The notes beneath the pieces are model-generated. The model did no database searches. It was not told where the DNA came from and saw only the letters and a list, made by a program, of their open reading frames with translations. Positions 1 through 64,000 of a stretch of 64,000 nucleotides of DNA are shown here, one piece after another. Every line of letters begins with the position of its first letter. Positions within the stretch are counted from its first letter, which is position 1. The position numbers were made by a program, and so were the translations under genes. The stretch comes from Bacteroidales bacterium. GTDB lineage: Bacteria; Bacteroidota; Bacteroidia; Bacteroidales; UBA4417. Where the stretch lies: assembly GCA_038237165.1 (NCBI GenBank), contig JBBRYZ010000003.1, positions 2,898 through 66,897 on the forward strand, in the 5' to 3' direction.

Positions 1-2670
1 GGATATATCTGCAACAACTATATCCTGGTTAAAATCATCGTTGTTTTGAGCCATGGTTTCATTTTTTGCAATGTGTAAAATGATTTTCCGGTACAGGTCA
101 TCCGAATCAAAAGGTTTTGAAATATAACCCTGCATGCCCGCTGCTTCGCATTCTTCAACAATGCCTTTAAGTACGTTAGCCGAGAGCGCCAATATTGGTG
201 TGGAAATATGCAACTCCCCGCGTATCAGTTTGCTTGCGGTCATTCCATCCATTACCGGCATCTGAATATCCATCAATATAATATCGAATGAATTTGTTGC
301 CAGTATATCAATTGCCTGTTGCCCGTTGCCGGCAACAACTACCCGCGCACCCCATTTTTCGAGTATAGTGGTAGCAAGTATCTGGTTAAGCTTATTGTCT
401 TCGACCAAAAGGATTGAATGACCGGAAAGCGATTTTTGCGCAGCAGTCACCATAGTTCCGCAGCTTTGAGATATTCCGCCTTCAGTAACTTTCAGGTCAA
501 CCGAAAAATAAAACTTACTCCCCACATTCTTAACACTTTCGACACTGAGTTTACTACCCATAAGTTCCACAATCTGTTTGCTGATGGCGAGGCCAAGCCC
601 GGAACCGCCATACGTCCTGGCGATCGTAGTATCTTCCTGTTTGAAGCTTTCAAATATCATTTCCTGGCTTTCAGCGCTAATTCCTATTCCTGTATCTTCC
701 ACTTCAAAACGCACCTTCATACTCCGTCCGGTTTCACTTTCCAGTTTACAGCGAATTCCTATTTTCCCCTGCGGAGTAAATTTAATCGCATTACTTAACA
801 GGTTAGCCAGTACTTGCTGTAGCCTTAATGGATCTCCCTTGTGCGAATGACCTATGGTTTCATCAATATAAAAATCCAGTTCGATTTGCTTTTCCCTTGC
901 AATATAAAGATTTGAGTTATAAACGCTTTTTACCACATCATGAATATCGAAGTTTGTTTCTTCGAGAATCATATCACCGGATTCTATTTTTGAAAAGTCA
1001 AGAATATCGTTAACTATCATCAGAAGATGGTCGGAGGATGTTTTAATATTTTCAATAAGCTTACTTTCCGGACCTTTGATGCCGGCTTCGTGGAGCATAC
1101 GAACCATTCCGACAACGGCGTTGAGCGGGTTCCTGATTTCGTGGCTCATAATGGCCAGGTATTTACTTTTTGCCTCGGTGGCAGCTTCGGCGGCCTCCAG
1201 AGCTTGCTGCAATGCCTTATCAGCTTCTTTACGGCTTGTTATATCCCTTGCTATACCGGTAGTTCCAAGTAGTTGTCCGTTGAGACCGATAATGGGTGCG
1301 CGAAAAATCTCAAACCATGCCGTTTTATGATTAAAATCAACAAGCTCTTCGAAACTGTTTATTTCCCGGCTCTGCATTACCAGTTTATCCTGATCAATAA
1401 AATGGCTGCCTGCCTCTGTATTCCATATGTCCCTGGGATCATTACCAATAATTTTGGCCTCGTCGATAATGCTGAAATAGTCCAAAAAAGGCTTGTTCAC
1501 AGCCATATATTTCGAATCAACATCCTTCAGCCACATCTGGAAAGGAACATTGTTGAAGATTGCTTTAAGTGAGGCCTCCCTGTTTTGCAGAGCTTCCGCT
1601 TTTCGTTTACGGTCTTCGACATTGCAAAGCAGGTCTGCCAGTATTTGGAGGAAAATAATCTCGTCGGAATTCCATTGTTTTAGTTTTTTGATGGAATCGA
1701 ACCCCACGAATCCAAGACATTCGCCATTGAGGGTGAGCGGTACGGTAATGAATGTTTTTATCTCTCCAAAGTCCTGAATATTAAACACAGGATCATTCGG
1801 ATCCAGTTTGCTTATATCCTGAATTGTAAACATCTCTCCTTTTTTATGGGCTTCGACAAGAGCGGGGAAAAATTCATTTGGAATTAGCTGACGGCCTGAA
1901 CTTCTGCGTGATATAGTATTGGCACACCATTCATGGGTATTCGACATGGTGTTTTTTGTGAAATCGTATTCAAATACATAAACCCGTTCAATTTCATTGC
2001 CTTCGCCTACTACCGAAAGTAATCGGGCAATAGCCTCGTTACTTTTCTCAACGGGTACATTGATAAATTCAGTTGCCAGGTGAGTAAGCAGGTCCTGAAG
2101 GGTTAGCAGCAAGTGCAGCTTTTCTTCCGATCTTATCGCTTTAATATCTGAATATGAAGCTTTGTTGTTGGTAACATCTGTCTTGAACGTTTTACCGGTC
2201 GGTTCTTTTTCCGCCTGGCAAATAGTATCTGATTCAAAACTCAACCGCTCAAGTTTTTCGGAAATAACACAGGCTTTTGCCAGATGATTGATAACAGGTA
2301 AAAGTTTTTGTATAAAAACAGGATCAGGAGATTTGCGAAAGTGAAGCGCCAATAATCCGAAACCGGCTAATAAAAACAAATGAAAATCGATAGAATCCAG
2401 GTTGATAATGCGGAAAGGCTCATTCAGGGATAATCCCTCATACAGAAAAGAGGCCTTTTTAATCAACCAATCATGTTCTGTTTTTTGCAATCCATAATCC
2501 GCAACATCCTTCACTTCATATCCTTTAAAACTTAAAACCGAAGCTGCTTTGCAGTCCAGTTTTTCAACAATAAGTGGCATGGTAAGCGAAAGTATATCAC
2601 TGCCCGTGTTAACACCAATTGATATTGCCAACTCAAGAAGCAGACTTTCTGTTTTGTAATTCAATTCCAT
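1..2670 (-). CDS. hybrid sensor histidine kinase/response regulator (GAF/PAS - HisKA - HATPase_c - REC); C-terminus runs off the window
   Basis: Absent from the ORF track because it is open at the window edge. Translating the minus strand by hand from the ATG at 2670 gives 890 uninterrupted codons (MELNYKTESLLLELA...). H-box LAIMSHEIRNPLNAV, G-box RTYGGSGLGLAISKQIV, then receiver ILLVEDNKLNQ...IILMDIQMPVMDG...ISKPF. The plus-strand ORFs 418-1777 are antisense shadows. Confidence 0.85.
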   Translation of the reverse strand, partial: MELNYKTESLLLELAISIGVNTGSDILSLTMPLIVEKLDCKAASVLSFKGYEVKDVADYGLQKTEHDWLIKKASFLYEGLSLNEPFRIINLDSIDFHLFLLAGFGLLALHFRKSPDPVFIQKLLPVINHLAKACVISEKLERLSFESDTICQAEKEPTGKTFKTDVTNNKASYSDIKAIRSEEKLHLLLTLQDLLTHLATEFINVPVEKSNEAIARLLSVVGEGNEIERVYVFEYDFTKNTMSNTHEWCANTISRRSSGRQLIPNEFFPALVEAHKKGEMFTIQDISKLDPNDPVFNIQDFGEIKTFITVPLTLNGECLGFVGFDSIKKLKQWNSDEIIFLQILADLLCNVEDRKRKAEALQNREASLKAIFNNVPFQMWLKDVDSKYMAVNKPFLDYFSIIDEAKIIGNDPRDIWNTEAGSHFIDQDKLVMQSREINSFEELVDFNHKTAWFEIFRAPIIGLNGQLLGTTGIARDITSRKEADKALQQALEAAEAATEAKSKYLAIMSHEIRNPLNAVVGMVRMLHEAGIKGPESKLIENIKTSSDHLLMIVNDILDFSKIESGDMILEETNFDIHDVVKSVYNSNLYIAREKQIELDFYIDETIGHSHKGDPLRLQQVLANLLSNAIKFTPQGKIGIRCKLESETGRSMKVRFEVEDTGIGISAESQEMIFESFKQEDTTIARTYGGSGLGLAISKQIVELMGSKLSVESVKNVGSKFYFSVDLKVTEGGISQSCGTMVTAAQKSLSGHSILLVEDNKLNQILATTILEKWGARVVVAGNGQQAIDILATNSFDIILMDIQMPVMDGMTASKLIRGELHISTPILALSANVLKGIVEECEAAGMQGYISKPFDSDDLYRKIILHIAKNETMAQNNDDFNQDIVVADIS

Positions 2671-2886
2671 ACAAGAGAGATATGAGTAGATTCAGGAATG
2701 CCCTTCTGAAAATCATAGCTCTGATCAAACAAAATATAGTAGAATATTACAATTGATCAGACTATCCAACATTTATTAATGTTCGAGACATCAAAAAGTA
2801 ATACTGGCATTGTAATAATTGTATGGATTACAGAAACTGGAGACTGCAAAACTGCGGCGCCCGGAACGAGAATTGAGATAACAGGC

Positions 2887-4230
2887 CTAAAGATCATATT
2901 TACTGATCATTCGGTAAACTGTCGCCCTGCTGATATCCAGCTTGTTAGCCACCTGGATGGCGTTTTTATTATACTGTTTCAAAAAGTGAGTCAATATCTT
3001 CACGTTATAGGCTTCCATGGTAAGTTCCTCATCAAAAATATTTCCGCCTTCCTGTGCCGATTGTATCTGAATATCATCGGGCATAATCATATCACCTTCC
3101 GAAAGAATTACGGATAGTTCGATAATTGATTTCAGTTCCCTGATGTTACCAGGGAATCTATAGGCAAGTATTTTTTTCTGTGCGGCTGACGAAAGCGTTT
3201 TTAATGGCATACTGTTTTCCTTGCAAAACAGTTTTACAAAGAAGTTGGCCAGCAGTAAAATATCACTGCCTCTATCGCGCAAAGGCGGCAGATTGATTGG
3301 TAACCCCATTAGCCTGTAGTACAAATCCATACGGAAAGTTCCGTCTTTAACCAATGCTGCAAGATCCTTATTTGACGCGGTAATGATGCGTACATCAATT
3401 TTTACTTCTTTGTTGGAGCCAACCCTGATAATTTCACGTTCCTGAAGTACTCTCAGCATTTTGCTTTGCATATTAAGGTCCATTTCGGATATTTCGTCGA
3501 GGAAGAGCGTTCCCTTGTTAGCTTCCTCGAACTTACCGGTGCGCTGGGCTATCGCTCCGGTAAATGAACCCTTTTCGTGTCCGAACAGCTCACTTTCAAT
3601 CAGATCGGCAGGTATTGCGCTAACATTAATTGCAACAAAAGGATGATTACTTCTTACCGAGTTAAAATGCAATGCCTTAGCTACCAGATCTTTACCGGTT
3701 CCTGTTTCGCCATATATTGAAACGCTGATATTGTTATTCAGTGCCTTTTGCATAAGTGCAAACACCGATTTCAAAGGCTGACTCTGGCCTATAATCAGTT
3801 TAGAGAAAGCATATTTTTCGGTTACCGCTTCCTTCAGGTTTGTGTTCTCTTTCCTGAGTTCAACATTCTCCTGTATATTGGTCAATGCGCGCCAAAGCCT
3901 TTTGGGAGCATCATCATTTTTAACTATGTAATCGTATGCACCTACTTTTAGCAGATCAATGGCCGTGGTTATGTCTTCCTGCCCTGATATCATGATTACG
4001 GGAATAGAAGGATTACTTTTTTTAATCCTTTCCAGAGCTTCGCCACCCGTGCAACCAGGTAATGAATAGTCGAGGGTGATAGCGATGGGAAGTTTGTACA
4101 AATTTTTGATACAATCTTCAGCATTTGTAAACTTTTCGACTACATAGTCAGGATTCAGTTTCAGGTTATACTCCAGCAGATCAGCGTACCAGGAATCATC
4201 TTCAACTACAAAAATCAGTGATGTACTCAT
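2887..4230 (-). CDS. sigma-54-dependent response regulator (NtrC/Fis family: REC + AAA+ + HTH)
   Basis: 447 aa. Receiver with ITLDYSLPG, Walker [22 protein letters not shown]-type loop GSFTGA, C-terminal Fis-type [20 protein letters not shown]. Confidence 0.9.
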
Positions 4231-4493
4231 GTGTTATTAATTTAGTTCGCAGGCTAAGTTGCATCCCCATGCAGGCGCACGGACGTTACGAAGACTGCGA
4301 ATGACTCATTATTTGCTTATTCCAAAGATGTTCGGAACAATACTTTCCGATCGTAAAAACAAGTCTGTACAATAATCAAATTTTGATATCAAAAATAGCA
4401 AAATATATCCAAATTGAACCATAAATCTCAAAATGAAACAAGCATTTTCTTTAACCCAAACACAATCCATTGACTGACACAGTAATAAATAAA

Positions 4494-4509
4494 CGGTACA
4501 ACTTTTGCA
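4494..4509 (+). promoter_or_regulatory. candidate sigma-54 (-24/-12) promoter for the orphan receiver gene
   Basis: cGGtAC-aactt-TTGCA against the consensus TGGCAC-N5-TTGCA, with correct GG-N10-GC spacing. The GC lies 26 nt upstream of the ATG at 4534, and a sigma-54 activator gene is divergent from it. Confidence 0.4.
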
Positions 4510-4533
4510 ATCCAGTAAAGAAAGTAATTTTTT

Positions 4534-4980
4534 ATGTTTATCCTTAATGTTGATAATAATCTGTTTCATGCTGCTGTACTGATGGAAATGCTGCTGAAGG
4601 CGGGTTTTGACAATATAGGATACGCTGAAAATGGATTTGACTGCCTGGAGCAGGTAAACATCGAAGAAAGTCCAGATGTTATAATTATTGACGAAAGCCT
4701 TTGTTTTATCAATGGCTTGGATGTTATAAAAAATATACGCATTCTGAAGCCCGAAATCAGGATTATAATTCTGACCGGAGGGGAAACAAATATGAAAGTA
4801 CATCCTAATCCCGAGAAAAAATCGGTTTTCTTTTTCCCAAAGGACAGACTTACAGCCAAAAATCTGCCCAATATCTTGTATAGTATTTTTACAGAAAAGC
4901 TTAATACAGTTTATATATCGCCAGTCCGAAAAGGATTTTCATCATCCAGGAAATTTTTGGCCGGGATTCCGAACTCATAG
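4534..4980 (+). CDS. stand-alone receiver (REC)-like domain protein
   Basis: 148 aa. CheY-like pattern ILNVDNN...DVIIIDESL...IIILTGG. The N-terminal acidic pair is degenerate (DNN). Confidence 0.55.
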   Translation: MFILNVDNNLFHAAVLMEMLLKAGFDNIGYAENGFDCLEQVNIEESPDVIIIDESLCFINGLDVIKNIRILKPEIRIIILTGGETNMKVHPNPEKKSVFFFPKDRLTAKNLPNILYSIFTEKLNTVYISPVRKGFSSSRKFLAGIPNS

Positions 4981-5516
4981 TTTTTTTGAATTGATTTTAG
5001 GAATTCAACTGGATTAGAATTCTCTACCATATTTACATTCAAACTATTAATTATCGCTTATATGACAATACACTCCCTTTGACCTTCATGATCTTTTTAC
5101 CATTTTAAAAATTCTTTCGATTTAATGGAAATGATTTACTTTCGGATATTGAAAGTTAGATTTTAATTTATGCCCAATAAATTTTCTTTTAGAGGAATTT
5201 TCATTGATCCCGCGCTTTTTCTTTCGAAATCATACAACAATATTTAGTGAAAAGTAAAATTCCAAAAGGGAATATCTAACTATTTAGCCTGTTCAAAGCT
5301 ATAATAGTAAAATACGAGCCACAGATTACTCAGACTACACAGAATATTTAAACTGTTGAGGCCAATTGTTGTCATAAAAACTATTGAAAGCACAACTTAA
5401 TCAGTGCCAATCCGCGTAATCTGTGGCAAAATAAATTATTTAAAACCTGAATATTTACAAAATATAAAATTATTTTCATTTTCATAGTACTGTATATCAA
5501 TTATATAATAATTATT

Positions 5517-5576
5517 TACTGTATTTTACGTTATATAACTGTATTTTCAGTTGTATAACTGTATTTTCAGTTGTAT
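5517..5576. promoter_or_regulatory. three tandem 20-bp repeats, each with an AACTG-N6-CAGTT dyad; putative BlaI-family operator
   Basis: tactgtattttacgttata / taactgtattttcagttgta / taactgtattttcagttgta, directly upstream of and overlapping the -7 box of the BlaI-like gene. TACA/TGTA half-sites are typical of BlaI/MecI operators. Confidence 0.45.
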
Positions 5577-5581
5577 ATTTG
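5574..5581 (+). promoter_or_regulatory. Bacteroidota-type -7 box TATATTTG (TAnnTTTG)
   Basis: Exact match to TAnnTTTG, 23 nt upstream of the ATG at 5604. Confidence 0.4.
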
Positions 5582-5603
5582 CATAGAATTAATTCTTCAA
5601 AAA

Positions 5604-6008
5604 ATGAAAATAATGCAGGAAATGAAAAAACTAACCACCGCCGAAGAAGAGGTAATGCAGATTTTATGGAAACTCGGCAAAGGATTCGTAAAAGACATAC
5701 TTGAACAAATGCCGGATCCGAAACCACCATACACAACTGTATTATCGGTGATAAGGGTTTTGGAGAAAAAAGAGTTTGTAAGCCATACCCAATATGGAAA
5801 CACATACGAATATTACGCGCTCGTAACAAAGGAAGACTATGCAGGAGAGCATTTCAACCGTTTTCTCTCGGGGTATTTCAACAACTCATTTCCGAAAATG
5901 GCTGCTTTTTTTGCACGCGAAAACAATCTTACGATGAGCGAACTCGAAGAAATTATCCGCCTGACTGAAAAAGAACTTAACCCTTCAAAAACCGAAAACA
6001 ATGGATAG
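5604..6008 (+). CDS. BlaI/MecI/CopY family transcriptional repressor
   Basis: Winged-helix N-terminus MKKLTTAEEEVMQILW...PPYTTVLSVIRVLEKKEFV. The track ORF begins at 5571, but the promoter box argues for 5604 (or 5613/5622). The stop overlaps the next gene's ATG (ATGGATAG). Confidence 0.85.
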   Translation: MKIMQEMKKLTTAEEEVMQILWKLGKGFVKDILEQMPDPKPPYTTVLSVIRVLEKKEFVSHTQYGNTYEYYALVTKEDYAGEHFNRFLSGYFNNSFPKMAAFFARENNLTMSELEEIIRLTEKELNPSKTENNG

Positions 6009-7809
6009 CATAGTTGAATACCTTATTAAATCAGGCATAGCACTCAGTGTATTTTACCTGTTTTATTGGCTGCTTATGCGAAAATCCACTCATTTTGGAC
6101 TTAACCGCTTAACCCTGGCAGCATCCATTATCGCCTCTTTTTTGCTACCTCTGATAAAAATCAATCTCACTCCTGAAGTAATTGCTTCTACTATTCCCGC
6201 TATGAGTATTGATCTGACTCAGGTTGTAAATATCGTAAGCAAACCGGAACCAGCCTGGGGAATTCGCGAAATCGTGCTGTTGATCTATTTTTCCGGGTTT
6301 GTAATTACGCTATTCAGGCTTATTTACCAGTCCTTTTATATACATGTTATAGCAAAAATGTCGCGCACAATAACCAAAGGCAAGCATACTATAGTATTGG
6401 TTGAGAAAGAGATAACTCCTTTTGCATATTTCAGTAAAATATTTATTCCGGCTTCCAAAATGGAGGAAACTTCATTCGAAAGCATTCTTGCACATGAAAA
6501 GTCTCATCTGAGTCAGTATCATTTTCTTGACCTTTTCCTTATTGAAATTGTAACCATTGTTCAGTGGTTTAATCCGATAGTATGGCTTTATGAGCGAGCA
6601 ATGAAAGAAGTGCATGAATACATGGCCGATGACGAGGTTTTGAAAAAAGGAGTATCGAAGGGAAATTACCAGGCATTGCTGGTTAATCAAGCTTTAGGTG
6701 GGCCGGTGTTTACCATATCACACCAATTTAATCAATCACTTATTTTAAAACGAATCGTTATGATGACTAAAATGAAATCCCCTCAGCTGGCAAAGGCTAA
6801 AGCCTTGCTTTTCGTCCCTTTAACAGCCTGTTTGTTGATGGCTTTCTCGAACCCGGAACCGCTGGTAAAACCAGTAGTTGAAAAAGTTGAATCGTTAAAA
6901 CAGCAAATCAATGATGGCAAACTCCTGCCTGATCTGGCTTCTCAAAATAGTTCGGCTCTGGAAAAAGGATCAATCACAATAAAAGGTAAAGTTATTGATG
7001 GATCAACATCCAAACCTCTTGAAGGAGTTAATATCATTTTATTCCACACAACAAAAGGAACAATATCGGATCCAAAAGGTGAGTTTAAAATAAAAGCGGA
7101 TGGTGCGAAAGTGGTATTGGTATTTTCATATATTGGCTATACAACTCTGGTTCAAGAATTCTCAGCAAGTAGTACTACTGATATTAAATTGTATAAAGAA
7201 GCGATAACTATTGATGAGGTCACTGTAAAAAGCAATGGGGAGAAACAGCGCACAAGAATAGGCTTTGAATATAAAGAGGGCATGGAACCACCGCCAGCAC
7301 CTTATGTATTGGTTGATGGAGTTCCTTCAGAAGGGAATGCATACCAGGAATTGGATCCCAATACCATTGAATCAGTTAATGTGCTAAAAAACGCAAGTGC
7401 AACTGAATTGTATGGCGAAAAAGGGAAAAACGGCGTTATTCTGATTGTTACCAAAAAAGGATCAGCATCTGGAATAAAAAGTCCTGAAGCCAATAATAGT
7501 GATGTAAGTGCGGTTTTTAGAGTTGTTGAAGAAATTCCTTCGTTTCCGGGAGGTCAGGCAGAACTTACCAAATTTCTTTCCAATACTCTGAAGAAGCAGA
7601 CAGAAGGAATTGAGGGAACTGTTTACGCCTCATTTATCGTAAATGAAGATGGTTCGATAACCGAAGCAAAAATTTTACGTGGATTGGGAAAAAGCTACGA
7701 TGATGATGTTTTACGCGTTATCAACCTGATGCCTAAATGGATACCCGGCAAACAAAACGGAAAAGCTGTTGCGACATTGTTCAATATACCGGTTAAATTT
7801 TCAAAATAA
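6001..7809 (+). CDS. BlaR1-like M56 metallopeptidase sensor with CarboxypepD_reg-like and TonB C-terminal domains
   Basis: 602 aa. N-terminal TM helices, HEXXH motif (HEKSH), IKGKVIDGSTSKPLEGVNI (carboxypeptidase regulatory-like), C-terminal EEIPSFPGGQAELTKFL...ASFIVNEDGSI (TonB_C). Confidence 0.8.
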   Translation: MDSIVEYLIKSGIALSVFYLFYWLLMRKSTHFGLNRLTLAASIIASFLLPLIKINLTPEVIASTIPAMSIDLTQVVNIVSKPEPAWGIREIVLLIYFSGFVITLFRLIYQSFYIHVIAKMSRTITKGKHTIVLVEKEITPFAYFSKIFIPASKMEETSFESILAHEKSHLSQYHFLDLFLIEIVTIVQWFNPIVWLYERAMKEVHEYMADDEVLKKGVSKGNYQALLVNQALGGPVFTISHQFNQSLILKRIVMMTKMKSPQLAKAKALLFVPLTACLLMAFSNPEPLVKPVVEKVESLKQQINDGKLLPDLASQNSSALEKGSITIKGKVIDGSTSKPLEGVNIILFHTTKGTISDPKGEFKIKADGAKVVLVFSYIGYTTLVQEFSASSTTDIKLYKEAITIDEVTVKSNGEKQRTRIGFEYKEGMEPPPAPYVLVDGVPSEGNAYQELDPNTIESVNVLKNASATELYGEKGKNGVILIVTKKGSASGIKSPEANNSDVSAVFRVVEEIPSFPGGQAELTKFLSNTLKKQTEGIEGTVYASFIVNEDGSITEAKILRGLGKSYDDDVLRVINLMPKWIPGKQNGKAVATLFNIPVKFSK

Positions 7810-7932
7810 TTTAATCTGCTTTGAATTGTTTTATGAACCGGGGTCGGATAAAAATTCGGCCCCGGTTTTATATATTCAGATTGGCTTACGGGTATTGAAC
7901 ATCAGTTTCGAAACCTGATTATTTGTTGCCGA

Positions 7933-10824
7933 TTAATGCGCTGCCAGCCAGTTATCTCCTGTATTCATCTCCACCTCCACCGGCACATCGAGAGGTAAAG
8001 CATTGCGCATCAAATCACCGACAACCTGTTTTACCTGATCCACTTCGGGTTTAAATACATCAAAAACAAGTTCGTCATGAACCTGCATGGTCATGCGGCT
8101 TTTTAATCCACGTTTCCGTATTTCGTTGTAAATATTGATCATGGCAATTTTGATCATATCAGCAGCGGAACCTTGAATAGGAGCATTGATAGCATTACGT
8201 TCGGCAAAACCGCGCATTACGCCATTCGCTGAATTAATATCGCGTATAATACGGCGTCGGCCCTTCAGCGTTTCCACATATCCTTTTTCACGGGCGGAAG
8301 CCATAGTGCTATCCATATATTTTTTAATCCCAGGGAATGTGGCAAAATAAGTATCGATAATTTCTGCTGCTTCCTTTCGGGGAATTCCTAAATTCTCGCT
8401 CAGCCCGAAAGCTGAAATGCCGTACACAATTCCAAAATTCACTGATTTCGCATTACGCCTCATATCGCGGTCCACCTCCCCGAGGCCAACTTTATAAATA
8501 TTGGCTGCTGTGGCAGTATGGATATCAAGTCCCTGGCGGAAAGCTTCTTTCATAGCTTCGTCACCACTCATGGATGCAATGATGCGAAGTTCAATCTGCG
8601 AATAGTCGGCCGAAAGCAAGGTATAATCTTCGTTTCGGGGAACAAATGCTTTACGGATTTCACGCCCGCGCTCTGTGCGAATGGGTATATTTTGAAGGTT
8701 GGGATTGGTGGAACTCAATCGGCCGGTAGCAGCCACCGCCTGGTTATAGCTGGTGTGAATTCGTCCTGTAACCGGATTTACAAGCAACGGCAAAGCATCC
8801 ACATAGGTTGATTTCAGTTTACTAAGACCCCGGAAATCAAGAATCAACTGAACTATAGGATTTTTGTGAATCAGTTTCTGAAGCACATCTTCACCGGTCT
8901 GGTATTGTTTGGTAGCCGTCTTTTTAGGCTTATCATCAATTTTAAGCCTGTCGAAAAGTATTTCTCCAAGCTGCTTGGGTGAAGCAATATTAAAATCGAC
9001 GCCCGCAAGTTGCCAAATTTCTTCCCGTACTTTAATAATTTCGTGGTGAAGCTCTTTCGAGAAATCGTTCAATGCCTTCGAGTCAAGTTTAACACCTGCA
9101 GCCTCCATTCCTGCAAGCACGGGAACCAATGGCATTTCAATTTCATTAAAGATTTTAAGTGTTTCTGTATCTATTAATTTAGGTTCAAGAATATTTCGCA
9201 GTTGCAGGGTTACATCCGCATCTTCGGCTGCATATTCCTTAATCTCGTCGATGGGAACCGTGCGCATGGTAGTTTGTCCTTTCCCCTTTTTACCGATCAG
9301 TGTTTCAATGCTTACCGGCGAATAATTCAGGTATGTTTGAGCCAGTATATCCATGTTGTGCCTCATATCAGGCTCAATCAGGTAATGAGCAAGCATAGTA
9401 TCGAATGTAGTGCCTGCAATTTCAATACCATAATTTCCGAGCACGGCCATATCGAATTTCATATTTTGTGCGGTTTTGCCTATGTTCGGGTTACTGAATA
9501 CGGGTTTAAACCTGGCAACCAATGCCTTTGCCTCAACCTGGTTTTCCGGAACGGGCACATACCATGCTTTGCCCGGCTGTGTGGCAAACGATATACCAAC
9601 CAGTTCGGCGGTTATGGTATCAAGACCTGTGGTTTCGGTATCAAAGCAAAAGGACTCTGATGTTTCCAATTCAAGAAGGAGCTCCTTTAGACTGGTTTCG
9701 TCGCTTGCAGCGCGATATTCGTGAGGCGTATCATTAATGGTTTTATGGCTGCCTTCAACAGTATCGAAAGGCACTTCAGCAATACTGAACAGATCACCTT
9801 GTCCGCTCGGAGGAGCGGGTTTGGAAGCTGGAGTTTTAATTGAAGTTGCAGTCTGAATTCCACCGGGATTTAATGATAAATCGGTAAATACACGTTGTGC
9901 GAAAGTCCGGAATTCCAATTCATCAAGCAATGCTTTAAGCCTTTCCACATCAGGCGGATCGAGGTGCAAATGAGTTTCATTAAATTCGATGGGGACATCG
10001 AGGATAATAGTTGCCAGTTGTTTGGAAATAATCGCAGACTCTCGGCCATTCTCCACTTTGTTCCGGAGGGTATCGTTTTTAATATATTTTGCATTTTCGA
10101 GCAAACCTTCCACCGAACCGTATTCAGCAATCAGTTTTCGAGCCGTTACTTCACCTACTCCCGGAATACCGGGAATATTATCTGCCGCATCGCCCATCAT
10201 TCCAAGGAAATCGATTACCTGTAAAGGATTTGTGATACCGAATTTTTCACAGATTTCGGGAACACCCATTATCACAGGCTTTTCTCCTGCTTTGGCGGGT
10301 TTGTACATAAATATATTCTCACTCACCAGTTGCCCGAAATCTTTATCCGGAGTAACCATATACACCTGGAATCCAGCTTGCTCAGCTTCTTTTGCAAGGG
10401 TTCCGATAACATCATCAGCCTCGTAGCCATCCACATAAAGTGTAGGAATATTAAATGCCTGTATAAGTTCCTTTATGTAAGGAATTGATGCTGCCAGATC
10501 TTCGGGCATTGCCTGTCGGTTAGCTTTATATTGCACAAAATCAGTGTGGCGCGCTGTTGGCGCATGAGTGTCGAATGCCACACCCATATGCGAGGGTTTT
10601 TCGTTTTTTAACAGCTCGTACAATGTATTGGCAAACCCCATGATAGCTGAGGTATTCAGCCCTTTGGAATTGTAGCGCGGGGTACGCTGCATAGCAAAAA
10701 ATGCACGGTAAATCAATGCCATGCCATCTAACAGAAAAAGTTTTTCCACGGTGGTTATTTTGAAAGTGTAAAGATACGGATTTGATAGAATTTCGGGTGT
10801 CGGATAACGGATTTGCGATATCAA
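7933..10824 (-). CDS. polA: DNA polymerase I
   Basis: 963-aa ORF. 5'-nuclease LFLLDGMALIYRAFFA, 3'-5' exonuclease FDTETTGLD, polymerase motifs DYSQIELR and QVHDELVF. The real start may be the GTG at 10749 (VEKLFLLDG), which would give 938 aa. Confidence 0.95.
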   Translation of the reverse strand: MISQIRYPTPEILSNPYLYTFKITTVEKLFLLDGMALIYRAFFAMQRTPRYNSKGLNTSAIMGFANTLYELLKNEKPSHMGVAFDTHAPTARHTDFVQYKANRQAMPEDLAASIPYIKELIQAFNIPTLYVDGYEADDVIGTLAKEAEQAGFQVYMVTPDKDFGQLVSENIFMYKPAKAGEKPVIMGVPEICEKFGITNPLQVIDFLGMMGDAADNIPGIPGVGEVTARKLIAEYGSVEGLLENAKYIKNDTLRNKVENGRESAIISKQLATIILDVPIEFNETHLHLDPPDVERLKALLDELEFRTFAQRVFTDLSLNPGGIQTATSIKTPASKPAPPSGQGDLFSIAEVPFDTVEGSHKTINDTPHEYRAASDETSLKELLLELETSESFCFDTETTGLDTITAELVGISFATQPGKAWYVPVPENQVEAKALVARFKPVFSNPNIGKTAQNMKFDMAVLGNYGIEIAGTTFDTMLAHYLIEPDMRHNMDILAQTYLNYSPVSIETLIGKKGKGQTTMRTVPIDEIKEYAAEDADVTLQLRNILEPKLIDTETLKIFNEIEMPLVPVLAGMEAAGVKLDSKALNDFSKELHHEIIKVREEIWQLAGVDFNIASPKQLGEILFDRLKIDDKPKKTATKQYQTGEDVLQKLIHKNPIVQLILDFRGLSKLKSTYVDALPLLVNPVTGRIHTSYNQAVAATGRLSSTNPNLQNIPIRTERGREIRKAFVPRNEDYTLLSADYSQIELRIIASMSGDEAMKEAFRQGLDIHTATAANIYKVGLGEVDRDMRRNAKSVNFGIVYGISAFGLSENLGIPRKEAAEIIDTYFATFPGIKKYMDSTMASAREKGYVETLKGRRRIIRDINSANGVMRGFAERNAINAPIQGSAADMIKIAMINIYNEIRKRGLKSRMTMQVHDELVFDVFKPEVDQVKQVVGDLMRNALPLDVPVEVEMNTGDNWLAAH

Positions 10825-10946
10825 AACCCTATCTCGTTTTGAAACTTGTATATAATCTTAAATAAAATTGTACTCTCTGAGCAAGCTCTTCAAACTTTTC
10901 AAACTCTTCGAACCATAAATCTTACAACTTATCCCTTACTCCTAAC

Positions 10947-11417
10947 TCACAGTGTTATCTTCCTGTTTATGTACCACGAATAATCGGTTGCAATAATCTT
11001 GTAATCGGTTTTGAAAAGCTCTGACGAAATAATAAAATCAGCCGTTGATCGGTTACAGGCAACCGGAATATTGTACAGAACCGAAATCCGTTCGAGTGCT
11101 TTTACATCCACTTCATGAGGATGAGGCTCCATGGGGTCCCAGAAAAATATAAGTACATCAATTTTACCTTCGGCAATCATGGCCCCCATTTGCTGATCGC
11201 CGCCAAAAGGACCGGATTTTAATCTTTTAATACTCACACCTTTACTTGAGCCTTTCTCCATGCGGGATGCAAGCGCCTCAGAAACCATGCGGCCAGTTGT
11301 ACCTGTTGATACTATTTTATGATCCTTGAGAATCTCCCAATTCCATTGTACCCATTCTACCAGGTCTTTTTTACGATTATCATGTGCCACGAGGGCTATA
11401 TTTTTTGGCTTTATCAT
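10947..11417 (-). CDS. mgsA: methylglyoxal synthase
   Basis: 156 aa. IALVAHDNRKKDL...STGTTG...GPFGGDQQMGAMI...LIFFWDP. Confidence 0.93.
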   Translation of the reverse strand: MIKPKNIALVAHDNRKKDLVEWVQWNWEILKDHKIVSTGTTGRMVSEALASRMEKGSSKGVSIKRLKSGPFGGDQQMGAMIAEGKIDVLIFFWDPMEPHPHEVDVKALERISVLYNIPVACNRSTADFIISSELFKTDYKIIATDYSWYINRKITL

Positions 11418-11519
11418 TTTTTGAAAAATTATGAGACAATTATTAAAGGTTATCTGATGTGAGATAAGAAAAAATCAGAATTTAATCAATTCCTCCTTTT
11501 CCCAATTTCTTTCAAGACG

Positions 11520-11527
11520 CAAAGATA
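11520..11527 (-). promoter_or_regulatory. -7 box TATCTTTG upstream of mgsA
   Basis: Exact TAnnTTTG on the minus strand, about 100 nt upstream of the mgsA ATG. A chance match is possible. Confidence 0.25.
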
Positions 11528-11653
11528 CGTCGATCTGAATAATCGCAAGTAAAAGATAACAACTTCCTGCTAACAGAGTTGTTTTTGATTAAATACAGTT
11601 ACGAAAATTCTCAGCCTTATACATTTATTTGTGAGCAGACAAGAACTCTCCTG

Positions 11654-12016
11654 CTATAAACTCTTCTGCTCCCTGATCACCAGCATATAAAAATCATTAT
11701 CCAATGGCAGGAAACCGTATTCGTAAACAAAACGGTACGCACTGCCTTTTTGTGTGGTATACAGATGGGTGAAATAATTAAAATTGAAGCCCCTGTTCGA
11801 CAGCTTATCCTTATGAAGGTTTATTTTCCCTTCCGGAGGGATTAATTCGGACAGTATCCGCCGGTTTTTTCGCAGAATATTATTCACATTGCGCACGTAG
11901 TTGGTTGCTTCGCTGTTCAACCGGTTGTTGTAATTATTCCGGCACATATCAGAGCAGAATTTCTTATCCATTCTACCGGTGATAAGTTCACCGCAATCGA
12001 GACATACTTTTTCCAT
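11654..12016 (-). CDS. conserved hypothetical zinc-ribbon protein
   Basis: 120 aa. N-terminal CxxC...CxxxC (CLDCGE...FCSDMCRNNY). No family recognised. Confidence 0.5.
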   Translation of the reverse strand: MEKVCLDCGELITGRMDKKFCSDMCRNNYNNRLNSEATNYVRNVNNILRKNRRILSELIPPEGKINLHKDKLSNRGFNFNYFTHLYTTQKGSAYRFVYEYGFLPLDNDFYMLVIREQKSL

Positions 12017-12332
12017 AAAATGAAAGATTTAAATATTGGGTTAAACTATGTAGGTTTTCTGAAATTTCAGCCTTGTAATCTTCAAATTCTAAATCTATTA
12101 TTTCAACATTATAAATATTAAGCTATTACTATATTGTAAAATTACAAATAATTCATTTACAAACGACAACAAACGCTTGTAAATATTTTTATCCGAATAC
12201 AAATATTTATTAACCGAATCACCCAAAACAGTTGCCATACCTTTGCTTCATCAAACAGGGAATAATCCCAATTGACGAAAACGAAGTACATTTTGAAATC
12301 CTTATTAATTAATCTTTTAAAACAAAAACACC

Positions 12333-12683
12333 ATGAACGCACTCCGCAACAATGTAAAACTGATCGGTCGCTTAGGCCAGGATCCCGAAGTAAAAATTTT
12401 GGACAAAGGGAACAAATTCGCAAAATTCTCGCTCGCAACCAGTGACACTATCACTGCCAAGGATGGCAGCAAACAGGAACAAACCCAATGGCACAATATT
12501 GTTGTGTGGGGCAACCTGGCAGGATTCTGTGAAAAGTATCTGAAAAAAGGCAAGGAAATCGCCATAGATGGCCGCCTTACCTACCACAACTGGGAAGATA
12601 AGAACGGGACGAAGCACACCAGTTCCGAAATTGTTGCTAATGAAATGCTTTTTGTAGGGGCTAACAGCGAAGCTAAGAAATAA
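12333..12683 (+). CDS. ssb: single-stranded DNA-binding protein (short form, no acidic C-terminal tip)
   Basis: 116 aa. OB-fold pattern NNVKLIGRLGQDPEV...TQWHNIVVWGNLA...AIDGRLTYHNWEDKNG. Confidence 0.9.
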   Translation: MNALRNNVKLIGRLGQDPEVKILDKGNKFAKFSLATSDTITAKDGSKQEQTQWHNIVVWGNLAGFCEKYLKKGKEIAIDGRLTYHNWEDKNGTKHTSSEIVANEMLFVGANSEAKK

Positions 12684-12722
12684 ATCCAAATCCTGAATCA
12701 TAGCTTTTCAAACTTTACAGAT

Positions 12723-13247
12723 ATGGAAAACACTGTCTCAATAATGGATGCAAGAATTAACAGAGGAATTCTTTTTGTCAGAGAGCAAAAAGTAATGTTG
12801 GATGTTGACCTTGCTGATATGTATGGCGTAAAGACAAAAAGGCTGAATGAGCAGGTTAAGAGAAACACAAGCCGATTTCCTTCAGACTTCATGTTCCAAT
12901 TATCTGATGAAGAGAAACAAGAGGTGGTCGCAAAATGCGACCACCTTTCCAGAATCAGGTTTTCCACAACAAAACCTTACGCTTTTACTGAACATGGAGC
13001 TATTATGCTTGCAAGCATTTTAAACACACCGCTAGCAATACAAACCAGCGTCCTGATTGTAAGAGCATTTGTGAAACTGAGAGAAATACTCTCAACACAT
13101 TCAGAACTGGCAAAAAAATTAACGGAATTAGAAGCCAAATATTATAAACAATTCAAGGTAGTTTTTCCGGCATTAAGAGAACTGATGCAAAATGATGTTG
13201 ATAAAACAGAAAGAGTAAAAATCGGATACAAAATTATTCCAAAGTAA
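12723..13247 (+). CDS. ORF6N (KilA-N-like) domain protein
   Basis: 174 aa. IRGILFVREQKVMLDVDLADMYGVKTKRLNEQVKRNTSRFPSDFMFQL is the characteristic ORF6N N-terminus. Confidence 0.8.
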   Translation: MENTVSIMDARINRGILFVREQKVMLDVDLADMYGVKTKRLNEQVKRNTSRFPSDFMFQLSDEEKQEVVAKCDHLSRIRFSTTKPYAFTEHGAIMLASILNTPLAIQTSVLIVRAFVKLREILSTHSELAKKLTELEAKYYKQFKVVFPALRELMQNDVDKTERVKIGYKIIPK

Positions 13248-13289
13248 ATCCCACTAATCCCATACACTAACCCCTAAACCCTTAAAAAA

Positions 13290-13637
13290 ATGAACACACT
13301 TAGAAACAACGTAAAACTGATTGGCCGCCTTGGCCAGGATCCGGAAGTCCGCAACCTCGAAAAGGACAACAAAGTAGCAACTTTCTCACTAGCCACCGGC
13401 GAAAGCTACACGGATAAAGAAGGCAACAAGAAAGACTCCACCGAATGGCACAACATCGTAGCCTGGGGAAACCTTGCAGGAATCTGCGAAAAGTACCTGA
13501 AAAAAGGCAAGGAAATTGCTGTCGACGGCCGCATTACGTACCGCAACTGGGAAGATAAAAACGGCACCAAGCACACAACCACCGAGATTGTTGCCAGCGA
13601 AATTCTTATGGTTGGAGATAAACCGGCAGAAAAATAA
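13290..13637 (+). CDS. ssb: single-stranded DNA-binding protein, second paralog
   Basis: 115 aa, roughly three quarters identical to the 12333-12683 product (judged by eye). Same OB-fold motifs and also no acidic tail. Confidence 0.9.
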   Translation: MNTLRNNVKLIGRLGQDPEVRNLEKDNKVATFSLATGESYTDKEGNKKDSTEWHNIVAWGNLAGICEKYLKKGKEIAVDGRITYRNWEDKNGTKHTTTEIVASEILMVGDKPAEK

Positions 13638-13660
13638 AAAGGCTCAGATTTCGTGGACAT

Positions 13661-13705
13661 AAAAGCCGCTGAGCAGACTGCTCTTGCGGCTTTTATCATT
13701 TTTTG
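13661..13705. terminator. bidirectional intrinsic terminator
   Basis: aaaagccgc-tgagcagactgctctt-gcggctttt followed by atcatttttt. It lies between convergent genes, with T-tracts on both strands. Confidence 0.7.
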
Positions 13706-13733
13706 TTTCATTGATTAATCACCTCAATGGATG

Positions 13734-14960
13734 CTAAAATCCAAATAAACTCTTGTACTGCGAGGTAATATAATTGTCTATAAATTTGTAAAAATCAGGG
13801 ATTTCCTGTTTGAAATCTTTATTGTTACGCCAGGAATCAAGTCTTTTATTTGCTTCGTTGAAGATCAGATCGTCAACAGGTTTCAGCTTCTGCATAATTC
13901 CTGTTTCTGCCCCATTGTACATGGCATTTACATTGATGTAGTTTTCGCCATAACGGTTTTTAATGGGGAAGAGTATCTGCTTCAATGCTATTGCTTTGTC
14001 ACACAGTGGCGCCACCCCACTTTTATCAAGTGTCACTAACTGAGGCTGATCTTTGCCCATACACAGCCAAAGAGGAGTTACAACTGATGTAAGCGGGAAA
14101 CCAAGCACGGCCCACATCGTAGTGTAATCCGCATTTTCACCGAGTTTCACACCTTGTATTACAACTGCCGAGGCTGAAAAATAGCGCGGAATAAAATCGG
14201 TGAAATTCATAAATTTCTGTTCAGCAGGATTTTCTGAAAAGGATTTCTTCAGGTCTGTTTTTGTCAGCGAATGCCATAGTGAACGGCTTACATCCTGAAG
14301 AATAAACCTTACAATCAGATTTTTTTGCTGGGCGGCCTGGTAGAAAAGGTCCTCGGCAGTTTTATACCTGATTTGCCCGCTTCCCGAATTTGGATCACCC
14401 GTAAAAGAGAAATTGGTATGTAGAATATAGCCCATAGGAGCAATTGCAGGATCGTTGACATCAAGTTTTTTATATGAAAAATTACTGACTTCAAAATAAG
14501 CTGCGCCGCCACTGGCATCAATCACTCCAAAATTGGTTTCCACTCCCAATGGCTTTGTGTGTTTATTCAGAAACATTTCGAATTCATCAACAGTAGCACA
14601 TTGTTTAAGTGCTTCGCGCATAATCAAACCCTCGCGATCACGCAAAGCCACTGTGTCTTTCAGGATCAGGTTGTACGAAACAGTATTCATAATCGCAAAT
14701 CCAGCTGAATTGTATCCGATCCAAACTGACTTGCCGGTTGGGTCATCAGAATCTATCAAGCCAATGGAAGCATATTTCCCGTCATCAAAATACCTGATCG
14801 CGTTCTGAAAGGAATCCGTATCCCGGTTTTTCCACATAATAGGTCTGCCATCGGGCGTGCTTTTACCCGAAATTATAATTGAAGTACATGCCCTGGACGG
14901 TAATCCGGCTATTGCCAGGAACAAAACGAAGAAAGCTATAAGTTTTTTCATCTGAAACAC
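13734..14960 (-). CDS. secreted Ntn-hydrolase (peptidase C45 / choloylglycine-hydrolase-like)
   Basis: 408 aa. The signal peptide ends ...GLPSRA|CTSIIISGK, exposing an N-terminal Cys as in Ntn hydrolases. The family assignment is from memory only. Confidence 0.55.
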   Translation of the reverse strand: MFQMKKLIAFFVLFLAIAGLPSRACTSIIISGKSTPDGRPIMWKNRDTDSFQNAIRYFDDGKYASIGLIDSDDPTGKSVWIGYNSAGFAIMNTVSYNLILKDTVALRDREGLIMREALKQCATVDEFEMFLNKHTKPLGVETNFGVIDASGGAAYFEVSNFSYKKLDVNDPAIAPMGYILHTNFSFTGDPNSGSGQIRYKTAEDLFYQAAQQKNLIVRFILQDVSRSLWHSLTKTDLKKSFSENPAEQKFMNFTDFIPRYFSASAVVIQGVKLGENADYTTMWAVLGFPLTSVVTPLWLCMGKDQPQLVTLDKSGVAPLCDKAIALKQILFPIKNRYGENYINVNAMYNGAETGIMQKLKPVDDLIFNEANKRLDSWRNNKDFKQEIPDFYKFIDNYITSQYKSLFGF

Positions 14961-15185
14961 TGAATATGTTAATACTGTTAAGCAAAATAAACTAAAAAAA
15001 GAATAGCACGACTGAATCTTGTATAATATTTCATTTGGAAATTCACGAGTGCTTGGTATACTACTTTTAAAAAGCTAAAGGCAATTTCTACTATGCCAAT
15101 TCAATTTATCAAAGTAGTTTTACCATCCAATTGTTCCCGTTGCGCCTGATAAAATCTTAACTTTACTTTTTAATTTCAGGAGGCT

Positions 15186-15710
15186 ATGAAATCTTTTGTA
15201 TTGTTATTCCTGGTTACAATTCAGCTATTTAGAACCTGTTCAGTTATGAGTCAAAATTCACCATCAGTTACCGATACGGTTGATTTGCAAAAATATGCCG
15301 GAAAATGGTACGAGATCGCTTCGTACCCGATGTCGTTTCAAATGGACTGCTTTTTCGTTACCGCAGATTATACCCTTACAGATAAAGGGTATGTAAAAGT
15401 GTTTAACTCCTGCCGTAAAGGAAGTATTAATGGGAAAGTTAAATCCATACAAGGCAAAGCTTTTCCGGTGAAAGGATCGAATAACGCCAAGCTGAAAGTG
15501 CAGTTTTTCTGGCCTTTAAAGGCCGACTATTGGGTGATTGATAAAGCTGCTGATTACTCTTGGGCTGTGGTATCGGGTCCCAGCCGCAAATACCTTTGGA
15601 TACTTTGCCGCACTCCTGAAATGCAAAAAGAAACCTGGCAGGGAATTACAGAGCGATTGAGGGAAAATGGATTTGATATCAATAAATTAAAGATGACGAT
15701 TCACAACTAA
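15186..15710 (+). CDS. blc: bacterial lipocalin (Blc-like)
   Basis: 174 aa. DLQKYAGKWYEIASYP...YWVIDKAADYSWAVVSGPSRKYLWILCR. Confidence 0.85.
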   Translation: MKSFVLLFLVTIQLFRTCSVMSQNSPSVTDTVDLQKYAGKWYEIASYPMSFQMDCFFVTADYTLTDKGYVKVFNSCRKGSINGKVKSIQGKAFPVKGSNNAKLKVQFFWPLKADYWVIDKAADYSWAVVSGPSRKYLWILCRTPEMQKETWQGITERLRENGFDINKLKMTIHN

Positions 15711-15865
15711 AGTGAATGATTTTTGTGAATTGCGTAAATCATATCCCTTTTTATATTTCGTGGCGTGAAACGGTGCGCTACTGTAGCGAATTTATTCATC
15801 AAACCCGGAATTTCAATTATCTTCCCTTTTGCCATGGCTTTATAGCCAAATTTTGCCACTTCCAT
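15707..15865 (-). pseudogene. C-terminal remnant of a short-chain dehydrogenase/reductase gene
   Basis: My translation gives MEVAKFGYKAMAKGKIIEIPGLMNKFATVAHRFTPRNIKRDMIYAIHKNHSL*, which resembles the C-terminal tail of classical SDRs (..GYKAMMKGK..IPG..NK......R..PR......). No Rossmann or catalytic part lies upstream, and its stop overlaps the blc stop. Confidence 0.35.
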
Positions 15866-16356
15866 TAAGTTGCTATTGAGAGTAGTTTATGCATCAAAGG
15901 TTTACCATCAGCAACAGCAAATATGGCAACTCAAGCTCAATTCGCCAGAAACCCCCTGTTACCAAAATGTAAAACTTTTGATTCATTTTAAAAAATGTTA
16001 AGTGGGATTTGTAAACAAATCCTTACCAAATCATATGTAGTGAGCTTCTTTCGTATTCTTAATCATTTATAAATCAGCTAACAGACTCCTGCTGTTTATA
16101 ACTTTTTAATAATCTCTGAAGCTCTGTCGTTAAAAGTGCTGCTTCTGTTTGTTATTTTGTAGCTAACTGACGGCCTATTGCTGACAGGAAATTTGAAATA
16201 CAGGAAAAAAGAAACTCTGATTTCAACCGGCAAATTTCAAATGTTGTTGCAATACCTGACGTAAAAGTCTGTTCCCAAACCCAATGATGCTTCATGCATT
16301 TTGCTGGCACAGCAACTCAAATCACCACTGGTCTAACCTTCTAAACTTTATTTTGT

Positions 16357-17709
16357 ATGCCGGTAAAACCTACTTCAGCAACTCTTAAAAAGCAAAAAAA
16401 AATATTCGTTCTCGATACCAGCGTAATTCTGTATAATCATGACGCTATAAATAGTTTTGATGATAACAACGTCGCGATTCCTATAACAGTTCTTGAAGAA
16501 CTGGATAACTTTAAAAAAGGCAATGATAATATAAACTTCGAAGCCCGTGAGTTTATCCGCATTATCGATCGCCTTTCGGAAAAACGGACACTTACTAAAT
16601 GGCTTACGCTTCCAAAATCGAAAGGTGGTAAGTTTAAAGTGATCATGATCGAGAAAGGCGACATTGACGCCAGGGATATTTTTGGTGAAAACAAGCCTGA
16701 TCATCGGATATTAAATGCGGCTCTCGCCATTGCAAAAGAAAATCCCGATTGTAACGTAACGCTCGTATCGAAAGATATAAACCTCCGGCTGAAAGCAAAA
16801 TCACTGAATATTCAGGCCGAAGATTTTCTGACCGGTAAGATAAAAGATCCGGAAGGGCTTTACACCGGCAAAACAACAATTGAAGGTTTGCCAACAAAAG
16901 TAATTGACACTATTTATCAGAATGGCTTTTGCGAGCTAAGCGACATAGGTGTTCAAAATGCAATTCCCAATCACTATTACATTCTGAAAAATACTAAAAA
17001 TTCGGCACTGGCTTTTTACAACGCTACAACCAAGCGAATTGAACGGTTGGATAAACGTCCGGCCTACCACATCATGCCTCGTAATGCCGAACAGGTTTTT
17101 GCACTTCATGCCATTATGCATCCGGATATAAAACTTGTCACTCTTCAAGGAGTTGCCGGCACAGGGAAAACCTTGCTGGCATTGGCCGGGGCAATGGAAC
17201 AGCGGCGTGAGTTTAAGCAGATTTACCTGGCCAGGCCAATTGTTCCACTCAGTAATAAAGAAATCGGATTTCTGCCCGGCGATGTGAAGGATAAAATTGG
17301 TCCTTACATGGAACCTTTGTACGATAACCTTAAATTTATACAGAGCCAGTTTGGCGAAAAAGATAAGGAAGCTAAGGTAATTACTGAGTCGTTGCAAAAC
17401 GAAAAACTTGTGGTTACACCGCTGGCTTATATTCGCGGACGAAGCATCAGCAATGTGTTTTTCATTGTGGATGAGGCTCAGAATCTTACGCCGCATGAGG
17501 TAAAGACCATCATTACACGCGCCGGAGAAAATACTAAAATAGTTTTCACCGGTGATATTTTCCAAATTGATACACCTTACCTGGATTCTCAGAGTAATGG
17601 ACTTTCGTACCTGATCGATAAAGTTAAATCTCATCCCATGTATGCTCATGTGAGGCTCGAGAAAGGCGAACGTTCCGAACTGGCTAACCTGGCAAATGAT
17701 TTGCTATAA
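16357..17709 (+). CDS. PhoH-family ATPase with N-terminal PIN domain (PhoH2/YlaK type)
   Basis: 450 aa. PIN start FVLDTSVILY, Walker A GVAGTGKT, Walker B FFIVDEAQN. Confidence 0.9.
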   Translation: MPVKPTSATLKKQKKIFVLDTSVILYNHDAINSFDDNNVAIPITVLEELDNFKKGNDNINFEAREFIRIIDRLSEKRTLTKWLTLPKSKGGKFKVIMIEKGDIDARDIFGENKPDHRILNAALAIAKENPDCNVTLVSKDINLRLKAKSLNIQAEDFLTGKIKDPEGLYTGKTTIEGLPTKVIDTIYQNGFCELSDIGVQNAIPNHYYILKNTKNSALAFYNATTKRIERLDKRPAYHIMPRNAEQVFALHAIMHPDIKLVTLQGVAGTGKTLLALAGAMEQRREFKQIYLARPIVPLSNKEIGFLPGDVKDKIGPYMEPLYDNLKFIQSQFGEKDKEAKVITESLQNEKLVVTPLAYIRGRSISNVFFIVDEAQNLTPHEVKTIITRAGENTKIVFTGDIFQIDTPYLDSQSNGLSYLIDKVKSHPMYAHVRLEKGERSELANLANDLL

Positions 17710-17738
17710 AAGGATTTTAAAAACCCTTTGCTAAAAAA

Positions 17739-17781
17739 ATCCACAAATGGATATTTTCTTTTCCATTTGTGGATTTTTTTA
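17739..17781 (+). terminator. intrinsic terminator of the PhoH-like gene
   Basis: atccacaaatgga-N10-tccatttgtggat followed by T7. Confidence 0.75.
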
Positions 17782-17849
17782 AAATCTCACTCTCTCTTAT
17801 TTTTCACTTTTTGTCACCCTGAGTGTAATCGAAGGGCACTTTTCATTCC

Positions 17850-18848
17850 TCACTTTTCACTCCTAACTGCAGTAAGTATTGTTTGGCCCACAGCCATAAG
17901 TGTAGGTTTACTTATGCCAGCCATATTATCACTTTTGGTATGCCAGTTTCTGTAAAATCCTGATTGTGTTGATTGATCGTGTTGGATAATATCAATGGTC
18001 GGAATCTTCCGCAATTGGTTGATATACACATGATCGTCGGTAATCGCATTGGTTCGTTCAGATGAAAAATAATCGCTGTATCCAATAGAAGCGCCAATGT
18101 TCCATACCATCTGAGCTATATCAGGAGCATAATACATGGTAGTGCCTTCCATGGTAAAAACCGCATTTTCGGCGCCAACCATATCGAGCAATATTCCATA
18201 CCGGGCAGTATAACCAGGAACATGCGGATTATGTGACCAATATTGCGAGCCCAGCGCCCAATCGTCAGTCCCCGTATAACCGGCATCCTGAGGCGCGCCA
18301 TAGTCTTCGGCATCTAACAGCAACAAATCAACACCAATTGTTGAAGGCGATATCCTTAACTGACGGGCAATTTCAAGTAGAATACCAACTCCGCTGGCAC
18401 CGTCATTTGCTCCGTCAATCGGCGTGCGGTGCATTGTTGTGTCAGGATCGTTATCAGCATAAGGACGTGAATCCCAATGTGAAGTAAGCAAAACCCGGTT
18501 TGTGCTTCTCGGATTAAATGATGCAATAATATTCTTACCGTTCAACGTTGTTCCGTTGTAGGCTTTGGCAGTAAAGTTCTGCACAACGACATTCGGCGTG
18601 TATTTTTTTAGCGTTGCTTCAAGCCATGCGGCGCATTTTTCATGTGCCTTGCTGTTATTAACCCTTGGGCCGAACTTTACCTGTTCGTTTACAAAATAAT
18701 AAGCCGTATCCGCATTAAATTCAGCAGCTTTAAAGGATTTCACCGGCTCCGAAGTTGAAGATTCATCAGTAGTTTGAGAAGATTTTTGTTTGCACGAACT
18801 AAATGCTGCAATTAAAATAACCGAAACCAAGGCAAGAGAATATCGCAT
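17850..18848 (-). CDS. glutaminyl-peptide cyclotransferase (M28-fold, lipoprotein type)
   Basis: 332 aa. Lipobox AAFSSC; HWDSRP, DGANDGASGVGILLEIAR, LLDAEDYG, LGSQYWS, ILLDMVG, DDH. Closely resembles my recollection of the Porphyromonas gingivalis QC. Confidence 0.75.
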   Translation of the reverse strand: MRYSLALVSVILIAAFSSCKQKSSQTTDESSTSEPVKSFKAAEFNADTAYYFVNEQVKFGPRVNNSKAHEKCAAWLEATLKKYTPNVVVQNFTAKAYNGTTLNGKNIIASFNPRSTNRVLLTSHWDSRPYADNDPDTTMHRTPIDGANDGASGVGILLEIARQLRISPSTIGVDLLLLDAEDYGAPQDAGYTGTDDWALGSQYWSHNPHVPGYTARYGILLDMVGAENAVFTMEGTTMYYAPDIAQMVWNIGASIGYSDYFSSERTNAITDDHVYINQLRKIPTIDIIQHDQSTQSGFYRNWHTKSDNMAGISKPTLMAVGQTILTAVRSEK

Positions 18849-19340
18849 AACTAAACTTTTTGTAAGCTACAAAGGTAATACAACAGGTTTTAATACCGGC
18901 TACAGAAAATCAGCTTTGTGACCAAACGAACCTGTAAAACCCGATTCGCCGACAGAACGGCGGGTGCGTGGGCTAAGTTCAAGTTTTTTAAGATTAGGAT
19001 GCAACATTTCCGCATCATCCCTATAACTTAATGTAAAAGCAACCAACACCTTATAATCACTGGGGATTAGTTGAAGAATACCTTTTTTTGATAACTTAAC
19101 CAGGCTTATTTACCTTTTTCTATTGAGCCATATGGTTATTAATATTGATTTTCATAATACTACAATTCAGATCAGCATTTGTATTTTTAAATACCCGGAG
19201 TTGGCAGTTCAGGTATTAAACCATAGTTGCTCGCCACCCGATATGGACTTTCATAGGATCCAAAAGACTTAAACCAAATATTTTTCATCAATGTAAAAGA
19301 GTCGGATGTAAAATAACTGCCAAATCCAGTCAAAATATTG

Positions 19341-19348
19341 TAATTTTG
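19341..19348 (+). promoter_or_regulatory. -7 box TAATTTTG upstream of speA
   Basis: Exact TAnnTTTG, 30 nt upstream of the ATG at 19378. Confidence 0.35.
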
Positions 19349-19377
19349 CACGGTTAACCTATCTTATCAGCTTTAAA

Positions 19378-20769
19378 ATGAAAAACAAGTATCTTGATCT
19401 GATTGAACAGACTTTTGATTTTCCTACCGAAGAGTTTAAAGTGGAAAACAGTGAGTTGTTTTTTAATAACATTCCACTTATGGAAGTCATTAAACAATAT
19501 GGAACGCCATTGCGTGTTACATTCCTGCCAAAAATAACCAAACAGATACAGAAAGCGAAAAGGCTCTTTAATGTGGCAATTGCCAAGGCCGATTATAAAG
19601 GTAGTTATAATTTTTGTTATTGCACAAAAAGCTCCCATTTTTCATTTGTAATGGAAGAAGCACTGAAAAATGATATTCATATAGAAACGTCTTCGGCATT
19701 CGACATACCTATTATCGAATCCTTGTTCGAGTCGGGCAAGTTAATGAAAGACACCTACATTATATGCAATGGATTTAAAAGACCACAGTACATCGAGAAC
19801 ATCTGCAACCTGATTGAGGAAGGATTCGAAAATGTAATCCCGATCCTGGATAACAAGTTTGAACTCGATGAATATGACCGGAATATAACACGTAAGATCA
19901 AGATCGGAATACGGATTGCATCGGAAGAGGAACCCAAATTTGACTTTTATACTTCGCGGCTTGGCATAAGATACAATGATATAGTATCCTATTACGAGGA
20001 AGAGATCAAGAACAATCCGAAGTTCGAGCTTAAAATGCTGCATTTCTTTATTAACACAGGCATACGTGATTCCGCCTATTACTGGAACGAATTATCAAAA
20101 TGCGTACAGGTTTACTGTGAGCTCAAGGCAGTTTGCCCACAACTTACGTCGCTTAATATAGGAGGCGGTTTCCCGATAAAGAATTCCCTGAATTTTGATT
20201 TCGATTATGCATATATGGCTGAAGAGATAATTGCCCAGATAAAGGGCATCTGCCAACGAAACGGAACTCAGGAACCTGATATTTTTACCGAATTCGGATC
20301 ATTTACAGTAGGCGAAAGCGGGGCCGTCCTGTATAGCATCATCGACCAGAAACGTCAGAACGACCGCGAGTTGTGGAATATGATCGACAGTTCATTTATT
20401 ACTACTTTACCTGATACCTGGGCTATTAACCAGAAATTCATTCTCCTGGCAGTTAATCACTGGGACCAGGAATATGAACGGGTTTTCCTGGGCGGCCTTA
20501 CCTGCGACAGCGAAGATTATTATAACGCTGAGGCCCATACCAACGCCATATTTCTTCCAAAGCTGATGGATGATGAACCGCAGTATATCGGCTTATTTCA
20601 CACCGGTGCTTACCAGGATTCGCTGGCTGGATACGGGGGAATCCAACATTGCCTAATTCCAGCGCCTAAGCATATACTCATTGATTTAGACGAAGATGGT
20701 GAGTACTTCACCAAACTGTTTGCAAAGGAGCAAAGCCATAAATCGATGCTTAAGATCCTGGGGTATTAA
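19378..20769 (+). CDS. speA: arginine decarboxylase (PLP-dependent, alanine-racemase fold)
   Basis: 463 aa. YCTKSS (PLP-Lys region), NIGGGFP, GLTCDSEDYY, HTGAYQ. Followed by agmatinase. Confidence 0.8.
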   Translation: MKNKYLDLIEQTFDFPTEEFKVENSELFFNNIPLMEVIKQYGTPLRVTFLPKITKQIQKAKRLFNVAIAKADYKGSYNFCYCTKSSHFSFVMEEALKNDIHIETSSAFDIPIIESLFESGKLMKDTYIICNGFKRPQYIENICNLIEEGFENVIPILDNKFELDEYDRNITRKIKIGIRIASEEEPKFDFYTSRLGIRYNDIVSYYEEEIKNNPKFELKMLHFFINTGIRDSAYYWNELSKCVQVYCELKAVCPQLTSLNIGGGFPIKNSLNFDFDYAYMAEEIIAQIKGICQRNGTQEPDIFTEFGSFTVGESGAVLYSIIDQKRQNDRELWNMIDSSFITTLPDTWAINQKFILLAVNHWDQEYERVFLGGLTCDSEDYYNAEAHTNAIFLPKLMDDEPQYIGLFHTGAYQDSLAGYGGIQHCLIPAPKHILIDLDEDGEYFTKLFAKEQSHKSMLKILGY

Positions 20770-20807
20770 CAGAATTCTGAATTTTGGCAAACCTGAACTT
20801 TAACATT

Positions 20808-20960
20808 AATGATTCAGTCCACTCCGAAAAGTCATTTTACCCCTAAATCCCCTAAAGGGGACTTTGGTAAAATGCTGATTTTTAACACTTCCCCTTCAGG
20901 GTCGGGGTAAAGAAGGGTTGAAAATCAGCATTTCCGACTTTTCGGAGTGGACTCATGATT
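20808..20960 (+). other. about 150-nt three-way-junction structured element (possible 3'UTR structure, terminator or MITE-like repeat)
   Basis: Outer 18-bp perfect stem agtccactccgaaaagtc/gacttttcggagtggact. Inner hairpin cattttacc...ggtaaaatg enclosing cccc-taaa-gggg. Second inner hairpin gctgatttttaac...gttgaaaatcagc enclosing cccttc...gaaggg. Confidence 0.5.
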
Positions 20961-21287
20961 ATATGTTAGGTGTTTTTCGTTTCTAAGCTCAGACAATGAT
21001 TAACATATAGCACTAAATGCTTAATATGTATGGATGAACATAGGAAACAACCTAAGATTTTGAAAATCTTAATTTATATTCTGCAAATAAGGATTTGTTT
21101 TGCATGTATGAAAAAAATTGTATTTTCGCATTTCTGAAACAAAAAGCATATTAATCTTACTCTTTGCCATTCAACTGTATTTCAACTGTTAAACCAAAAT
21201 ACAGTATGCTTTTAAAAAACGGATAGTCTGTTTTTTAGTTCACAAGTTCCTGATAAATAACGGCATAGAGCTTAAAACATAAATTAT

Positions 21288-22142
21288 ATGAAACAGTATG
21301 GTGATTTGCCAAAAGAATTCACTGCGTTCGAAAGTTCAAAAATCATAATCCTGCCGGTTCCTTATGACGGAACTACCACATGGATAAAAGGTTCCGACAA
21401 AGGGCCAAAAGCCATAATCGAGGCATCGGCTAATCTCGAAATGTATGATATTGATACAGATAGTGAAGTACATAAACTGGGTATTCACACTGCTGAACCT
21501 GTTACTGAAGCTTCTTCACCCGAGGCTATGGTTGATGAAGTTTATGCCAGAGTGAAGGCTTTATACAAAAAGAAAAAATTTCCGGTAATTCTGGGCGGAG
21601 AACACACTGTAAGTATTGGCGCTTTTAAAGCAGCCAGTGAACAGTTCAGTGATCTTACCATTCTCCAGTTCGATGCTCATGCTGATATGCGCGACGAATT
21701 TAAAGGGTCAAAAAACGATCATCATTGCGTAATGGCCAGAGCTTCGGAAATGGCTCCTGTTGTTCAAGTCGGCATCAGAAGCATGAGTGCGGGCGAACGC
21801 GAAGATATTAAGCCCGACCGTGTATTTTATGCTATGCAGATTTACGATCAGTCAACCTGGATGTACGAATTACTGAATAAACTCACCCGCAACGTTTACA
21901 TCACTATCGACCTCGATGTTCTCAATCCGTCCATCATGGCCTCTACAGGAACGCCAGAGCCAGGCGGCATGAACTGGTTCGACATTATCAATATCCTTAA
22001 AAAAATCAGTGAGCAGGTAAATATTGTTGGTTTCGACGTTACGGAACTGGTTCCCAACAAAGAGAATAAGGCTCCGGATTACCTGGTTGCCAAATTAATT
22101 TACACCATGCTGACCTATAAATTCGTTACCGGAATTAAATAA
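21288..22142 (+). CDS. speB: agmatinase
   Basis: 284 aa. Ureohydrolase motifs GGEHTVS, QFDAHADMRD, ITIDLDVLNPS. Confidence 0.9.
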   Translation: MKQYGDLPKEFTAFESSKIIILPVPYDGTTTWIKGSDKGPKAIIEASANLEMYDIDTDSEVHKLGIHTAEPVTEASSPEAMVDEVYARVKALYKKKKFPVILGGEHTVSIGAFKAASEQFSDLTILQFDAHADMRDEFKGSKNDHHCVMARASEMAPVVQVGIRSMSAGEREDIKPDRVFYAMQIYDQSTWMYELLNKLTRNVYITIDLDVLNPSIMASTGTPEPGGMNWFDIINILKKISEQVNIVGFDVTELVPNKENKAPDYLVAKLIYTMLTYKFVTGIK

Positions 22143-22161
22143 TTTAAAACTTAACTGATTG

Positions 22162-22198
22162 AAGGCTGTTCTCAATAGCGGGGACAGCCTTTTATTTT
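22162..22198 (+). terminator. intrinsic terminator after speB
   Basis: aaggctgt-N14-acagcctt followed by ttatttt. Confidence 0.5.
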
Positions 22199-22392
22199 AA
22201 CCCCTTTACGAAAAGTTATTCCGGCGCATCTGAATATTTAACTGGCCGCGATAACTTAATGATGACACAATATCAATTAACCAATTGAGTTTTAAGAAAG
22301 AACATAAGATTACATCATAAATAGACCATATAGTTTAGAGAAGTGTAACAATATAGTTCTTTTGGAAACACTTATTTTTATTAAAAAGGAAC

Positions 22393-23253
22393 ATGATTAA
22401 ACATATAACATTACAAACTGTACGCTCGCATATTATAATCACATTTGGATTGTTGCTGAATGCGCTGGCATGGACGGCATTCCTGATCCCGGCACAGATT
22501 ACAGGTGGCGGCATCACAGGTGTTTCCACCCTGATCTTTTATGCCTCAGGGTTTCCGTTAGGAGTTACTTACCTGATAATTAATGCGGTACTGATCCTGA
22601 TTTCGATCAAAATACTGGGAACTAATTTTGGCGTGAAAACTATTTTCAGCGTGGTAGTACTTGCTTTTCTGCTTTCATTGTTGCAAGGGTTTATTACAAA
22701 GCCCATTGTGAACGACGTTTTTTTATCGACAGTAATTGGTGGCATATTGGGAGGCGCCGGAATAGGAATCGTATTTTCGCAGGGAAGCAGCACAGGAGGT
22801 ACCGATATCATTGCCATGATAATCAATAAATACCGCAACATCAATCCCGGACGCGTAATCCTGTATCTTGATATTTTTATTATTGCATCGTCTTTCCTGA
22901 TTTTCCGTTCACTCGAAAAAATTGTGTACGGTTATGTAGCTATGGGACTTACTTCATATACCATCGACCTGCTTTTTACCGGGTCAAAACAATCGGTACA
23001 GATGTTTATTTTTTCGAAAAAATACGATCTGATCGCCGATCGTATCGGGAAAGAAATGGGCCGTGGAATTACAATTATCGATGGGCAAGGATGGTATACA
23101 GGGGAACAAACCAAGGTATTACTGGTAATGGTGAAAAAGCCCGAAGCCAGTCAGATATTCCGGATCATCAAGGAAATAGATCAAAATGCCTTTATGTCGG
23201 TAAATAACGTAATGGGCGTGTATGGGCAAGGGTTTGAAAGGATACGGACGTAA
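22393..23253 (+). CDS. YitT-family membrane protein (DUF2179 C-terminal domain)
   Basis: 286 aa. Multi-TM N-terminus with GGGITG and GSSTGGTDI motifs; soluble C-terminal domain ITIIDGQGWYTGE...VNNVMGVYGQGF. Confidence 0.85.
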   Translation: MIKHITLQTVRSHIIITFGLLLNALAWTAFLIPAQITGGGITGVSTLIFYASGFPLGVTYLIINAVLILISIKILGTNFGVKTIFSVVVLAFLLSLLQGFITKPIVNDVFLSTVIGGILGGAGIGIVFSQGSSTGGTDIIAMIINKYRNINPGRVILYLDIFIIASSFLIFRSLEKIVYGYVAMGLTSYTIDLLFTGSKQSVQMFIFSKKYDLIADRIGKEMGRGITIIDGQGWYTGEQTKVLLVMVKKPEASQIFRIIKEIDQNAFMSVNNVMGVYGQGFERIRT

Positions 23254-23284
23254 AAATCAGGAAATCAGGTCAAAAGTATCTTAA

Positions 23285-23695
23285 TTATTTGCCTTGCTGA
23301 TAGCTTGACTCTGCGATGTAAACTGTGAGTCTCTGTTTATTTACCGATACAATTTTCCATGTTTGGATTGATGTTCCGCCCCAATATCCAACCTTAATAT
23401 TAACCAATGAACCATCCTGATTCCAGGTGCCTTCGTAATCAGCAGTTGTAACCGGAGGTGTGCCGCACCATCCACTATTTTGGCGTTCGACAAGTTTATT
23501 ACCTGACTTAAATGTAATCCCATACTGGTTTTCTACCAGATAATTAGCCCGGGTATAAATTACAACAGTATCAGTATATTGAGGATTTATCCAACTTCCA
23601 ATCAGTTCAGTATTACTATCCTGAATAAAAGTATTCTCTTTCCGGCACGAAAACAATGCAAGTGAAATAAATGAGACTAAAAAGACTATTCTCAT
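23285..23695 (-). CDS. hypothetical lipoprotein
   Basis: 136 aa. Lipobox LALFSC. No family recognised. Confidence 0.45.
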   Translation of the reverse strand: MRIVFLVSFISLALFSCRKENTFIQDSNTELIGSWINPQYTDTVVIYTRANYLVENQYGITFKSGNKLVERQNSGWCGTPPVTTADYEGTWNQDGSLVNIKVGYWGGTSIQTWKIVSVNKQRLTVYIAESSYQQGK

Positions 23696-23797
23696 AAAAG
23701 GCTTTTATTAGTAAATTAATTGAATTACAAGAATCATTCCGGATTTCAAAATCTAAGTCCCAAAATCCGCTTTCCGCATTCGCAAATTCGAAATCCC

Positions 23798-25081
23798 TTA
23801 CACAGCTCCTATCGGAATTTTACTCAGTTGTTTAATATTCTGTAAATCAGAATAATTATACTGGTAAATTCCATCTTCGGCAATCATAATCAGCACGTTG
23901 CCAAACGGAATTACATCAAGCGCTTTCAGATCGGGATATCGTTTCAGTATGTTCAGGTCAATGCGAAGCGGATCGCTGGCATCATAAATCTTTAAACCAG
24001 CTTTGCCGTCGCAAACAAAAAGTGTTTTGTTGTCGATTCCCAATCCATAAGGCTCTTCCATCGCATAGCTTTTCATCAGCACAGGGCTTGTGATAACCTT
24101 CAGGTCTATCACTTCCATAACATTCTGCCAGTTGCCGCAACGGTTTCCTTCACGAAGCGTAACATAGGCCATGTTATCTTTTACTACAACAGGATCGCAG
24201 CTTTGAAAATGATCGTATACCGATTTATACAGCGGCGCCGACGGATTAGTAATATCATAAATTAGCATTCCAGTTTGTGTACCGATAAAAAGGTTTTCGC
24301 CATCGATAAAAACGGTTTCGACCATTCGTGATATTTCAATTTTTGCACCTGCCACCGGAACTGTTGGCTGATTGATATCAATAACCTGCAAATTAGTCTG
24401 GTTTAAACCATAAAACTGGTTGCCGTTAATAATAAACCGGGCCATGGATCCGCCAACTCCTACTGTTTGAGTCGGACCGCCGTTACTTCCATTCATCATA
24501 AAAAGACCATCTCCTTTTTCGAAATAATAATGTGGATTGATCCCGATGTTAGTGATTTCTTCGGTTACTTCTTTAGCCTGCCAGCCGATGATCACGCCCT
24601 GTTCCTTGTCAATATTTGTTATTGGGTAAACATCAACTGTTTCAGGAATAGTGTATGGGAAAATGTCTTTGATACGGCTGACTTCCTTGGGTTGCATGAT
24701 ATCGGAAATATCAAGAACTACCAGGTCAACATAGTTATCGGCGTACAGGTAGCTGCCTCTAACGGCCAGGTCGACATTACCGGGAATATCAATAAAATTA
24801 AGATTAACCGGTGAGGCGGGATTCGAATTATCAAATACATGGATTCCTTTGTATTTTTCATTTACAAAAAGGTAATTGTCTTTGATGTAAATCTTCCCTG
24901 CAGTGGCTATAGCGTATGCTGCTGTTGACTTAACAGGCTTACGCATAGCTTCGTACGACATGTACTGTGGCACATTGGCCATATATTTGCGATATTCAAT
25001 CGAACTGTCCTTGCACGATACAATGCTTATCAATGCAAGTATCATTATTGGGATAACTAGGAGTGATTTCTTGGTTTTCAT
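23798..25081 (-). CDS. LVIVD-repeat beta-propeller lipoprotein
   Basis: LVIVD-type repeats (YVDLVVLDISD, LQVIDIN, MEVIDLK). The likely start is MKTKKSLLVIPIMILALISIVSC at 25081. The track ORF start at 25129 lies inside a tandem duplication. Confidence 0.65.
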   Translation of the reverse strand: MKTKKSLLVIPIMILALISIVSCKDSSIEYRKYMANVPQYMSYEAMRKPVKSTAAYAIATAGKIYIKDNYLFVNEKYKGIHVFDNSNPASPVNLNFIDIPGNVDLAVRGSYLYADNYVDLVVLDISDIMQPKEVSRIKDIFPYTIPETVDVYPITNIDKEQGVIIGWQAKEVTEEITNIGINPHYYFEKGDGLFMMNGSNGGPTQTVGVGGSMARFIINGNQFYGLNQTNLQVIDINQPTVPVAGAKIEISRMVETVFIDGENLFIGTQTGMLIYDITNPSAPLYKSVYDHFQSCDPVVVKDNMAYVTLREGNRCGNWQNVMEVIDLKVITSPVLMKSYAMEEPYGLGIDNKTLFVCDGKAGLKIYDASDPLRIDLNILKRYPDLKALDVIPFGNVLIMIAEDGIYQYNYSDLQNIKQLSKIPIGAV

Positions 25082-25104
25082 TGTCAGTTTTTTTAGTATT
25101 CTAT

Positions 25105-25177
25105 TTATTTTTTCTGAGATGTGAGGCATTGCGTCTTTACTTATTCTTTTCGGAGACGTGAAGCATCGCGTCTTTAC
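25105..25177. repeat. imperfect tandem duplication (36/37-bp units)
   Basis: ttattttttctgagatgtgaggcattgcgtctttac | ttattcttttcggagacgtgaagcatcgcgtctttac. Confidence 0.8.
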
Positions 25178-25188
25178 TTTCGTTTTCT

Positions 25189-25917
25189 TTAGTTAAAGAG
25201 GAAGCCAAATGAGAAAGCCAACCGGCTGAATTCGTCGTAACGGATAGTTTCGTAAGGCGGATACATGGATGACCAGGGAGCTGATCCGGTAACTGTTTTG
25301 GTTTTCTGATATCGATATCCAACATTGAAAACAAATGCATTACGTTTAGAAAAATTAAATCTCATGCCTGCGCCTGTGCCGGCCAAAACACCACCATAAT
25401 ATTCGGAGTAGTCGCCCTCATCATGCTTCGAAAGAGGAACAGCATAGCCAGTGCGGGCATATACATAAGGAGTCCAGGAACCTTTTATTAAACAGTATGT
25501 AAAATCAGCCATAAACGGAATCTGTTGATGATCAAACCATTCGATTCCTAACCCCGCACCAACTGAAAGCCGGAACGGGAAACGGTATGAAGTAATAAAA
25601 GTGAATGCCCCCGAATTTTTTGTTCCACCATAAAAATTCACATTCGCAGCCATTTCGACCGGAAAAGCTAAGTTTCCGTATTCATTTGATGTAATCTTCT
25701 GATTTATAAGGACCATCTTAAGCGCTGTATCGGGAATTACAATTAAATTGTGACCTACAATCTCAATACTGGTTTTTACACCCGGAATAGTTTCGATTAT
25801 CTTGCCTTTCAGGATACTGCCATTATAGAGGTATACCACATCTTGCCTTGATTGGGAAAATAACCTGACTGATAAAAGAACGGTACAAAAAACAATCAGT
25901 AGTAATGTTTTCTTCAT
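25189..25917 (-). CDS. hypothetical outer-membrane beta-barrel protein
   Basis: 242 aa. Signal peptide ...RLFS|QS, alternating aromatic/glycine strands, C-terminal FSFGFLFN. Confidence 0.5.
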   Translation of the reverse strand: MKKTLLLIVFCTVLLSVRLFSQSRQDVVYLYNGSILKGKIIETIPGVKTSIEIVGHNLIVIPDTALKMVLINQKITSNEYGNLAFPVEMAANVNFYGGTKNSGAFTFITSYRFPFRLSVGAGLGIEWFDHQQIPFMADFTYCLIKGSWTPYVYARTGYAVPLSKHDEGDYSEYYGGVLAGTGAGMRFNFSKRNAFVFNVGYRYQKTKTVTGSAPWSSMYPPYETIRYDEFSRLAFSFGFLFN

Positions 25918-26136
25918 AAAGCAGATATCAACAATACAAAGGGTTAAAAAGCAGTAAATTGGTTGTATCCCTAATTAAATAAAAATTCTGGCTCGATGCT
26001 TATTATATAAATAAAGGTTCATAGCTAATTTTTATTGGTTATAATACAAAATGAAATATTTGTTGCAGACTCGATTTTCAATAACGTGAACACGTAATAG
26101 CATCAATAATTTCGGAACAACAAAACTTTTAATTAT

Positions 26137-26144
26137 TATATTTG
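26137..26144 (+). promoter_or_regulatory. -7 box TATATTTG upstream of the giant T9SS gene
   Basis: Exact TAnnTTTG, 23 nt upstream of the ATG at 26167. Confidence 0.35.
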
Positions 26145-26166
26145 CTTCCCCATAAATAATTTTCCT

Positions 26167-29100
26167 ATGAAGTCTTCTTTACTTTTCAAAGGCAGGGTTG
26201 CCTTACTTGCCCTGATCCTGGTTACTTTCACCCAAAATGTGAAATCGCAGGAACCCGTGGTTCAAACTGCTGTACATTTCGACGTTTCGGCTCCATTACG
26301 TGATATGAAGGTAAAAAAAACTGCATTCTGGAAAAAATGGATGACAGAAACCGAAAAGGAAATCCCGAATAAGTTTCATATTAAGCCGGTGATACATCCT
26401 GAATATATGAACCAAACTGACGGAGCAATGCAAAATGCTTCCAAAAAGGAGGCTCAGGGTGCAATCATAAATCCGGTTACAAATTTCGACGGGATAAATA
26501 ATTCCAAAAACAAAAGGGGGAGGTTTACACCTCCCGATCCTGCCGGCGATGTAGGACCGAATCATTATGTACAGGCTGTTAACTGTATGCTACAAATATT
26601 CAGTAAAACCGGCACTTCAATATACGGACCGGTAGAAACATCAACCATTTGGAGTGGTTTTGACGGCATTTGGAATAATGATTTAGATAACAAAAATCAT
26701 GTTCATAACGATGGAGACGCAATTATAATGTATGATGAAAATGCCGACCGCTGGATTATAAGCCAGTTTGCTGTGGATTGCGGCACTTTTCCCAATTACA
26801 CTGAATATGAACTGGTAGCCGTTTCGCAGACAGCTGACCCAACTGGCGCATATTATCGATATGCTTTTAAGTTCGATCATATGCCCGATTATCCAAAAAT
26901 GGGTGTGTGGAGCGATGGATACTACCTGGCAGTAAACCGCTTCAATACCAACAGTTCCTCGTCACCTGCCATTGGAGCAGGTATGGCCGTATTGGAACGC
27001 GATAAAATGTTGGCTGGAGATCCTCTGGCCAGAATGATCTATGCAAAAACTGAAACCTTAGGAGGTAGTGGTTCAGGTCTGGGTTCCGACTGTTTCAGCA
27101 TGCTTCCGGGCGATTGCGACGGCACATTTGCCCCAGCAGGCACACCCAATTATTTCACTTATATAAATGATGATTCATGGGGCGGAAAAGATGAGCTCCG
27201 GATATGGTCGTTAAAACCCGACTGGACTGCAGGCACAGCTATCGCTTCTTTTGTTACGGCTCTGCCGGTTGCCGCGTTTGCAACATACTCTACTTATGCA
27301 ATTTCCCAAAAAGATGTAACGCTTAAACTTGATGATCTCAGCGACAGGCTGATGCATCGCCTTCAATACCGTAATATGGGGACCTACGAAAGCATGGTTA
27401 CCTGTCATACGGTGAATTCAGGCAGTAATATTGCCGGTGTTCGTTGGTACGAGATGCGTAAAAGCGGCGCATCCTGGACACTATACCAGCAAGGCACATA
27501 TGCTTTTGCCGACAGCAAATCGCGCTGGCTTGGCAGCATAGCCATGAACGGAAACGGTGACATTGCATTAGGCTATACACTTTCGGGCACAAATGATTTT
27601 CCTTCCATTTACATTACAGGCCGCAAAGCCACTGATGCTCCCGGAACAATGACTGTTGCTGAAAGTCCTATTGTTGTGGGTGCCGCGTCAATGACCGGGG
27701 CCGACCGCTGGGGTGATTATGCTATGATGAGCGTTGACCCTGTTGACAATAAAACATTCTGGCATACCAACCAATATGTTGGCACTTACGGCGGCAGTTA
27801 TCCCTGGTCCACCCGCATCGCTTCATTTGTATTTTCTAATACCCCTATAGTGGCAACACTGCCTGCAACAAATATTACAGGTACTTCATCTACTTTTAAT
27901 GGCACAGTGAACCCGAACGGACTGGCTACAGATTATTATTTTAAATGGGGGACCTCCGCATCTTATGGAAATGTTACTCCAACTTTATCAGCAGGAACCG
28001 TTTCGACAGTTGTACCTGTTTATGCAGATATTGCAGGACTTACACCGGGTACGCTTTATCATTACAGCGTGGTAGCTTCCAACAGTGATGGGACAGCTAT
28101 TGGAGCAGACCTAACCATTATTGGTGGCCAGGCTGAAGTAACTACTACCGGCATTACAAATATCACTGCCACAACAGCTACAGGTGGTGGTAATGTAACA
28201 GCTAATGGTGGAAGCACAGTTACGCGTGGCGTTTGCTGGAGCATTTCGGCCAATCCTACCATTACAGATGCAATTACTACCGATGGAACAGGCATAGGAA
28301 TTTATACAAGTTCAATTACGGTTCTGCTTCCCGCAACAATTTATCATGTTCGTGCTTACGTTACTAATGCTGCCGGTACAGCTTACGGAAGCGATGTGAC
28401 ATTTACTTCAGGTTCTTTAAATACTCCCGCTGCAACGGATGCTACAACCGTTACATCAAATGGCTTTACAGCCAATTGGAGCGCTGTTGACGGAGCCAAT
28501 TCCTACGACCTGGATGTTTCCTTGTATCCAACCTTCAGCATTGGCGGGGGAAATTCGACACTTACGGAGGGCTTCAACAGTGGCTTTACTGCACCGGCAG
28601 GCTGGACATTTACAAATATAGGCGGCACATATACTTCGGCAGGAAATTTCGGTGTAGCTTCACCTTCACTTAAAATGGATGCAACAGGCGATGCTGTTGA
28701 AACTCCAATGCTTGCCTCAGCTGCGACACAGCTAAGTTTCTGGTGTAAAGGACAGTCCGTCAATACATCAAGTTCCCTGCTGATTGAAGGATTCAACGGG
28801 AGTTCATGGGTTACCATCGACACATATAGTCCGCTTCCGATCGTAGCCACAACTAAAACCTACAATTCATCATCCACACCTGCATTACATGCAAATATGG
28901 TTAAATTCAGGCTCTCCTATTCAAAAAGCACAGGCAACCTGGCACTTGATGATGTAAGTATAATTTCGGGAGGAACAGTTCCTTCATTTGTTGGCGGGTA
29001 CGAAAGCCTGTCGGTTAGTGGGATTTCACAATCTGTTACAGGCTTGGCTGCTTCTGTTCCTTATTATTACAGGGTAAGAGCTAAAAGTGGATCGAATTCG

Positions 29101-31269
29101 AGTGGAAGTTCTAATGTTATCAAAGTATCTACAACGGGTGGAGGAACCACTCCCGCAATTTATGTTACACCTGCAACTCTCACTGCTTTTACATATGTTC
29201 CGGGAAGTGGACCTTCGGCTTCCAATACATACAACCTGAGTGGGATCAATCTAACAGGTGCTCCGGGCATAATTAGTATTACCGGTAGCGCTAATTATGA
29301 AGTTTCAACCGATAACAATGCATTCAGTGGAAACTTAACTGTTCCCTATGCAACAGCCACCCTGGCCGCCAGCCCTGTATTTGTGAGACTGAAAGCCGGA
29401 TTGAGCGCAGGAATCTACAACAATGAAATAATCGCCAATGCTGGCGGTGGCGCAACAACTATTAATGTTACATGCAGTGGAAATGTTGCTGTACTGCCAG
29501 CTCCTGCAATCGTTGCCGGCACACTGGCTGCTTTCAGCGATCAGATTATTAACACGGTTTCTGCTGAGCAAAGTTTTGCTGTTTCAGGAACCGACCTGGT
29601 TGCTGATATTACACTTACACCTCCGGCAGGATTTGAAATTTCATCCACTTCAGGTTCCGGATTTGTTGCTAACCCAAATACTTTGACATTAACACAAATC
29701 GGCGGTATTATTTCTTCCACTTTGGTTTATGTGCATTTTGTGCCAACCTTAGTACAGACATACATTGGTAATATTTCGCTTGCAAGCGCCGGAGCAACAT
29801 CACAAACTGTTGCAGTAAGCAGCGCCGGTATTAACGAACCAACTACTCCCCAGGTAGTAATAAGCCAGGTATACGGAGGTGGTGGAAATAGTGGAGCGAC
29901 TTATAAAAATGATTTTATTGAACTATTCAACCGCGGTACATCAAGTGTGAACCTAAACGGATGGTCAGTTCAATATGCATCAGCAACCGGAACAACCTGG
30001 GCGGCCACTAACTTGCCAAATATCACGTTAGTTCCCGGCCAATATTGTCTGATACAGGAAGCAGCCGGAACTGGAGGAACAACGGCACTTCCAACACCGG
30101 ATGTCACAGGAACCCTGGCAATGTCGGGAACTAACGGCAAAATAGCACTTGTAAATAACAGTACTGCCCTCACTGGTGCTTGTCCAAGTGGAACAAATAT
30201 TGAAGATTTTGTAGGTTATGGTTCTACTGCAAGTTGTTTTGAAGGAACAGGCCCAACCCCGGTAGTAAGCAATACAACTTCAGCTATACGATTATCAAAC
30301 GGGTGTACAGATACCGACCAGAATGCTACCGATTTTGTTGCCGGTCCTCCTGTTCCAAGGAATACAGCTACTATTCCCAATCCCTGTTTCGTTCCTTCGC
30401 CATTATTAACTGCTACACCTTCCACTCTTTCAGGATTCGCCTATCTTGAAGGAAATGGCCCGTCAATAGCACAGAGTTACATCCTAAGTGGCAGTATTCT
30501 TACCACGCCTGGCACAATAGTCGTAACAGGCAGCACAGATTATGAAGTCTCGGCGGATAACAGCACATTCGGAGGAACTGTTAATGTTACCTATGAATCG
30601 CCAACACTTGCAAGCACGCCAATTTATGTAAGGCTGAAATCCGGGCTCTCCGTCGGCACATATAATGCGCAACTGATTACCAACACAGGTGGCGGTGCTG
30701 TAACTGTTAATACTATCTGCAACGGAAGCGTTCTATCTTCACTTGCAGCACCGTTGGCCAAAGCTGCTACGAATGTTACAGCAAACGGTTTTTCGGCTAA
30801 TTGGAATACTGCAGCTGGTGCCACAGCATACCAGATTGATGTTGCAACAGATAATACTTTTGCAAGCCCGGTTTCGGGTTACAATAACCTGGATGTAAGC
30901 AATGTTAATACATACGGGATTAACGGGTTGGCATACAGTACGCCTTACTTTTACCGAGTAAGAGCTTATTCGGGAACTGTTGCAAGCAATAACTCAAATA
31001 CAATCAATTTAACCACACTCCTGAATACAGGTTTTAACTTCGACGAAAAAGCGCTTTCTGATGCTTATAGTTTCCAGAAAACCGTTTTTATAAACAACAA
31101 GGACAACACCAAAGGTGAGTTTTTCATTTACACTTCGGGCGGGAAATTGGTTTACTCAGCACCAGCAGTTCAAGGAATCACCAGATATTACCTGAATGAA
31201 CCAGGTGTTTACGTGGTGAAAGTGATTACCTCGAATGTGAATATGGTTAAGAAATTAGTAATCAAGTAA
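26167..31269 (+). CDS. 1700-aa T9SS-secreted multidomain surface protein (N-terminal propeller-like module, FN3-like and Ig-like repeats, lamin-tail domain, C-terminal sorting domain)
   Basis: Signal peptide ..VKS|QEP. LTD signature VVISQVYGGGGNSGATYKNDFIELFNRGTSSVNLNGWSVQYASATGTTW. FN3-like NSYDLDVS...YYYRVRA and TAYQIDVA...YFYRVRA. Three copies of a roughly 110-aa repeat. CTD ..GVYVVKVITSNVNMVKKLVIK. Confidence 0.8.
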   Translation: MKSSLLFKGRVALLALILVTFTQNVKSQEPVVQTAVHFDVSAPLRDMKVKKTAFWKKWMTETEKEIPNKFHIKPVIHPEYMNQTDGAMQNASKKEAQGAIINPVTNFDGINNSKNKRGRFTPPDPAGDVGPNHYVQAVNCMLQIFSKTGTSIYGPVETSTIWSGFDGIWNNDLDNKNHVHNDGDAIIMYDENADRWIISQFAVDCGTFPNYTEYELVAVSQTADPTGAYYRYAFKFDHMPDYPKMGVWSDGYYLAVNRFNTNSSSSPAIGAGMAVLERDKMLAGDPLARMIYAKTETLGGSGSGLGSDCFSMLPGDCDGTFAPAGTPNYFTYINDDSWGGKDELRIWSLKPDWTAGTAIASFVTALPVAAFATYSTYAISQKDVTLKLDDLSDRLMHRLQYRNMGTYESMVTCHTVNSGSNIAGVRWYEMRKSGASWTLYQQGTYAFADSKSRWLGSIAMNGNGDIALGYTLSGTNDFPSIYITGRKATDAPGTMTVAESPIVVGAASMTGADRWGDYAMMSVDPVDNKTFWHTNQYVGTYGGSYPWSTRIASFVFSNTPIVATLPATNITGTSSTFNGTVNPNGLATDYYFKWGTSASYGNVTPTLSAGTVSTVVPVYADIAGLTPGTLYHYSVVASNSDGTAIGADLTIIGGQAEVTTTGITNITATTATGGGNVTANGGSTVTRGVCWSISANPTITDAITTDGTGIGIYTSSITVLLPATIYHVRAYVTNAAGTAYGSDVTFTSGSLNTPAATDATTVTSNGFTANWSAVDGANSYDLDVSLYPTFSIGGGNSTLTEGFNSGFTAPAGWTFTNIGGTYTSAGNFGVASPSLKMDATGDAVETPMLASAATQLSFWCKGQSVNTSSSLLIEGFNGSSWVTIDTYSPLPIVATTKTYNSSSTPALHANMVKFRLSYSKSTGNLALDDVSIISGGTVPSFVGGYESLSVSGISQSVTGLAASVPYYYRVRAKSGSNSSGSSNVIKVSTTGGGTTPAIYVTPATLTAFTYVPGSGPSASNTYNLSGINLTGAPGIISITGSANYEVSTDNNAFSGNLTVPYATATLAASPVFVRLKAGLSAGIYNNEIIANAGGGATTINVTCSGNVAVLPAPAIVAGTLAAFSDQIINTVSAEQSFAVSGTDLVADITLTPPAGFEISSTSGSGFVANPNTLTLTQIGGIISSTLVYVHFVPTLVQTYIGNISLASAGATSQTVAVSSAGINEPTTPQVVISQVYGGGGNSGATYKNDFIELFNRGTSSVNLNGWSVQYASATGTTWAATNLPNITLVPGQYCLIQEAAGTGGTTALPTPDVTGTLAMSGTNGKIALVNNSTALTGACPSGTNIEDFVGYGSTASCFEGTGPTPVVSNTTSAIRLSNGCTDTDQNATDFVAGPPVPRNTATIPNPCFVPSPLLTATPSTLSGFAYLEGNGPSIAQSYILSGSILTTPGTIVVTGSTDYEVSADNSTFGGTVNVTYESPTLASTPIYVRLKSGLSVGTYNAQLITNTGGGAVTVNTICNGSVLSSLAAPLAKAATNVTANGFSANWNTAAGATAYQIDVATDNTFASPVSGYNNLDVSNVNTYGINGLAYSTPYFYRVRAYSGTVASNNSNTINLTTLLNTGFNFDEKALSDAYSFQKTVFINNKDNTKGEFFIYTSGGKLVYSAPAVQGITRYYLNEPGVYVVKVITSNVNMVKKLVIK

Positions 31270-31331
31270 TTGAAATCAGGAATTAGACTGCCTCAAGGAG
31301 AGGAAAATGTATGTCTTGATTTACTAAAAAT

Positions 31332-31370
31332 GAAAAGTCTTCCTGTTACTACAGGAAGACTTTTTCATTT
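31332..31370 (+). terminator. intrinsic terminator of the giant gene
   Basis: gaaaagtcttcctgt-tact-acaggaagacttttt. Confidence 0.8.
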
Positions 31371-31402
31371 AAGAAACACAATTATTTTGGATTCATTGTA
31401 AA

Positions 31403-31440
31403 CAAAAAAAAGCCTTTCCCGTTTCCGGAGAAGGCTTTTC
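31403..31440 (-). terminator. intrinsic terminator of lysS
   Basis: On the minus strand: aaaagccttctcc-ggaaac-gggaaaggctttttttt, 17 nt after the lysS stop. Confidence 0.7.
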
Positions 31441-31456
31441 CTATTAATGATATTAA

Positions 31457-33187
31457 TTATTTCCCGCACCAGGCACTTACTTCTTCGAGGCGTAATGAAG
31501 GAATATCGAGTTTTAGTTTTTTGCGTAATCCACTCAGTTCGTGAAGTAATTTGTTCGGATTTGCTTCCTTGAGGTCAGCTGGTGCTTTAATCCCGGCTTT
31601 GCGCAATACCGGAACCCAGTCAGTTGGAATTCCAATAGCTACAAATTCTTCATCAGTTGCTCCGGTAACAACAGTTGCTTTTTCGGGGCGCATCTGAGGA
31701 AAGAAAAGTACATCCTGAATGGATTGTTGATTTGTCATTATCATTGTTAACCGGTCGATTCCGATACCCAGACCGGCTGTTGGGGGCATTCCATACTCAA
31801 GTGAACGGAGAAAATCTTCATCAAGAACCATGGATTCATCATCGCCACGTTTTCCTAGTTCAAGCTGTTCTTCGAAACGGGCACGCTGGTCGATAGGATC
31901 GTTCAATTCGCTGAAAGCATTGCATAGTTCCTTGCCGTTACAGATAGCTTCGAAGCGTTCAACAAGCCCGGGTTTGCTGCGGTGCTTTTTGGCAAGCGGC
32001 GACATTTCGACCGGGTAATCAGTAATAAACGTGGGTTGTATAAGCTTTGCCTCGGCAGTTTCGCCAAATAGCTCATCGATAAGCTTGCCTTTGCCCATGC
32101 TCTCATTGGTTTCGATATTGAACTTCTTGCAAGTAGCACGAAGTTCGTCTTCCGTCATTTCCGAAATATCTACACCTGTAAAATGCTGAACCGCTTCAAA
32201 CATAGTAAAACGTTTCCAGGGACGTTTGAAATCTATTTCATTATCTCCTACCTGAACTTTGGTTGTCCCGTGCAGATCAATGGCAATACGTTCAACCATT
32301 TCCTCCACGGCATTCATCATCCATTCGTAATCTTTGTAAGCAACGTAAAGTTCCATTTGAGTAAACTCAGGATTATGAAACCGGTCCATGCCTTCGTTGC
32401 GGAAGTCTTTCGAAAATTCAAAAACTCCATCATAACCACCAACAATCAACCTTTTAAGATATAACTCATTGGCAATACGCATATACAGCGTCATGTCGAG
32501 GCTGTTGTGGTGCGTTTTGAACGGACGGGCTGCCGCGCCGCCATAAAGTGGCTGCAGAATAGGAGTTTCAACTTCGAGATAACCTTTGCTGCTCAGGAAG
32601 TTGCGCATGGTATTTACGAGCCGGGTGCGTTTCACAAACACTTCGCGGACTTCAGGATTCACGATAAGGTCAACGTAACGTTGGCGGTAGCGGACTTCCG
32701 GATCGCTGAAAGCATCAAAAACCTGTTCGTCTTTTTCTTTTACAACTGGCAGAACGCGTAATGATTTACTGAGCAGTTTCAGCGATTTCACATGAATGGA
32801 AATCTCGCCCATCTGGGTAATAAAAACAAAACCGCTTACTCCAATAATATCGCCTATATCCATAAGGCGTTTGAATGCCGTATTATAGAGGGTTTTATCT
32901 TCGCTTTCGCAAATATCGTCGCGCTTAATGTAAAGCTGAATACGTCCGCTACTGTCCTGCAAATCCACAAAAGAGGCGGCACCCATAATGCGGCGTGTCA
33001 TTATGCGGCCGGCAATACTTACATCCTGGAAAGCGTGATGGTTCTCCGGATTGTATTCGGCAAGTATAGTCTGTGCTGTAACGTTAATGGGGAAACTTTC
33101 AGCCGGATAGGGATTTATACCCAGTGCAGCCAGTTCGGTTAATGAATTACGTCGTATTTGTTCCTGTTCGCTGAATTCAAGTTGCAT
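31457..33187 (-). CDS. lysS: lysine--tRNA ligase (class II)
   Basis: [16 protein letters not shown]..., class II motifs [15 protein letters not shown] and GIGIDRL. The start at 33187 is preferred over the track start at 33238 because a TATCTTTG box sits between them. Confidence 0.95.
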
Positions 33188-33201
33188 TTTGAAATTTTTT
33201 G

Positions 33202-33209
33202 CAAAGATA
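33202..33209 (-). promoter_or_regulatory. -7 box TATCTTTG upstream of lysS
   Basis: Exact TAnnTTTG on the minus strand, 14 nt upstream of the ATG at 33187. Confidence 0.35.
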
Positions 33210-33317
33210 GGAAATAGCAGCAATTGGGGAAACACCAACGTAAGAAGAGTTCATAAAGCTTCAATCGAATTGGTTATGAGCCGGAAGAAAAGGTTTGAAG
33301 CGCCAGCCGGGTTAGCA

Positions 33318-33974
33318 TTATCGTGTTTTTATCTTGAATTTCCCTTTCCCATTCTTAAATTTGGCAATCCAATCTTTTCGAAGGTTACCCAAATTATCTT
33401 TTGCCAGCCAACCAGGTATCTCATCAGTTATTGCACTAATTGGGTCTTCAATAGGCCAATACTTTTTGTGGACACCGTTAATAGGAAGATAAGTTTCAAA
33501 TTTCACGATTCTGCTTTTAAACAGATGACATTCTTTTTGCACTTTAAAAATAACAATAAATGGATAGTATTTAACAGCACCCTTATAAAATACAGAATCT
33601 TCTATCCCATTAATTCGATTTATATCTGTAACAATTTTGCTCTTATTCGAAACCGGTTTGCTTAACGTAATTTTGTTATTCAAAATGATAAACAAATTTC
33701 TGTTTTGAACCTGAATGTACAAAATGGAGTCTTTCGGCAGTTCATGCGCATAAGCAATCGAAACTACTGCAACACTATAAGCATCATGTCCTTCTTCATT
33801 AATTAATTTAACTGCGTACGGATCGGAATTCAAATGATCAGGGAGTTTCGACATATAAACAAATTTATCCAGGATCTGAACAAATTCATTTTCATTAACT
33901 TGGAATGGTTTTTGACAAAGTACCAGTTTTGCTGAAGACAGGATAATAATCAGAATCAAGAATATTTTATTCAT
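33318..33974 (-). CDS. hypothetical secreted protein
   Basis: 218 aa. Signal peptide ..LVLC|QKP. No family recognised. Confidence 0.4.
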   Translation of the reverse strand: MNKIFLILIIILSSAKLVLCQKPFQVNENEFVQILDKFVYMSKLPDHLNSDPYAVKLINEEGHDAYSVAVVSIAYAHELPKDSILYIQVQNRNLFIILNNKITLSKPVSNKSKIVTDINRINGIEDSVFYKGAVKYYPFIVIFKVQKECHLFKSRIVKFETYLPINGVHKKYWPIEDPISAITDEIPGWLAKDNLGNLRKDWIAKFKNGKGKFKIKTR

Positions 33975-34218
33975 TTCAGTGCTTTAAATTTATGAATTTA
34001 TATGCTAAGGCAATAAATCACGTTCGATCCCATCTTATTTTCTGATGCGTGCAGCAGAGAGTTCTTTACTTCTTTCAAATGTACGATTGATCTTTAAATA
34101 CTATTCGATTTCAAGTAATATTATCTCCAAAGTTTTTAACTTTATTGAAACTGCACGTATCAGAATATATGATTCACCAACCGGAGTTATGATTACATAC
34201 AAATCAATATATCAATGT

Positions 34219-35214
34219 TTAGTTAATTGAGCTACTCTGTTTAGATTTATCAATCCAAAGCAATTTTAGCTTCCATTTGTTAATAGTAAAATATTTTATT
34301 GAATCGGCATACTTATCAATATCAACCCCTTGTGAAGAAAATGCCTGATTTGAATCTTCTTCATCTGTTTCGGCAATAATAACAGCCGGGTTATACGTGT
34401 TAATCACATCTTTGTCATTAAAACAATCTTTCCAAACCGGGAAGGAAATTGCTTTGCTTTTCCAGCTCAATGAAGGAGCCCATGCGCCAATAATCGGACT
34501 ATTTTGAAAGTTATATTTACCCAAATAAGTATTGACCTCCGAAATAACAAATGTTCTTCTTCCATAAGATGAGCCATAATCAATGCCATTTTTGATTCCA
34601 AGAGAAAATAAGATTAAAAAGGATAACGCTTTAATACTATAAGCCATCGGATTTTTCGTTTTTATACTTATTAATTCGTACAACACCAGCGATATTAATA
34701 ACCCCATTGCAAAATATAAACTTAACAAATACCTGGAGGGCAGATATGTCATCGACAACTTATGCATTTCCAATAGTATCCAACATGTTAATCCTATAAA
34801 AAGAAATCTGAACCGAGTAGATTCAGTAAAGAAAGTGTAAATCAGACCCGAGAGAAATAATATATAAAATGAAATTGTGTACCATTTTAAATAGTTATTA
34901 TAAAAGATAAAATTCAGAATAAAATTTAAATGGTGTGACAAATTCTGTATGCTGACAAATCTGCCAGTTGCTGTATTAGCAATTACATAATCATAAAATT
35001 CCTTATTGGGCAAATACCAGGCAAAGAAATAGATTGCCAGATAAATTAACAGGAAAAGAGAAGTATAGAATAACTGCTTAAGCAATAGTTTTTTATCAGT
35101 TGTCTTTATCAGCATGAAAACCAGTATTGATAAAGGAAGAATAAGTATGCTGTAAATGAACTGAATTTTTAGAAAATATACGATTGATATGAAAGTAGCC
35201 GATAAAAAACTGGA
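34219..35214 (-). pseudogene. 5'-truncated GT-C-type (ArnT/PMT-like) membrane glycosyltransferase gene
   Basis: Polytopic membrane ORF with a soluble C-terminal domain. The first 18 codons of the track ORF (MHGLKILIARIANPRQRG) are read from the REP element, so the native N-terminus is missing. Confidence 0.45.
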
Positions 35215-35272
35215 CCCCCGCTGGCGCGGATTTGCAATCCGTGCTATTAAGATTTTCAATCCGTGCAATTAG
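35215..35272 (+). repeat. REP copy 1
   Basis: cccccgctggcgcggatttgcaatccgtgctattaagattttcaatccgtgcaattag. Hairpin gcgcggatt/aatccgtgc with one G:T pair. Confidence 0.8.
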
Positions 35273-35297
35273 CCCACCTATCTATCTTTCATATTTA

Positions 35298-35510
35298 TCA
35301 GATAACTAATATATCCAACAATCCATTGTTCCCTGCATAATCAGTAGCACTGCTATATACATATTCTTCAGCTCTAAAAACCAGTCCAACCTCAACGGGA
35401 TTCTGATGTATATAAGTTAGTTTTTGAGCTATAACCGCATTGCTCCAAAGTTCTACAGGATGATTGTCGGCCCGCCAGAACCTGTTACCCTCTTCCGTTT
35501 CAAACTGTTT
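35298..35510 (-). pseudogene. 3' fragment of a duplicated RAYT gene
   Basis: Encodes ..QFETEEGNRFWRADNHPVELWSNAVIAQKLTYIHQNPVEVGLVFRAEEYVYSSATDYAGNNGLLDILVI, near-identical to the C-terminus of the intact copy. It lacks the HUH half. Confidence 0.8.
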
Positions 35511-35571
35511 CCCCCCCCGCTGGCGCGGATTTGCAATCCGTGCTATTAAGATTTTCAATCCGTGCAATTAG
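35511..35571 (+). repeat. REP copy 2
   Basis: Same sequence as copy 1, 299 bp downstream, immediately 3' of the intact RAYT gene. Confidence 0.8.
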
Positions 35572-35596
35572 CCTACCTATCTATCTTTCATATTTA

Positions 35597-36124
35597 TCAG
35601 ATAACTAATATATCCAACAATCCATTGTTTCCTGCATAATCAGTAGCACTGCTATATACATATTCTTCAGCTCTAAAAACCAGTCCTTCTTCAACGGGAT
35701 TCTGATGTATATAAGTTAGTTTTTGAGCTATAACCGCATTGCTCCAAAGTTCTACAGGATGATTGTCGGCCCGCCAGAACCGGTTACCCTCTTCCGTTTC
35801 AAACTGTTTCACCAACCACTCTTTCCTGCTTTCTCTTTGGTTTTCTGCAATTGCCTTTAATACAGCTTTACTGGTAAACTTCTTATAATCGCGAAGAATA
35901 TCAGATAATGTATGTCCTTCCTCTGCACGAACGATCAAATGAACATGATTAGTCATAATGCACCATGCAAAAATTTCCAACCCTTTGTTCTTTTGGCAAT
36001 AGGCCAGGTTATCAATAAGTATATCCTTGTATTCGTTGCGGGTAAAAACATCAACCCAGCCATGCACTGCAAACGTTACAAAATATACTCCATCCGGATT
36101 ATGGAATTTATATTTCCTGCTCAA
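35597..36124 (-). CDS. REP-associated tyrosine transposase (RAYT; IS200/IS605-like Y1 HUH enzyme)
   Basis: 175 aa. HUH motif TNHVHLIV, catalytic-Tyr region LTYIHQNPV. Flanked by inverted REPs. Confidence 0.85.
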   Translation of the reverse strand: MSRKYKFHNPDGVYFVTFAVHGWVDVFTRNEYKDILIDNLAYCQKNKGLEIFAWCIMTNHVHLIVRAEEGHTLSDILRDYKKFTSKAVLKAIAENQRESRKEWLVKQFETEEGNRFWRADNHPVELWSNAVIAQKLTYIHQNPVEEGLVFRAEEYVYSSATDYAGNNGLLDILVI

Positions 36125-36160
36125 CCTGCTTTTTTTTGTAAAGGTAATTGTTTTACGACT

Positions 36161-36195
36161 GTACCGGCACGGATGGCAAATCCGCGCCAGCGGGG
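36161..36195 (-). repeat. REP copy 3 (inverted)
   Basis: The reverse complement is ccccgctggcgcggatttgccatccgtgccggtac. Confidence 0.75.
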
Positions 36196-36633
36196 TTTAT
36201 AGAACCAGGGATGTGGGTATTTATTAAAAAATTTCTTTCCGCGATTTACACTTTTCGCATTGCCATCAATAAACAATCCTCTCCATCCAAAATTAAAATA
36301 AAGGTTAGCTGAGTTACTGTTTACCCCGTCATCAGAGCCTATTTCAACGAAAACTTTATTCTCCATTCCAATAACTGAAAAAATAAACAATAGCTTGCCA
36401 TCTTCTTCGAATTGAGAAAATACTCTATATCCTGTGTCAGAAATTGACGGGAGTTCGTTCTTCTTAGAAAGTTCCTGATAATAATGATATAATTGCCTCT
36501 GCCCGATTTGAACAGATGGTGCAAATCTATTTCTAACCTTCAGTATAAGGAGATTATCTTTGAGAAAGTTTTTAATCATATTCTTCATTTTGTTCCATTT
36601 TTTTAATTTTTGATTCTCAGAGATTAATAACAA
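36196..36633 (-). pseudogene. 3'-truncated SAM-dependent methyltransferase-like gene
   Basis: VFSQFEEDGKLLFIF...VFVEIGSDDGVNSNSANL...GLFIDGN resembles motif I of FkbM/class I methyltransferases. The reading frame leaves native sequence at ..PHPWFYKP and continues into REP copy 3. Confidence 0.4.
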
Positions 36634-36722
36634 AGATAGGAAAATGAACTGAGATGGGAATTAGAGTTTAGCGGGTGATGATGAACAAATCTCCTTAACT
36701 TTGAACCGGTAAAAAAAATAAA

Positions 36723-38237
36723 ATGAAAGGAAACTTCATGCTCCGCTTTAAAAAAATATTCTCAAAACCCCGTACTGTAATCATTGCAGCTGTTATTCTA
36801 TTCTTTCCGGTTCTTTTTTTAGGCAATCATATCAGCCACGACTGGGGTGATGATTTCGCGCAGTACATTCATCAGGCAGCAAATATCGTTCATAGCATTC
36901 CACAATCGGAAACCGGTTTCATTTACAGCCAGCAAAATTTTATCGGCCCGCAAGCGTACCCTTCTGGTTTCCCGCTTATTCTGGCACCGGTATATGCTGT
37001 GGCTGGTAACAATATAACAGCTTTCCTTTTATTAATTTCTGTCCTGTATATTACACTTGGATTAGTAATGATTATATATTTCAGGAATTATTTTTCGTGG
37101 ATTCCTGCATTTATTTTGGCAACAATTTTTGTTTACAATCCTCAAATGATTCTTTTTAAAGGGGAAGTGATGTCTGAAATACCATTTACAGTTTTGCTGG
37201 TTACCTGCTTTATTTTATATGAAAAAGTGAAATTTGCCGATCCTTTACATTTCTTGGTTTTAGCCCTTTTATCCGGGTTTCTGATTATGGTAAGATCAGC
37301 AGGATTTATTTTTGTTGCAGCAGTTATTCTTGACCAATTAATCATTTTAAGAAAAAGAAAAATATCCATAAAGGATTTTGCTATCCGTGGTGGTATATTC
37401 GTATCTATTCCGATTTTGATCTATTTACTGTTCAATATCTTCATCTTCAGGATGCCTTCAGGAAGTGGAATCAGCGATTATCTCAGCTTCTTTCAATCGG
37501 GGAAATTAGTCTGGATGTTTCCTGGGAATTTTTATCATTATATAGAAGCCATCCGGTTGTTATACATGCCACAAAGCGGGAACCTTATGGGAATTTCAGT
37601 ATTACTTTCGTCGGTAATGCTTACATTGGTGCTGCTTGGATTCTTACACAGAATATTCCAGGGTCCACAGATAATTGATTGGTTTTTTATTTTTTACATT
37701 ATCATGTTGCTGCTTTTCCCGAATACAAATTCGGCCACAAGGCTATTGATTCCATTAGGATTTATATTCCTGATTTATTCTGCCACAGGTTTCAAAAAAC
37801 TTCAGCTTTTGCCGCAACTCGCTTCTCAAAATAAAGCAATCATTTTCGGAGGTTTGATACTGCTTATGTTTTTACCTGGCATTATGAAAATTGCCCGCGC
37901 CGGTGAAAACATACAGGAAGGGCCTCAAAAGAAAACTGCGGTTGAAACTTTTAATTTTATAAGTAAAAATGTTCCTCCCGACTCGGTAGTTGTTTTTGAA
38001 AAGCCACGGGCGCTTGCGTTATACGGAGGTTGCAAGAGTATGGTCGATCCGCGCACCAACAATCCAACGCTTTTCCATTTGCAGGTTGTGAAGGCAAAAG
38101 CATCGTACCTGCTTATCAATAACAACTTAACGGGTGAGTTGATGTTGCGTTATTCCAAGGTAATGCAAAACCGCCTTAACAAACAATTTGAAAATAAGGA
38201 TTTTGTGCTTTATAAGATCAACCCTGTGATTCGTTAA
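36723..38237 (+). CDS. GT-C-type polytopic membrane glycosyltransferase-like protein
   Basis: 504 aa, more than 10 predicted TM helices, C-terminal soluble domain. ArnT/PMT-like architecture; the family call is tentative. Confidence 0.5.
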   Translation: MKGNFMLRFKKIFSKPRTVIIAAVILFFPVLFLGNHISHDWGDDFAQYIHQAANIVHSIPQSETGFIYSQQNFIGPQAYPSGFPLILAPVYAVAGNNITAFLLLISVLYITLGLVMIIYFRNYFSWIPAFILATIFVYNPQMILFKGEVMSEIPFTVLLVTCFILYEKVKFADPLHFLVLALLSGFLIMVRSAGFIFVAAVILDQLIILRKRKISIKDFAIRGGIFVSIPILIYLLFNIFIFRMPSGSGISDYLSFFQSGKLVWMFPGNFYHYIEAIRLLYMPQSGNLMGISVLLSSVMLTLVLLGFLHRIFQGPQIIDWFFIFYIIMLLLFPNTNSATRLLIPLGFIFLIYSATGFKKLQLLPQLASQNKAIIFGGLILLMFLPGIMKIARAGENIQEGPQKKTAVETFNFISKNVPPDSVVVFEKPRALALYGGCKSMVDPRTNNPTLFHLQVVKAKASYLLINNNLTGELMLRYSKVMQNRLNKQFENKDFVLYKINPVIR

Positions 38238-38955
38238 GCACATCGCTAAGCACACGCACCGATTTTATTTCTCCAAAATTGGCGATATGAATCCTGAAAT
38301 AGCCAAGCATTCCGGCAAGTAATTCGTTTCGCATCACCGAATTGATGCTTAGGGCAGTTACACCGGCATTCAGAGTTGTGAGTACCTCGGAAAGGCTGTT
38401 GCTCAGCGGTGATGATAAATAATAGGGATGACCGGGCGGATGAGCACAGAAATGTCCTTCTTCCATATCAAAATAAGTATCGTTTTCACTGAAATTATTA
38501 TGCGGATCGAAACCCAGGAACTGTGTAAGGCCAATAGTAAAAGCCAGCGGAAAACCTGCAACTGAACCGGTGGCCCGATCCAGGTTCAATATCGCATCTT
38601 CAAGATACCCATAAAGATTCGGGTCGGCCATCTGAGCTGAAACAGAGTGTGAAAGCAATTCGCTGATATAAATACTAACGGCAGTTTTAGCCATATCCGT
38701 AGCTATACCATTGAGCTGGTATTCGCATGTGGCATCACGCATTACACGCATACCTTCCCCTTCTTTGTGATTGGCAACCAGTTGTATTACCGACAAGGGC
38801 GCGAAAAGATTTCGCTTAATCCGCGAACCTTTTTTACGTACACCTTTGGCAATATACGTCTGCAAACCAAGCTGCTCGGTAAATACCCTGGCAATAATGC
38901 TGGTTTCGGAATAATCCATGCAATGTAGCACTATGCCTTTGGTGGAGAGTATCAT
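38218..38955 (-). CDS. recO: DNA repair protein RecO
   Basis: 245 aa. N-terminal OB fold TKGIVLHCMDYSETSIIARVFTEQLGLQTYIAKGVRK. Confidence 0.88.
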   Translation of the reverse strand: MILSTKGIVLHCMDYSETSIIARVFTEQLGLQTYIAKGVRKKGSRIKRNLFAPLSVIQLVANHKEGEGMRVMRDATCEYQLNGIATDMAKTAVSIYISELLSHSVSAQMADPNLYGYLEDAILNLDRATGSVAGFPLAFTIGLTQFLGFDPHNNFSENDTYFDMEEGHFCAHPPGHPYYLSSPLSNSLSEVLTTLNAGVTALSINSVMRNELLAGMLGYFRIHIANFGEIKSVRVLSDVLNESQG

Positions 38956-38980
38956 TTGAGAGTTAGAAAGCTGTTTTGGA

Positions 38981-39112
38981 GGGAGATTGAGGAACTGAGG
39001 GACTAAGGGACTGAGGGAGTGAGGGACTGAGGGAGTGAGAGACTGAGAGACTGAGAGACTGAGGAACTTAAAGACTGAGGGACTGAGAGACTGAGTGAGA
39101 TAGGGAGATGGG
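38981..39112 (+). repeat. degenerate tandem array, 8-nt period (GAGRGACT), about 16 units
   Basis: gaggaact gagggact aagggact gagggagt gagggact gagggagt gagagact x3 ... It fills the whole spacer between the PorZ-like stop and the recO start. Confidence 0.9.
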
Positions 39113-39114
39113 AG

Positions 39115-41478
39115 TTAGCGGACAAAAAGTATTTTTCCTGTTTTTTTCTGGCTGCCGTCAGCGTTAGTCACGAAAACCAGATAAACTCCGGTATTCACTT
39201 TGCGATGCTCAAGATTGCTGCCATCCCATATAACCTGTCCGCCCTGCGCCAGTGTTTCCCATACCAGTGCGCCCGAAACGTCAGTGATTTTTACATTTGA
39301 CTCATTAACCAGGTTGCTGATGAAAATAGGTCCATGATATTCAGGTCGAACCGGGTTAGGATAAATAAATAACGAATCGAGTGTTGATTTTGATTCTACT
39401 TTATAATCCTGGTAAGATACTATTCCCAATGAGGTTCCAAAATACACCTCACCTGAACTGGATATTTTTATAGATTGAATGGAGTTTGACAATAATGGAC
39501 TATTGGCCTCGGTAAAATGCAATAGTTCCTTCCCACCATCAGCTGACATAAGAAATACTCCTGACTTTTCGGTTCCTATCCATTTTTCGTTGTTTCCGTT
39601 TACTGTAATTGCGGTAATCAGTTCCGTGGCAAGTAGTGAATGAATTAATCCGTCTATTACAATCTCAACGGGATGGGCATCATAATCGCCTCCGTTAAAC
39701 ACATTACCGGGGGAAGCAATACGAGAAACTCCCTGGTCGGAACCCAGCCATAATTCGCCGTTGCGGTCAACTGTCATACAGGAAACACTAATTCCTGACA
39801 AAGCGCCATTACCAACCGAATTAGTAAGCTTCATCATTTTATCATCGGCAGGGTTATCAGGCGTATTGTTATCATTAAATACAAAGAGTATAGGATCACG
39901 GGTTTGAATCCATTTCTGATTTTCGTGGTCAATTATAATACCAGCCACAACAGGAGAATTACCAAGAGAGCTGAGGTTAAATGATTTCCATTCACCTGTC
40001 GGCTTCCGCATCGACAAAATATTATACACTTCCGAGTTGGTAACCCACAGATTGTTATTCTGATCAAAAGCAACACCACCTATTCTTAAATATCCATCGC
40101 CATATCCGTCAATATACTGCAAGGTGCTGTTTTGAGGATTATAAATTTTCTTTAATTCTCCTTTCTCAAATTCAAGCAATCCATTTCCCCAACTACCCAT
40201 GAAAGCATGGCTTCCGTCAGTGGGATCAGCTACAACACACATTATATCGCGCATAGGAGTGAATTCCGGGGTATTAATCCAGTTAAAATTACTCCAGGAG
40301 TTGTCAGCAAATGTATAGCATTCGGCACCCCGCCAGAGGTTTGCAAACCTGGTAGTTGTTCCACCTGCAACAGCCCACATTTGCTTTCCGACAATATCCA
40401 TTGCAGCTACCTGCGGTGATGAAGGTCCATCGTATGTATAGCTGTATCCCACCTGGTCGCTGCCTATACTCCACATTCCCTGCTCATTGTCGGCAATCCA
40501 TACTTTACCTTCCTTATCAATCAATGCATCTCGTGGATTAATTAAAAGCTGAGGGTTATATTTGGAATACTGCATGTCAGGTGCTCCGTCAGGTTTGTAT
40601 GTGGTTACATTATAATTATTGCATATCAGGAGGCGGTCCCCGCTAACCCTTATTGAGTAACGGTTTGCGTGATCTGAAGTAAGAAACTTCGACCATTTGT
40701 CTCCGCTCTTCACATACATGGTATCTGAATCCCATTTACCTGTCACCGTTTTATTGGCATATAATTTCCCCGAAAATGATACGATTAGATTTGCATAATC
40801 ATTAGGGCCGGTTATATTTTCCCTGGCCCAGTTTACATAGTAAGCCAGGTTGGCATTTGCGTCTGCTGAAAGTATACCCTTTTCCGTAGCTGCATAAAGC
40901 TTATTATCATCCTGATCAAATGCAATTGACAGCACATTAATCTGTGATCCCGACGGGCCGATATAGTATGTATCCTTGATTTCATGTTTAGCAATATCAA
41001 TCACCACAATTCCGAAACCACAGGCCAGGTAGGCCAGTTTGTCAACAATCAGAATGCTGTTTATGGTTTTATTGCCCAGAATTTGTTTTCGCTTGATATC
41101 CGGAATATTAATAATGTCCGCACCTTTAACCAGGTCGATATTTGTATTTGAATAAGCGACAACAAGTGTGCTTAAGGAACTGCAATAAGCTATACTGCTG
41201 ATACCAACATCCGAAAGTCCAGAGGGAGTAACCTTATTCTGTTTGTTAAGGCTGTTATCTGTTTTGTCAAAATAAACTAAGCTGTATGGCGTTGCTGAGT
41301 ATATGCGGCTTCCGGCTTCGGCTACGGCTATAGATTTTTTATAAGGCAGGTGATCGAGCCATTGATTATAGATTGCATTTTGTGCTTCGACAGCATACAA
41401 TGATGATGTCAGTATGAAAAATACCAATAAAATACGACCGGAAAACTTCATAATACCTGATGATGACTGAATGCTCAT
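39115..41478 (-). CDS. porZ: double beta-propeller T9SS protein, PorZ-like
   Basis: 787 aa. Signal peptide ..VEA|QN, Reg_prop-type repeats throughout, T9SS CTD IYPNPVRPEY...GVYLVFVTNADGSQKKTGKILFVR. Size and architecture match PorZ; orthology is not verified. Confidence 0.55.
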   Translation of the reverse strand: MSIQSSSGIMKFSGRILLVFFILTSSLYAVEAQNAIYNQWLDHLPYKKSIAVAEAGSRIYSATPYSLVYFDKTDNSLNKQNKVTPSGLSDVGISSIAYCSSLSTLVVAYSNTNIDLVKGADIINIPDIKRKQILGNKTINSILIVDKLAYLACGFGIVVIDIAKHEIKDTYYIGPSGSQINVLSIAFDQDDNKLYAATEKGILSADANANLAYYVNWARENITGPNDYANLIVSFSGKLYANKTVTGKWDSDTMYVKSGDKWSKFLTSDHANRYSIRVSGDRLLICNNYNVTTYKPDGAPDMQYSKYNPQLLINPRDALIDKEGKVWIADNEQGMWSIGSDQVGYSYTYDGPSSPQVAAMDIVGKQMWAVAGGTTTRFANLWRGAECYTFADNSWSNFNWINTPEFTPMRDIMCVVADPTDGSHAFMGSWGNGLLEFEKGELKKIYNPQNSTLQYIDGYGDGYLRIGGVAFDQNNNLWVTNSEVYNILSMRKPTGEWKSFNLSSLGNSPVVAGIIIDHENQKWIQTRDPILFVFNDNNTPDNPADDKMMKLTNSVGNGALSGISVSCMTVDRNGELWLGSDQGVSRIASPGNVFNGGDYDAHPVEIVIDGLIHSLLATELITAITVNGNNEKWIGTEKSGVFLMSADGGKELLHFTEANSPLLSNSIQSIKISSSGEVYFGTSLGIVSYQDYKVESKSTLDSLFIYPNPVRPEYHGPIFISNLVNESNVKITDVSGALVWETLAQGGQVIWDGSNLEHRKVNTGVYLVFVTNADGSQKKTGKILFVR

Positions 41479-41947
41479 TAATAACTATTCAAAACGGTTT
41501 TTAGTATATGCATCCCAACACATACAAATCAAAAATTCAGGCCAGTGGCCTATTGATGGGCATGTTGAGAGATTTTACTCATTTGATACAAAAGTAATGA
41601 AGTTTAGATGACAGTTTAACAAACAATTTTCATAGATTTGGCAAATGAAAATCCTGAAATCACTTAAAGCAATGCATATTAATACAAATTAGTGAAAGCA
41701 TTTGATCATTTCTCGGTTTTTAAAAAAATACCTGACATCTAAATTGCTGGTCTTAAACATGATAACAACGATTTGTTAAAAAATGCAAAAACATTCAGGT
41801 CGGCTTTTTAAAATATTTATTACCTTCACCTCCCGAAAACCACTGAAACCTGCATTACTAATTTGAAAATCACCACTTTGGCGATAATTGAAAATGTTAT
41901 GTTCCAGTGCTTTAATACACTATGCATAAAAAACCTTTACCAGGGAA

Positions 41948-42520
41948 ATGATTCACTATTCTGATTTTGCCATCGTTGAAGGCCTCCGGCTAAATAGTGA
42001 TTTCATTATTCGCTATGTGTATAAGGAATTCTTTCCAACCATAAAATATCTGATCAAAAACAACGCCGGCCTCGAAGAAGATGCCGAAGACGTATTTCAG
42101 GAAGCATTATTGGTAATTTTAACCAAAATAAAAGATGATAATTTCGAATTAAGCTCTTCATTTATCACTTATTTATATTCCATCAGCAAGAATATCTGGC
42201 TCCAGAGGCTGAAACGCAAACGGATGACTCATAAAAACCAGGATGAGCTTACCCGCTACCTCGACGCACCTGAAGTGGGAACCGAAGTACACCTGGAATA
42301 TGAAGAAAAATACCAGTCGTTTATCAGGCAGTTTGATAACCTGAGCGAAGATTGCCAAAAACTTCTGCGGTTGTTCCTCACCAAGATGTCGGCTAAAGAT
42401 ATAGCCGAGAATATGGGGTACAAATCGGAGTTTTATGCTAAAACCAAGAAATATCTATGCAAAGAAGCACTGAAAAAACTGGTTGAAAACGATCCTGATC
42501 TCAAAGGGATTATCAGTTAA
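41948..42520 (+). CDS. sigma-70 family (ECF-like) RNA polymerase sigma factor
   Basis: 190 aa. Region 2 DAEDVFQEALLVILTKI and region 4 LSEDCQKLLRLFLTKMSAKDIAENMGY. No adjacent anti-sigma gene. Confidence 0.8.
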   Translation: MIHYSDFAIVEGLRLNSDFIIRYVYKEFFPTIKYLIKNNAGLEEDAEDVFQEALLVILTKIKDDNFELSSSFITYLYSISKNIWLQRLKRKRMTHKNQDELTRYLDAPEVGTEVHLEYEEKYQSFIRQFDNLSEDCQKLLRLFLTKMSAKDIAENMGYKSEFYAKTKKYLCKEALKKLVENDPDLKGIIS

Positions 42521-42562
42521 ACAGTTGCATCTATCACACTGTAAATCCAAAACAGGAGAAAA

Positions 42563-44203
42563 ATGTTTCCACCCTACATATCGGCTGTTGTAAACATCGG
42601 CGATCTTTCGCTTGGAGGTCATTTGCCGATCCGAATTCAGTCGATGACCAATACCAATACCAACGACATTAAGGCTACCATTGAACAATGCACGCGCCTG
42701 GCGAATGCAGGTTGCGAAATGATACGTATCACCGCCCAGGGAATTACCGAAGCCAATAACCTGGCGCTGATCCATAAAGGATTACAAGGTAAAGGCATAA
42801 AGGTTCCGCTTATTGCTGACATTCATTTCAATCCCCGGGCTGCAGAAATCGCCGCCGGAATTGTTGAAAAAGTAAGGATTAATCCCGGAAACTACGCTGA
42901 TAAACGCGATTCGCATGGTATCCTCACTCAAAAAGCTTACGATGAGGAACTTGAACGGATAGCCGAACGTCTGCATCCTTTACTGCGTATCTGCATACAA
43001 AATGGAACTGCCATCCGTATCGGAACTAACCATGGATCGCTGAGCGGCCGAAATATGGACCGGTTTGGCGATACACCCGAAGGAATGGTCGAGAGTGCCA
43101 TGGAATTTGGGAGAATTTGCTTTCAGGAAGGATTTCACAACCTGGTATTCTCTATGAAATCAAGCAATGTGAGAGTAATGGTGCAATCCACCCGGTTGCT
43201 GGCACAAAAAATGCAGGCCGAAGGAATGAATTTTCCGATCCATCTTGGTGTAACCGAAGCCGGTGATGGCGAAGACGGAATCATAAAATCAGCCGCAGGA
43301 ATAGGGACCTTGCTCGAAGAGGGAATAGGCGATACCATTCGCGTTTCGCTTACCGGTGACCCGGTAATTGAAATTCCTGTAGCCATTGCAATTGCGGAGC
43401 GTTTTAATGATTCGCGGAAATTAATTACCCAGGTGAATTCCGTAGAGCCTACACGTGAAAACAATCAATTTAACAACCGCAAAAACATTGCTGTTTCGGG
43501 TGTAGGAGGCAATTATCCCGTTGGCGTTATTGCGGAAAAAGATCGAATTATCAGTCTGGTCGATGAGCTTTATGAGGTTACAGGATCATTACCGGATCAT
43601 AACTTCCAACATCTGCATGTAATTGAAGGCAACTCAGCTGAAATACATCAGCAATTGGTGAACATTAAATCCGAAAGTACTCGTCCGGTTATACTGAAAA
43701 ATTATTATCAGACTGACAATCTGCTTCGTTTCCAGGTCGACAGCACCATTGATTTCGGTAGCTTGCTGATTGACGGGATAGGTGATGCCATATGGCCGGT
43801 GGCTCCAAATATCGCTGCCGAAACTGTTAACCATACCGCTTTTGCCATTCTGCAGGCAACCCGGGCACGCATCACCCGCACTGAATTTATTTCGTGCCCT
43901 TCCTGTGGGCGTACGCTTTTTGATATTGAAAAAACACTTAAGCAGGTAAAAGCCGCAACCCAACACCTGAAAGGACTGAAAATTGCCGTTATGGGTTGCA
44001 TTGTAAACGGCCCCGGCGAAATGGCCGATGCCGACTACGGCTATGTTGGCGCAGGACCGGGAAATGTTTCGCTTTATAAAGGGAAGGAAATTGCTTATAA
44101 AAATATCTCAGAATCAGAGGCAATTCCGTTGCTGATTAAACTAATTAAAGAATCGGGAGATTGGAAGGAATCAGATGATCCAACAAAAGAACTGATTATT
44201 TAA
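42563..44203 (+). CDS. ispG: 4-hydroxy-3-methylbut-2-enyl diphosphate synthase (long form with insert domain)
   Basis: 546 aa. IRIQSMTNTNT, RINPGN, C-terminal Fe-S cysteines FISCPSCGRT and MGCIVNGPGE. Confidence 0.93.
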   Translation: MFPPYISAVVNIGDLSLGGHLPIRIQSMTNTNTNDIKATIEQCTRLANAGCEMIRITAQGITEANNLALIHKGLQGKGIKVPLIADIHFNPRAAEIAAGIVEKVRINPGNYADKRDSHGILTQKAYDEELERIAERLHPLLRICIQNGTAIRIGTNHGSLSGRNMDRFGDTPEGMVESAMEFGRICFQEGFHNLVFSMKSSNVRVMVQSTRLLAQKMQAEGMNFPIHLGVTEAGDGEDGIIKSAAGIGTLLEEGIGDTIRVSLTGDPVIEIPVAIAIAERFNDSRKLITQVNSVEPTRENNQFNNRKNIAVSGVGGNYPVGVIAEKDRIISLVDELYEVTGSLPDHNFQHLHVIEGNSAEIHQQLVNIKSESTRPVILKNYYQTDNLLRFQVDSTIDFGSLLIDGIGDAIWPVAPNIAAETVNHTAFAILQATRARITRTEFISCPSCGRTLFDIEKTLKQVKAATQHLKGLKIAVMGCIVNGPGEMADADYGYVGAGPGNVSLYKGKEIAYKNISESEAIPLLIKLIKESGDWKESDDPTKELII

Positions 44204-44332
44204 ACTTTAAATTATTCACTCATATACTTTAAGAATATCCAATAAGATCCTTTAACAGTCAACAAGGCTTTTCCCACAGTAAATTTCATGGCTTATAACC
44301 ATTATCGATTTTTCTGTATCAGTTTCTATTCC

Positions 44333-44725
44333 TTACCTTATTTCTTCTTTACAAACCTTGCAATAAAACTTTGGCTTCAAATTCCCCATGGGAAAAGCCA
44401 TGAAAACCGCCAAAATAATATTTAAAATCTTTTGCCATTTATTTTTCCCGAGTCCAAGTCCTATGTCAACTGATCCGCAATATTGGCAATGTAATTCCAG
44501 ATTATTTGGTTCAATTTTATCCTTTTGTAATTCTCTTGCTTTAACAACATCTTCTTCCCGAACAAATATCTGAATACCTGCACCTAGCATATCATTATAT
44601 AATGGCATCAGGTTTGTAAAATATTGATTTGTAAGAAAACAGTCAATACCTTCATTGTTAAGATTACCTTTTATCAGGTATGCTTCAGATAAATTTCCAC
44701 ATGTCAATATTCGAATCATTCCCAT
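44333..44725 (-). CDS. DUF2007-like small protein with C-terminal zinc ribbon
   Basis: 130 aa. EAYLIKGNLNNEGIDCFL...; CQYCGS...CKVCKEE. Confidence 0.45.
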   Translation of the reverse strand: MGMIRILTCGNLSEAYLIKGNLNNEGIDCFLTNQYFTNLMPLYNDMLGAGIQIFVREEDVVKARELQKDKIEPNNLELHCQYCGSVDIGLGLGKNKWQKILNIILAVFMAFPMGNLKPKFYCKVCKEEIR

Positions 44726-44766
44726 TTTTGAATCTGATAACTATGAGTAATTGCATTAAATGATAC

Positions 44767-45693
44767 TCACTTCAGCCCACTCACCACATTCAGACTTTGA
44801 CGAAGAATATTGAATACAAAAGGAGTATGCTCCAGTGATTCGCCATCGGCTTCCATAAACATTGGCGGCTCGGAATGAATAATGATTTTTGAGGAACGAA
44901 AGGTGCTTACCTCAGGCAAACGGGTGAAACTGCCATCAAACAGCTTGATAATATTACGGATTATTTTAAATTTTCCGATCGGTTTTATCAGCGTAAGATC
45001 GAAAAGCCCGTCATCGGGCAACGCATCAGGTGCCTGTTTCATACCACCGCCATTGTATTGACAGATACCAACACTCATACTGAAAATATCCGAAATAATT
45101 TTTTCGCTGTCGAGCAGTATGGTGACCTTGGTGCTGGTGTAAACAAATAAACTGGAAAGGATATTTACCACATACGACATCGGATTACTTTTTCCGAGTT
45201 CTTTTTGCCTGTTGGTTTTTTTGGTTACCAGGGCATCAAATCCCATTCCGGCCATGTTGATAAAATAGCGTGTCTTTTCTTCTCCTTCGGTTGATATATA
45301 CTTAATAGTTCCGGTATCCTGTGTAAATATTTTTCGTTTTGCAATCAGTTTAATGGCCTGTTTGTAATCACCCGGTATGTTGTACATCCGGCACCAGTCG
45401 TTACCGGTCCCCACAGGAATCATTGCAAGTGTAATTTTTTCGGTGGGAATATGAGCCTGTGTAAAAATTCCATTTACCACCTCGTTGAGGGTACCATCGC
45501 CACCGACTACTATTATATTGCGATAACCGTTTTCGACATATTTACGGGTCAGATCAACAGCGTGTCCGCGATGCTCAGTGAATACGCTGGCAAATTCAAT
45601 CCCGTCAGCAGTAAGCTGGGCTGCAATTTCGAGCCAATCTTTTTCCCCTTTGCGTTTCCCTGCATTGGGATTAACAACAACAAACCATTCCAT
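44767..45693 (-). CDS. diacylglycerol/lipid kinase family protein (YegS/DagK-like)
   Basis: 308 aa. VVNPNAGKRKG, VVGGDGTLNEVVNG, IPVGTGNDW. Confidence 0.85.
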   Translation of the reverse strand: MEWFVVVNPNAGKRKGEKDWLEIAAQLTADGIEFASVFTEHRGHAVDLTRKYVENGYRNIIVVGGDGTLNEVVNGIFTQAHIPTEKITLAMIPVGTGNDWCRMYNIPGDYKQAIKLIAKRKIFTQDTGTIKYISTEGEEKTRYFINMAGMGFDALVTKKTNRQKELGKSNPMSYVVNILSSLFVYTSTKVTILLDSEKIISDIFSMSVGICQYNGGGMKQAPDALPDDGLFDLTLIKPIGKFKIIRNIIKLFDGSFTRLPEVSTFRSSKIIIHSEPPMFMEADGESLEHTPFVFNILRQSLNVVSGLK

Positions 45694-45800
45694 AGCATAC
45701 GATTAGAATGAAAACCCGGTTTTGAAAGCCGAAAGATAGGAATAATATTTTAACCGTTTCAGGAGAAGCTTGAAAACCGGAAATGGTTTTTGACAATATG

Positions 45801-45912
45801 TCTCTTCGTCACTCAGTCTCCAATTTCCAAATCACTCAATCTCTCAGTCTCTCTGTCCCCATTTCTCCCAGTCCCCATGTCTCCCAGTCTCCCCATCCCC
45901 ACTCTCCCCGTC
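45801..45912 (-). repeat. degenerate tandem array, 8-nt period (ACTGRGAG on the minus strand), 14 units, ending at the MATE stop codon
   Basis: Plus strand: tctcttcg tcactcag ... ctctcagt ctctctgt ccccattt ctcccagt ccccatgt ctcccagt ctccccat ccccactc tccccgtc. Same unit as 38981-39112 but in the opposite orientation. Confidence 0.9.
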
Positions 45913-47247
45913 CTAAATAACCCTTCCCTCCCATTTCCCTCTTTTCAGGTAAAACCATGATAAAGACCCAAGAACAATGCTATACATATATTCGCACAAC
46001 CACACAACCTCAATAGGCTGATGGAGTTTCACCGAAAGAACCCATGCAAAAACCAGGTACATACTCAAAGTCACCAATTCCATAGCCAGACCGGTACGTG
46101 TATTGCCGGTTCCTAATACACCGTTAAACAAAACGATGGTAGCCGAAAACAAAAATACGGCGCCAAGGATCACGTAATAAGAAGTTACAGAAGCTTCGAG
46201 CAGATTGGGGTCGCTGGTATAAATGGAAATCATAAAACGCGGAATAAAAATGGCAAGCACAGCTACGATGAGCATAATTCCCATGCTTAACATCAGTATC
46301 TTCCTGATAATTGGCATTACCTGGTTCGAAAAACCCGCACCAATGGCGTTACTCACAATACTGCTTGTTGCTGAACTCATCGCCCATGCCGGAATCATCA
46401 GCAGCATATAAATACTTCGGATAATGTTAGAAACAGCCAGAGAAGTTTCACCCATTTTTTCGATCATCAGGAAAAATCCGAGCCATACCGCGTGCGACAA
46501 CACAAACTGTATCATGATATACAATGAAACATCAAGGGTTTTCTTAATGATGGATAAATCGGGTTTTACGAATGCAAAAAGATTATATTTCGTAAGATGA
46601 GCCTTACGGGCGGTGATGGCAAAAAAGAATAACAAAGCGCAGGCCTCGGAAATTGAGGATGCCAGCCCTGCCCCGGCAATACCCATTTCAGGGAAACCGA
46701 GTTTGCCGAATATCATTCCGTAATCCAGTATCACATTCACACCAGCCATAATCGCTGCGCTGATGCTGATATATTTTGTAAATGCTATCCCTGTATAAAA
46801 GGATCGGAAAAGTAATGCTGACGATGCAAAAAACAATCCGAAAATTCTGTATCTCAAATAAATTGTACTTGCATGCAATACATTTGCCGATGCTATTAAA
46901 GGCTTGAGCATCTGGGCACCGAATAACAGAATAAGGATTGTAATGAAAATAGTTGAAGCACCGAGGAAGTAAAAACTATTATCAAATATGGATCCAATGG
47001 CCGGGTAATCTTTTTCCCCGTGCCTGCGGGCAATTAAAATCTGCACGCCCGTTGTAAAACCATAGGCAACCATAAATAAGGTTATATAAAATAATCCTCC
47101 GATAGCCGAAGCGCCAAGTTCAACAGCGCCAACATGCCCAAGGAAAGCGGTATCAGTAACATTTACAATATTCTGAGCTACCAGGCTGATCATAATCGGC
47201 CAGGAGATAATCCAGATTTTTTTCAAGGTTGGAGCGTGGGTAGGCAT
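45913..47247 (-). CDS. MATE family efflux transporter
   Basis: 444 aa, 12 TM helices. N-terminal IWIISWPIMISLVAQNIVNVTDTAFLGHVG. Confidence 0.9.
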   Translation of the reverse strand: MPTHAPTLKKIWIISWPIMISLVAQNIVNVTDTAFLGHVGAVELGASAIGGLFYITLFMVAYGFTTGVQILIARRHGEKDYPAIGSIFDNSFYFLGASTIFITILILLFGAQMLKPLIASANVLHASTIYLRYRIFGLFFASSALLFRSFYTGIAFTKYISISAAIMAGVNVILDYGMIFGKLGFPEMGIAGAGLASSISEACALLFFFAITARKAHLTKYNLFAFVKPDLSIIKKTLDVSLYIMIQFVLSHAVWLGFFLMIEKMGETSLAVSNIIRSIYMLLMIPAWAMSSATSSIVSNAIGAGFSNQVMPIIRKILMLSMGIMLIVAVLAIFIPRFMISIYTSDPNLLEASVTSYYVILGAVFLFSATIVLFNGVLGTGNTRTGLAMELVTLSMYLVFAWVLSVKLHQPIEVVWLCEYMYSIVLGSLSWFYLKRGKWEGRVI

Positions 47248-47503
47248 GTTTTTAAAAAAGAGAATATGCAGGTATTTAAAAAATGACAGGTATTTCCGGG
47301 GTCATTGAACATTAGTCGTTAACGGCCTGCCAGGTCATTTTATTAAAGAGGGAAATGTTAATGAATTGAAATCGTTGCTTGGTCAGTTAGAATATCCAGT
47401 CAGACTTAACAAAACCCGGTTATCATAAAATCATTAGCCGACAAAATTAAAGCAATAATTTGTAAAAGCTGGTATGAATAAGTTAACAAAATAGATGCAT
47501 TGG

Positions 47504-47540
47504 AAAAACGAAAAAGCACGGAAAGTATTTCCATGCTTTT
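47504..47540 (-). terminator. intrinsic terminator of the aldehyde dehydrogenase gene
   Basis: On the minus strand: aaaagcatggaaa-tac-tttccgtgctttttcgttttt. Confidence 0.7.
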
Positions 47541-47588
47541 TCAATATACGATAATCGCGTCAGACATCTTTCGGGTGTGCAGACACAA

Positions 47589-49124
47589 TTAAAAATCAAA
47601 TGTTATTCCCTGTGCTAATGCCGTTTGCCCACTGAAATTAATGGTATTTGTTTGTCGCCGCATATAGGCTTTCCATGCATCAGAACCTGATTCGCGGCCG
47701 CCGCCGGTATCTTTTTCACCGCCAAAAGCGCCACCGATTTCTGCTCCTGATGTGCCAAGATTTACGTTGGCAATACCACAGTCGGAACCGGTTTCGGAAA
47801 GAAACTTCTCTGCTTCCACCAGGTTTTCGGTAAAAATACAGGATGACAAGCCTTGCGGAACCTGGTTATTGAGATTTATTGCGTCTTCAATAGTGCTGTA
47901 TTTTATCAGGTAAACTATAGGCGCAAAGGTTTCTTCCTGCACCAATTTGTAATGATTTTTAGCTTCAACAATTGCCGGAAGCACATAATTACCATTGGGA
48001 TAATTGGCTCCGCTGAGACTTATACCGCCAAAAGCCAGATTTCCACCTTCTTTCTGCACTTCGGCAATGGCATGAAGGAAATTAGCAACAGCAGTTCCAT
48101 CCACCAACGGACCGATAAGTATGCCTTTTTCGAGCGGATCACCTATGCGGTCGCTGATACTTTGATAGGCTGCTACTAACCGGGTTTTGACTGTTTCATA
48201 GATGGATTCGTGAATAATGAGTCGTCGTGTGGAAGTACATCTTTGTCCACAAGTTCCAACTGCGCCGAAAACAACCGACTGCAAGGTTATATCCAGGTCA
48301 GCAAATTTCGAAATAATAACCGCGTTGTTTCCGCCAAGTTCCAGAATAGTCTTACCAAGACGTTTGCCTACAATGGTTGCCACCCGTTTGCCAACAGCCG
48401 TAGATCCTGTAACTGAAAGTAAGGGAATACGTTTGTCGGCTGCGAAATTATCGCCAAGCACCGAAGATTTTGCAATAATCATATTAAAAACTCCTTCGGG
48501 TACATTGTTGTTTCGAAGAGTTTGAGCAATGATTTTCTGAACTGCAAGTGCACAAATGGGTGTTTTTGAACTGGGTTTCCAGATTACCACATCGCCTGCA
48601 ATGGCAGCCAGCATAGCATTCCAGCCCCATACAGCCACCGGGAAATTAAAGGAAGTGATAATTCCAACTATTCCGATCGGATGATATTGGTCGTACATGC
48701 GGTGAAAGGGACGTTCGGAGTGCATGGTGGCTCCGTTAAGCAAACGCGACTGCCCGACGGCAAACTCACAAATATCAATCATCTCCTGAACTTCGCCCAG
48801 TCCTTCCTCGTAAATCTTGCCCATTTCGAGCGAAACCAGAAAACCCAGTTTTTCCTTATTTGCCCTCAGCGCTTCGCCGATCTGGTGAACCACCAATCCA
48901 CGTTTCGGTGCAGGAATAATGCGCCATTTTAAATAAGCTTCCTGAGCTTTGGCAACCAGGTGTTCATAATCTTTGATTGTGGCATTAGTGACTTTGGCAA
49001 TCAGTGAGCCATCAATCGGTGAATACGAGGCCGTTTCATCCCCTTTGGTATCAAGCCATTCGCTGCCTGTGCTGGCGCCCGGATTTACCGTTTCAATGCC
49101 TAATTCTCTTAAATCTAATTTCAT
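47589..49124 (-). CDS. aldehyde dehydrogenase, ALDH7/antiquitin-like (aminoadipate-semialdehyde dehydrogenase type)
   Basis: 511 aa. IPAPKRG, ELGGNN, catalytic GTCGQRCTS, EETFAPI. Confidence 0.88.
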   Translation of the reverse strand: MKLDLRELGIETVNPGASTGSEWLDTKGDETASYSPIDGSLIAKVTNATIKDYEHLVAKAQEAYLKWRIIPAPKRGLVVHQIGEALRANKEKLGFLVSLEMGKIYEEGLGEVQEMIDICEFAVGQSRLLNGATMHSERPFHRMYDQYHPIGIVGIITSFNFPVAVWGWNAMLAAIAGDVVIWKPSSKTPICALAVQKIIAQTLRNNNVPEGVFNMIIAKSSVLGDNFAADKRIPLLSVTGSTAVGKRVATIVGKRLGKTILELGGNNAVIISKFADLDITLQSVVFGAVGTCGQRCTSTRRLIIHESIYETVKTRLVAAYQSISDRIGDPLEKGILIGPLVDGTAVANFLHAIAEVQKEGGNLAFGGISLSGANYPNGNYVLPAIVEAKNHYKLVQEETFAPIVYLIKYSTIEDAINLNNQVPQGLSSCIFTENLVEAEKFLSETGSDCGIANVNLGTSGAEIGGAFGGEKDTGGGRESGSDAWKAYMRRQTNTINFSGQTALAQGITFDF

Positions 49125-49702
49125 ATTTTTGAGTGATTAACAATATCTGATTCCATCCTACCTCTTTTTCTTAACGCAGGTACTAATTCACTATCTTATT
49201 TTATGACTTAAATATCCTGTTGAAAAATATCTGTGTAACTATTGAATCAACTAAAATAAGATGACAAGAAATGATACCACTAAAACTCAAATCCAAACAG
49301 AGAGTTATAACAGGCTGAAGCTTGAGATTAAGTTTGAGATAATTTGTGAAAGTACTACACTTCCAACGGGCAGAGTTCACTTTTGTTCATTAAGAATATG
49401 AATCACACATTAAAAATAGAGCTTGTGGGATGAGGTTCAATTGCTCCATGAATTGGTAAAATATCAAAATATATCTTTCTGAAATTTAGCATCATAAAAT
49501 TAATTCTTAAATGCCGGATAAAATAAAAATGCAACCCTAAATAGTCTGAAAAAAATCGGTTACTTTGCAAAACGAAAAATGCAATTATTCCACGCCAATT
49601 TCCAGAAACGGCTAAATCGCTTTTAGCTATGGATATTTTCAGGAAATCCTACCACCAAAGTGCTTCAAAAGTTAATATCATAGCAAAACCAACTATTTTG
49701 AC

Positions 49703-51955
49703 ATGAACGGATTTTATCTTGTTATAGTTTTAGTATTAATGGCTTTAGCTGTTTCGGACCTCATAGTCGGTGTTTCAAATGACGCTGTCAATTTTCTGAA
49801 TTCGGCCATTGGCTCAAAAGTGGCTCCTTTTAAAGTTATTATGCTCATCGCCAGTATTGGCATTATCATGGGTGCCCTGTTTTCGGATGGCATGATGGAA
49901 GTAGCCCGGAAAGGCGTTTTTCATCCTGAGAGTTTTGCCTTCAGTGAAATCATGATATTGTTCTTCGCAGTTATGATCACTGATATTTTATTATTGGATT
50001 TTTTCAACACCATTGGCTTGCCTACCTCCACTACTGTTAGCATTGTATTCGAACTGCTCGGCGCTGCTGTTGCAGTAGCCCTTGTTAAGATATCAGCTAC
50101 GGGATCCGAATTTTCGACATTGGGAACTTATATCAATTCAGGAAATGCACTTCTTATTATTTCGGGTATCCTGATTTCCATTGTGGTGGCATTTACAGTA
50201 GGCACAGTTGTTCAGTACCTGTCGCGTTTGCTTTTTACTTTCAATTACACGAAAAGACTCCGGTATTTTGGCTCCCTGTGGGGAGGCCTTGCCATTTCAT
50301 TAATGCTATATTTTATTATTGTTAAAGGAGCTAAGGGTTCAACCATTATTTCGGGTGATGCAATCAAATACATTCAACAAAACTCGTTGATGCTGTTATT
50401 GATAAGTTTCGCATCTCTTTCCATTGTATTCCAGGTATTTACCATGTTGTTCAAATTCAATATTTTAAAGCTTGTTGTACTTGTCGGGACATTTGGACTG
50501 GCGATGGCATTTGCCGGTAATGATCTTGTTAATTTTATAGGCGTTCCTCTGGCAGGTCTTTCATCTTATAAGGCTTTCATTGCTTCAGGCCTGAGCGACC
50601 CCGGAATGATGACAATGGAATTCCTTAAAGGCGAAGTAAAATCAGATACGTATTTACTTTTAATTGCCAGCCTTGTTATGGTGGCTACTCTTTGGTTCTC
50701 AAAGAAAGCCCGTACAGTTACTGAAACCGAGATCAGCCTTAGCCGCCAGGACAGCGGTTTTGAAAAATTCGGGTCGTCATTGTCTGCCAGATCCATAGTG
50801 AGGCAGGCGCTTAATCTGAATACTTTTTACAAGTCGATACTTCCCGACCGTTTTATAAACTGGAGTAACAGCAGGTTTGTCCCTGCCTATATAAATGGTT
50901 ATTCTCACAACAAAGATATTCCCGCATTCGATCTGATCAGGGCTACGGTAAATTTAACGGTAGCAAGTGTTTTAATCGCATTTGCCACATCACTCAAATT
51001 ACCGCTTTCAACTACTTACGTCACGTTTATGGTTGCCATGGGGACATCATTGTCCGACAAAGCCTGGGGGCGCGAGAGTGCAGTTTACCGGGTTACAGGA
51101 GTAATGACAGTTATCGGAGGGTGGTTTTTTACTGCATTTATAGCATTTTCCATTTCAATGATCGTTGCTTTCATTGTTTCATACGGCGGTATGTATGCTA
51201 TATCAGGTTTTATCCTGCTGACATTATTTTTTATTACCCGCACACATATCATCCACAGGAAAAAAGTATTGGCCGACAGCGAGGCATTAAATATTACTAC
51301 GTATACCGATCAGTTAAACGGAGAAGATATTATTAAAAAATGCAACAGCTATTCGGCAGAAATCCTTAATCTTTCAGGCGAAATATTGCTGTCGACCATA
51401 AAGGGTCTGGCTTCTGAGGACAGAAAACTGCTGCGTCAAACTCGTCAAAACGTACGTACGCTGGTTGAAAAGGCGAAACTTGTTAAAGCTGGCATACCTG
51501 CCACCATAAGGGCTCTGGAACTGAATAATGTTGATACATACCATAAATATATCCAGGTAGTGGATTACCTGCGCGAAATAACGCGTTCGGTCCGCACTAT
51601 TACAGAACACGCTTCCGAGCATGTTGAAAACAACCATGAGCCATTATCGGAAATACAGACTGCGGAAATCAATAAAGTTATCATCGAAATGAAGGTCATC
51701 CTGGACGCCATAGTCCGGATAAAACTTAGCACGGATTATTCGGCTGTCAGTGAGTTAAAGATCAAACAAGCTGCTCTTGATGAACTGATCAATGCCAGCA
51801 GCCAGGAACAGGTATCTCGGATGGCTAATGAAAGAATGAGTTCGAAGAGTGCAATGTTATATATAAACCTGATGTTTGAAATAGGCAACCTTGTGAACGA
51901 TTCTATTCATCTTATAAAAGCACAAAGGGTATTCAGTTCCAGGCTGACTAAATAA
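49703..51955 (+). CDS. inorganic phosphate transporter (PiT family) with long C-terminal helical extension
   Basis: 750 aa. PiT signatures GVSNDAVNFLNSAIGS and AFAGNDLVNFIGVP. Confidence 0.85.
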   Translation: MNGFYLVIVLVLMALAVSDLIVGVSNDAVNFLNSAIGSKVAPFKVIMLIASIGIIMGALFSDGMMEVARKGVFHPESFAFSEIMILFFAVMITDILLLDFFNTIGLPTSTTVSIVFELLGAAVAVALVKISATGSEFSTLGTYINSGNALLIISGILISIVVAFTVGTVVQYLSRLLFTFNYTKRLRYFGSLWGGLAISLMLYFIIVKGAKGSTIISGDAIKYIQQNSLMLLLISFASLSIVFQVFTMLFKFNILKLVVLVGTFGLAMAFAGNDLVNFIGVPLAGLSSYKAFIASGLSDPGMMTMEFLKGEVKSDTYLLLIASLVMVATLWFSKKARTVTETEISLSRQDSGFEKFGSSLSARSIVRQALNLNTFYKSILPDRFINWSNSRFVPAYINGYSHNKDIPAFDLIRATVNLTVASVLIAFATSLKLPLSTTYVTFMVAMGTSLSDKAWGRESAVYRVTGVMTVIGGWFFTAFIAFSISMIVAFIVSYGGMYAISGFILLTLFFITRTHIIHRKKVLADSEALNITTYTDQLNGEDIIKKCNSYSAEILNLSGEILLSTIKGLASEDRKLLRQTRQNVRTLVEKAKLVKAGIPATIRALELNNVDTYHKYIQVVDYLREITRSVRTITEHASEHVENNHEPLSEIQTAEINKVIIEMKVILDAIVRIKLSTDYSAVSELKIKQAALDELINASSQEQVSRMANERMSSKSAMLYINLMFEIGNLVNDSIHLIKAQRVFSSRLTK

Positions 51956-51997
51956 ATCAATGAATGGAACACAAGGCTCAATTGCCTTGTGTCAGAA

Positions 51998-52564
51998 TTA
52001 TTTGTTATTAAATTCCGACATTGTTTGTGTGGCTCCGGCGAGAACAAAACTTTTAACGATAGCAACTGCTGATTCGACGCGGGGTATCAGGATTTTCTCT
52101 TCCTTTTTCGACCATTGACCAATCACATATTCGACCTGGAAACCCCTGGCGTAGTCTTTCCCGATCCCAAAACGAAGCCTGGCAAAATCCGATATAATCA
52201 GTGTTTCGATAATATGGTTCAAGCCATTGTGACTGCCTCCGCTGCCTTTTGTACGCATTCGCAAAACGCCCAATTCAAGATCAACATCATCAGTAATTAT
52301 CAGAATATTTTCGAGCGGAATTTTTTCCTTATCCATCCAATATTTCACTGCTTTGCCACTCAGATTCATATAGGTGGTGGGCTTAAGGATAATGAGCAAC
52401 TTGTTTTTCAGACGGGCTTCGGCTTTAAACGCATGTCGTTCAAGTTCAAATTTTACGCCCAGATCGCCAGCCAGAGCATCAGCCACAATGAATCCGATGT
52501 TATGACGGGTATTTGCATACTCCTCACCAATATTACCTAAACCAACTATTAAATATTTATCCAT
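51998..52564 (-). CDS. pth: peptidyl-tRNA hydrolase
   Basis: 188 aa. LIVGLGNIGEEYANTRHNIGF, GSGGHNGL. Confidence 0.95.
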   Translation of the reverse strand: MDKYLIVGLGNIGEEYANTRHNIGFIVADALAGDLGVKFELERHAFKAEARLKNKLLIILKPTTYMNLSGKAVKYWMDKEKIPLENILIITDDVDLELGVLRMRTKGSGGSHNGLNHIIETLIISDFARLRFGIGKDYARGFQVEYVIGQWSKKEEKILIPRVESAVAIVKSFVLAGATQTMSEFNNK

Positions 52565-52582
52565 TCTTAGTTTTTACGGCTG

Positions 52583-52590
52583 CAAAGATA
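52583..52590 (-). promoter_or_regulatory. -7 box TATCTTTG upstream of pth
   Basis: Exact TAnnTTTG on the minus strand, 18 nt upstream of the ATG. Confidence 0.35.
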
Positions 52591-52704
52591 TTGCTTGTTG
52601 CGGGAATGTTTGACAGGTGAAGACTAAATCATAAAAAATCGAACAGAAGAACATTTGAACATGAGAACATTTGAAATATCAACATGAAACACTGAAACCA
52701 GAAA

Positions 52705-52776
52705 CCCTCAATCCCCTCAATCCCATCAATTCCCCCAATCCTATCAATCTCCTCAATCCCTTCAATCCCCTCAATC
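52705..52776 (-). repeat. degenerate tandem array, 9-nt period (GATTGAGGG on the minus strand), 8 units, ending at the amidase stop codon
   Basis: Plus strand: ccctcaatc ccctcaatc ccatcaatt cccccaatc ctatcaatc tcctcaatc ccttcaatc ccctcaatc. Confidence 0.9.
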
Positions 52777-53571
52777 CTATTTCTCTATCTCAAACCTGTC
52801 CCAATCCATCCCCACCATAAAACTTTTACGGAAATCAATCAATTGATCAAAACTTACGTTGAGTGTTTCCATTCCTTCCTTATTGGATTCAATTTCAACC
52901 AGATGCTTGCCTTTAAAGTCAATAACAGTGGATTCGCCCTGGTGATTGATTCCTTTACCATCAATCCCAACCCGGTTAACTGCAACCACATAACATTGAT
53001 TTTCGATGGCTCGGGCAATAAGCAATTGACGATATGCATAACTGCGGGATGCAGGCCAGTTGGCCATGTATAGAAGGATATCGTATTCATAGATTCCGTT
53101 GGTCCAGGTATTTTTACTCCAGACCGGGAACCTGAGGTCATAGCAAACCAAGGGGCAAATTTTCCAGCCAAATAAATCCACAATAATTTTTTCGCTGCCT
53201 GCCGAAAACTGTTCATGTTCGTTGCCCGGATGAAACAAATGACGTTTATCATAAAATTTATAGCTTCCATCAGGTTGCATCCAAACCAGCCGATTGAAAT
53301 AGTTTCCGTTTTCAACCACAACAAAGCTTCCGGTAATTACACTTTTCAATTCAGCAGCTTTGGTAGCCATCCACTCTACAGTAGGGCCATTCATATCCTC
53401 AGCAAGCGAGCGCTGATCGATCACAAAGCCGGTATTGAACATTTCGGGCAACACAATCAGGTCAGTTTTCCGGTCAAGTTTGCGAAAGAAATCCTCAAAT
53501 TTAAGCAAGTTGCTTTTCTTATCCTGCCAGAAAAGATCTGGCTGAACAAGGGTGATTTTCAGATCGTACAT
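52777..53571 (-). CDS. carbon-nitrogen hydrolase, omega-amidase (YafV/MtnU-like)
   Basis: MYDLKITLVQPDLFW...LPEMF...CYDLRFP. The start at 53571 overlaps the upstream transaminase stop by 13 nt. Confidence 0.8.
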   Translation of the reverse strand: MYDLKITLVQPDLFWQDKKSNLLKFEDFFRKLDRKTDLIVLPEMFNTGFVIDQRSLAEDMNGPTVEWMATKAAELKSVITGSFVVVENGNYFNRLVWMQPDGSYKFYDKRHLFHPGNEHEQFSAGSEKIIVDLFGWKICPLVCYDLRFPVWSKNTWTNGIYEYDILLYMANWPASRSYAYRQLLIARAIENQCYVVAVNRVGIDGKGINHQGESTVIDFKGKHLVEIESNKEGMETLNVSFDQLIDFRKSFMVGMDWDRFEIEK

Positions 53572-54713
53572 AATATTTTGGCTGCTTTTATTAATGTTTC
53601 TTCGGTTTTGGCAAAACAAAAACGTAACACTTTGTTATCCTGTCTGTTGTGATAAAACGATGAAACCGGCACGGATGCCACGCCATATTCTTTGGTTATT
53701 CTGACTGCAAAATCCATTTCCTTCTCATCGGATATTGCGCTGTAATCGAGCAACTGGAAATAGGTACCGTTGCAAGGAATAATTCTGAATCGGGAATCCT
53801 TTACCAAGCCGGCAAACAGGTCACGTTTCTGCTGGTAAAATGCAGGAAGCTGTAGATAATTTTCCTTATTTTTAAGATAATCGGCAACTGCATGCTGAAT
53901 CGGCGTGTTGGATGCAAATACCACAAACTGATGTACTTTTCGCACTTCAGCCATCAAAACTGCCGGAGCCATGATAAATCCTGTTTTCCAGCCGGTTGTA
54001 TGGAATGTTTTACCAAAAGAACCAATTACAAAACTTCGTGAAGCCAGCTCAGGATAGTAACACACGCTTTCGTGCCTGATACCTTCAAAAATAAGATGTT
54101 CGTACACCTCGTCGCTCATCACCACGATATTGGTGCCGCGTGTAATCCGATCCAATTCAGCAAGATCAGATGCCAGCAGCACACTACCGGTCGGATTATG
54201 TGGCGTATTAATCATTATAAGTTTCGTCCTGTTATTGATCAGGCTTCTGACCTCAGCCCAGTTAATGGTGTAGGAAGGAACCTGTAGCGACGAATATCTC
54301 ACAACACCGCCACTCAGTTCCACGGCAGGGGAATAACTGTCGTAAGCCGGTTCGATGATAATCGCTTCGTCACCCGGATGGATCATAGCAGAAATAACAC
54401 AAAAAATTGCTTCGGTTGCCCCTGCAGTTATGGTGATTTCAGTTTGAGGATCATAAGTAATTCCGAATGTATCTGAGGCCTTTGCGGCAATAGCTTCGCG
54501 CAAAGCAAGTACGCCAGGCATAGGAGCATATTGGTTGAAGCCTTTGTGCATATAATGGTTCACCAGGTCAACCAGTTCCATCGAAATCGGGAAATCAGGA
54601 AATCCCTGCGAAAGGTTGATGGCGCCGACCTCGTTGGCCAGCCCCGACATTACAGCAAATATTGATGTTCCGGCATTAGGAAGCCTGGAAGTAACAAGAC
54701 CATTGAAATTCAT
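53559..54713 (-). CDS. class I/II aminotransferase (YbdL/MtnE-like methionine or glutamine transaminase)
   Basis: MNFNGLVTSRLPNAGTSIFAVMSGLA...NLSQGFPDF...NTPHNPTG...SFGKTFHTTGWK. The start at 54713 (M54 of the track ORF) is supported by an upstream TATCTTTG box. Confidence 0.88.
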   Translation of the reverse strand: MNFNGLVTSRLPNAGTSIFAVMSGLANEVGAINLSQGFPDFPISMELVDLVNHYMHKGFNQYAPMPGVLALREAIAAKASDTFGITYDPQTEITITAGATEAIFCVISAMIHPGDEAIIIEPAYDSYSPAVELSGGVVRYSSLQVPSYTINWAEVRSLINNRTKLIMINTPHNPTGSVLLASDLAELDRITRGTNIVVMSDEVYEHLIFEGIRHESVCYYPELASRSFVIGSFGKTFHTTGWKTGFIMAPAVLMAEVRKVHQFVVFASNTPIQHAVADYLKNKENYLQLPAFYQQKRDLFAGLVKDSRFRIIPCNGTYFQLLDYSAISDEKEMDFAVRITKEYGVASVPVSSFYHNRQDNKVLRFCFAKTEETLIKAAKILCTI

Positions 54714-54735
54714 AAGACAAAGATTTTTCAGTTGC

Positions 54736-54743
54736 CAAAGATA
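54736..54743 (-). promoter_or_regulatory. -7 box TATCTTTG upstream of the aminotransferase
   Basis: Exact TAnnTTTG on the minus strand, 22 nt upstream of the ATG at 54713. Confidence 0.35.
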
Positions 54744-54919
54744 AATGATTTTACGGGTTGGGATGTAAACAATGATGTTTAAGATAAATGGAGATGAAAT
54801 TTCATTTTTCTCCATCATGTTTATATAGAAATCAGGGACTTCCGATACAAAGCCACTGCTAAAAGTTATCATAGAATAACTAATATATGTTCGTATCTTT
54901 ACCGGCTATTTTTTAAAAT

Positions 54920-55381
54920 ATGGAAGAAACTAAAAAAGCAGGCCGTTACCAGCGGATTATCAGTCAACTCGAAGGCCTACTTACTAAAACCAACGATCCT
55001 ATTGCCAGAATGGCCACCATAGCAGCAGTTTTAACCAATAAGTTCGACTATTTTTTCTGGTGTGGATTTTATATTTTGCATGGCGATAAACTTATCGTCG
55101 GGCCATACCAGGGACCGGTTGCCTGCCAGGTATTGCAGGGAACAGGTGTTTGCCTGGCTGCTGTTACGCAAAACCAAAGCATTGTGGTTGCTGATGTCAA
55201 TAAATTTCCGGGTCATATTGCCTGCGATTCCCGTTCCAATTCTGAAATTGTAATACCTGTTCGTAAACCGGATGGTAATATTATGGCCGTGCTGGATGTG
55301 GATAGTGCTGCATTCGGTTCGTTTGATGAAACCGATCGTATTCATCTAGAAATTATAAGTGCATTGGTGTATCCAATATAG
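54920..55381 (+). CDS. msrC: GAF-domain free methionine-(R)-sulfoxide reductase (MsrC/YebR-like)
   Basis: 153 aa. FWCGFYIL...LIVGPYQGPVACQVL...GVCLAA...ACDSRSNSEIVIP. Confidence 0.75.
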   Translation: MEETKKAGRYQRIISQLEGLLTKTNDPIARMATIAAVLTNKFDYFFWCGFYILHGDKLIVGPYQGPVACQVLQGTGVCLAAVTQNQSIVVADVNKFPGHIACDSRSNSEIVIPVRKPDGNIMAVLDVDSAAFGSFDETDRIHLEIISALVYPI

Positions 55382-55402
55382 CAATATAGATTAACAGCTT
55401 CA

Positions 55403-55966
55403 ATGAATAACTTCGAAATAATAATACTCGCCTTGTCGCTTGTTTTCAGTTCCTGGAATTCATATCTGAACGCGGGTCTTGGTCTTGCTGAAGGGCCTGT
55501 TGTTCGAAAGTTTTCTTATTCTGGCATTATGTTTCTGATGCAATTCGGAATAGCCGGAGTTGGTATTTGGGCCGGATATAAATTTTGCAGCCCCGAAATG
55601 AGAATAAACATGATGATCAGCTTCGGCATTATTCTTATGATTGGGCTGATTGTTTTACTCTCCAACATCAGACCTCAAACAATAGAAAAGGAATTTGATT
55701 ACTTCGATAAAAAAGCAATTTTCTTATCGGCGCTGGCAGAGGGCATAATCCCGTTAATCATTGGAGTTTCTATCGGAATACTTTCAACACACCCTTATTT
55801 ACATTGGATTCTGACAGGATTATTTTTACTTTCCGGCATTCTGGCAGCTCAAATCCTTGCTGTGTTTATGGGATTAAATTCACTTAAAATCAGGCTTGGC
55901 GCTATCGGAGGACTTCTTTTGCTTGCCGTTGCCATTAAACTGGCTATGAATGTAACAGGAATATAG
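55403..55966 (+). CDS. hypothetical 6-TM membrane protein
   Basis: 187 aa and hydrophobic throughout. No family recognised. Confidence 0.35.
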   Translation: MNNFEIIILALSLVFSSWNSYLNAGLGLAEGPVVRKFSYSGIMFLMQFGIAGVGIWAGYKFCSPEMRINMMISFGIILMIGLIVLLSNIRPQTIEKEFDYFDKKAIFLSALAEGIIPLIIGVSIGILSTHPYLHWILTGLFLLSGILAAQILAVFMGLNSLKIRLGAIGGLLLLAVAIKLAMNVTGI

Positions 55967-56023
55967 AATTCAGCCTCTTCTAAATAATCATATACCTTTA
56001 ACTCAAATTTTTAATCCATAGAA

Positions 56024-57112
56024 ATGAAAAAAACGCTACTCTTATTCCTGCTTGTTACAATTCTTGTAATAACGAAAGCACAAATTCCTGTAAATTATTA
56101 TGATGCAGCTTCAGGAAAAACTGGCGCAGAACTTAAAACAGCATTGTATAATATTATTAAAGGGCATACTGTGAAAAGTTATGATTATATATGGACAGCT
56201 TTCCAAACAACTGATAAAAAGTCAAATGGAAAGGTTTGGGACATGTACTCCGACATTCCCGGCGGTACCCCACCTTATGAATATACGATGATCTCAAACC
56301 AATGTGGAAATTATTCCGGCGAAGCATCCTGCTACAACCGCGAGCATAGTTTTCCTAAGAGTTGGTTTGGGGATGTTGCACCTATGAATTGCGATATATT
56401 TCATATTTACGCTACCGATGGATATGTTAATGGAAAAAGAAGTAATTATCCTTACGGGCCGGTAAGTTCACCTTCCTGGACATCATTGAATGGGTCAAAA
56501 CTCGGACCTTGCTCAGCACCTGGATATACGGGAACAGCGTTCGAACCTATTAATGAATACAAAGGCGACCTTGCCCGTACATATTTTTATATGGTGACAG
56601 GTTACGAAGATGTAGTCGCTTCATGGAACTCAAACCCAGAAGCACAACCTACACTTGACGGGACAAAATTCCCATGTTTCAACACATGGATACTCAACGT
56701 TTTGCTTGCATGGAACGCAGCTGATCCGGTCAGCCCTAAGGAAATTGCGCGTAATAATGCTGTTTATGCCATTCAGCATAATCGCAATCCTTACATTGAT
56801 CATCCTGAGTATGTGAACAGTGTTTGGGGCGCCTATGTTGGCATTACTGATACACCTGCACAAATAGCACTTCAGGTATATCCAAACCCGGTTTCAGGAA
56901 GTTGTACTGTAGTTTTACCTTCAGATTACAATCAACAAAATAATGGTTTTGTTGTTTATTCGTCAACAGGCACGCCGGTTTTTGCACCTATGAGTGTGAG
57001 TGGCGACAAGGCAATTCTGAACCTCGAGAGTTTGCCTGCCGGCTTTTACCTGGTACGACTTGCTCTTAATAATTACCATACCATATACCAGGCAAGGATT
57101 ATTAAGAATTAG
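56024..57112 (+). CDS. extracellular endonuclease I family nuclease with T9SS C-terminal sorting domain
   Basis: 362 aa. Signal ..TKA|QI; NREHSFPKSWFG, IFHIYATDGYVNGKRSNYPYG, EYKGDLARTYFYM, NRNPYIDHPE. CTD LQVYPNPVSG...GFYLVRL. Confidence 0.85.
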   Translation: MKKTLLLFLLVTILVITKAQIPVNYYDAASGKTGAELKTALYNIIKGHTVKSYDYIWTAFQTTDKKSNGKVWDMYSDIPGGTPPYEYTMISNQCGNYSGEASCYNREHSFPKSWFGDVAPMNCDIFHIYATDGYVNGKRSNYPYGPVSSPSWTSLNGSKLGPCSAPGYTGTAFEPINEYKGDLARTYFYMVTGYEDVVASWNSNPEAQPTLDGTKFPCFNTWILNVLLAWNAADPVSPKEIARNNAVYAIQHNRNPYIDHPEYVNSVWGAYVGITDTPAQIALQVYPNPVSGSCTVVLPSDYNQQNNGFVVYSSTGTPVFAPMSVSGDKAILNLESLPAGFYLVRLALNNYHTIYQARIIKN

Positions 57113-57284
57113 ATAACGGATTTCGCGTTATAAGCACTTTCCAGCATGCTAATTATTAAACATTTTATGTTTAGTGTTAATCATTAAAAAATGAATAACA
57201 TATAACACTTAATGAAAAATGTTAAAGTTGTGAAAAACAAACCTTTAAAAGTGAAAAACGAAAAGTGAAAATAGAAAATAGTAT

Positions 57285-57560
57285 TTAATGCGAATCAAGG
57301 GTTGGAACGAAATAGCCACGAAGTGGCTAAACATCAATATCCGCCTTAGGCGGAGCAACCAACGGTTATTGATTAATCTAGCGGGATCAGCCACGAAGTG
57401 GTTGAACAGAATTATGCATAATTCAACCCCTTCGGGGCTGACGCTAACTTGCCATTGTCAACCGTGGATTACTCCGCCTAAGGCGGATATTTAAGTGAAG
57501 CCCTTTCAGGGCTTTGCGGAAATATAGAGAAAAATTTAACCCTTGATTGGCATGATTAAC
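57285..57560. repeat. about 270-bp compound imperfect palindrome made of two inverted three-hairpin modules
   Basis: Centre gaattatg|cataattc at 57416/57417. Outer arms aatcaagggtt/aacccttgatt. A 20-nt block aatatccgccttaggcggag is present in both arms as a perfect inverted repeat. Local hairpins agccac-gaa-gtggct and cagccac-gaa-gtggttg (left arm) and caacccc-ttc-ggggctg and aagccc-tttc-agggctt (right arm). Confidence 0.8.
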
Positions 57561-57674
57561 AAATGCATGACTATTGTATGACCATTATATGACAACTCCT
57601 CCCCCTCGAACCAATCATTTTAACCTTGTCCAACTTTTAACGCGAACCACTGAACCCTTTTAACCCTTTTCCCC

Positions 57675-58121
57675 TTGCAAACCATACGAATCACAAAAGA
57701 ATTTAAATTTGAAATGGCTCACGCCCTTAAAGGATACGACGGGCTGTGCCGGAATATTCACGGCCATTCCTACGAACTGCTGGTAACGATTGCCGGAATT
57801 CCAATTGCAGACAGCACTTCAACTAAACTGGGAATGGTTATGGATTTCGGCGACCTGAAGAAAATCGTACGAAAAAATATTATAGATGAATTCGATCATG
57901 CCCTGGTGCTTAGCCGAGAATCAGCTAATGATTTTAAACCCGATGTTGAAATGTTCGGGCGTACCATTCTCGTTAACTATCAACCTACCAGCGAAAATAT
58001 GCTGATCGATTTTGTAGCGCGCCTCAAATCCCAACTGCCTGTAAATGTAAAGCTTCATCATTTGCTGCTCCGCGAAACTGTAACCTCGTATGCCGAATGG
58101 TTTGCGGAGGATAATGTATAA
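57675..58121 (+). CDS. queD: 6-carboxy-5,6,7,8-tetrahydropterin synthase
   Basis: 148 aa. TKEFKFEMAHAL...CRNIHGHSYEL. TTG start as given by the ORF track. Confidence 0.9.
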   Translation: MQTIRITKEFKFEMAHALKGYDGLCRNIHGHSYELLVTIAGIPIADSTSTKLGMVMDFGDLKKIVRKNIIDEFDHALVLSRESANDFKPDVEMFGRTILVNYQPTSENMLIDFVARLKSQLPVNVKLHHLLLRETVTSYAEWFAEDNV

Positions 58122-58143
58122 AATAATTTCGGATGTCGGATTG

Positions 58144-58293
58144 TAGAAGGGAACGCGGATAACGCGGAAAGAACGGATGAACGCGGATTTCGGATTGCGA
58201 ATATCGGATGTAAGATTGTGGATTTCAAATGTCGGATATCGTATTTTAGAAGGGAATGCGGATAACGCGGAAAGAACGGATGAACGCGGATTT
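58144..58293 (+). repeat. two copies of a 47-nt direct repeat (one mismatch) 103 bp apart, inside a CGGAT/GCGAAT word-rich spacer
   Basis: tagaagggaaYgcggataacgcggaaagaacggatgaacgcggattt at 58144-58190 and 58247-58293. Confidence 0.85.
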
Positions 58294-58312
58294 ATAGTTT
58301 TGTAAATCCACT

Positions 58313-58368
58313 ACTCATTATTCGCTATTCATTATTCATTGTTCATTGTTCATTGTTCATTATTCCTG
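58313..58368 (-). repeat. degenerate tandem array, 7-nt period (AATGAAC on the minus strand), 8 units
   Basis: Plus strand: actcatt attcgct attcatt attcatt gttcatt gttcatt gttcatt attcctg. Confidence 0.9.
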
Positions 58369-58431
58369 CTCTCCAGTCTCAGACACCCTCCGGGTGTACA
58401 GTCACTTTTCACTTTTTACTCTTCACTTTTT

Positions 58432-59049
58432 TCAGTCTCCCGAATCCAGCTTCATCTTTATTCTCGAAGCAATAATATCTATTGCAACCTTATTTTCGCC
58501 TCCTTGCGGCACAATAATATCGGCATTGCGTTTAGTAGGTTCGATAAACTGAATGTGCATAGGTTTCACCCATCGGCTATAATGCTCGAGTACCTGCATG
58601 GCATCACGGCCGCGCTCAACGGTATCGCGCCGGATAATGCGCATCAGGCGATCGTCGCTTTCGGCATCAACAAATATTTTTATATCCAGGCGCTTGGTCA
58701 GTTTGGGATCACTGTAAATCAAAATACCTTCAATAATAATTACCTGCCGTGGTTCTATCCTCACAGTTTCTTTTAATCTGGCACAGGTAATATAGGAATA
58801 CACAGGCATTTCGATGCTTTCACCACGACGCAACGCATCAATATGATCGATTAAAAGACTCCATTCAAAGGAATTGGGATGGTCGAAGTTTATTTTGAGT
58901 TTTTCTTCGGGAGAAAGATGTCCGTTATCCCAATAATAGGCATCCTGTGGAATTACAGCAACCGAATTCTTAGGCAAACGTTTGATGATTTCGCGGACAA
59001 CGGTAGTTTTTCCGCAGCCCGAGCCACCGGCAATTCCTATAATAAGCAT
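58432..59049 (-). CDS. udk: uridine kinase
   Basis: 205 aa. P-loop IIGIAGGSGCGKTTV; FDHPNSFE. Confidence 0.95.
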   Translation of the reverse strand: MLIIGIAGGSGCGKTTVVREIIKRLPKNSVAVIPQDAYYWDNGHLSPEEKLKINFDHPNSFEWSLLIDHIDALRRGESIEMPVYSYITCARLKETVRIEPRQVIIIEGILIYSDPKLTKRLDIKIFVDAESDDRLMRIIRRDTVERGRDAMQVLEHYSRWVKPMHIQFIEPTKRNADIIVPQGGENKVAIDIIASRIKMKLDSGD

Positions 59050-59101
59050 AATAAGAGCAGGTTAAAAAATATTTTGAGGGAGAGTACCAAAATGTAAAAG
59101 T

Positions 59102-59128
59102 AAAAAAAGCCCCGGATTATCGGAGCTT
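59102..59128 (-). terminator. intrinsic terminator of the mmd operon
   Basis: On the minus strand: gctccg-ataatc-cggggc followed by T7, about 195 nt after the mmdB stop. Confidence 0.6.
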
Positions 59129-59322
59129 TCTTTGTGATTTTGTGAATTTTTATTCTGTATAAAGCCTTACAGTGTTACAAAGTTACAGCGTTACAGGTCG
59201 CTGAGCGATGGTTGGTGAGCGAAGCCGAACCAAGCCGAAGCTCAGAGTTACAGTATTCCTCTCTTTACATCCTTATATCCTACTCCTTATAACTTATACC
59301 TTTCCTTACTTCTTATAACTTA

Positions 59323-60516
59323 TTAATACAGGAAACTGAGCAAAATACCCGCTGCAACGGCGCTGCCAATAACTCCTGCTACATTGGGTCCCATAGCATG
59401 CATAAGCAGGTGGTTTGTACTATCATATTCCAATCCAACAACTTGCGATACCCTGGCACTTGCAGGAACGGCCGAAACACCGGCATTTCCAATAAGCGGA
59501 TTTATTTTGTTCCCTTCTTTCAGAAAAAGGTTGAATATCTTTACAAACATCACACCTCCAAAAGTTGCAACTGCAAACGATAACGCACCAAGCACAAAAA
59601 TACCTACCGATTTTGGAGTTAAAAAAGTTGTTGCCTGTGTAGATGCTCCCACTGTAAGTCCAAGCAGAATTGTAACTATATCAATCAACGGACCTTTGGC
59701 AGTATCGGCCAGACGTTTGGTAACAGTGCTTTCTTTAAGCAGGTTGCCTAAGAAAAGCATACCCAGTAAAGGAATGGCAGCCGGAACTATGAAACAGGTG
59801 AACAACATCCCGATTACAGGAAAAACAATTTTTTCGCGTTTGGAAACAGAGCGCGGTGGTTTCATCCGGATCAACCGTTCCTTTTTGGTAGTTAGTAACC
59901 TCATGATTGGAGGTTGTATAACAGGTACAAGAGCCATATAAGAATATGCGGATACAGCAATGGCGCCAAGTAGTTCAGGAGCTAGCTTCGAAGTAAGGAA
60001 AATAGCCGTAGGTCCGTCGGCGCCACCAATAATACCTATTGCCCCTGCTTCGTTGGGCAAAAAACCCAGTGCAAGAGCGCCGGCATATGCTCCAAATATA
60101 CCTAATTGTGCCGCAGCCCCAACGAGCATTAATTTCGGATTTGAGATAAGTGCCGAAAAATCAGTCATGGCGCCAATACCCAGAAAAATTATAGGTGGAT
60201 AAATGCCATATCGTACCCCAAAATAAAGATAATTGAGTACACTTCCACTTTGGTATATTCCAATCTCCGGGTTTAGAGGATCGCCACTCAAAATATGATC
60301 AGCTCCCAGAAAGGGAATATTCCCAACCAGTATTCCAAAGCCAATCGGAACCAGTAACATTGGTTCAAATCCCTTTGCAATTGCCAGGTAAATAAATCCA
60401 ATCCCGATAAGTATCATAAATACATGCCCCACTGTAAAATTAGCGAAGGCAGTGTACTGAAAGAACTGGACTATGTGATCGGACAAAAATGTCCATAAAT
60501 TTCCTGAAGTTCCCAT
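59323..60516 (-). CDS. mmdB: sodium-translocating decarboxylase beta subunit (MmdB/OadB/GcdB family)
   Basis: 397 aa polytopic protein. GIIGGADGPTAIF, NLLKES, GNAGVSAVP. Confidence 0.9.
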   Translation of the reverse strand: MGTSGNLWTFLSDHIVQFFQYTAFANFTVGHVFMILIGIGFIYLAIAKGFEPMLLVPIGFGILVGNIPFLGADHILSGDPLNPEIGIYQSGSVLNYLYFGVRYGIYPPIIFLGIGAMTDFSALISNPKLMLVGAAAQLGIFGAYAGALALGFLPNEAGAIGIIGGADGPTAIFLTSKLAPELLGAIAVSAYSYMALVPVIQPPIMRLLTTKKERLIRMKPPRSVSKREKIVFPVIGMLFTCFIVPAAIPLLGMLFLGNLLKESTVTKRLADTAKGPLIDIVTILLGLTVGASTQATTFLTPKSVGIFVLGALSFAVATFGGVMFVKIFNLFLKEGNKINPLIGNAGVSAVPASARVSQVVGLEYDSTNHLLMHAMGPNVAGVIGSAVAAGILLSFLY

Positions 60517-60520
60517 GTCG

Positions 60521-60964
60521 TTATTCTCCGATTACAATAAGAATATCCCCTTCCATCACGCTGGTACCTTTATCCGCTTTTATAGAAACAACATGTCCCT
60601 CTTTATCGGAATTGATGATATTCTCCATTTTCATGGCTTCCAGCATCAGCAGTTTCTGACCTATTTTTACCATATCGCCTTCGCGGATATAAAGCTCGAG
60701 AATGACTCCTGGCAAAGGTGATTTGATATTCCCTGTTCCCTTTGGCGCTGACGGATTGGCAGTTTTACTCATCGAAGGATGCGAATCTGTGGAAGGCACA
60801 GCCATTGTTCTTACCAATTTTGGTGTTTTAATTGGCTGTAGCTTGCGGTCTATTTCAATACTATATGTTATACCATTAACCTCTACTTCGGCTATATTGT
60901 CTTCGATACCTATGATTTCGGTTTCGTATTCGTTTCCGTGTATGGTGAATTTAAAATTTTTCAT
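60521..60964 (-). CDS. mmdC: biotin carboxyl carrier subunit
   Basis: 147 aa. Biotinylation motif LEAMKMEN. Confidence 0.85.
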   Translation of the reverse strand: MKNFKFTIHGNEYETEIIGIEDNIAEVEVNGITYSIEIDRKLQPIKTPKLVRTMAVPSTDSHPSMSKTANPSAPKGTGNIKSPLPGVILELYIREGDMVKIGQKLLMLEAMKMENIINSDKEGHVVSIKADKGTSVMEGDILIVIGE

Positions 60965-60974
60965 TTGCGATTAC

Positions 60975-61382
60975 TTATTGTTTGGGAATTCTGCGTAAGC
61001 CATAAATCTTTGAACTCCAGGGTGAATATGCTTTAGAAGCTTTTTTAATAGTCATCACTGCGTCTTCCAAGCCTTGCATTTGCTGGTTGTAAAGGTACAG
61101 TGTAAGCGAAATGGCAGCCAGGGTCTCACCGGGTATCTCTTCATCCTCTTCCTGAATTTCAATGCCAGGCTGCCTTTTTCTGAAAAGCTTCTTCCGGTCA
61201 ACATTGTACAATTTTGCCAGATACTTGAAGGTGATATACAGTAAAATCAGCGAAGCGAATACTATTGACATGGCAATTATTGCCATAGCAATTCCTAGTG
61301 GATCCATTTTGCCAAATTCCTCTGCCGCATGTCCCTTTACCCGACCAGTGGCTTCTGCCACCAATAACAGTGTCAGCATCAT
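60975..61382 (-). CDS. mmdD: OadG-family small membrane subunit (delta)
   Basis: 135 aa. A single TM helix [23 protein letters not shown]. Its start overlaps the mmdA stop by 4 nt. Confidence 0.6.
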
Positions 61383-62938
61383 AATGGTAAGTTTGAATGT
61401 TTCTTGGCAGGATTGGTATCCTTCTTGGTCGATAATGCCTGAAAAGCACGTATTACTCTAAAACGAGTATTGCGAGGTACGATCACATCATCAATAAAAC
61501 CATAGCTTGCGGCATCGTAAGGATTGGCAAATTTGGTTTTGTACTCGTTTTCGTATTTATGAAATTCTACTTCCCTGTCCGAAGGATCTTCTATCGAGGC
61601 AAGCTTTTTATTGTACAGTACTTCAATAGCACCTTTCGGACCCATTACTGCAATTTCGGCTGAAGGCCACGCATAGTTTATATCGCCACGCAAATGCTTA
61701 GAACTCATTACGTCGTAAGCTCCACCATACGCTTTACGAAGGATTACGGTAACTTTGGGAACGGTAGCTTCTCCATAAGCAAACAGCAGTTTGGCTCCGT
61801 GAATAATAATCCCGCCATATTCCTGCGCCGTACCCGGAAGGAAACCAGGAACATCAACCAAAGTAAGAATAGGCATATTGAATGCATCGCAGAAGCGAAC
61901 AAAACGGGCTGCTTTGCGCGAAGCATTTATATCCAGAACACCGGCAAGATAATTGGGCTGATTGGCAACAATACCAACCGGCATGCCGTTGAAGCGGGCA
62001 AAACCTATTACGATATTGGGAGCAAAATGGCGGGCAACTTCCAGAAACTCGTTGTTGTCGGCTATCAGATGGATTACATCCTTTATATCATATGGTTTAT
62101 TCGGATTTTCAGGAACAATTTCATTTAAAGATTCTTCCAGGCGATCAATTGGATCAATGCAAGGGGTTAGTGGTGGATCTTCGAGGTTATTTGACGGCAG
62201 ATAGCTGAGTATTTTGCGTAAAAGCTGAATTCCTTCCTGTTCGTCCTCGGCAACAAAATGCGAAACGCCCGACTTGGAACCGTGAACCATTGCTCCGCCA
62301 AGTTCATCGTCGGTAACAATTTCGCCGGTAACTGTCTTTACTACTTTGGGGCCGGTTACAAACATATAACTGTTTGTTTTCGACATGATGATAAAATCGG
62401 TGAGAGCCGGACTGTAAACAGCGCCACCTGCACAAGGGCCGAAAATAGCCGATAACTGTGGAATTACACCCGATGCCATAATGTTACGCTGGAAAATTTC
62501 GGCATAACCGGCAAGACTCTGAACGCCTTCCTGTATGCGTGCTCCGCCTGAATCGTTGATGCCGATTAATGGAGCCCCTACCTTCATGGCCTGGTCCATT
62601 ACCTTGCATATTTTCTTAGCATATCCCTCGCCAAGGGAACCTCCGAAAACAGTAAAGTCCTGGGAGAAAACATATACCAGGCGGCCATCGATGGTTCCGA
62701 ACCCGGTAACCACCCCATCTGTGAGATACTTTTCGTTTTCGATGCCAAAATCAGTGCAGCGGTGCGAAACAAACATGTCGAATTCCTCAAAACTGCCTTC
62801 ATCGAGCAATAAGTCGATGCGTTCGCGGGCGGTGAGTTTACCCTTTTTGTGCTGCGAGTCTATTCGTTTCTGGCCACCACCCAGTTGTGCAAGTTCGCGC
62901 TTATCAAGTAGTTGCTTGATTTTATCTTCACTAGCCAT
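61379..62938 (-). CDS. mmdA: methylmalonyl-CoA decarboxylase alpha subunit / acyl-CoA carboxyltransferase
   Basis: 519 aa. [49 protein letters not shown]. Confidence 0.9.
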
Positions 62939-63030
62939 TTTGTATGATTGGAATTGGATTATTGTTTGGATCAGGATTTAGTTGTTGGCTTCAGCCAATG
63001 CACTATGCACCAAGCACTATGCACTATTCT

Positions 63031-63441
63031 CTAAATATTTTTATTTTCACAAAGCTCGGTAAGCACCCCAAAAGTCGATTTCGGATGAAGGAAACCAATG
63101 CTCATGCCTTCGGCGCCTTTTCGCGACTGCTTGTCGATAAGTTGTATTCCATTAGCTTCGGTTTCGGCCAAAGCATTTTCGATATCCTTAACTGCAAATG
63201 CAATATGATGAATGCCTTCGCCTTTTTTCTCAAGGAATTTGCCGATAGGTCCTTCCGGATCAGTGCTCTCGAGTAATTCGATCTTGGTTTGACCGACCAT
63301 AAAGAATGCCGTCTTTACACGCTGGTCAGCAACTTCTTCTATAGCGTAGCATTTGAGTCCGAATACTTTTTCCCAGTATGGAATACTGACTTCCAGACTT
63401 TTAACTGCAATTCCGATGTGTTCGATGTGTGATAAATTCAT
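63031..63441 (-). CDS. mce: methylmalonyl-CoA epimerase (VOC fold)
   Basis: 136 aa. IEHIGIAVKSLE...GEGIHHIAFAV...GFLHPKS. Confidence 0.88.
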   Translation of the reverse strand: MNLSHIEHIGIAVKSLEVSIPYWEKVFGLKCYAIEEVADQRVKTAFFMVGQTKIELLESTDPEGPIGKFLEKKGEGIHHIAFAVKDIENALAETEANGIQLIDKQSRKGAEGMSIGFLHPKSTFGVLTELCENKNI

Positions 63442-63457
63442 AGGTTGAAATTTTTTG

Positions 63458-63465
63458 CAAAATTA
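63458..63465 (-). promoter_or_regulatory. -7 box TAATTTTG upstream of mce
   Basis: Exact TAnnTTTG on the minus strand, 16 nt upstream of the ATG at 63441. Confidence 0.3.
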
Positions 63466-63597
63466 ATTTCTTTTTGTTAATGAAATAACAATAGACAAAG
63501 AAATTAATTCAAAATCGTTAATATGGAATTATTCTATATAAGTAAATATAGATTGTTGGGTGAGAGGGGGTTGGGGAATGGGCAATAATTAGACTCA

Positions 63598-63626
63598 GTA
63601 TCCGTAGTCTGCGACTACGGATACTA
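63598..63626. other. perfect 13-bp hairpin (agtatccgtagtc-tgc-gactacggatact)
   Basis: Read directly. A T-rich run (attcattttattttt) follows on the plus strand, yet the only neighbouring genes are on the minus strand. Confidence 0.6.
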
Positions 63627-63722
63627 TTCATTTTATTTTTGGAACACTACGGACATCCGGGTCAGTGGACTCCTGCAAAAGCATGAAGAAAGATGAAAGT
63701 CCTCTATATCAGACAAACTTAG

Positions 63723-64000
63723 CTACTCCGTTACCGCTATAAACCGGTGAAAGAAACCATCACCAAAGTGCACTTCCTTTTGCGTTTGATCATCATATTT
63801 AAGTACTCCATTGTATATCACTTTGGTGCAAATCATCGATGTATAGATTCGTGTTATGGTGCATAAAACTGTGTCCTCTTTATTTTCTCTCCATTTGATG
63901 TATGTAGTCGCTAGCTCATCAGTCCTTCCTGGTTTATTCTCTGTCCGGGGTCCTTCGTACGGGAAAAGTCTCATTAAATACTCCCCATTGCCGGTATTTT
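63723..64000 (-). CDS. hypothetical protein, possibly partial (frame open to the window edge)
   Basis: The track ORF starts at 63974, but the frame has no stop upstream to position 64000. No family recognised. Confidence 0.3.
   Translation of the reverse strand, partial: NTGNGEYLMRLFPYEGPRTENKPGRTDELATTYIKWRENKEDTVLCTITRIYTSMICTKVIYNGVLKYDDQTQKEVHFGDGFFHRFIAVTE

Follow-up and report, generated by a model that had tools for sequence, protein, structure and literature searches.

Tandem repeats next to genes obey one rule in the genome of this uncultured Bacteroidales lineage: the strand that is free of C points 5′ to 3′ outward from the nearest gene end, regardless of the direction of transcription. 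The overall tally was 217 arrays with the rule and 40 against it. The trailers belong to an already described class, the polar intergenic simple-sequence repeats published in 2015; the host lineage is new, the vocabulary of repeat words is wider and most of the words are not of the quadruplex type. We give an even chance to the explanation that slippage-prone repeats beside gene ends persist in one orientation alone, the one that does no harm to translation. The orientation pattern is probably a by-product of selection and not a new signal.

Repeat trailers in the window

The window, i.e. the whole analysed stretch of 64,000 nt (contig 3, positions 2898-66897), had been described in the initial annotation as carrying C-poor, G/A-rich trailers at the stop codons of at least eight genes. 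By checking the composition of the sense strand we found trailers at all eight named stop codons, and the identities of the genes were backed by Pfam (Table 1). The sense strand is strongly depleted of C in five of the trailers (mgsA, MATE, omega-amidase, mmdB and udk), and the other three (M28/glutaminyl-cyclase, LVIVD and queD) are weaker or interrupted. The C content of about 11 % in the LVIVD and queD trailers arises because their words include CGGAT. With eight trailers on approximately 48 genes, the window is richer than the average of the genome, in which about 5 % of genes carry such trailers and about 95 % have none.

Table 1. Positions and anatomy of the repeat trailers and of the PorZ-recO spacer in the window (counts refer to the sense strand; TRF, Tandem Repeats Finder).
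Feature	Position	Strand	Length and composition	Words and layout
mgsA trailer	10818..10946	-	129 nt; C 8, G 32, A 45, T 44; C 6 %	contains 10860-10946; degenerate GTAAG/GGAGTAAGG, then GTTTGAAGA array (TRF 10882-10913)
M28 peptidase (glutaminyl-cyclase-like) trailer	17786..17868	-		AGTGAAAAG words cover the final codons and the stop
LVIVD-protein trailer	23676..23797	-	122 nt; C 13, G 26	GCGGATTT/GCGAAT words; weaker case
PorZ-recO spacer	38956..39114	-	159 nt; C-rich sense strand	gap filled by CTCAGTCC octamer array
MATE transporter trailer	45793..45912	-	120 nt; C 9, G 53; C 7.5 %	GGGGAGAC/TGGGAGAC octamers from the stop onward
omega-amidase (CN_hydrolase) trailer	52623..52776	-	C 6.5 % over 52623-52776	eight GGGATTGAN nonamers (52705-52776, C-free), then GTTTCA words
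queD (PTPS) trailer	58122..58307	+	186 nt; C 21, G 57	CGGATT/GCGGA words; weaker case
udk trailer	58309..58431	-		C-free AAGTGAA array (58402-58431), then GC hairpin, then AATGAAC heptamers (58309-58365)
mmdB (OAD_beta) trailer	59254..59322	-	69 nt; C 0, G 20	TATAAGGAGTAGG words

The onset of the mgsA trailer is the first base past the TGA stop, and the first 100 nt of its sense strand contain six C. At the M28 gene, 13 C-free nucleotides are followed by a small hairpin and by further AAGTGAAAA words. The TRF array of this trailer (17837-17868) has a skew of -1.0 on the + strand and includes the stop codon, and a predicted intrinsic terminator, composed of a hairpin and a T-run, lies after the trailer, 73-112 nt past the stop. 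Past the mmdB trailer come CTGTAAC words and a hairpin with the core CTTCGG...CGCTCAG. Searches with the Rfam 15 covariance models gave no match at the gathering score across the whole window, and in the region 57100-59400 the matches were at chance level only (E 0.05-0.8).

The spacer between PorZ and recO was originally singled out as the one inverted case. It is indeed C-rich on the sense strand, with a TRF array of period 8 (38988-39095) placed 19 nt from the stop of PorZ and 32 nt from the start of recO. However, it adjoins the start of recO, and so it keeps the rule that holds on the start side of genes (see below).

Polarity of the arrays at gene borders

The draft genome has 4.22 Mb in 276 contigs and a G+C content of 40.5 %. 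Genes were predicted by our own crude ORF caller based on codon usage (3059 genes), and arrays were identified by TRF (941 arrays, of which 722 are intergenic). The periods of the arrays are 7, 8 and 9 nt and their multiples, and units of 14-16 nt are also used. On the sense strand, the mean composition of the arrays located past stops is 38 % A, 34 % G, 26 % T and 2 % C. The words fall mainly into the families GGATTGANG (24), AGTGAA (19), AATAGTTAATGG (16), GTTTGAAGA (9) and GGGAGAC (6). Stretches of 60 nt or more that lack C or lack G occur 132 times, and 0-1 times in shuffled sequences; A-free and T-free stretches of this length occur twice each.

The initial annotation proposed that skew and autocorrelation should be computed past all stop codons, and named beforehand the outcomes that would speak against it: no skew or periodicity, or a 50:50 orientation. 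Genome-wide, the first 40 nt past the stop are C-free and G-rich in 111 cases and G-free and C-rich in 21 (p = 6e-16). Using the first 60 nt with at most three C and at least 12 G, the numbers are 80 versus 12 reversed (n = 1500). Strongly periodic segments of 100 nt (lag 5-16) make up 4.3 % of the post-stop, 1.8 % of the pre-start and 0.1 % of the coding sequences and none of the shuffles, and of the periodic post-stop segments, 47 have a positive and 8 a negative sense skew. Neither of the outcomes named beforehand was thus obtained. The orientation bias is real and very strong, and the original argument that it needs either selection or a strand-asymmetric mechanism is upheld. An artefact of ORF calling, in which the 3′ ends of ORFs swallow reversed arrays devoid of stops, was found in two short AT-rich cases only and was rejected as an explanation.

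The mean GC skew past stops is merely about +0.05 genome-wide because the trailers are confined to a minority of genes. After masking the arrays it drops to about zero (+0.009, -0.003, +0.015 etc.), so the trailers do not reflect a general property of post-stop DNA, and we rejected a general compositional constraint on this DNA. It follows that no pressure toward low C acts on ordinary trailers. The depletion of G in front of start codons survives the masking of arrays, with 9-11 % G in the last 20 nt. The median distance to the gene end is 10.5 nt for arrays with an absolute skew of at least 0.8 and 54 nt for unskewed arrays (p = 6e-11). Arrays which TRF places 25-150 nt from the stop are usually linked to it by degenerate C-poor words (12 % C and 29 % G in the spacer).

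Regarding the position relative to genes, 104 of the strongly skewed arrays lying no more than 20 nt from a stop follow the rule and 7 break it. Within 20 nt of a start the sense strand is the G-free one, with 36 arrays following the rule and 2 against. The numbers are 41 and 1 in convergent gaps, and 18 and 8 in divergent gaps. In tandem gaps, arrays with G on the sense strand lie at a median of 6 nt from the stop, and those with C on the sense strand at a median of 32 nt from the next start. Where a gap contains both arms, the G-arm precedes the C-arm on either strand in 17 cases and the reverse order was seen in none. Therefore, the polarity tracks gene borders and not the direction of transcription, and the earlier emphasis on the sense transcript has to be given up in view of the mirror rule at starts, the divergent gaps and the constant order of the arms.

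Further from genes the bias in this genome amounts to 49 versus 20 arrays at 21-100 nt and 28 versus 11 beyond 100 nt. The DNA between gene ends and the distant arrays is itself largely degenerate C-poor repeat. Most of the exceptional arrays are of small length, have an in-frame stop nearby or belong to the start of the neighbouring gene. One array only in the genome adjoins a tRNA gene.

An overlap with the stop codon is seen in 45 of the 108 post-stop arrays. Genes with arrays use TAG in 50 cases (46 %), TGA in 33 (31 %) and TAA in 25 (23 %), and elsewhere the usage is 457 (25 %), 289 (16 %) and 1080 (59 %), respectively (chi-square p = 2e-12). In omega-amidase orthologues, the final one to four codons together with the stop consist of repeat words, e.g. 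...GGAGTTGGGTTT TAG GGTTTAGG. For annotation this means that arrays provide stop codons and push their usage to TAG and TGA, that they change the C-termini of proteins among close strains, and that they may produce spurious small ORFs.

Described repeat classes and related genomes

According to the initial annotation, no described class of elements matches the trailers. However, the same rule was given by Rehm et al. 2015 (PLoS One) for G-rich heptamers of Xanthomonas (GGGAATC) and Nostoc PCC 7120 (GGGGA(C/T)T) (PMC4692102). Those repeats lie on the antisense strand up to 50 bp upstream of an ORF or, at a distance of up to 50 bp from a stop, on the sense strand, they are almost always closer to the 5′ neighbouring ORF whatever the orientation of the ORFs, and they frequently overlap the stop; their consensus sequences form G-quadruplex (G4) structures in vitro (PMC4692102). 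The arrays described here share with them the intergenic tandem units of approximately 7 nt and the scarcity in coding DNA, the G-rich strand being sense past the stop and antisense before the start, the common overlap with stops and the inverted pairs in convergent gaps. They differ in their words, as the whole genome contains only two one-mismatch matches to GGGAATCGGGAATC and GGGAATC repeats are essentially absent. They also differ in unit length (7, 8, 9 and 14-16 nt versus about 7 nt) and in the host, here an uncultured Bacteroidales lineage. Moreover, the four-tract G4 motif is found in 11 % of the trailers, and the common trait is the absence of C and not the presence of G-runs.

Another comparable case are the TAACTGA direct repeats of marine Beggiatoaceae, cyanobacteria and five Bacteroidetes (MacGregor 2015, Front Microbiol; PMC4679880). 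It was argued there that in the forward direction this word has stops in all frames, which limits the overlap with ORF ends to a few nucleotides (PMC4679880). Like the arrays studied here, TAACTGA repeats are abundant in intergenic regions, their orientation is strongly biased relative to the neighbouring ORFs, and close strains differ by whole units. Unlike them, they contain both C and G and are mostly placed forward, directly 5′ of starts. Tandem copies of TAACTGA (TAACTGATAACTGA) had no match in the whole genome.

Long simple-sequence repeats of prokaryotes were reportedly treated by Mrazek et al. 2007 (cited in PMC4679880). These repeats and the cyanobacterial STRR heptamers resemble the arrays in their sporadic phylogeny, units of 5-11 nt, intergenic position and high copy number in few lineages, but they are general categories, and to our knowledge no polarity rule has been stated for them. 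A search for works newer than those of 2015 on such repeats in Bacteroidota found none. Whatever the cause of the polarity, the phenomenon has been published before and its news value is modest.

The repetition of the analysis in related genomes, also proposed initially, was carried out on a complete genome of the same genus (G004, 1.2 Mb sampled). The first 40 nt past stops are C-free and G-rich in 16 cases and reversed in 5. The tally by nearest gene end looked unbiased in the relatives as long as it was not split by distance, and the bias became visible after the split: in G004, arrays at most 20 nt away from a gene end keep the rule in 23 cases and break it in 3, and for arrays further than 20 nt the numbers are 16 and 19. 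A C-poor trailer is also present in G004 at 3 of 14 compared array loci versus 5 of 184 controls (p = 0.013).

The arrays turn over fast and a few of them are long-lived. At the omega-amidase stop, G-rich words are present in most species of the genus at 78-83 % protein identity and in none of the distant members. In at least eight species of the genus the G-rich words are other ones (GGGTTTAGGG, GGGATTTGGG etc.) and differ by species. On a metagenome contig with approximately 81 % nucleotide identity, word families and orientations are the same at the amidase, MATE and PorZ-recO loci, and the numbers of units differ; its omega-amidase trailer has 11 units versus the eight found here. In a closer relative (97 % protein identity), changes at the level of units are confined to the regular, stop-proximal part of the array and the degenerate distal part is unchanged. 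About 25 out of the 30 Lentimicrobiaceae genomes compared (77-97 % identity) have G-rich repeats past their MATE stop, and no such repeats were found at the stop of the MATE orthologues of Prolixibacteraceae and Chitinophagales. Look-ups of exact proteins for strain variants returned no records. An order-wide scan for C-free runs of 70 nt revealed similar arrays, e.g. GGTTAAAGGGTTAAATGG, in other families; its counts refer to overlapping positions and are dominated by AT-rich genomes, and are not readable as a distribution.

Possible causes of the polarity

The features that call for an explanation are the anatomy of the arrays, their polarity, the restriction of the skew to them, their fast turnover and their overlap with stop codons. 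We consider the chances evenly divided on whether the cost to translation is the filter that produced them. None of the three stop codons contains C and all three start codons contain G. The trailers would be long simple-sequence repeats with units of 7, 8 or 9 nt and multiples, made and reshaped by replication slippage, and the arrays would grow until they meet constrained sequence, so that they come to adjoin gene ends or enter them by a few codons. Past a stop, the sense strand would have to be the C-free one, dense in TAA, TAG and TGA, in which case slippage over the end of the ORF, a frameshift or read-through would alter the tail of the protein by a few residues. In front of a start, the sense strand would have to be free of G and thereby of ATG, GTG and TTG as well as of purine-rich words resembling Shine-Dalgarno sequences. 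Leaders poor in G are the norm in this genome as well as in the initiation of translation in Bacteroidota, and a G-free strand in this position would suit them. Arrays of the opposite orientation would be purged by selection. The net result would be a C-free strand running 5′ to 3′ outward at gene ends, for which no dedicated function is necessary.

Such a filter would explain why the bias is limited to arrays, strongest where they are in contact with genes (as is especially the case in G004) and blind to gene orientation, why the usage of stop codons is shifted and why the same rule is found in distant phyla. The polarity tied to gene borders, the skew present in arrays alone, the bias where arrays touch genes and the arrays entering the ends of ORFs all speak for it, as do the slippage-like turnover and the nature of the exceptions. 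Moreover, when the arrays are inverted in silico, the median extension upon read-through or frameshift at a stop next to an array increases from 5 codons as found to 24, and the number of start triplets per leader array from 0.22 to 7.1. Xanthomonas and Nostoc obey this rule as well (PMC4692102), as would be expected of a cause that lies in the universal genetic code. Were the translational filter true, the genetic code itself would mould non-coding DNA, and fast-mutating DNA flanking genes would gain a predictable polarity in unrelated phyla.

Several observations speak against the filter. The stops within arrays show no preference for the frame of the gene, the bias persists in this genome at 21-100 nt and beyond 100 nt, and the genes were predicted by a crude caller. 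Some arrays are long-lived, such as that at the MATE stop, and on the strength of their conservation these could be kept for a function. The halving of predicted terminators after arrays would not be predicted by the filter alone. The filter also leaves unaccounted for the origin and abundance of arrays in these lineages and the near-total absence of C on one strand.

It is unlikely that the polarity is instead set by a generating mechanism or by the architecture of an element, with the arrays being the two arms (G-arm and C-arm) of an intergenic element or the product of outward extension by a polymerase. The constant order of the arms (17 versus 0), which is independent of the orientation of the flanking genes, agrees with such an origin. 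In one variant, the arms would resemble the stems of intervening sequences (IVS) of 23S rRNA that enclose a gene for a four-helix-bundle protein (23S_rRNA_IVP), and most copies would since have lost the cargo or one arm. The genome contains 7-8 PF05635 genes, and six of seven lie between a G-arm and a C-arm of the same word, inverted, with a chance of 6e-7 at the genome-wide rate. The other variant assumes that a polymerase adds repeats outward from gene-proximal 3′ ends in a telomere-like manner, and telomere-like GGGTTAGGG/GGGTTTAGGG words do occur in relatives. However, among the 224 gaps with strongly skewed arrays, 193 have a single array and 207 have arrays of one orientation only. Arm pairs without an IVP gene are no more complementary than random ones (0.102 versus 0.102 in the null), and accordingly a hairpin or dyad model, in which the two arms of one gap, G-arm and C-arm, pair with each other, was rejected. 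In G004 the orientation is random for arrays at a distance of more than 20 nt from gene ends, which a fixed architecture should forbid. Growth polarity was rejected as well: the perfection of the repeats from the proximal to the distal part (0.83/0.82/0.76, p = 0.16) shows no significant gradient.

We also regard with some doubt, and as unlikely, the possibility that the arrays are selected insulators at the borders of genes without hairpin terminators. Outgoing RNA would lack C, be rich in stops and escape Rho, incoming RNA would be G-free, untranslatable and naked and therefore removed by Rho or RNases, and the two-arm layout may stem from IVS-like elements with four-helix-bundle genes. The persistence of the MATE trailer in most of the 30 genomes, the halved number of terminators and the six of seven IVP genes placed between matching arms fit this reading. 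Termination in Bacteroidota, with their unusual Rho, has so far been poorly understood. Insulators of transcription or translation would represent a new layer of control of gene boundaries in this phylum.

The ideas that involve Rho, G-quadruplexes or back-up stops on their own are weak or unsupported. Quite unlikely is the version with Rho insulators, in which transcripts entering a gene, either antisense or by read-in, bear a G-free, C-rich tract resembling a rut site and are stopped by Rho, while the outgoing C-free strand is ignored. This geometry would suit both ends of genes. Rho is encoded in the genome, as a 709-aa open frame contains the Rho_RNA_bind domain (PF07497, 121 bits). Tracts of 60-150 nt match the length of rut sites, and the antisense strand of the trailers is such a C-rich, G-poor and probably unstructured tract, with 2 % G in the antisense RNA and, genome-wide, the 132 stretches of 60 nt or more without C or without G. 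Canonical terminators are also fewer in trailers with arrays: intrinsic terminators are predicted in 10 % of tandem gaps with an array versus 23 % without (p = 0.007), and in 32 % versus 43 % of convergent gaps.

However, the 36-41 G-free arrays directly in front of starts have a promoter motif (TAnnTTTG) upstream in one of 41 cases, therefore most of them probably lie within operons, where a strong rut would bring polarity. The same arrays, being C-rich, contradict the initial proposal that the trailers avoid the loading of Rho on the sense transcript. Most genes are without such tracts and most arrays are not kept between species. Furthermore, the polarity is the same in Nostoc PCC 7120 (PMC4692102), and cyanobacteria are without Rho (PMC13289151). 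Because of this, a rut on incoming transcripts cannot be the general cause.

There is a slim chance that the G-rich sense RNA or non-template DNA acts directly, with G-quadruplexes or R-loops pausing or terminating the transcript or shielding its 3′ end in place of hairpin terminators. The depletion of predicted terminators after arrays, the folding of the Rehm consensus repeats as G4 in vitro (PMC4692102) and several runs of three to four G in the MATE and amidase trailers would agree with this. Yet the motif of four G3 runs is present in 12 of 108 trailers and the G2 motif in 40 of 108, and the common families AGTGAA, GTTTGAAGA and AATAGTTAATGG cannot form G4 at all, so we rejected G4 as the common denominator of the trailers. 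The mirror rule at starts is left unexplained as well. Where a terminator is predicted, 15 of 18 are located on the far side of the array as seen from the gene, so transcription would run through the array.

Finally, it is very improbable that the trailers exist as back-up stops catching read-through ribosomes, as was also suggested initially: their stop triplets are not locked to the frame of the gene (224/206/178 in the three frames), frame 0 is not preferred by those arrays whose stops are confined to a single frame (13/11/8), a length of 60-150 nt is far beyond the need, about 95 % of genes do without a trailer and arrays at starts are not explained, even though the distance to the next in-frame stop is shorter behind array-bearing genes than behind others (median of 6 versus 10 codons).

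A dispersed hairpin element with a CTTCG core

A small hairpin element is dispersed throughout the 4.22-Mb draft genome (G000), with 102 copies compared to 4 in a shuffle. Its conserved core is CTTCG(A/G)CTNCGCTCAG, and the stem bases flanking this core co-vary (ACA/TGT, GCG/CGC, GTG/CAC). Some copies carry an extra inner hairpin (TTCCGATAGCTATCGGAA). The arrays, i.e. the tandem short-word repeats at gene ends, often enclose the element, as 43 of the 102 copies lie within 60 nt of an array. Regarding strand, the hairpin was in sense to the nearest gene in 54 cases versus 27, and here it differs from the arrays. Searching the window with the Rfam 15 covariance models returned no family matching the element.

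23S_rRNA_IVP genes between inverted arrays

Seven to eight genes of the genome encode the four-helix-bundle protein 23S_rRNA_IVP (PF05635). Six out of seven are flanked by a G-rich array and then, downstream, by a C-rich array of the same word inverted (e.g. GGATTGATG ... CATCAATCC). The orientation of these arrays is 'wrong' when judged against the IVP gene itself. This nesting of an IVP gene between inverted same-word arrays resembles rRNA intervening sequences.

Another dispersed element, of about 95 nt, includes the hairpin CCTTCTCCTTGAAGAGAAGG and, after it, TGCCGAAGGCGGATGAGGTGA. This element is present as tandem copies and at several loci, and adjoins AGTGAA arrays.

Coordinates of the hairpins, arrays and IVP genes
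Feature	Location	Strand	Remark
IVP gene locus	G000 C136:5058-5424		
IVP gene locus	G000 C137:519-888		
IVP gene locus	G000 C37:12111-12504		
IVP gene locus	G000 C261:513-927		
IVP gene locus	G000 C57:15323-15695		
IVP gene locus	G000 C2:76006-76318		
CTTCG-core hairpin	window 59200-59250	minus	example, within mmdB trailer
CTTCG-core hairpin, variant	window about 17805-17835		example, within M28 trailer
Further AAAAGTGAAAAAAG array	window 57247-57278	+	sense strand, 134 nt after stop of 56024-57112 gene
GATTTGCAATCCGTGCAATTAA array (22-nt unit)	window 35229-35271		43 nt
GATTTGCAATCCGTGCAATTAA array (22-nt unit)	window 35528-35570		43 nt
CCTTCTCCTTGAAGAGAAGG/TGCCGAAGGCGGATGAGGTGA element	G000 C2 about 10722-11170		
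CCTTCTCCTTGAAGAGAAGG/TGCCGAAGGCGGATGAGGTGA element	G000 C8 about 28170-28580		

Promoter motif and leaders

Over the whole genome, TAnnTTTG, the -7 promoter motif of Bacteroidota, has its peak 20-40 nt upstream of called ATG codons, and the last 20 nt before the starts contain 40-43 % A and only 9-11 % G. Both the motif position and this A-rich, G-poor composition are consistent with short leaders without Shine-Dalgarno sequences.

Other arrays in the window and in relatives

The vocabulary of the AAAAGTGAAAAAAG array is common to the udk and M28 trailers, the array-bearing stretches that start at the stop codons of these genes. The two GATTTGCAATCCGTGCAATTAA arrays, identical and 300 nt apart, lie in the gap that separates gene 34219-35115 from gene 35597-35956; both lack skew and do not resemble the word trailers. 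In some relatives of the same genus (L008, L009 and L002), the telomere-like words GGGTTAGGG and GGGTTTAGGG stand directly at the stop codon of the omega-amidase gene, and in these orthologues the word includes the TAG stop.

Follow-up and report, generated by a model that had tools for sequence, protein, structure and literature searches.

The stretch of Bacteroidales DNA analysed here (64,000 nucleotides; the window) contains a REPtron, that is, one intact RAYT gene between inverted cognate REP hairpins. The REPtron forms a block of 981 bp, flanked on one side by an FkbM-like methyltransferase gene that has lost its 3' part and on the other by a membrane-protein gene that has lost its 5' part (Table 1). 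In our view the junctions of this block were probably made by RAYT cleavage at the REP foot and rejoining to the wrong 3'-OH, in events that seem not to be recent. The locus is a compact natural record of DNA breakage and rejoining beside a REP, and junctions at the outer edge of the foot recur in an unrelated assembly. To our knowledge, experimental work on RAYT/REP systems has been confined almost entirely to E. coli and Pseudomonas.

Table 1. Position and strand of the features of the REPtron and its flanks (window coordinates)
Feature	Position	Strand	Evidence and remarks
Intact RAYT / TnpA-REP gene	35597..36124	-	175 aa; NF047646, Pfam Y1_Tnp, motifs
REP_L, upstream REP	36167..36195	-	Covariance model 38.1 bits; outer end adjoins truncated methyltransferase gene
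REP_R, downstream REP	35514..35543	+ (opposite to gene)	Covariance model 45.9 bits
REP_R', second downstream REP	35215..35244	+	Covariance model 45.9 bits; core identical to REP_R
Half-REP GATTTTCAATCCGTGC	35550..35565	+	16 nt; tandem-repeat row 35528-35570, period 22
Half-REP GATTTTCAATCCGTGC of the duplicated unit	35251..35266	+	Tandem-repeat row 35229-35271
Tandem duplication, 2 x 299 bp	35215..35812	.	Units 35215-35513 and 35514-35812
Truncated second RAYT copy	35298..35510	-	Codons 105-175 and stop; Tyr motif kept, HUH absent
3'-truncated FkbM-like methyltransferase gene	36196..36633	-	Homologue alignment; ~146 of ~250 codons left
5'-truncated membrane-protein gene	34219..35214	-	Residues 168-498 of a 498-aa homologue

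Results

A predicted REP-associated tyrosine transposase

An earlier sequence-only reading of the locus had described a 175-aa HUH/Y1 frame with the motifs NHVHLIV and YIHQNPV, and the intact gene carries both. The HUH motif NHVH occupies residues 59-62 (within NHVHLIV), the catalytic tyrosine lies in YIHQNPV at residues 138-144, and an SS tail follows at residues 158-159. In an alignment of 17 sequences the protein keeps every invariant column, including N59-H60-V61-H62 and Y138. It reached 106 bits with the NCBIfam model for REP-associated tyrosine transposases (NF047646, curated cutoff 80), compared with 29 bits with the IS200 equivalog model (NF033573, cutoff 55). Since the protein matches the RAYT model and fails the IS200 model, it does not fall with ordinary IS200 TnpA, the placement that the sequence-only reading had named as incompatible with a REP system. 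More than 3000 homologues were found, many of which carry the names RayT or REP-associated tyrosine transposase, and the nearest named ones belong to Prolixibacteraceae genera. No protein on record matched the sequence exactly; complete genomes with a close RAYT include Draconibacterium OY781067.2 and Saccharicrinis OY782088.1. The start codon is TTG; 18 of 19 homologues start with ATG. Among PDB sequences the best match was E. coli TnpA-REP (4ER8), which is marginal (E = 0.01).

We also compared a predicted structure of the protein, a model of moderate quality (pLDDT 61.7; C-terminal 55 residues below 50), with known folds by Foldseek. The top 30 matches were all HUH-Y1 transposases, 4ER8 among them (TMq 0.52), and at E<1e-3 the predicted fold matched HUH-Y1 transposases only. 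The predicted structure supports the superfamily, and it cannot tell RAYT from IS200. By E-value, ISDra2 and IS200 structures even came slightly ahead of 4ER8. This order would suit a decaying insertion sequence of the IS200/IS605 family whose terminal hairpins are merely REP-like, as would the Pfam match (Y1_Tnp, 39.7 bits), which is labelled only 'Transposase IS200 like', and the attachment of every REP copy in the window to the gene. Such an origin is highly improbable, given the scores with the two family models and the tyrosine motif, which is YIHQNP (class 2) and not Y[IV]ENQ (class 1; PMC6006769). Moreover, IS200/IS605 elements have both hairpins on the top strand, whereas the hairpins of the locus are inverted and recur in many genomes at places that lack the gene (see below). 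The protein is thus best classified, by its sequence, as a REP-associated tyrosine transposase and not as IS200.

Inverted hairpins that fold on one strand

The 28-nt REP core CCCGCTGGCGCGGATTTGCAATCCGTGC is present on the plus strand at 35217-35244 and 35516-35543 and, with one mismatch, on the minus strand at 36167-36194. Dinucleotide shuffles of the 64-kb window gave 0 matches to it. The inverted arms that flank RAYT measure 29 nt and are 97% complementary, which agrees with the bracketing by inverted hairpins that had been noticed from the letters. The upstream arm is 43 nt from the gene, and on the downstream side the distance is 25-53 nt. The top-strand sequence of the REP is AAACCCCGCTGGCGCGGATTTGCAATCCGTGCCGG; REP_L, written on the gene strand with its foot first, is CCCCGCTGGCGCGGATTTGCcATCCGTGC and differs in one loop-closing change (A>C).

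The conserved hairpin has a stem of 10 bp with a G·T wobble and a loop of 3 nt, and at the locus its feet (CC-GCT-G) point outwards. Folded as single-stranded DNA, the plus-strand REP forms a 9-bp hairpin that includes the G·T pair, whereas its complement forms a 6-bp stem only. The covariance model likewise gave 45.9 bits on one strand versus 12.3 bits on the other, and REP_L folds on the minus strand only (-9.8 kcal/mol, z = -2.2). Because of the conserved wobble in its stem, the hairpin forms well on one strand only, as the sequence-only reading had held.

Runs of C accompany the downstream copies. A run of 8 C (35511-35518) precedes REP_R and forms the duplication junction, and 5 C stand before REP_R', whose outer end adjoins the truncated membrane-protein gene. 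Between REP_R and the RAYT stop codon lies a half-REP, a partial repeat of the REP loop and 3' arm; similar half-REPs occur in the related loci L024, L026, L060 and L065. The half-REPs of the window, L024 and L077 are short partial repeats of the REP whose periods are 18-25 nt.

Neither sequence search nor the covariance model detected a dispersed REP in the remaining 63 kb, and an Rfam search of positions 33000-38500 returned nothing at E ≤ 1. Text matches for the string GGATTTGCAATCC are tRNA papers. The inner stem-loop with this sequence resembles the anticodon arm of tRNA-Ala. We judged the likeness a coincidence, since the loop comprises 3 nt within a conserved 10-bp hairpin and the loop variants TGT and TTT are common.

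A hairpin family in Bacteroidota genomes

The exact 22-nt REP core was found at at least 120 loci in at least 93 Bacteroidota assemblies. Of the 78 testable copies, 63 were more than 1.5 kb away from any RAYT, and 44 of these 63 lay outside long open frames. The REP belongs to a hairpin family that is spread through Bacteroidota genomes, mostly away from RAYT genes. At the same time, the layout REP> RAYT> <REP recurs in ~20 related loci with protein identities of 39-88%. Together with the NF047646 score and the dispersed core, this layout bears out the REPtron identity that had been proposed for the locus.

Within the family, 4 of the 10 stem pairs have changed on both sides. We counted 16 double-change cells versus 4.7 in shuffles, a value reached by 0 of 500 shuffles; alignment columns 9-12 and 26-29 are uninformative in this count, as they are fixed by the selection pattern. 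Pairing was retained in 92% of the cells, compared with 32-45% for slid registers. These figures indicate that the stem-loop is maintained by selection. The G·T wobble is almost invariant, with G·C in its place in ~1 of 230 copies. The foot reads CCGCT-G or CCGAT-G, and the canonical 5' GT[AG]G tetranucleotide is absent. One 22-nt hairpin is common to RAYTs of Bacteroidales and Flavobacteriales that are only ~40% identical. Inverted pairs of two stem variants (BIME/REPIN-like) are found at the related loci L001, L003, L005, L031 and L075, and tandem REP arrays are present among related loci as well.

Nothing pointed to a plasmid or a phage as the vehicle: a search of plasmids for RAYT gave 5 distant matches only, and 2.9 million viral contigs held 3 exact REP cores. 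One match to the REP core is from Chloroflexota (L052). The match in Hydrogenedentota (L019) lies inside an apparent coding frame with a recombinase-like motif and was judged by eye to be a chance coding match.

A REP-bounded tandem duplication

Each 299-bp unit of the tandem duplication consists of a REP and the last 71 codons of RAYT. The two units are 97-98% identical and free of indels. They differ at 7 positions, one of which is at the junction; the remainder, 6 of 296 (35215-35510 versus 35514-35809), matches the 299-bp period and the roughly six substitutions given by the sequence-only reading. The array ends at a REP outer end on one side and inside RAYT, at codon 104/105, on the other. 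At the junction, ...caaactgttt is followed by cccccccc gctgg; that is, the RAYT fragment ends at codon 105 and adjoins the REP-initial C-run, so the break at a REP boundary that had been read from the sequence is real. The truncated copy shares its frame with a leader encoded by the REP, and the two make up an ORF of 89 aa (35298-35567). The copy differs from the intact gene by 3 synonymous changes and one E146V codon.

We rejected unequal crossing-over of two REPs as the cause of the duplication: a third REP would then be expected at 35813, and none exists. Since the copies have diverged by 2%, the duplication and the flanking breaks are probably not recent. Of the recent, REP-targeted event that had been postulated, the targeting gains support from three window junctions at REP outer ends and from a duplication in another assembly (L037, see below), whereas the recency finds no support, the copies differing at 6 of 296 positions. 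As to the continued activity that the same reading had thought possible, the gene is intact, but the TTG start and the 2% divergence argue against high RAYT activity at present, and no dispersed REP lies in the window.

Two truncated neighbour genes

The methyltransferase gene ends in ...HPWFYKP at the outer end of REP_L, and the open frame continues through the REP to 36121. Full-length versions among its 96 homologues measure 245-255 aa, and one has PF05050; the C-terminal ~100 aa were not found anywhere in the window. On the other side, the membrane-protein gene starts 4 nt from the outer end of REP_R'. It is 79% identical to ORF 897-2393 of L129, and its first 167 codons were not found in the window. 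Pfam and NCBIfam gave no match to the flanking ORFs even at E = 10, and the truncations were therefore established by homologue alignment. A comparison of the truncated membrane gene with its 504-aa neighbour revealed no paralogy.

Both flanking genes come from the same kind of gene cluster and lie on the same strand, and we infer that they were once neighbours. An intact orthologous site was found neither among the methyltransferase homologues P0004 and P0001, which have unrelated contexts, nor at the membrane homologues L128-L130, whose contigs are too short to show an upstream methyltransferase. In annotation, both neighbours are to be treated as pseudogenes created at REP ends. The local anatomy, a REP-bounded duplication combined with two gene truncations, is new.

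Repeats that were collapsed or mis-joined at REPs during assembly could yield a false duplication and false gene truncations. Close homologues mostly sit on ~1-kb contigs that end at REPs, so such repeats do break metagenome assemblies, and the ends of contig L037 overlap, which makes it circular or tandem. An artefact is nevertheless very unlikely. The junctions between gene and REP lie outside shared repeat sequence and thus cannot be made by a k-mer mis-join. In addition, the 299-bp units have 6 private differences, the two flanks agree in cluster type and strand, and the same type of structure was seen in L037, an independent assembly.

Breakpoints at REP outer ends

Three junctions in the window are at REP outer ends: codon 105 of RAYT is joined to REP_R, codon ~146 of the methyltransferase gene to REP_L, and codon 168 of the membrane gene to REP_R'. 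The C-runs at these junctions measure 4, 5 and 8. The independent duplication in L037 has a period of 82 bp, comprises the last 15 codons of RAYT and a REP, and has its junction at the same G/C-run (length 5); in L123, a repeated spacer and REP follow a run of 9 G. A RAYT relic in L039 adjoins the inner (3') end of a REP and not the foot, so not every REP-adjacent break has one polarity. Breakpoints of internal RAYT deletions in L071, L028 and L032 are not at a REP, with ATAT microhomology at least in L071. That the REP boundary is a preferred breakpoint is supported in part, by the three window junctions and by L037.

How could an enzyme make such junctions? By analogy with IS608/ISDra2 and with E. 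coli TnpA-REP, RAYT would bind single-stranded DNA in which the REP hairpin has folded, as at a replication fork for instance, and would nick beside the foot, with its tyrosine becoming linked to the REP-side 5' end. This end would then be rejoined to a free 3'-OH. If the wrong 3'-OH were used, such as a nearby nascent-strand end, the product would be a junction of arbitrary sequence with a REP foot. All three window junctions can be read in this form; the joining of RAYT codon 105 to REP_R would give the 299-bp duplication, and the REPtron block would have replaced ~0.9 kb that formerly lay between two neighbouring glycan-modification genes.

However, a hairpin can by itself arrest a fork and lead to slippage, and junctions at REP boundaries are therefore no proof of enzyme involvement. 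The same REPtron could have been rearranged independently of its transposase, with REP hairpins on the lagging-strand template holding up replication, and with the duplication and the flanking deletions arising by slippage or a switch of template at the base of the hairpin. Because the lengths of the C/G-runs differ between junctions, homopolymer slippage does occur there; the variation at the three window junctions is a slippage signature and counts against the enzyme reading. The partial REP repeats look like local slippage too, and the internal RAYT deletions, with their breakpoints away from REPs, fit the same account. We find slippage doubtful as an explanation of the whole, as the 299-bp junction has no useful microhomology (at most one C), and what the junctions have in common is the outer edge of the foot, not the base of the stem that slippage should favour. 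Furthermore, one polarity is seen in all three window junctions and again in L037.

An unlikely alternative to a duplication would be that a REPtron or REP was inserted twice, into the methyltransferase gene and into the membrane-protein gene. One deletion, reaching from the first REP_R, at its outer end, to codon 105 within the second RAYT, would afterwards have left two paralogue remnants. Three simple events would then cover both truncated genes and the 2% divergence. In the relatives L071 and L028, several REPtron copies and relics do lie together within 5 kb, and close RAYT homologues occur in unrelated gene contexts, so the unit does relocate. The deletion would still have to end exactly at a REP outer end and hence calls for a REP-specific break. 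The units also stand in perfect 299-bp register without indels, and REPtrons have been described as not transposing as units (PMC6006769).

We therefore prefer RAYT cleavage at the foot with rejoining to a wrong 3'-OH. Taken further, the three window junctions together with L037 and L123 might be natural footprints of RAYT strand transfer onto stray 3'-OH ends, which we put forward as a tentative possibility. If it holds, RAYTs of the subclass that this one most resembles (2.6, see below) would build REP arrays by tandem duplication and would truncate or delete neighbouring genes. 'Domesticated' RAYTs would then contribute to local rearrangement of Bacteroidota genomes, and the junctions would be a ready-made in vivo map of cleavage sites for the GTAG-less class of REPs. 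The junctions and the shared wobble hairpin supply definite substrates and predictions with which subclass 2.6 could first be tested biochemically.

Comparison with known systems

With the TnpA proteins of IS200/IS605 elements (IS608, ISDra2), the RAYT of the locus shares the predicted HUH-Y1 fold. Their recognition of a hairpin on one strand, their lack of target-site duplication and their 5'-phosphotyrosine chemistry form the assumed basis for the mechanism proposed here. The score below the IS200 model cutoff, the class-2 tyrosine motif and the hairpin arrangement set the locus apart from them.

The REPtron of E. coli, TnpA-REP (PDB 4ER8) with its Y/Z REPs and BIMEs, was reportedly described by Ton-Hoang et al. 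in 2012; a further account is that of Messing et al. 2012 (PMC3479197). REPs occur in E. coli at a density of ~1 per 8 kb, compared with none dispersed in 63 kb of our window. That system and the locus share a single-copy HUH/Y1 gene, inverted flanking REPs and imperfect hairpins with a conserved mismatch. TnpA-REP binds the hairpin in its folded, single-stranded form, which we presume for the locus RAYT by analogy, and inverted pairs of two REP variants have counterparts in the five related loci with BIME/REPIN-like pairs. The locus differs from the E. coli system in its foot (CC-GCT/GAT-G instead of GTAG/GTGG), its short stem (10 bp) and 3-nt loop, and its only marginally similar protein.

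The closest likeness is to the Bacteroidetes-specific TnpA-REP subclass 2.6 of Quentin et al. 2018 (BMC Genomics 19:475, PMC6006769), which these authors equate with RAYT Group 5 of Bertels et al. 2017. Its consensus comprises NH[LIV]H, YIH[QN]NP, an SS tail, the W motif 'WQ' and a median length of 179 aa (PMC6006769, Table 1), and its genes are flanked by 'atypical' REPs without GTAG that have copies elsewhere in the genome. The locus is alike in NHVH, YIHQNP, S158-S159, its 175 aa, the phylum and the GTAG-less flanking hairpins. It departs from the consensus in the W motif: W117 is invariant in our alignment and is followed by R here, and by R, S or I across the clade. 'WQ' is part of the consensus and does not define the subclass. 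The clade of the locus (WR) is also 7 residues shorter before the motif than Flavobacteriales relatives, of which those with the same flanking REP carry WQ.

The hairpin itself has a published counterpart. The REP printed, as reverse complement, for F. johnsoniae (2.6 member ABQ05095.1) in Table S1 of PMC6006769 is CGAT-TGCGCGGATTTGCAATCCGTGCC, essentially the hairpin of the locus, and the same architecture, GCTGGCGC-stem-loop-stem-GTGCC, is given there for Spirosoma, Aequorivita and Zobellia. The kind of system was thus already described in 2018, essentially down to this hairpin, and annotation pipelines already name such proteins, many of them RayT; the novelty for Bacteroidota implied by the sequence-only reading was overstated. 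That paper reports neither that one exact 22-nt core is widely shared between orders nor that the G·T wobble is conserved, and REP-bounded duplications and gene truncations are absent from it as well. The RAYT of the locus is most like subclass 2.6, in which its probable membership rests on motifs, length, phylum and REP type.

Results

The 175-aa HUH/Y1 open reading frame with NHVHLIV and YIHQNPV motifs, which the sequence-only reading had assigned to a REPtron (a RAYT gene with flanking REP hairpins), is present, and the assignment was right. The predicted protein scored 106 bits with the NCBIfam equivalog model for REP-associated tyrosine transposases (RAYTs; cutoff 80) versus 29 bits with the IS200/IS605 model (cutoff 55). 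Pfam placed it at the superfamily level only (Y1_Tnp). The best sequence match among solved structures was E. coli TnpA-REP (4ER8), with a marginal E = 0.01, and all 30 significant PDB matches of a moderate-quality AlphaFold model (pLDDT 61.7) were HUH-Y1 transposases, 4ER8 among them. More than 3000 homologues were found at E < 1e-10, the nearest being 89% identical; many are named 'REP element-mobilizing transposase RayT' or 'REP-associated tyrosine transposase', for example in Sunxiuqinia, Maribellus, Draconibacterium and Mariniphaga.

Since every invariant residue of an alignment with 16 homologues is kept, the gene is intact. Its start codon is TTG (36122-36124); of 19 homologous genes, 18 use ATG and the remaining one GTG. 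No in-frame alternative ATG was found upstream of the HUH motif. The W motif reads WR in the clade of this RAYT and WQ in more distant Flavobacteriales relatives sharing the REP. Two RAYTs flanked by the same REP, from MAGs of Flavobacterium sp. (L070:4053-4595, minus strand; L numbers denote loci from other assemblies) and Moheibacter lacus (L067:4138-4680, plus strand), each carry one in-frame stop in an otherwise intact frame. The stop falls at the same codon position in both, where relatives encode Gln (..HLKRD TAA KYKVWQ.. and ..YLKRP TAG TYKVWQ..); this could reflect nonsense mutations that arose in parallel, or regulated read-through.

Inverted REP copies bracket the gene as described earlier, with 29-nt arms that are 97% complementary. 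The window has exact copies of the 28-nt core CCCGCTGGCGCGGATTTGCAATCCGTGC at 35217(+) and 35516(+) and a one-mismatch copy at 36167(-), versus zero matches in its shuffles. Folding as single-stranded DNA agreed with the proposed effect of the G:T pair: the plus-strand REP forms a 9-bp hairpin with a G·T pair, its complement a 6-bp stem only. A covariance model run without filters scored the three REPs at 45.9, 45.9 and 38.1 bits; the next match in the window (12.3 bits) came from the reverse strand at these sites. Neither this model nor a generic-architecture regular expression found any REP in the 64-kb window other than these three, so REP density there is low. Six nucleotides past each downstream full REP, on the RAYT side, lies a half-REP. 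Comparable half-REPs follow REPs in L024, L026, L060 and L065, sometimes twice.

Features of the REPtron and related loci (window coordinates unless a locus is named)
Feature	Position	Strand	Description
RAYT ORF	35597-36124	minus	175 aa; NHVHLIV and YIHQNPV motifs
Upstream REP	36167-36195	minus	
First downstream REP	35514-35543	plus	
Second downstream REP	35215-35244	plus	
Half-REPs	35251-35266 and 35550-35565		16 nt; loop and 3' arm only, GATTTTCAATCCGTGC
Tandem repeat units	35215-35513 and 35514-35812		period 299 bp, no indels
Truncated RAYT ORF	35298-35567	minus	89 aa; starts in half-REP, then REP codons (..ARIANPRQRGG), then residues 105-175
FkbM-like methyltransferase ORF	36196-36633	minus	right of upstream REP; 3'-truncated
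Membrane-protein ORF	34219-35214	minus	left of second downstream REP; 5'-truncated
Internally deleted RAYT relics between REPs	L071:2373-2589, L028:816-990, L032:1916-2185, L039:3767-3873		four assemblies

We then surveyed the core GGCGCGGATTTGCNATCCGTGC in one genome per species and obtained at least 120 loci from at least 93 assemblies. The matches listed were nearly all from Bacteroidota (Bacteroidales, Prolixibacteraceae, Marinilabiliaceae and Flavobacteriales, the last with Salinimicrobium, Gillisia, Flavobacterium, Myroides and Moheibacter), with one from Chloroflexota (L052). A Hydrogenedentota match was taken as chance; judged by eye, it apparently lies within a coding frame that includes a recombinase-like motif. 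About 20 of the listed loci contain a RAYT homologue (39-85% identity). In all of these, and in L123, the layout is a gene-strand REP, the RAYT and an opposite-strand REP, with the conserved feet (CC-GCT-G) pointing outward, and there are often several REPs on each side. Among the matches listed, 78 exact-core copies had over 1.5 kb of fetched sequence on either side. No RAYT was present within 1.5 kb of 63 of them, and 44 of the 63 were outside long open frames. Where copies adjoin, they make up inverted pairs that combine two stem variants (L001, L003, L005, L031, L075) or direct arrays, for example 13 head-to-tail copies with an 89-nt period in Salinimicrobium nanhaiense (L015:6099-7084). 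Each 89-nt unit also holds a second palindrome, CTGTCAGGG...CCGCTGACAG, and L079 and L074 have comparable arrays (periods of ~145-175 nt).

The stem is conserved as a structure. Copies chosen by their outer anchors only showed the compensatory inner-stem variants CGATT/AATCG, CAATT/AATTG, GGGTT/AACCC, AGATT/AATCT and ACATT/AATGT. Across 25 distinct sequences the 10-bp helix was 92% paired (32-45% in slid registers), with 16 double-change cells versus 4.7 in shuffles, none of 500 shuffles reaching 16. With inner-stem-only anchoring, the 3' arm continues as GTGC in nearly every copy, with a single GCGC, so the G·T wobble is kept, albeit in a sample for which a GTGC-containing pattern was used to pick one copy from each locus.

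The core gave only 3 matches in viral contigs, and RAYT homologues are rare on plasmids (5 records). Most close RAYT homologues (protein records P0097-P0216) are on ~1-kb contigs whose ends lie close to REPs. Where longer contigs carry them, in a few cases (85-88% identity; L123, L127), the neighbours are RHS-repeat/phage-like genes in one locus and Por-secretion-tail genes in the other; with such unrelated neighbourhoods, the REPtron unit is not syntenic among close relatives.

The tandem block with about six substitutions stood up to comparison of its 299-bp units: seven positions differ, one of them at the junction, leaving 6/296 outside it. The junction itself (caaactgttt, then cccccccc gctgg) fuses RAYT codon 105 to the C-run opening the REP, a break exactly at the REP boundary as previously stated. 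The coding differences are three synonymous changes and an E146V codon in the truncated copy, whose predicted 89-aa product would have the Tyr motif and no HUH. Because of these differences the duplication is not a fresh event, and the earlier view of it as recent was not borne out. Two insertions followed by one deletion would account for the 2% divergence, but this scenario still requires a break at a REP end. Unequal crossing-over between REPs was ruled out since it would have left a third REP at 35813, where none is present. Unit divergence, the TTG start and the lack of dispersed REPs nearby give no sign of present RAYT activity, which the intact frame would allow.

Both flanking genes are cut at REP outer ends, so the 981-bp REP block sits between two truncated genes of the same strand. 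The methyltransferase ORF has 96 homologues, one with PF05050 (FkbM methyltransferase); full-length members have 245-255 aa and read ...HPWFYKPKFxCAKVTRENIN..., and the window copy ends ...HPWFYKP, then enters the REP. On the other side, the membrane-protein ORF shares 79% identity with residues 168-493 of a 498-aa protein (L129), in an alignment that begins 4 nt away from the outer end of the REP. Neither the missing ~100 methyltransferase residues nor the first 167 residues of the membrane protein were found in the window. Thus the two gene breakpoints and the duplication junction share one form, arbitrary sequence followed by C-run-GCTGG. An assembly artefact is unlikely, as the junctions lie outside shared repeats and both 299-bp units have private differences. 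The FkbM-like family itself seems prone to decay: in both relatives examined, the homologues at L121:8001-8973 and L122:8001-8865 are each split into two ORFs by a frameshift at residue ~170-205, and the neighbours of the latter include DDE and rve transposase genes.

REP-bounded tandem duplication is recurrent, as examples from three other loci indicate. In L037 (RAYT 82% identical), the last 15 RAYT codons plus the downstream REP are in tandem (82-nt period, 1.9 copies, 90% identity), with the junction, ...CCAGCTGGGGG to GATTATGC, at the REP outer run. In L123, spacer and REP occur a second time after a 9-G run at the outer end of the REP, and L077 has a 25-nt partial REP repeat. Such duplication is a plausible route by which RAYT-flanking REP arrays grow. 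The downstream REP of L123 (6560-6640; RAYT 88% identical), besides its 9-G outer run, has a 36-nt loop insertion, gcacggatt[attcggctgcgcctcatgagatcgcttcgctaagtt]acaaatccgcgcc. The first 115 nt of the 1467-bp L037 contig (L037:1-1467) recur at its end, so it is either circular or a tandem array collapsed from 1352-bp units; the unit holds the REPtron and two small opposite-strand ORFs (100 and 77 aa) that by eye resemble a RelE/ParE-type toxin-antitoxin pair.

Four RAYT relics lie between REPs. Their 5' breakpoints vary (aa 35, 23, 52 or the REP itself), and all 3' breakpoints fall in codons 136-143, the YIHQNPV motif. The sequence coding for this motif, CAGAATCCGGT, is loosely like the REP 3' arm, GCAATCCGTG.

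Discussion

Gene identity, the conserved hairpin, the layout and the junction positions are established; for the origin of the junctions we propose a mechanism by analogy with IS608/ISDra2 and E. coli TnpA-REP. The RAYT would bind the folded REP on single-stranded DNA and nick beside the foot; it would keep hold of the 5' end through Tyr138 and then join this end to a 3'-OH. If a stray 3'-OH close by were used, the result would be the observed type of junction, in which the REP end is constant and the partner varies. Replication slippage that is induced by the hairpin and needs no enzyme is the main rival. Slippage does take place at these sites, as the varying C/G-run lengths (4, 5, 8; 9 in L123) and the short half-REP repeats show.

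The element belongs to an already described class. The TnpA-Y1 superfamily was classified by Quentin et al. 2018 (PMC6006769), whose subclass 2.6, equivalent to Bertels's group 5, comes mainly from Bacteroidetes, with a median of 179 aa and the motifs NH[LIV]H, WQ and YIH[QN]NP; the clade described here deviates with WR. Their Table S1 lists the F. johnsoniae hairpin CTTTGCGGGCACGGATTGCAAATCCGCGCAATCG, the reverse complement of ...TGCGCGGATTTGCAATCCGTGCCCGC and essentially the hairpin of the window, and, for Spirosoma, Aequorivita, Zobellia and others, hairpins with this same architecture, GCT[GA]GCGC-stem-loop-stem-GTGC(C) (PMC6006769). Bertels et al. 2017 noted moderately abundant 16-mers on the flanks of Group 5 RAYTs. 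Since the class has been on record since 2018 and its annotation is routine, the element is one more member of an established class. What we add is a single exact hairpin whose G·T wobble is fixed, common to Bacteroidota orders and to RAYTs down to ~40% identical, and a set of REP-foot junctions that may point to where this REP class, which lacks the GTAG foot of canonical REPs, is cut.

Follow-up and report, generated by a model that had tools for sequence, protein, structure and literature searches.

Results

A palindromic element lies between an endonuclease gene and queD

The window (the whole 64,000-nt stretch of DNA that was analysed) contains an endonuclease gene and queD separated by 562 nt. 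In close relatives (L012 and L013) that have the same gene order (endonuclease-queD-udk-OAD) and a QueD that is 93% identical, the spacing is 11 nt. Within the spacer of the window is a 266 bp asymmetric compound palindrome upstream of queD (57288-57553), bordered by short tandem repeats (Table 1). The orthologous spacer in the close relatives does not contain this element and is an empty site; the element is thus dispensable for queD. Its presence sets queD apart from what was formerly its operon partner.

The left flank of the spacer is present in two other relatives (L010 and L014) and absent from L012, and the copy number of the right-flank repeats is hypervariable in relatives, ranging from 2.5 to more than 25. 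In the relatives' assemblies, contig ends or a 100-N scaffold gap (L010 and L014) fall exactly at the element and its flanking repeats. queD begins with a TTG codon at 57675. We found no Bacteroidetes-type promoter motif between the element and queD, indicating that expression of queD needs read-through. Transcripts from the upstream endonuclease gene probably read across the element into queD, and an effect of the element on queD, if there is one, would be on mRNA structure or stability and not through ligand sensing.

Architecture of the element

The limits of the element were set by the start and stop of homology with copies elsewhere. Relative to the copies in L033, L034 and L035 (83% identity), the edges of homology are exactly 57288 and 57553, from ATGCGAATCAAGGGTT to AACCCTTGATTGGCAT, and a full-length profile of the element matches the window at 57289-57552 (E = 6e-70). 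The element consists of terminal inverted repeats around six hairpins in mirror order, H1-H2-H3 followed by H3'-H2'-H1'. The two arms, 57288-57416 (+ strand) and 57417-57553 (reverse complement), meet where gaattatg adjoins cataattc (57409-57424), and their column identity is 77% in a pairwise alignment that includes flanks. The terminal inverted repeats are 16 nt long and complementary at 15 of 16 positions, which is within the requirement for MITEs (at least 10-15 bp). The terminal-repeat pattern has two matches in the 64 kb (0.06 expected), and neither the window nor the other loci examined contain another.

Each arm has one exact copy of the 20-mer AATATCCGCCTTAGGCGGAG, which is found nowhere else in the 64 kb and in none of 100 shuffles. 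At this position the other four elements carry ACCGTGGGT instead, and H2 in L033 is a perfect 15-bp stem (TCAATAACCGTGGGT-gca-ACCCACGGTTATTGA). The replacement of half of H2 by a CCGCC mini-hairpin is mirror-symmetric in the two arms and resembles arm-to-arm copying. The two inverted modules of about 130 nt, the three hairpins per arm and the 20-nt block in both arms, all described in the original prediction, are found in the sequence.

Table 1. Features of the spacer between the endonuclease gene and queD (positions in the window)
Feature	Position	Strand	Remarks
Left spacer flank, outside the element: AT-rich DNA, then GTGAAAA/GAAAATA 7-mer repeats (57230-57281)	57113-57287		
Whole element, 266 bp	57288-57553	+	Left-to-right orientation co-directional with flanking genes
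Left terminal inverted repeat, ATGCGAATCAAGGGTT	57288-57303	+	
Hairpin H1, left arm, TAGCCAC-GAA-GTGGCTA	57313-57329	+	
20-nt block, left copy, with mini-hairpin TCCGCC-TTA-GGCGGA (57340-57354)	57336-57355	+	Replaces outer half of ancestral H2 stem
Ancestral H2, remnant 3' half, CAACCAACGGTTATTGA	57356-57372	+	Ancestral form GCAACCCACGGTTATTGA; from L033 alignment
Hairpin H3, left arm, TCAGCCAC-GAA-GTGGTTGA(A)	57387-57406	+	Has G:T pair
Symmetry centre	57407-57421		Arms join between 57416 and 57417; left arm has 5 additional nt (gaaca)
Hairpin H3, right arm, TTCAACCCC-TTC-GGGGCTGA	57422-57441	+	A-T to C-G pair change relative to left H3
Ancestral H2, remnant 5' half, right arm, AACCGTGGATTAC	57460-57472	+	
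20-nt block, second copy, with mini-hairpin (57473-57487)	57472-57491	-	Replacement mirror-symmetric to that in left arm
Hairpin H1, right arm, AAGCCCT-TTC-AGGGCTT	57498-57514	+	Two pairs differ from left H1, both compensated
Right terminal inverted repeat, AACCCTTGATTGGCAT	57538-57553	+	
Right spacer flank, outside the element: 11-mer gaccattgtat-type (57567-57593) and AACCCTTTT-type repeats	57554-57674		Reaches queD start

Copies at unrelated loci

We sought homologues with the spurious 68-aa ORF of the element (57288-57491) as a protein query. Copies were therefore recovered only through ORF calls on the + strand, which might bias the orientation counts given below. The ORF matches P0121 (78% identity), which maps to L033 (NCBI GCA_038249635.1), L034 and L035, where the element lies between lptE and a gene of 320 aa upstream of secG-groES-groEL. 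A profile search yielded P0122, P0124, P0126 and P0127. P0122 maps to L075-L079, where the element is in a contractile-injection operon, 36 nt after a vgrG-like gene and 36 nt before a PAAR gene, and L080-L082, to which P0127 and P0124 map, are divergent members that keep the order of the hairpins. Counted by neighbouring genes, the third assembled locus other than queD follows a polysaccharide deacetylase gene, a further copy is upstream of a beta-lactamase gene, and P0128, known from the protein alone, implies one more locus. In L083, the arm module is repeated three times head-to-tail. The insertion loci in close relatives number at least four, and other members of the family are more distant: the family is spread in Lentimicrobiaceae-like Bacteroidota at several unrelated loci, and the search for other copies that the original prediction had proposed shows that the palindrome at queD is not a one-off.

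The element measures 254 bp in L033 and L075, 283 bp in L080 and about 273 bp in L082, and the terminal repeats in L033, L075 and L080 have element-specific sequences that match between the two ends. A single sample (ERZ28775515) carries the queD, lptE and injection-system loci at similar coverages of 10.9x, 8.4x and 8.0x, as given in the contig names. The window itself holds one copy, as judged by searches with three blocks of the element (exact and with 3 mismatches), which matched the two arms only, and by scans with profiles of the arm and of the full element. No direct repeat indicative of a target-site duplication flanks the element in the window or in L075; the phase of the surrounding GAATART 7-mer array in L033 fits a duplication of 2 bp (AT) or 5 bp (GAATA). 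No empty sites were recovered for the lptE and injection-system loci.

Wherever the neighbours are known (five loci), the element runs in the same direction as the genes on either side. A parasite that acts purely at the level of DNA would not be expected to show this, and it hints at an RNA-level constraint.

Hairpins are conserved through paired changes

The 276-nt stretch from 57285 to 57560 folds at -72.9 kcal/mol, compared to -30.4 +/- 3.6 kcal/mol for shuffled sequences (z = -11.8), and the foldback is the minimum-energy structure. Across the ten arms of the five elements, H1 and H3 are kept through paired changes, with five of the seven pairs of H1 changed on both sides, and the terminal stem covaries as well. 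Paired cells make up 88.8% versus 25-43% in slid controls, and the covariation score was reached by none of 500 shuffles. L033 and L075 have the same stem sequence in every hairpin except for a few positions in the right-arm H1, whereas their linkers diverge. The spacing from H1 to H3 is 69 nt in four elements.

Each module had been thought to be strand-specific and to fold best in one polarity. The + strand of the left arms does fold better, by 2.4-6.3 kcal/mol; however, folding arm by arm revealed no consistent preference of the right arms for the inward strand, and the mirror polarity of the loops and of the G:T pair is inherited. The G:T pair noted on the inward strand of both arms is present, but is not independent evidence, because the arms are inverted copies of one ancestor. 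In three elements, adding the two arms together gives the + strand an advantage of 4-7 kcal/mol over the - strand.

The arms differ in ancient ways and change in concert

The original prediction also described paired substitutions between the arms that preserve the local stems, and these are present as stated: cagccAc/gTggttg on the left corresponds to cagccCc/gGggttg on the right, and agccAC/GTggct to agccCT/AGggct. The left/right differences, among them two indels (14 nt and 5 nt) and the compensatory pairs, are common to all five elements, indicating that the arms diverged before the copies spread. The shared differences speak against a head-to-head duplication as a local event at queD. What is copied to new sites is the entire asymmetric palindrome. 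The assembly is unlikely to have produced it as an artefact, since indels and substitutions set the arms apart and recur as arm-specific differences in independently assembled copies.

Other segments behave differently. Within one element, both arms show concerted change at the termini, in the linker that precedes H3 and in the 20-nt block; AAGGGTT, AAAAGT and GTGTGGGT, from the termini, are each found in both arms of a single element. These changes indicate that the arms also interact or are homogenised. The view that the paired substitutions would break long-range pairing is therefore correct in part: pairing between the arms is weakened at H1 and H3 and elsewhere the arms change together. 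We suspect that the arms anneal to each other at some point, in single-stranded DNA or in a cruciform, which would account for the concerted changes.

The element is non-coding

The ORF over the element is open in all copies found (64-118 aa, 68 aa in the window). Its ATG is at the first base of the element in four of the five elements and overlaps the stop codon of the upstream gene in L080, and the distance from H1 to H3 equals 23 codons. A small protein gene starting from the ATG at the left terminus would be consistent with these features, but copies can be found only if they have an open frame, and the open frame is thus an ascertainment effect. Furthermore, dN/dS between L033 and L075 is about 1 (0.83, 0.97 and 1.44 in the three frames), the C-termini end at differing places, and conservation tracks the hairpin stems and not the codons. 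A sensitive protein search detected no relatives outside the element family: four of six matches were copies or arm arrays, and the other two were unrelated repetitive proteins. We conclude that the element is non-coding and consider the chance of a protein gene to be close to negligible.

Searches for known RNAs, signals and further copies

There were no matches to Rfam at the gathering threshold in the whole window, and a permissive search (57050-57750, E <= 10) gave only a chance match to mir-671 (19 bits versus a threshold of 65). The element resembles preQ1 riboswitches in its position upstream of a queuosine biosynthesis gene. However, it matches neither preQ1 nor any other Rfam family, is absent upstream of queD in close relatives and adjoins unrelated genes elsewhere, so that a preQ1 riboswitch or queuosine-gene leader can be dismissed, as originally predicted. 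A scan for tRNA and tmRNA found none. The suggestion of a pair of convergent structured RNAs is not borne out; no inward-facing promoter motifs were found. Intrinsic terminators (a GC-rich hairpin followed by a T-run) were absent from the + strand, and two weak sites were found on the - strand (0.8 expected), which argues against a bidirectional terminator. An operator for a dimeric regulator was rejected because the element is too long and too branched; an integron attC site and a dif/Xer site were also considered and rejected.

A scan of 185,579 species genomes with the 19-mer ATATCCGCCTTAGGCGGAG gave eight single matches, all without homology to the element; it picked up the nested mini-hairpin and not the element family. 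Six of the eight are in intergenic junk of Bacteroidota and Nitrospirota. A two-block pattern of the element found no further copy in JGI metagenomes and only five unrelated GC-rich loci. Together, these two scans indicate that the family is rare or lineage-restricted. In viral contigs, the 19-mer and the H2 hairpin had no matches and the terminal repeat had 39 single matches, none paired and all confined to the repeat itself. BLAST against plasmids and phages gave no match, and none of 8000 word candidates scored with a six-frame concatenated pseudo-protein query.

Discussion

We propose, with a probability of about 0.7, that 57288-57553 is one copy of a 254-283 bp palindromic family and a MITE-like, non-autonomous foldback element. 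MITEs are defined by small size and terminal inverted repeats (PMC3733652, PMC11602168), both of which the element has. Its size is within the prokaryotic range (about 50-800 bp), it encodes no transposase and has no coding capacity beyond the spurious ORF, and it is found at unrelated loci with presence/absence polymorphism. The MITE-like mobile repeat originally suggested has thus proved to be repeated, non-coding and palindromic, with copies at other loci, and its mobility is probable. The family is new; its kind, bacterial "junk" mobile DNA, is an ordinary one, and no new category is opened. We found no transposase or insertion sequence with matching ends in the window or at the other loci examined, and mobilisation could occur in trans by an enzyme encoded elsewhere. 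This could be a DDE transposase with the terminal repeats and the invariant H2 palindrome as its recognition sites, or an HUH/Y1 enzyme that acts on folded single-stranded DNA. Counting against a MITE, the sequence and spacing of the hairpins are conserved more strictly than in most such elements.

The closest parallels are bacterial MITEs built as long imperfect palindromes, such as ERIC/IRU and YPAL (Enterobacteria) and Correia/NEMIS (Neisseria), which are also 100-300 bp long, non-coding and bounded by terminal inverted repeats, form long hairpins, occupy intergenic sites that are often within transcription units, and are polymorphic between relatives. Orientation-dependent effects of ERIC and Correia on mRNA are documented (reviewed in PMC3733652, PMC2229807). 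In contrast to ERIC, YPAL and Correia, the element described here shows no sequence similarity to them, lacks a clear target duplication (TA or other), carries six internal hairpins that are far more strictly conserved in sequence and spacing than the rest of it, and has an ancient and fixed arm asymmetry and an apparently low copy number.

A doubtful alternative is that the element is of the REP/REPIN/BIME type. The hairpins would then be the units, joined in inverted or tandem arrays and bound in single-stranded form by a RAYT, an HUH tyrosine transposase, and replication forks would be where the palindrome moves as a REPIN-like multimer. Hairpin modules that are kept to the base while linkers drift, the head-to-tail array in L083 (compare the tandem clusters of BIMEs) and the lack of a clear target duplication, as expected of HUH elements, all agree with this. 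So do the C-GAA-G triloops, which Hirao et al. in 1994 are said to have found very stable in single-stranded DNA. The foldback, with its compensatory and concerted arm changes, is what is expected of an inverted doublet and resembles REPINs, in which compensatory changes across the fold are reported (PMC3116915). RAYT subclasses 2.4 and 2.6 occur in Bacteroidetes, the latter with "atypical secondary structures" that are copied elsewhere in the genome (PMC6006769). However, the hairpins of REPs have the tetranucleotide GT[AG]G or CGTC at their foot (PMC3733652, PMC6006769), and the feet of H1, H2 and H3 are ATAGCC, AATAACC and GATCAGCC, with GTGG inside stems only. The label BIME, which the original prediction had offered, is therefore withdrawn for want of its defining GTAG/CGTC tag. 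In addition, at the loci examined no RAYT gene is near any copy and no Y1 transposase Pfam match was obtained, the apparent copy number is low (one in 64 kb, where REP-type elements number tens to hundreds per genome), and the element has defined 16-nt terminal inverted repeats, which REPs do not. Each arm contains three different hairpins (about 125 nt), not one REP of 20-40 bp, and none of the hairpin sequences is listed in the REP tables of PMC6006769, with nothing relevant in a full-text search.

Two other explanations place the origin of the structure in RNA or in the spacer itself. An RNA structure of about 255 nt, intercistronic or in a 5' UTR and made of a closing stem plus hairpins, that affects mRNA processing, stability or read-through, selected for its orientation and only secondarily spread, would explain why the element is co-directional at every locus, why one copy is inside an operon so close to vgrG and PAAR, why the + strand folds better and terminator-like sites are on the - strand only, and why H1, H3 and the terminal stem covary; the read-through needed at queD is in keeping with it. 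We nevertheless think it quite unlikely: Rfam has no match, the copies adjoin genes of unrelated function, a close relative lacks the element at this site, the orientation bias may stem from the ORF-based search, and mirror symmetry in the sequence itself (arms 71-77% alike) belongs to the DNA level and is not required of an RNA gene. Two features of the locus suggest a local, one-off inverted duplication, or a relic of replication slippage and template switching, without family or function: the hypervariable junk of short tandem repeats in the spacer and the mirror-symmetric replacement in H2. Template switching in quasi-palindromes, attributed to Ripley in 1982, can reportedly yield paired changes without selection. 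The same element, with the same ends and asymmetries, is found at unrelated loci and in other samples, and the lptE and injection-operon copies refute a local event as the full explanation, leaving it a very small probability. Local copying may be the origin of the 20-nt block alone.

A MITE-like element remains our preferred reading. More tentatively, and with the odds against it, we consider that the copies belong to a modular Bacteroidota hairpin system, in which two or three types of hairpin among GCCAC-GAA-GTGGC, ACCGTGGGT-GCA-ACCCACGGT and CAGCCAC-GAA-GTGGTTG are preserved base for base at fixed spacing, assembled as palindromes or tandem arrays, co-oriented with transcription, and homogenised between arms by fold-back copying. 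Such a system, if real, would imply a dedicated enzyme for single-stranded DNA, e.g., a Bacteroidetes RAYT-like HUH protein that uses hairpins other than GTAG, or alternatively a mobile structured RNA that works inside operons.

In public databases, the element family is annotated as "hypothetical proteins" of 64-118 aa (P0121, P0122, P0124, P0126, P0127, P0128). Recognition of the family clears these spurious genes and accounts for fragmented metagenome assemblies. It also documents mobile DNA, active or recently so, in Lentimicrobiaceae-like Bacteroidota, a poorly studied group. Because the element splits queD from its former partner and sits in a contractile-injection operon, it may influence expression there. 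Lastly, base-perfect hairpins, drifting linkers, ancient asymmetry and concerted termini occur together, making the element a compact test case of whether palindromes are kept by selection for single-strand structure or by templated copying from arm to arm.

Elhai et al. in 2008 reportedly described small dispersed hairpin repeats nested in heptamer tandem repeats of heterocystous cyanobacteria. The element likewise lies within 7-mer arrays (in the window and in L033), although it is from another phylum, has other sequences and is ten times longer. It also nests a 15-nt mini-hairpin, CCGCCTTAGGCGG, which recurs in junk DNA of other phyla and which, under a modular hairpin system, would be a second, smaller, cross-phylum mobile unit.

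A dispersed family of palindromic elements

The palindrome upstream of queD is a real feature and was correctly spotted. The sequence at 57285-57560 matches the description in the original prediction, including the identical 20-mer and the paired substitutions in two hairpins. In pairwise alignment with the reverse-complemented right arm, the left arm has 77% column identity, with 14-nt and 5-7-nt indels. Three conserved blocks have two occurrences apiece in the 64-kb window and essentially none in shuffles. The predicted single-strand fold of the region has an energy of -72.9 kcal/mol, compared with -30.4 +/- 3.6 for shuffles (z = -11.8), and the value for the opposite strand is nearly equal.

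Features of the queD region, the palindrome and its hairpins, and the repeat-filled spacers of the window (hairpins are read from the outer end to the centre)
Feature	Position	Strand	Details
Endonuclease I with type-IX secretion tail (upstream gene)	56024-57112	+	
queD (downstream gene)	57675-58121	+	TTG start
Outer inverted pair ATGCGAATCAAGGGTT / AACCCTTGATTGGCAT	57288-57303 and 57538-57553		94% complementary (inverted-repeat search)
54-nt inverted pair	within the palindrome		80% (inverted-repeat search)
Central inverted pair	57387-57406 / 57422-57441		90% (inverted-repeat search)
H1			left arm GCCRC-GAA-GTGGC; right arm CCCT-GAA-AGGG type
H2			left arm ACCGTGGGT-loop-ACCCACGG; right arm the same
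H3			left arm CAGCCAC-GAA-GTGGTTG; right arm CAGCCCC-GAA-GGGGTTG
Short-period tandem-repeat spacers	38988-39118; 45812-45913; 52649-52780; 58152-58431; 59131-59241; 62995-63027; 17837-17868		

Of the readings originally proposed, that of a mobile repeat is supported: copies lie at unrelated loci, with sharp homology limits and presence/absence polymorphism. DNA pattern scans of large collections (a 19-mer in 185,579 species genomes and a two-block pattern in JGI metagenomes) did not recover the element, and the route to other copies was its spurious 68-aa ORF, used as a protein query. This matched P0121 (78% identity), a spurious ORF that two ENA contigs and one NCBI assembly (GCA_038249635.1) carry between lptE and the gene upstream of secG-groES-groEL. 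When the lptE-locus DNA is aligned with the window, homology starts at ATGCGAATCAAGGGTT and stops at AACCCTTGATTGGCAT, the flanks are unrelated, and the two copies are 83% identical. A profile built from two ORFs and searched against 1.8 billion representative proteins found four additional spurious ORFs. P0122 led to five contigs in which a contractile-injection operon has a 254-bp copy between its vgrG-like and PAAR genes. Divergent copies were reached through P0127 and P0124; these follow a polysaccharide deacetylase gene or precede a beta-lactamase gene. P0128 led to the left end of a close copy joined to yet another flank. P0126 led to a soil assembly with three right-type arms head-to-tail (GCA_965610685.1, L083 5795-6384); a partial arm lies about 200 nt upstream in the opposite orientation, and the arms form a BIME-like cluster rather than a palindrome. 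In sample ERZ28775515 the queD, lptE and injection-system loci all occur at 8-11x coverage, which fits one genome carrying at least two assembled copies; a third is probably within its unassembled queD spacer.

All five full elements (those of the window, the lptE locus and the injection-system locus, and the divergent copies L080 and L082) have a common order: terminal repeat, H1, H2, H3, centre, H3', H2', H1', terminal repeat. Across elements, left arms are most like left arms and right arms like right arms, and thus the ancestor of the family already had the arm asymmetries: the compensated pairs, the 5 nt at the centre and the 14-nt insertion before H1'. The lptE-locus and injection-system copies, each 254 bp, are 81% identical without an indel, and all substitutions fall outside hairpin stems save a few positions in the right-arm H1.

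Local hairpins and arm-to-arm pairing

Across the ten arms, 88.8% of positions in the three local hairpins are paired, compared with 25-43% when partners are slid. Both-sided changes occur in five of the seven H1 pairs and in one H3 pair. None of 500 shuffles reached the observed covariation score, although many cells derive from one old left/right split and perhaps four or five events are independent. H2 is invariant in eight of the ten arms and, because it never varies, is uninformative on structure; such strict conservation suggests that its sequence is specifically recognised. The two H3 hairpins of L082 are distinguished by a G-C versus an A-T pair; each local stem stays perfect and the long-range helix incurs five mismatches, an independent indication of local H3 pairing. 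With RNAalifold on the five full elements, H1 prefers local pairing, whereas H2 and H3 prefer arm-to-arm pairing. The termini (AAGGGTT, AAAAGT, GTGTGGGT) and the linker before H3 (TAGCG or AAAG) vary between elements yet match within each. Thus, both local hairpins and arm-to-arm complementarity are maintained, as they are in REPINs (PMC3116915).

The 20-nt block has a history particular to the window copy, in which TCCGCC-TTA-GGCGGA stands in place of the outer half of the H2 stem (15 nt for 9); the H1-to-H3 distance is 75 nt here and 69 nt in the other four elements. The block is identical in both arms, with about a quarter of the remainder different, because the replacement sits at mirror positions of both arms. 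Possibly one arm served as the template for the other, through quasi-palindrome correction or fold-back templating; it is also possible that the mini-hairpin was inserted twice at the same target. The mini-hairpin core, CCGCC-TTA/TAA-GGCGG (57340-57354 and 57473-57487), recurs as a 13-15-mer in intergenic junk of unrelated Bacteroidota/Nitrospirota and other GC-rich contigs (L002, L003, L006-L008, L028-L032), with six occurrences within 3 kb of contig L004 (3808-6530), often nested inside larger palindromes and beside simple repeats. It may be a very small mobile unit, or it may have arisen by convergence.

RNA, strand and coding readings

The strand-specific reading, in which each module folds best on the strand read towards the centre, and the reading as a pair of convergent structured RNAs are not supported. 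The inward loops and the G:T pair simply follow from the arms being inverted copies. When each arm is folded singly as RNA, the + strand is the more stable for left arms (by 5.4, 6.3 and 2.4 kcal/mol); for right arms the more stable strand is + (by 1.3), - (by 2.0) and + (by 2.3 kcal/mol), so an inward preference is not consistent. If anything, the whole + strand is predicted to fold slightly better. No Rfam family reached threshold anywhere in the window, a permissive Rfam search of 57050-57750 gave a chance microRNA match alone, and a tRNA search found none. We treated the ORF over the element as spurious rather than as a real gene because dN/dS between the lptE-locus and injection-system copies is 0.83, 0.97 and 1.44 in the three frames, the ORFs stop at differing points, and copies were detectable only with an open frame.

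The left-to-right direction of the element is that of the flanking genes at all five loci with known neighbours. This could reflect RNA-level selection, in a sample that is biased, as gene callers favour co-directional small ORFs. Terminator-like sites lie on the opposite strand only, and no Bacteroidetes-type -7 motif was found between the element and queD; we infer that transcripts of queD now run through the element. The copy at L075 5965-6290, in a phage-tail-like operon, lies 36 nt past the vgrG-like gene and 36 nt ahead of the PAAR gene, so expression of the downstream baseplate genes would require transcription across it.

Classification

The element agrees with the usual definition of a MITE (PMC3733652, PMC11602168) in size, terminal repeats, non-coding nature, dispersal and presence/absence polymorphism, and the assignment rests on these features, not on target duplication or a parent transposase. 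In Bacteroidota genomes, 81,380 distinct MITEs have been reported (PMC11602168). The element lacks the GTAG/CGTC tag and so falls outside the REP definition; RAYTs associated with atypical hairpins have been described in Bacteroidetes (PMC6006769). Thus, we regard the family as new, of a kind already known, and with REP-like traits. Its value is mainly for annotation and assembly, and it neatly illustrates how palindromic repeats can evolve while preserving their hairpins.

The queD spacers and other repeats

Uncultured Bacteroidota, including one named Lentimicrobiaceae, carry the closest QueD homologues. Two contigs with 93% identical QueD (L012 and L013) have the same gene order as the window (endonuclease-queD-udk-oxaloacetate decarboxylase), with an endonuclease-queD spacer of 11 nt rather than 562 nt and a queD-udk spacer of 52 nt rather than 310 nt. 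Two closer relatives (L010 and L014, QueD 94-95% identical) have both the left flank and the right-flank repeats of the window, with a 100-N scaffold gap at the expected palindrome position, and 13 further related contigs begin within the right-flank 11-mer repeats. Spacer variation, gaps and contig ends together indicate that the endonuclease-queD spacer is a fast-evolving insertion/expansion region that assemblers fail to cross.

The 11-mer, gaccatYgtat (57567-57593; also L010, L011 and L014-L027), ranges from 2.5 copies in the window to more than 25. Its copy number varies among near-identical metagenome strains, and most contigs end inside it; this hypervariable locus could serve as a strain marker. 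On the 3' side of queD, L010 (1918-2811) and L014 (2588-3481) have a SusD/SusC pair in place of udk (window 58122-58431), preceded by similar cggat/aacgcggat junk, and thus a rearrangement breakpoint coincides with the repeat-rich spacer. In the public annotation, queD (P0018, 135 aa) starts from ATG 57714, probably 13 codons downstream of its true start (57675-57713): when the ORF is read from TTG 57675, alignments with homologues of 148-149 aa cover about 99% of it, and L012 queD has the same TTG.

Tandem repeats of short period (7-11 nt) fill many of the intergenic spacers in this genome; examples are TGAGGGAC x13.5, CCCTCAATC x8, CGGATTT/AACGCGGAT and TCATTAT. They resemble cyanobacterial heptamer tandem repeats and give characteristic spurious ORFs such as ...ADNAERTDERGF... 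At 35215-35810 a 299-bp unit is present twice in tandem at 97% identity; possible causes are recent duplication and collapse or expansion in the assembly. Both units have GATTTGCAATCCGTGC-type 22-mers at their start and overlap ORFs on the minus strand.
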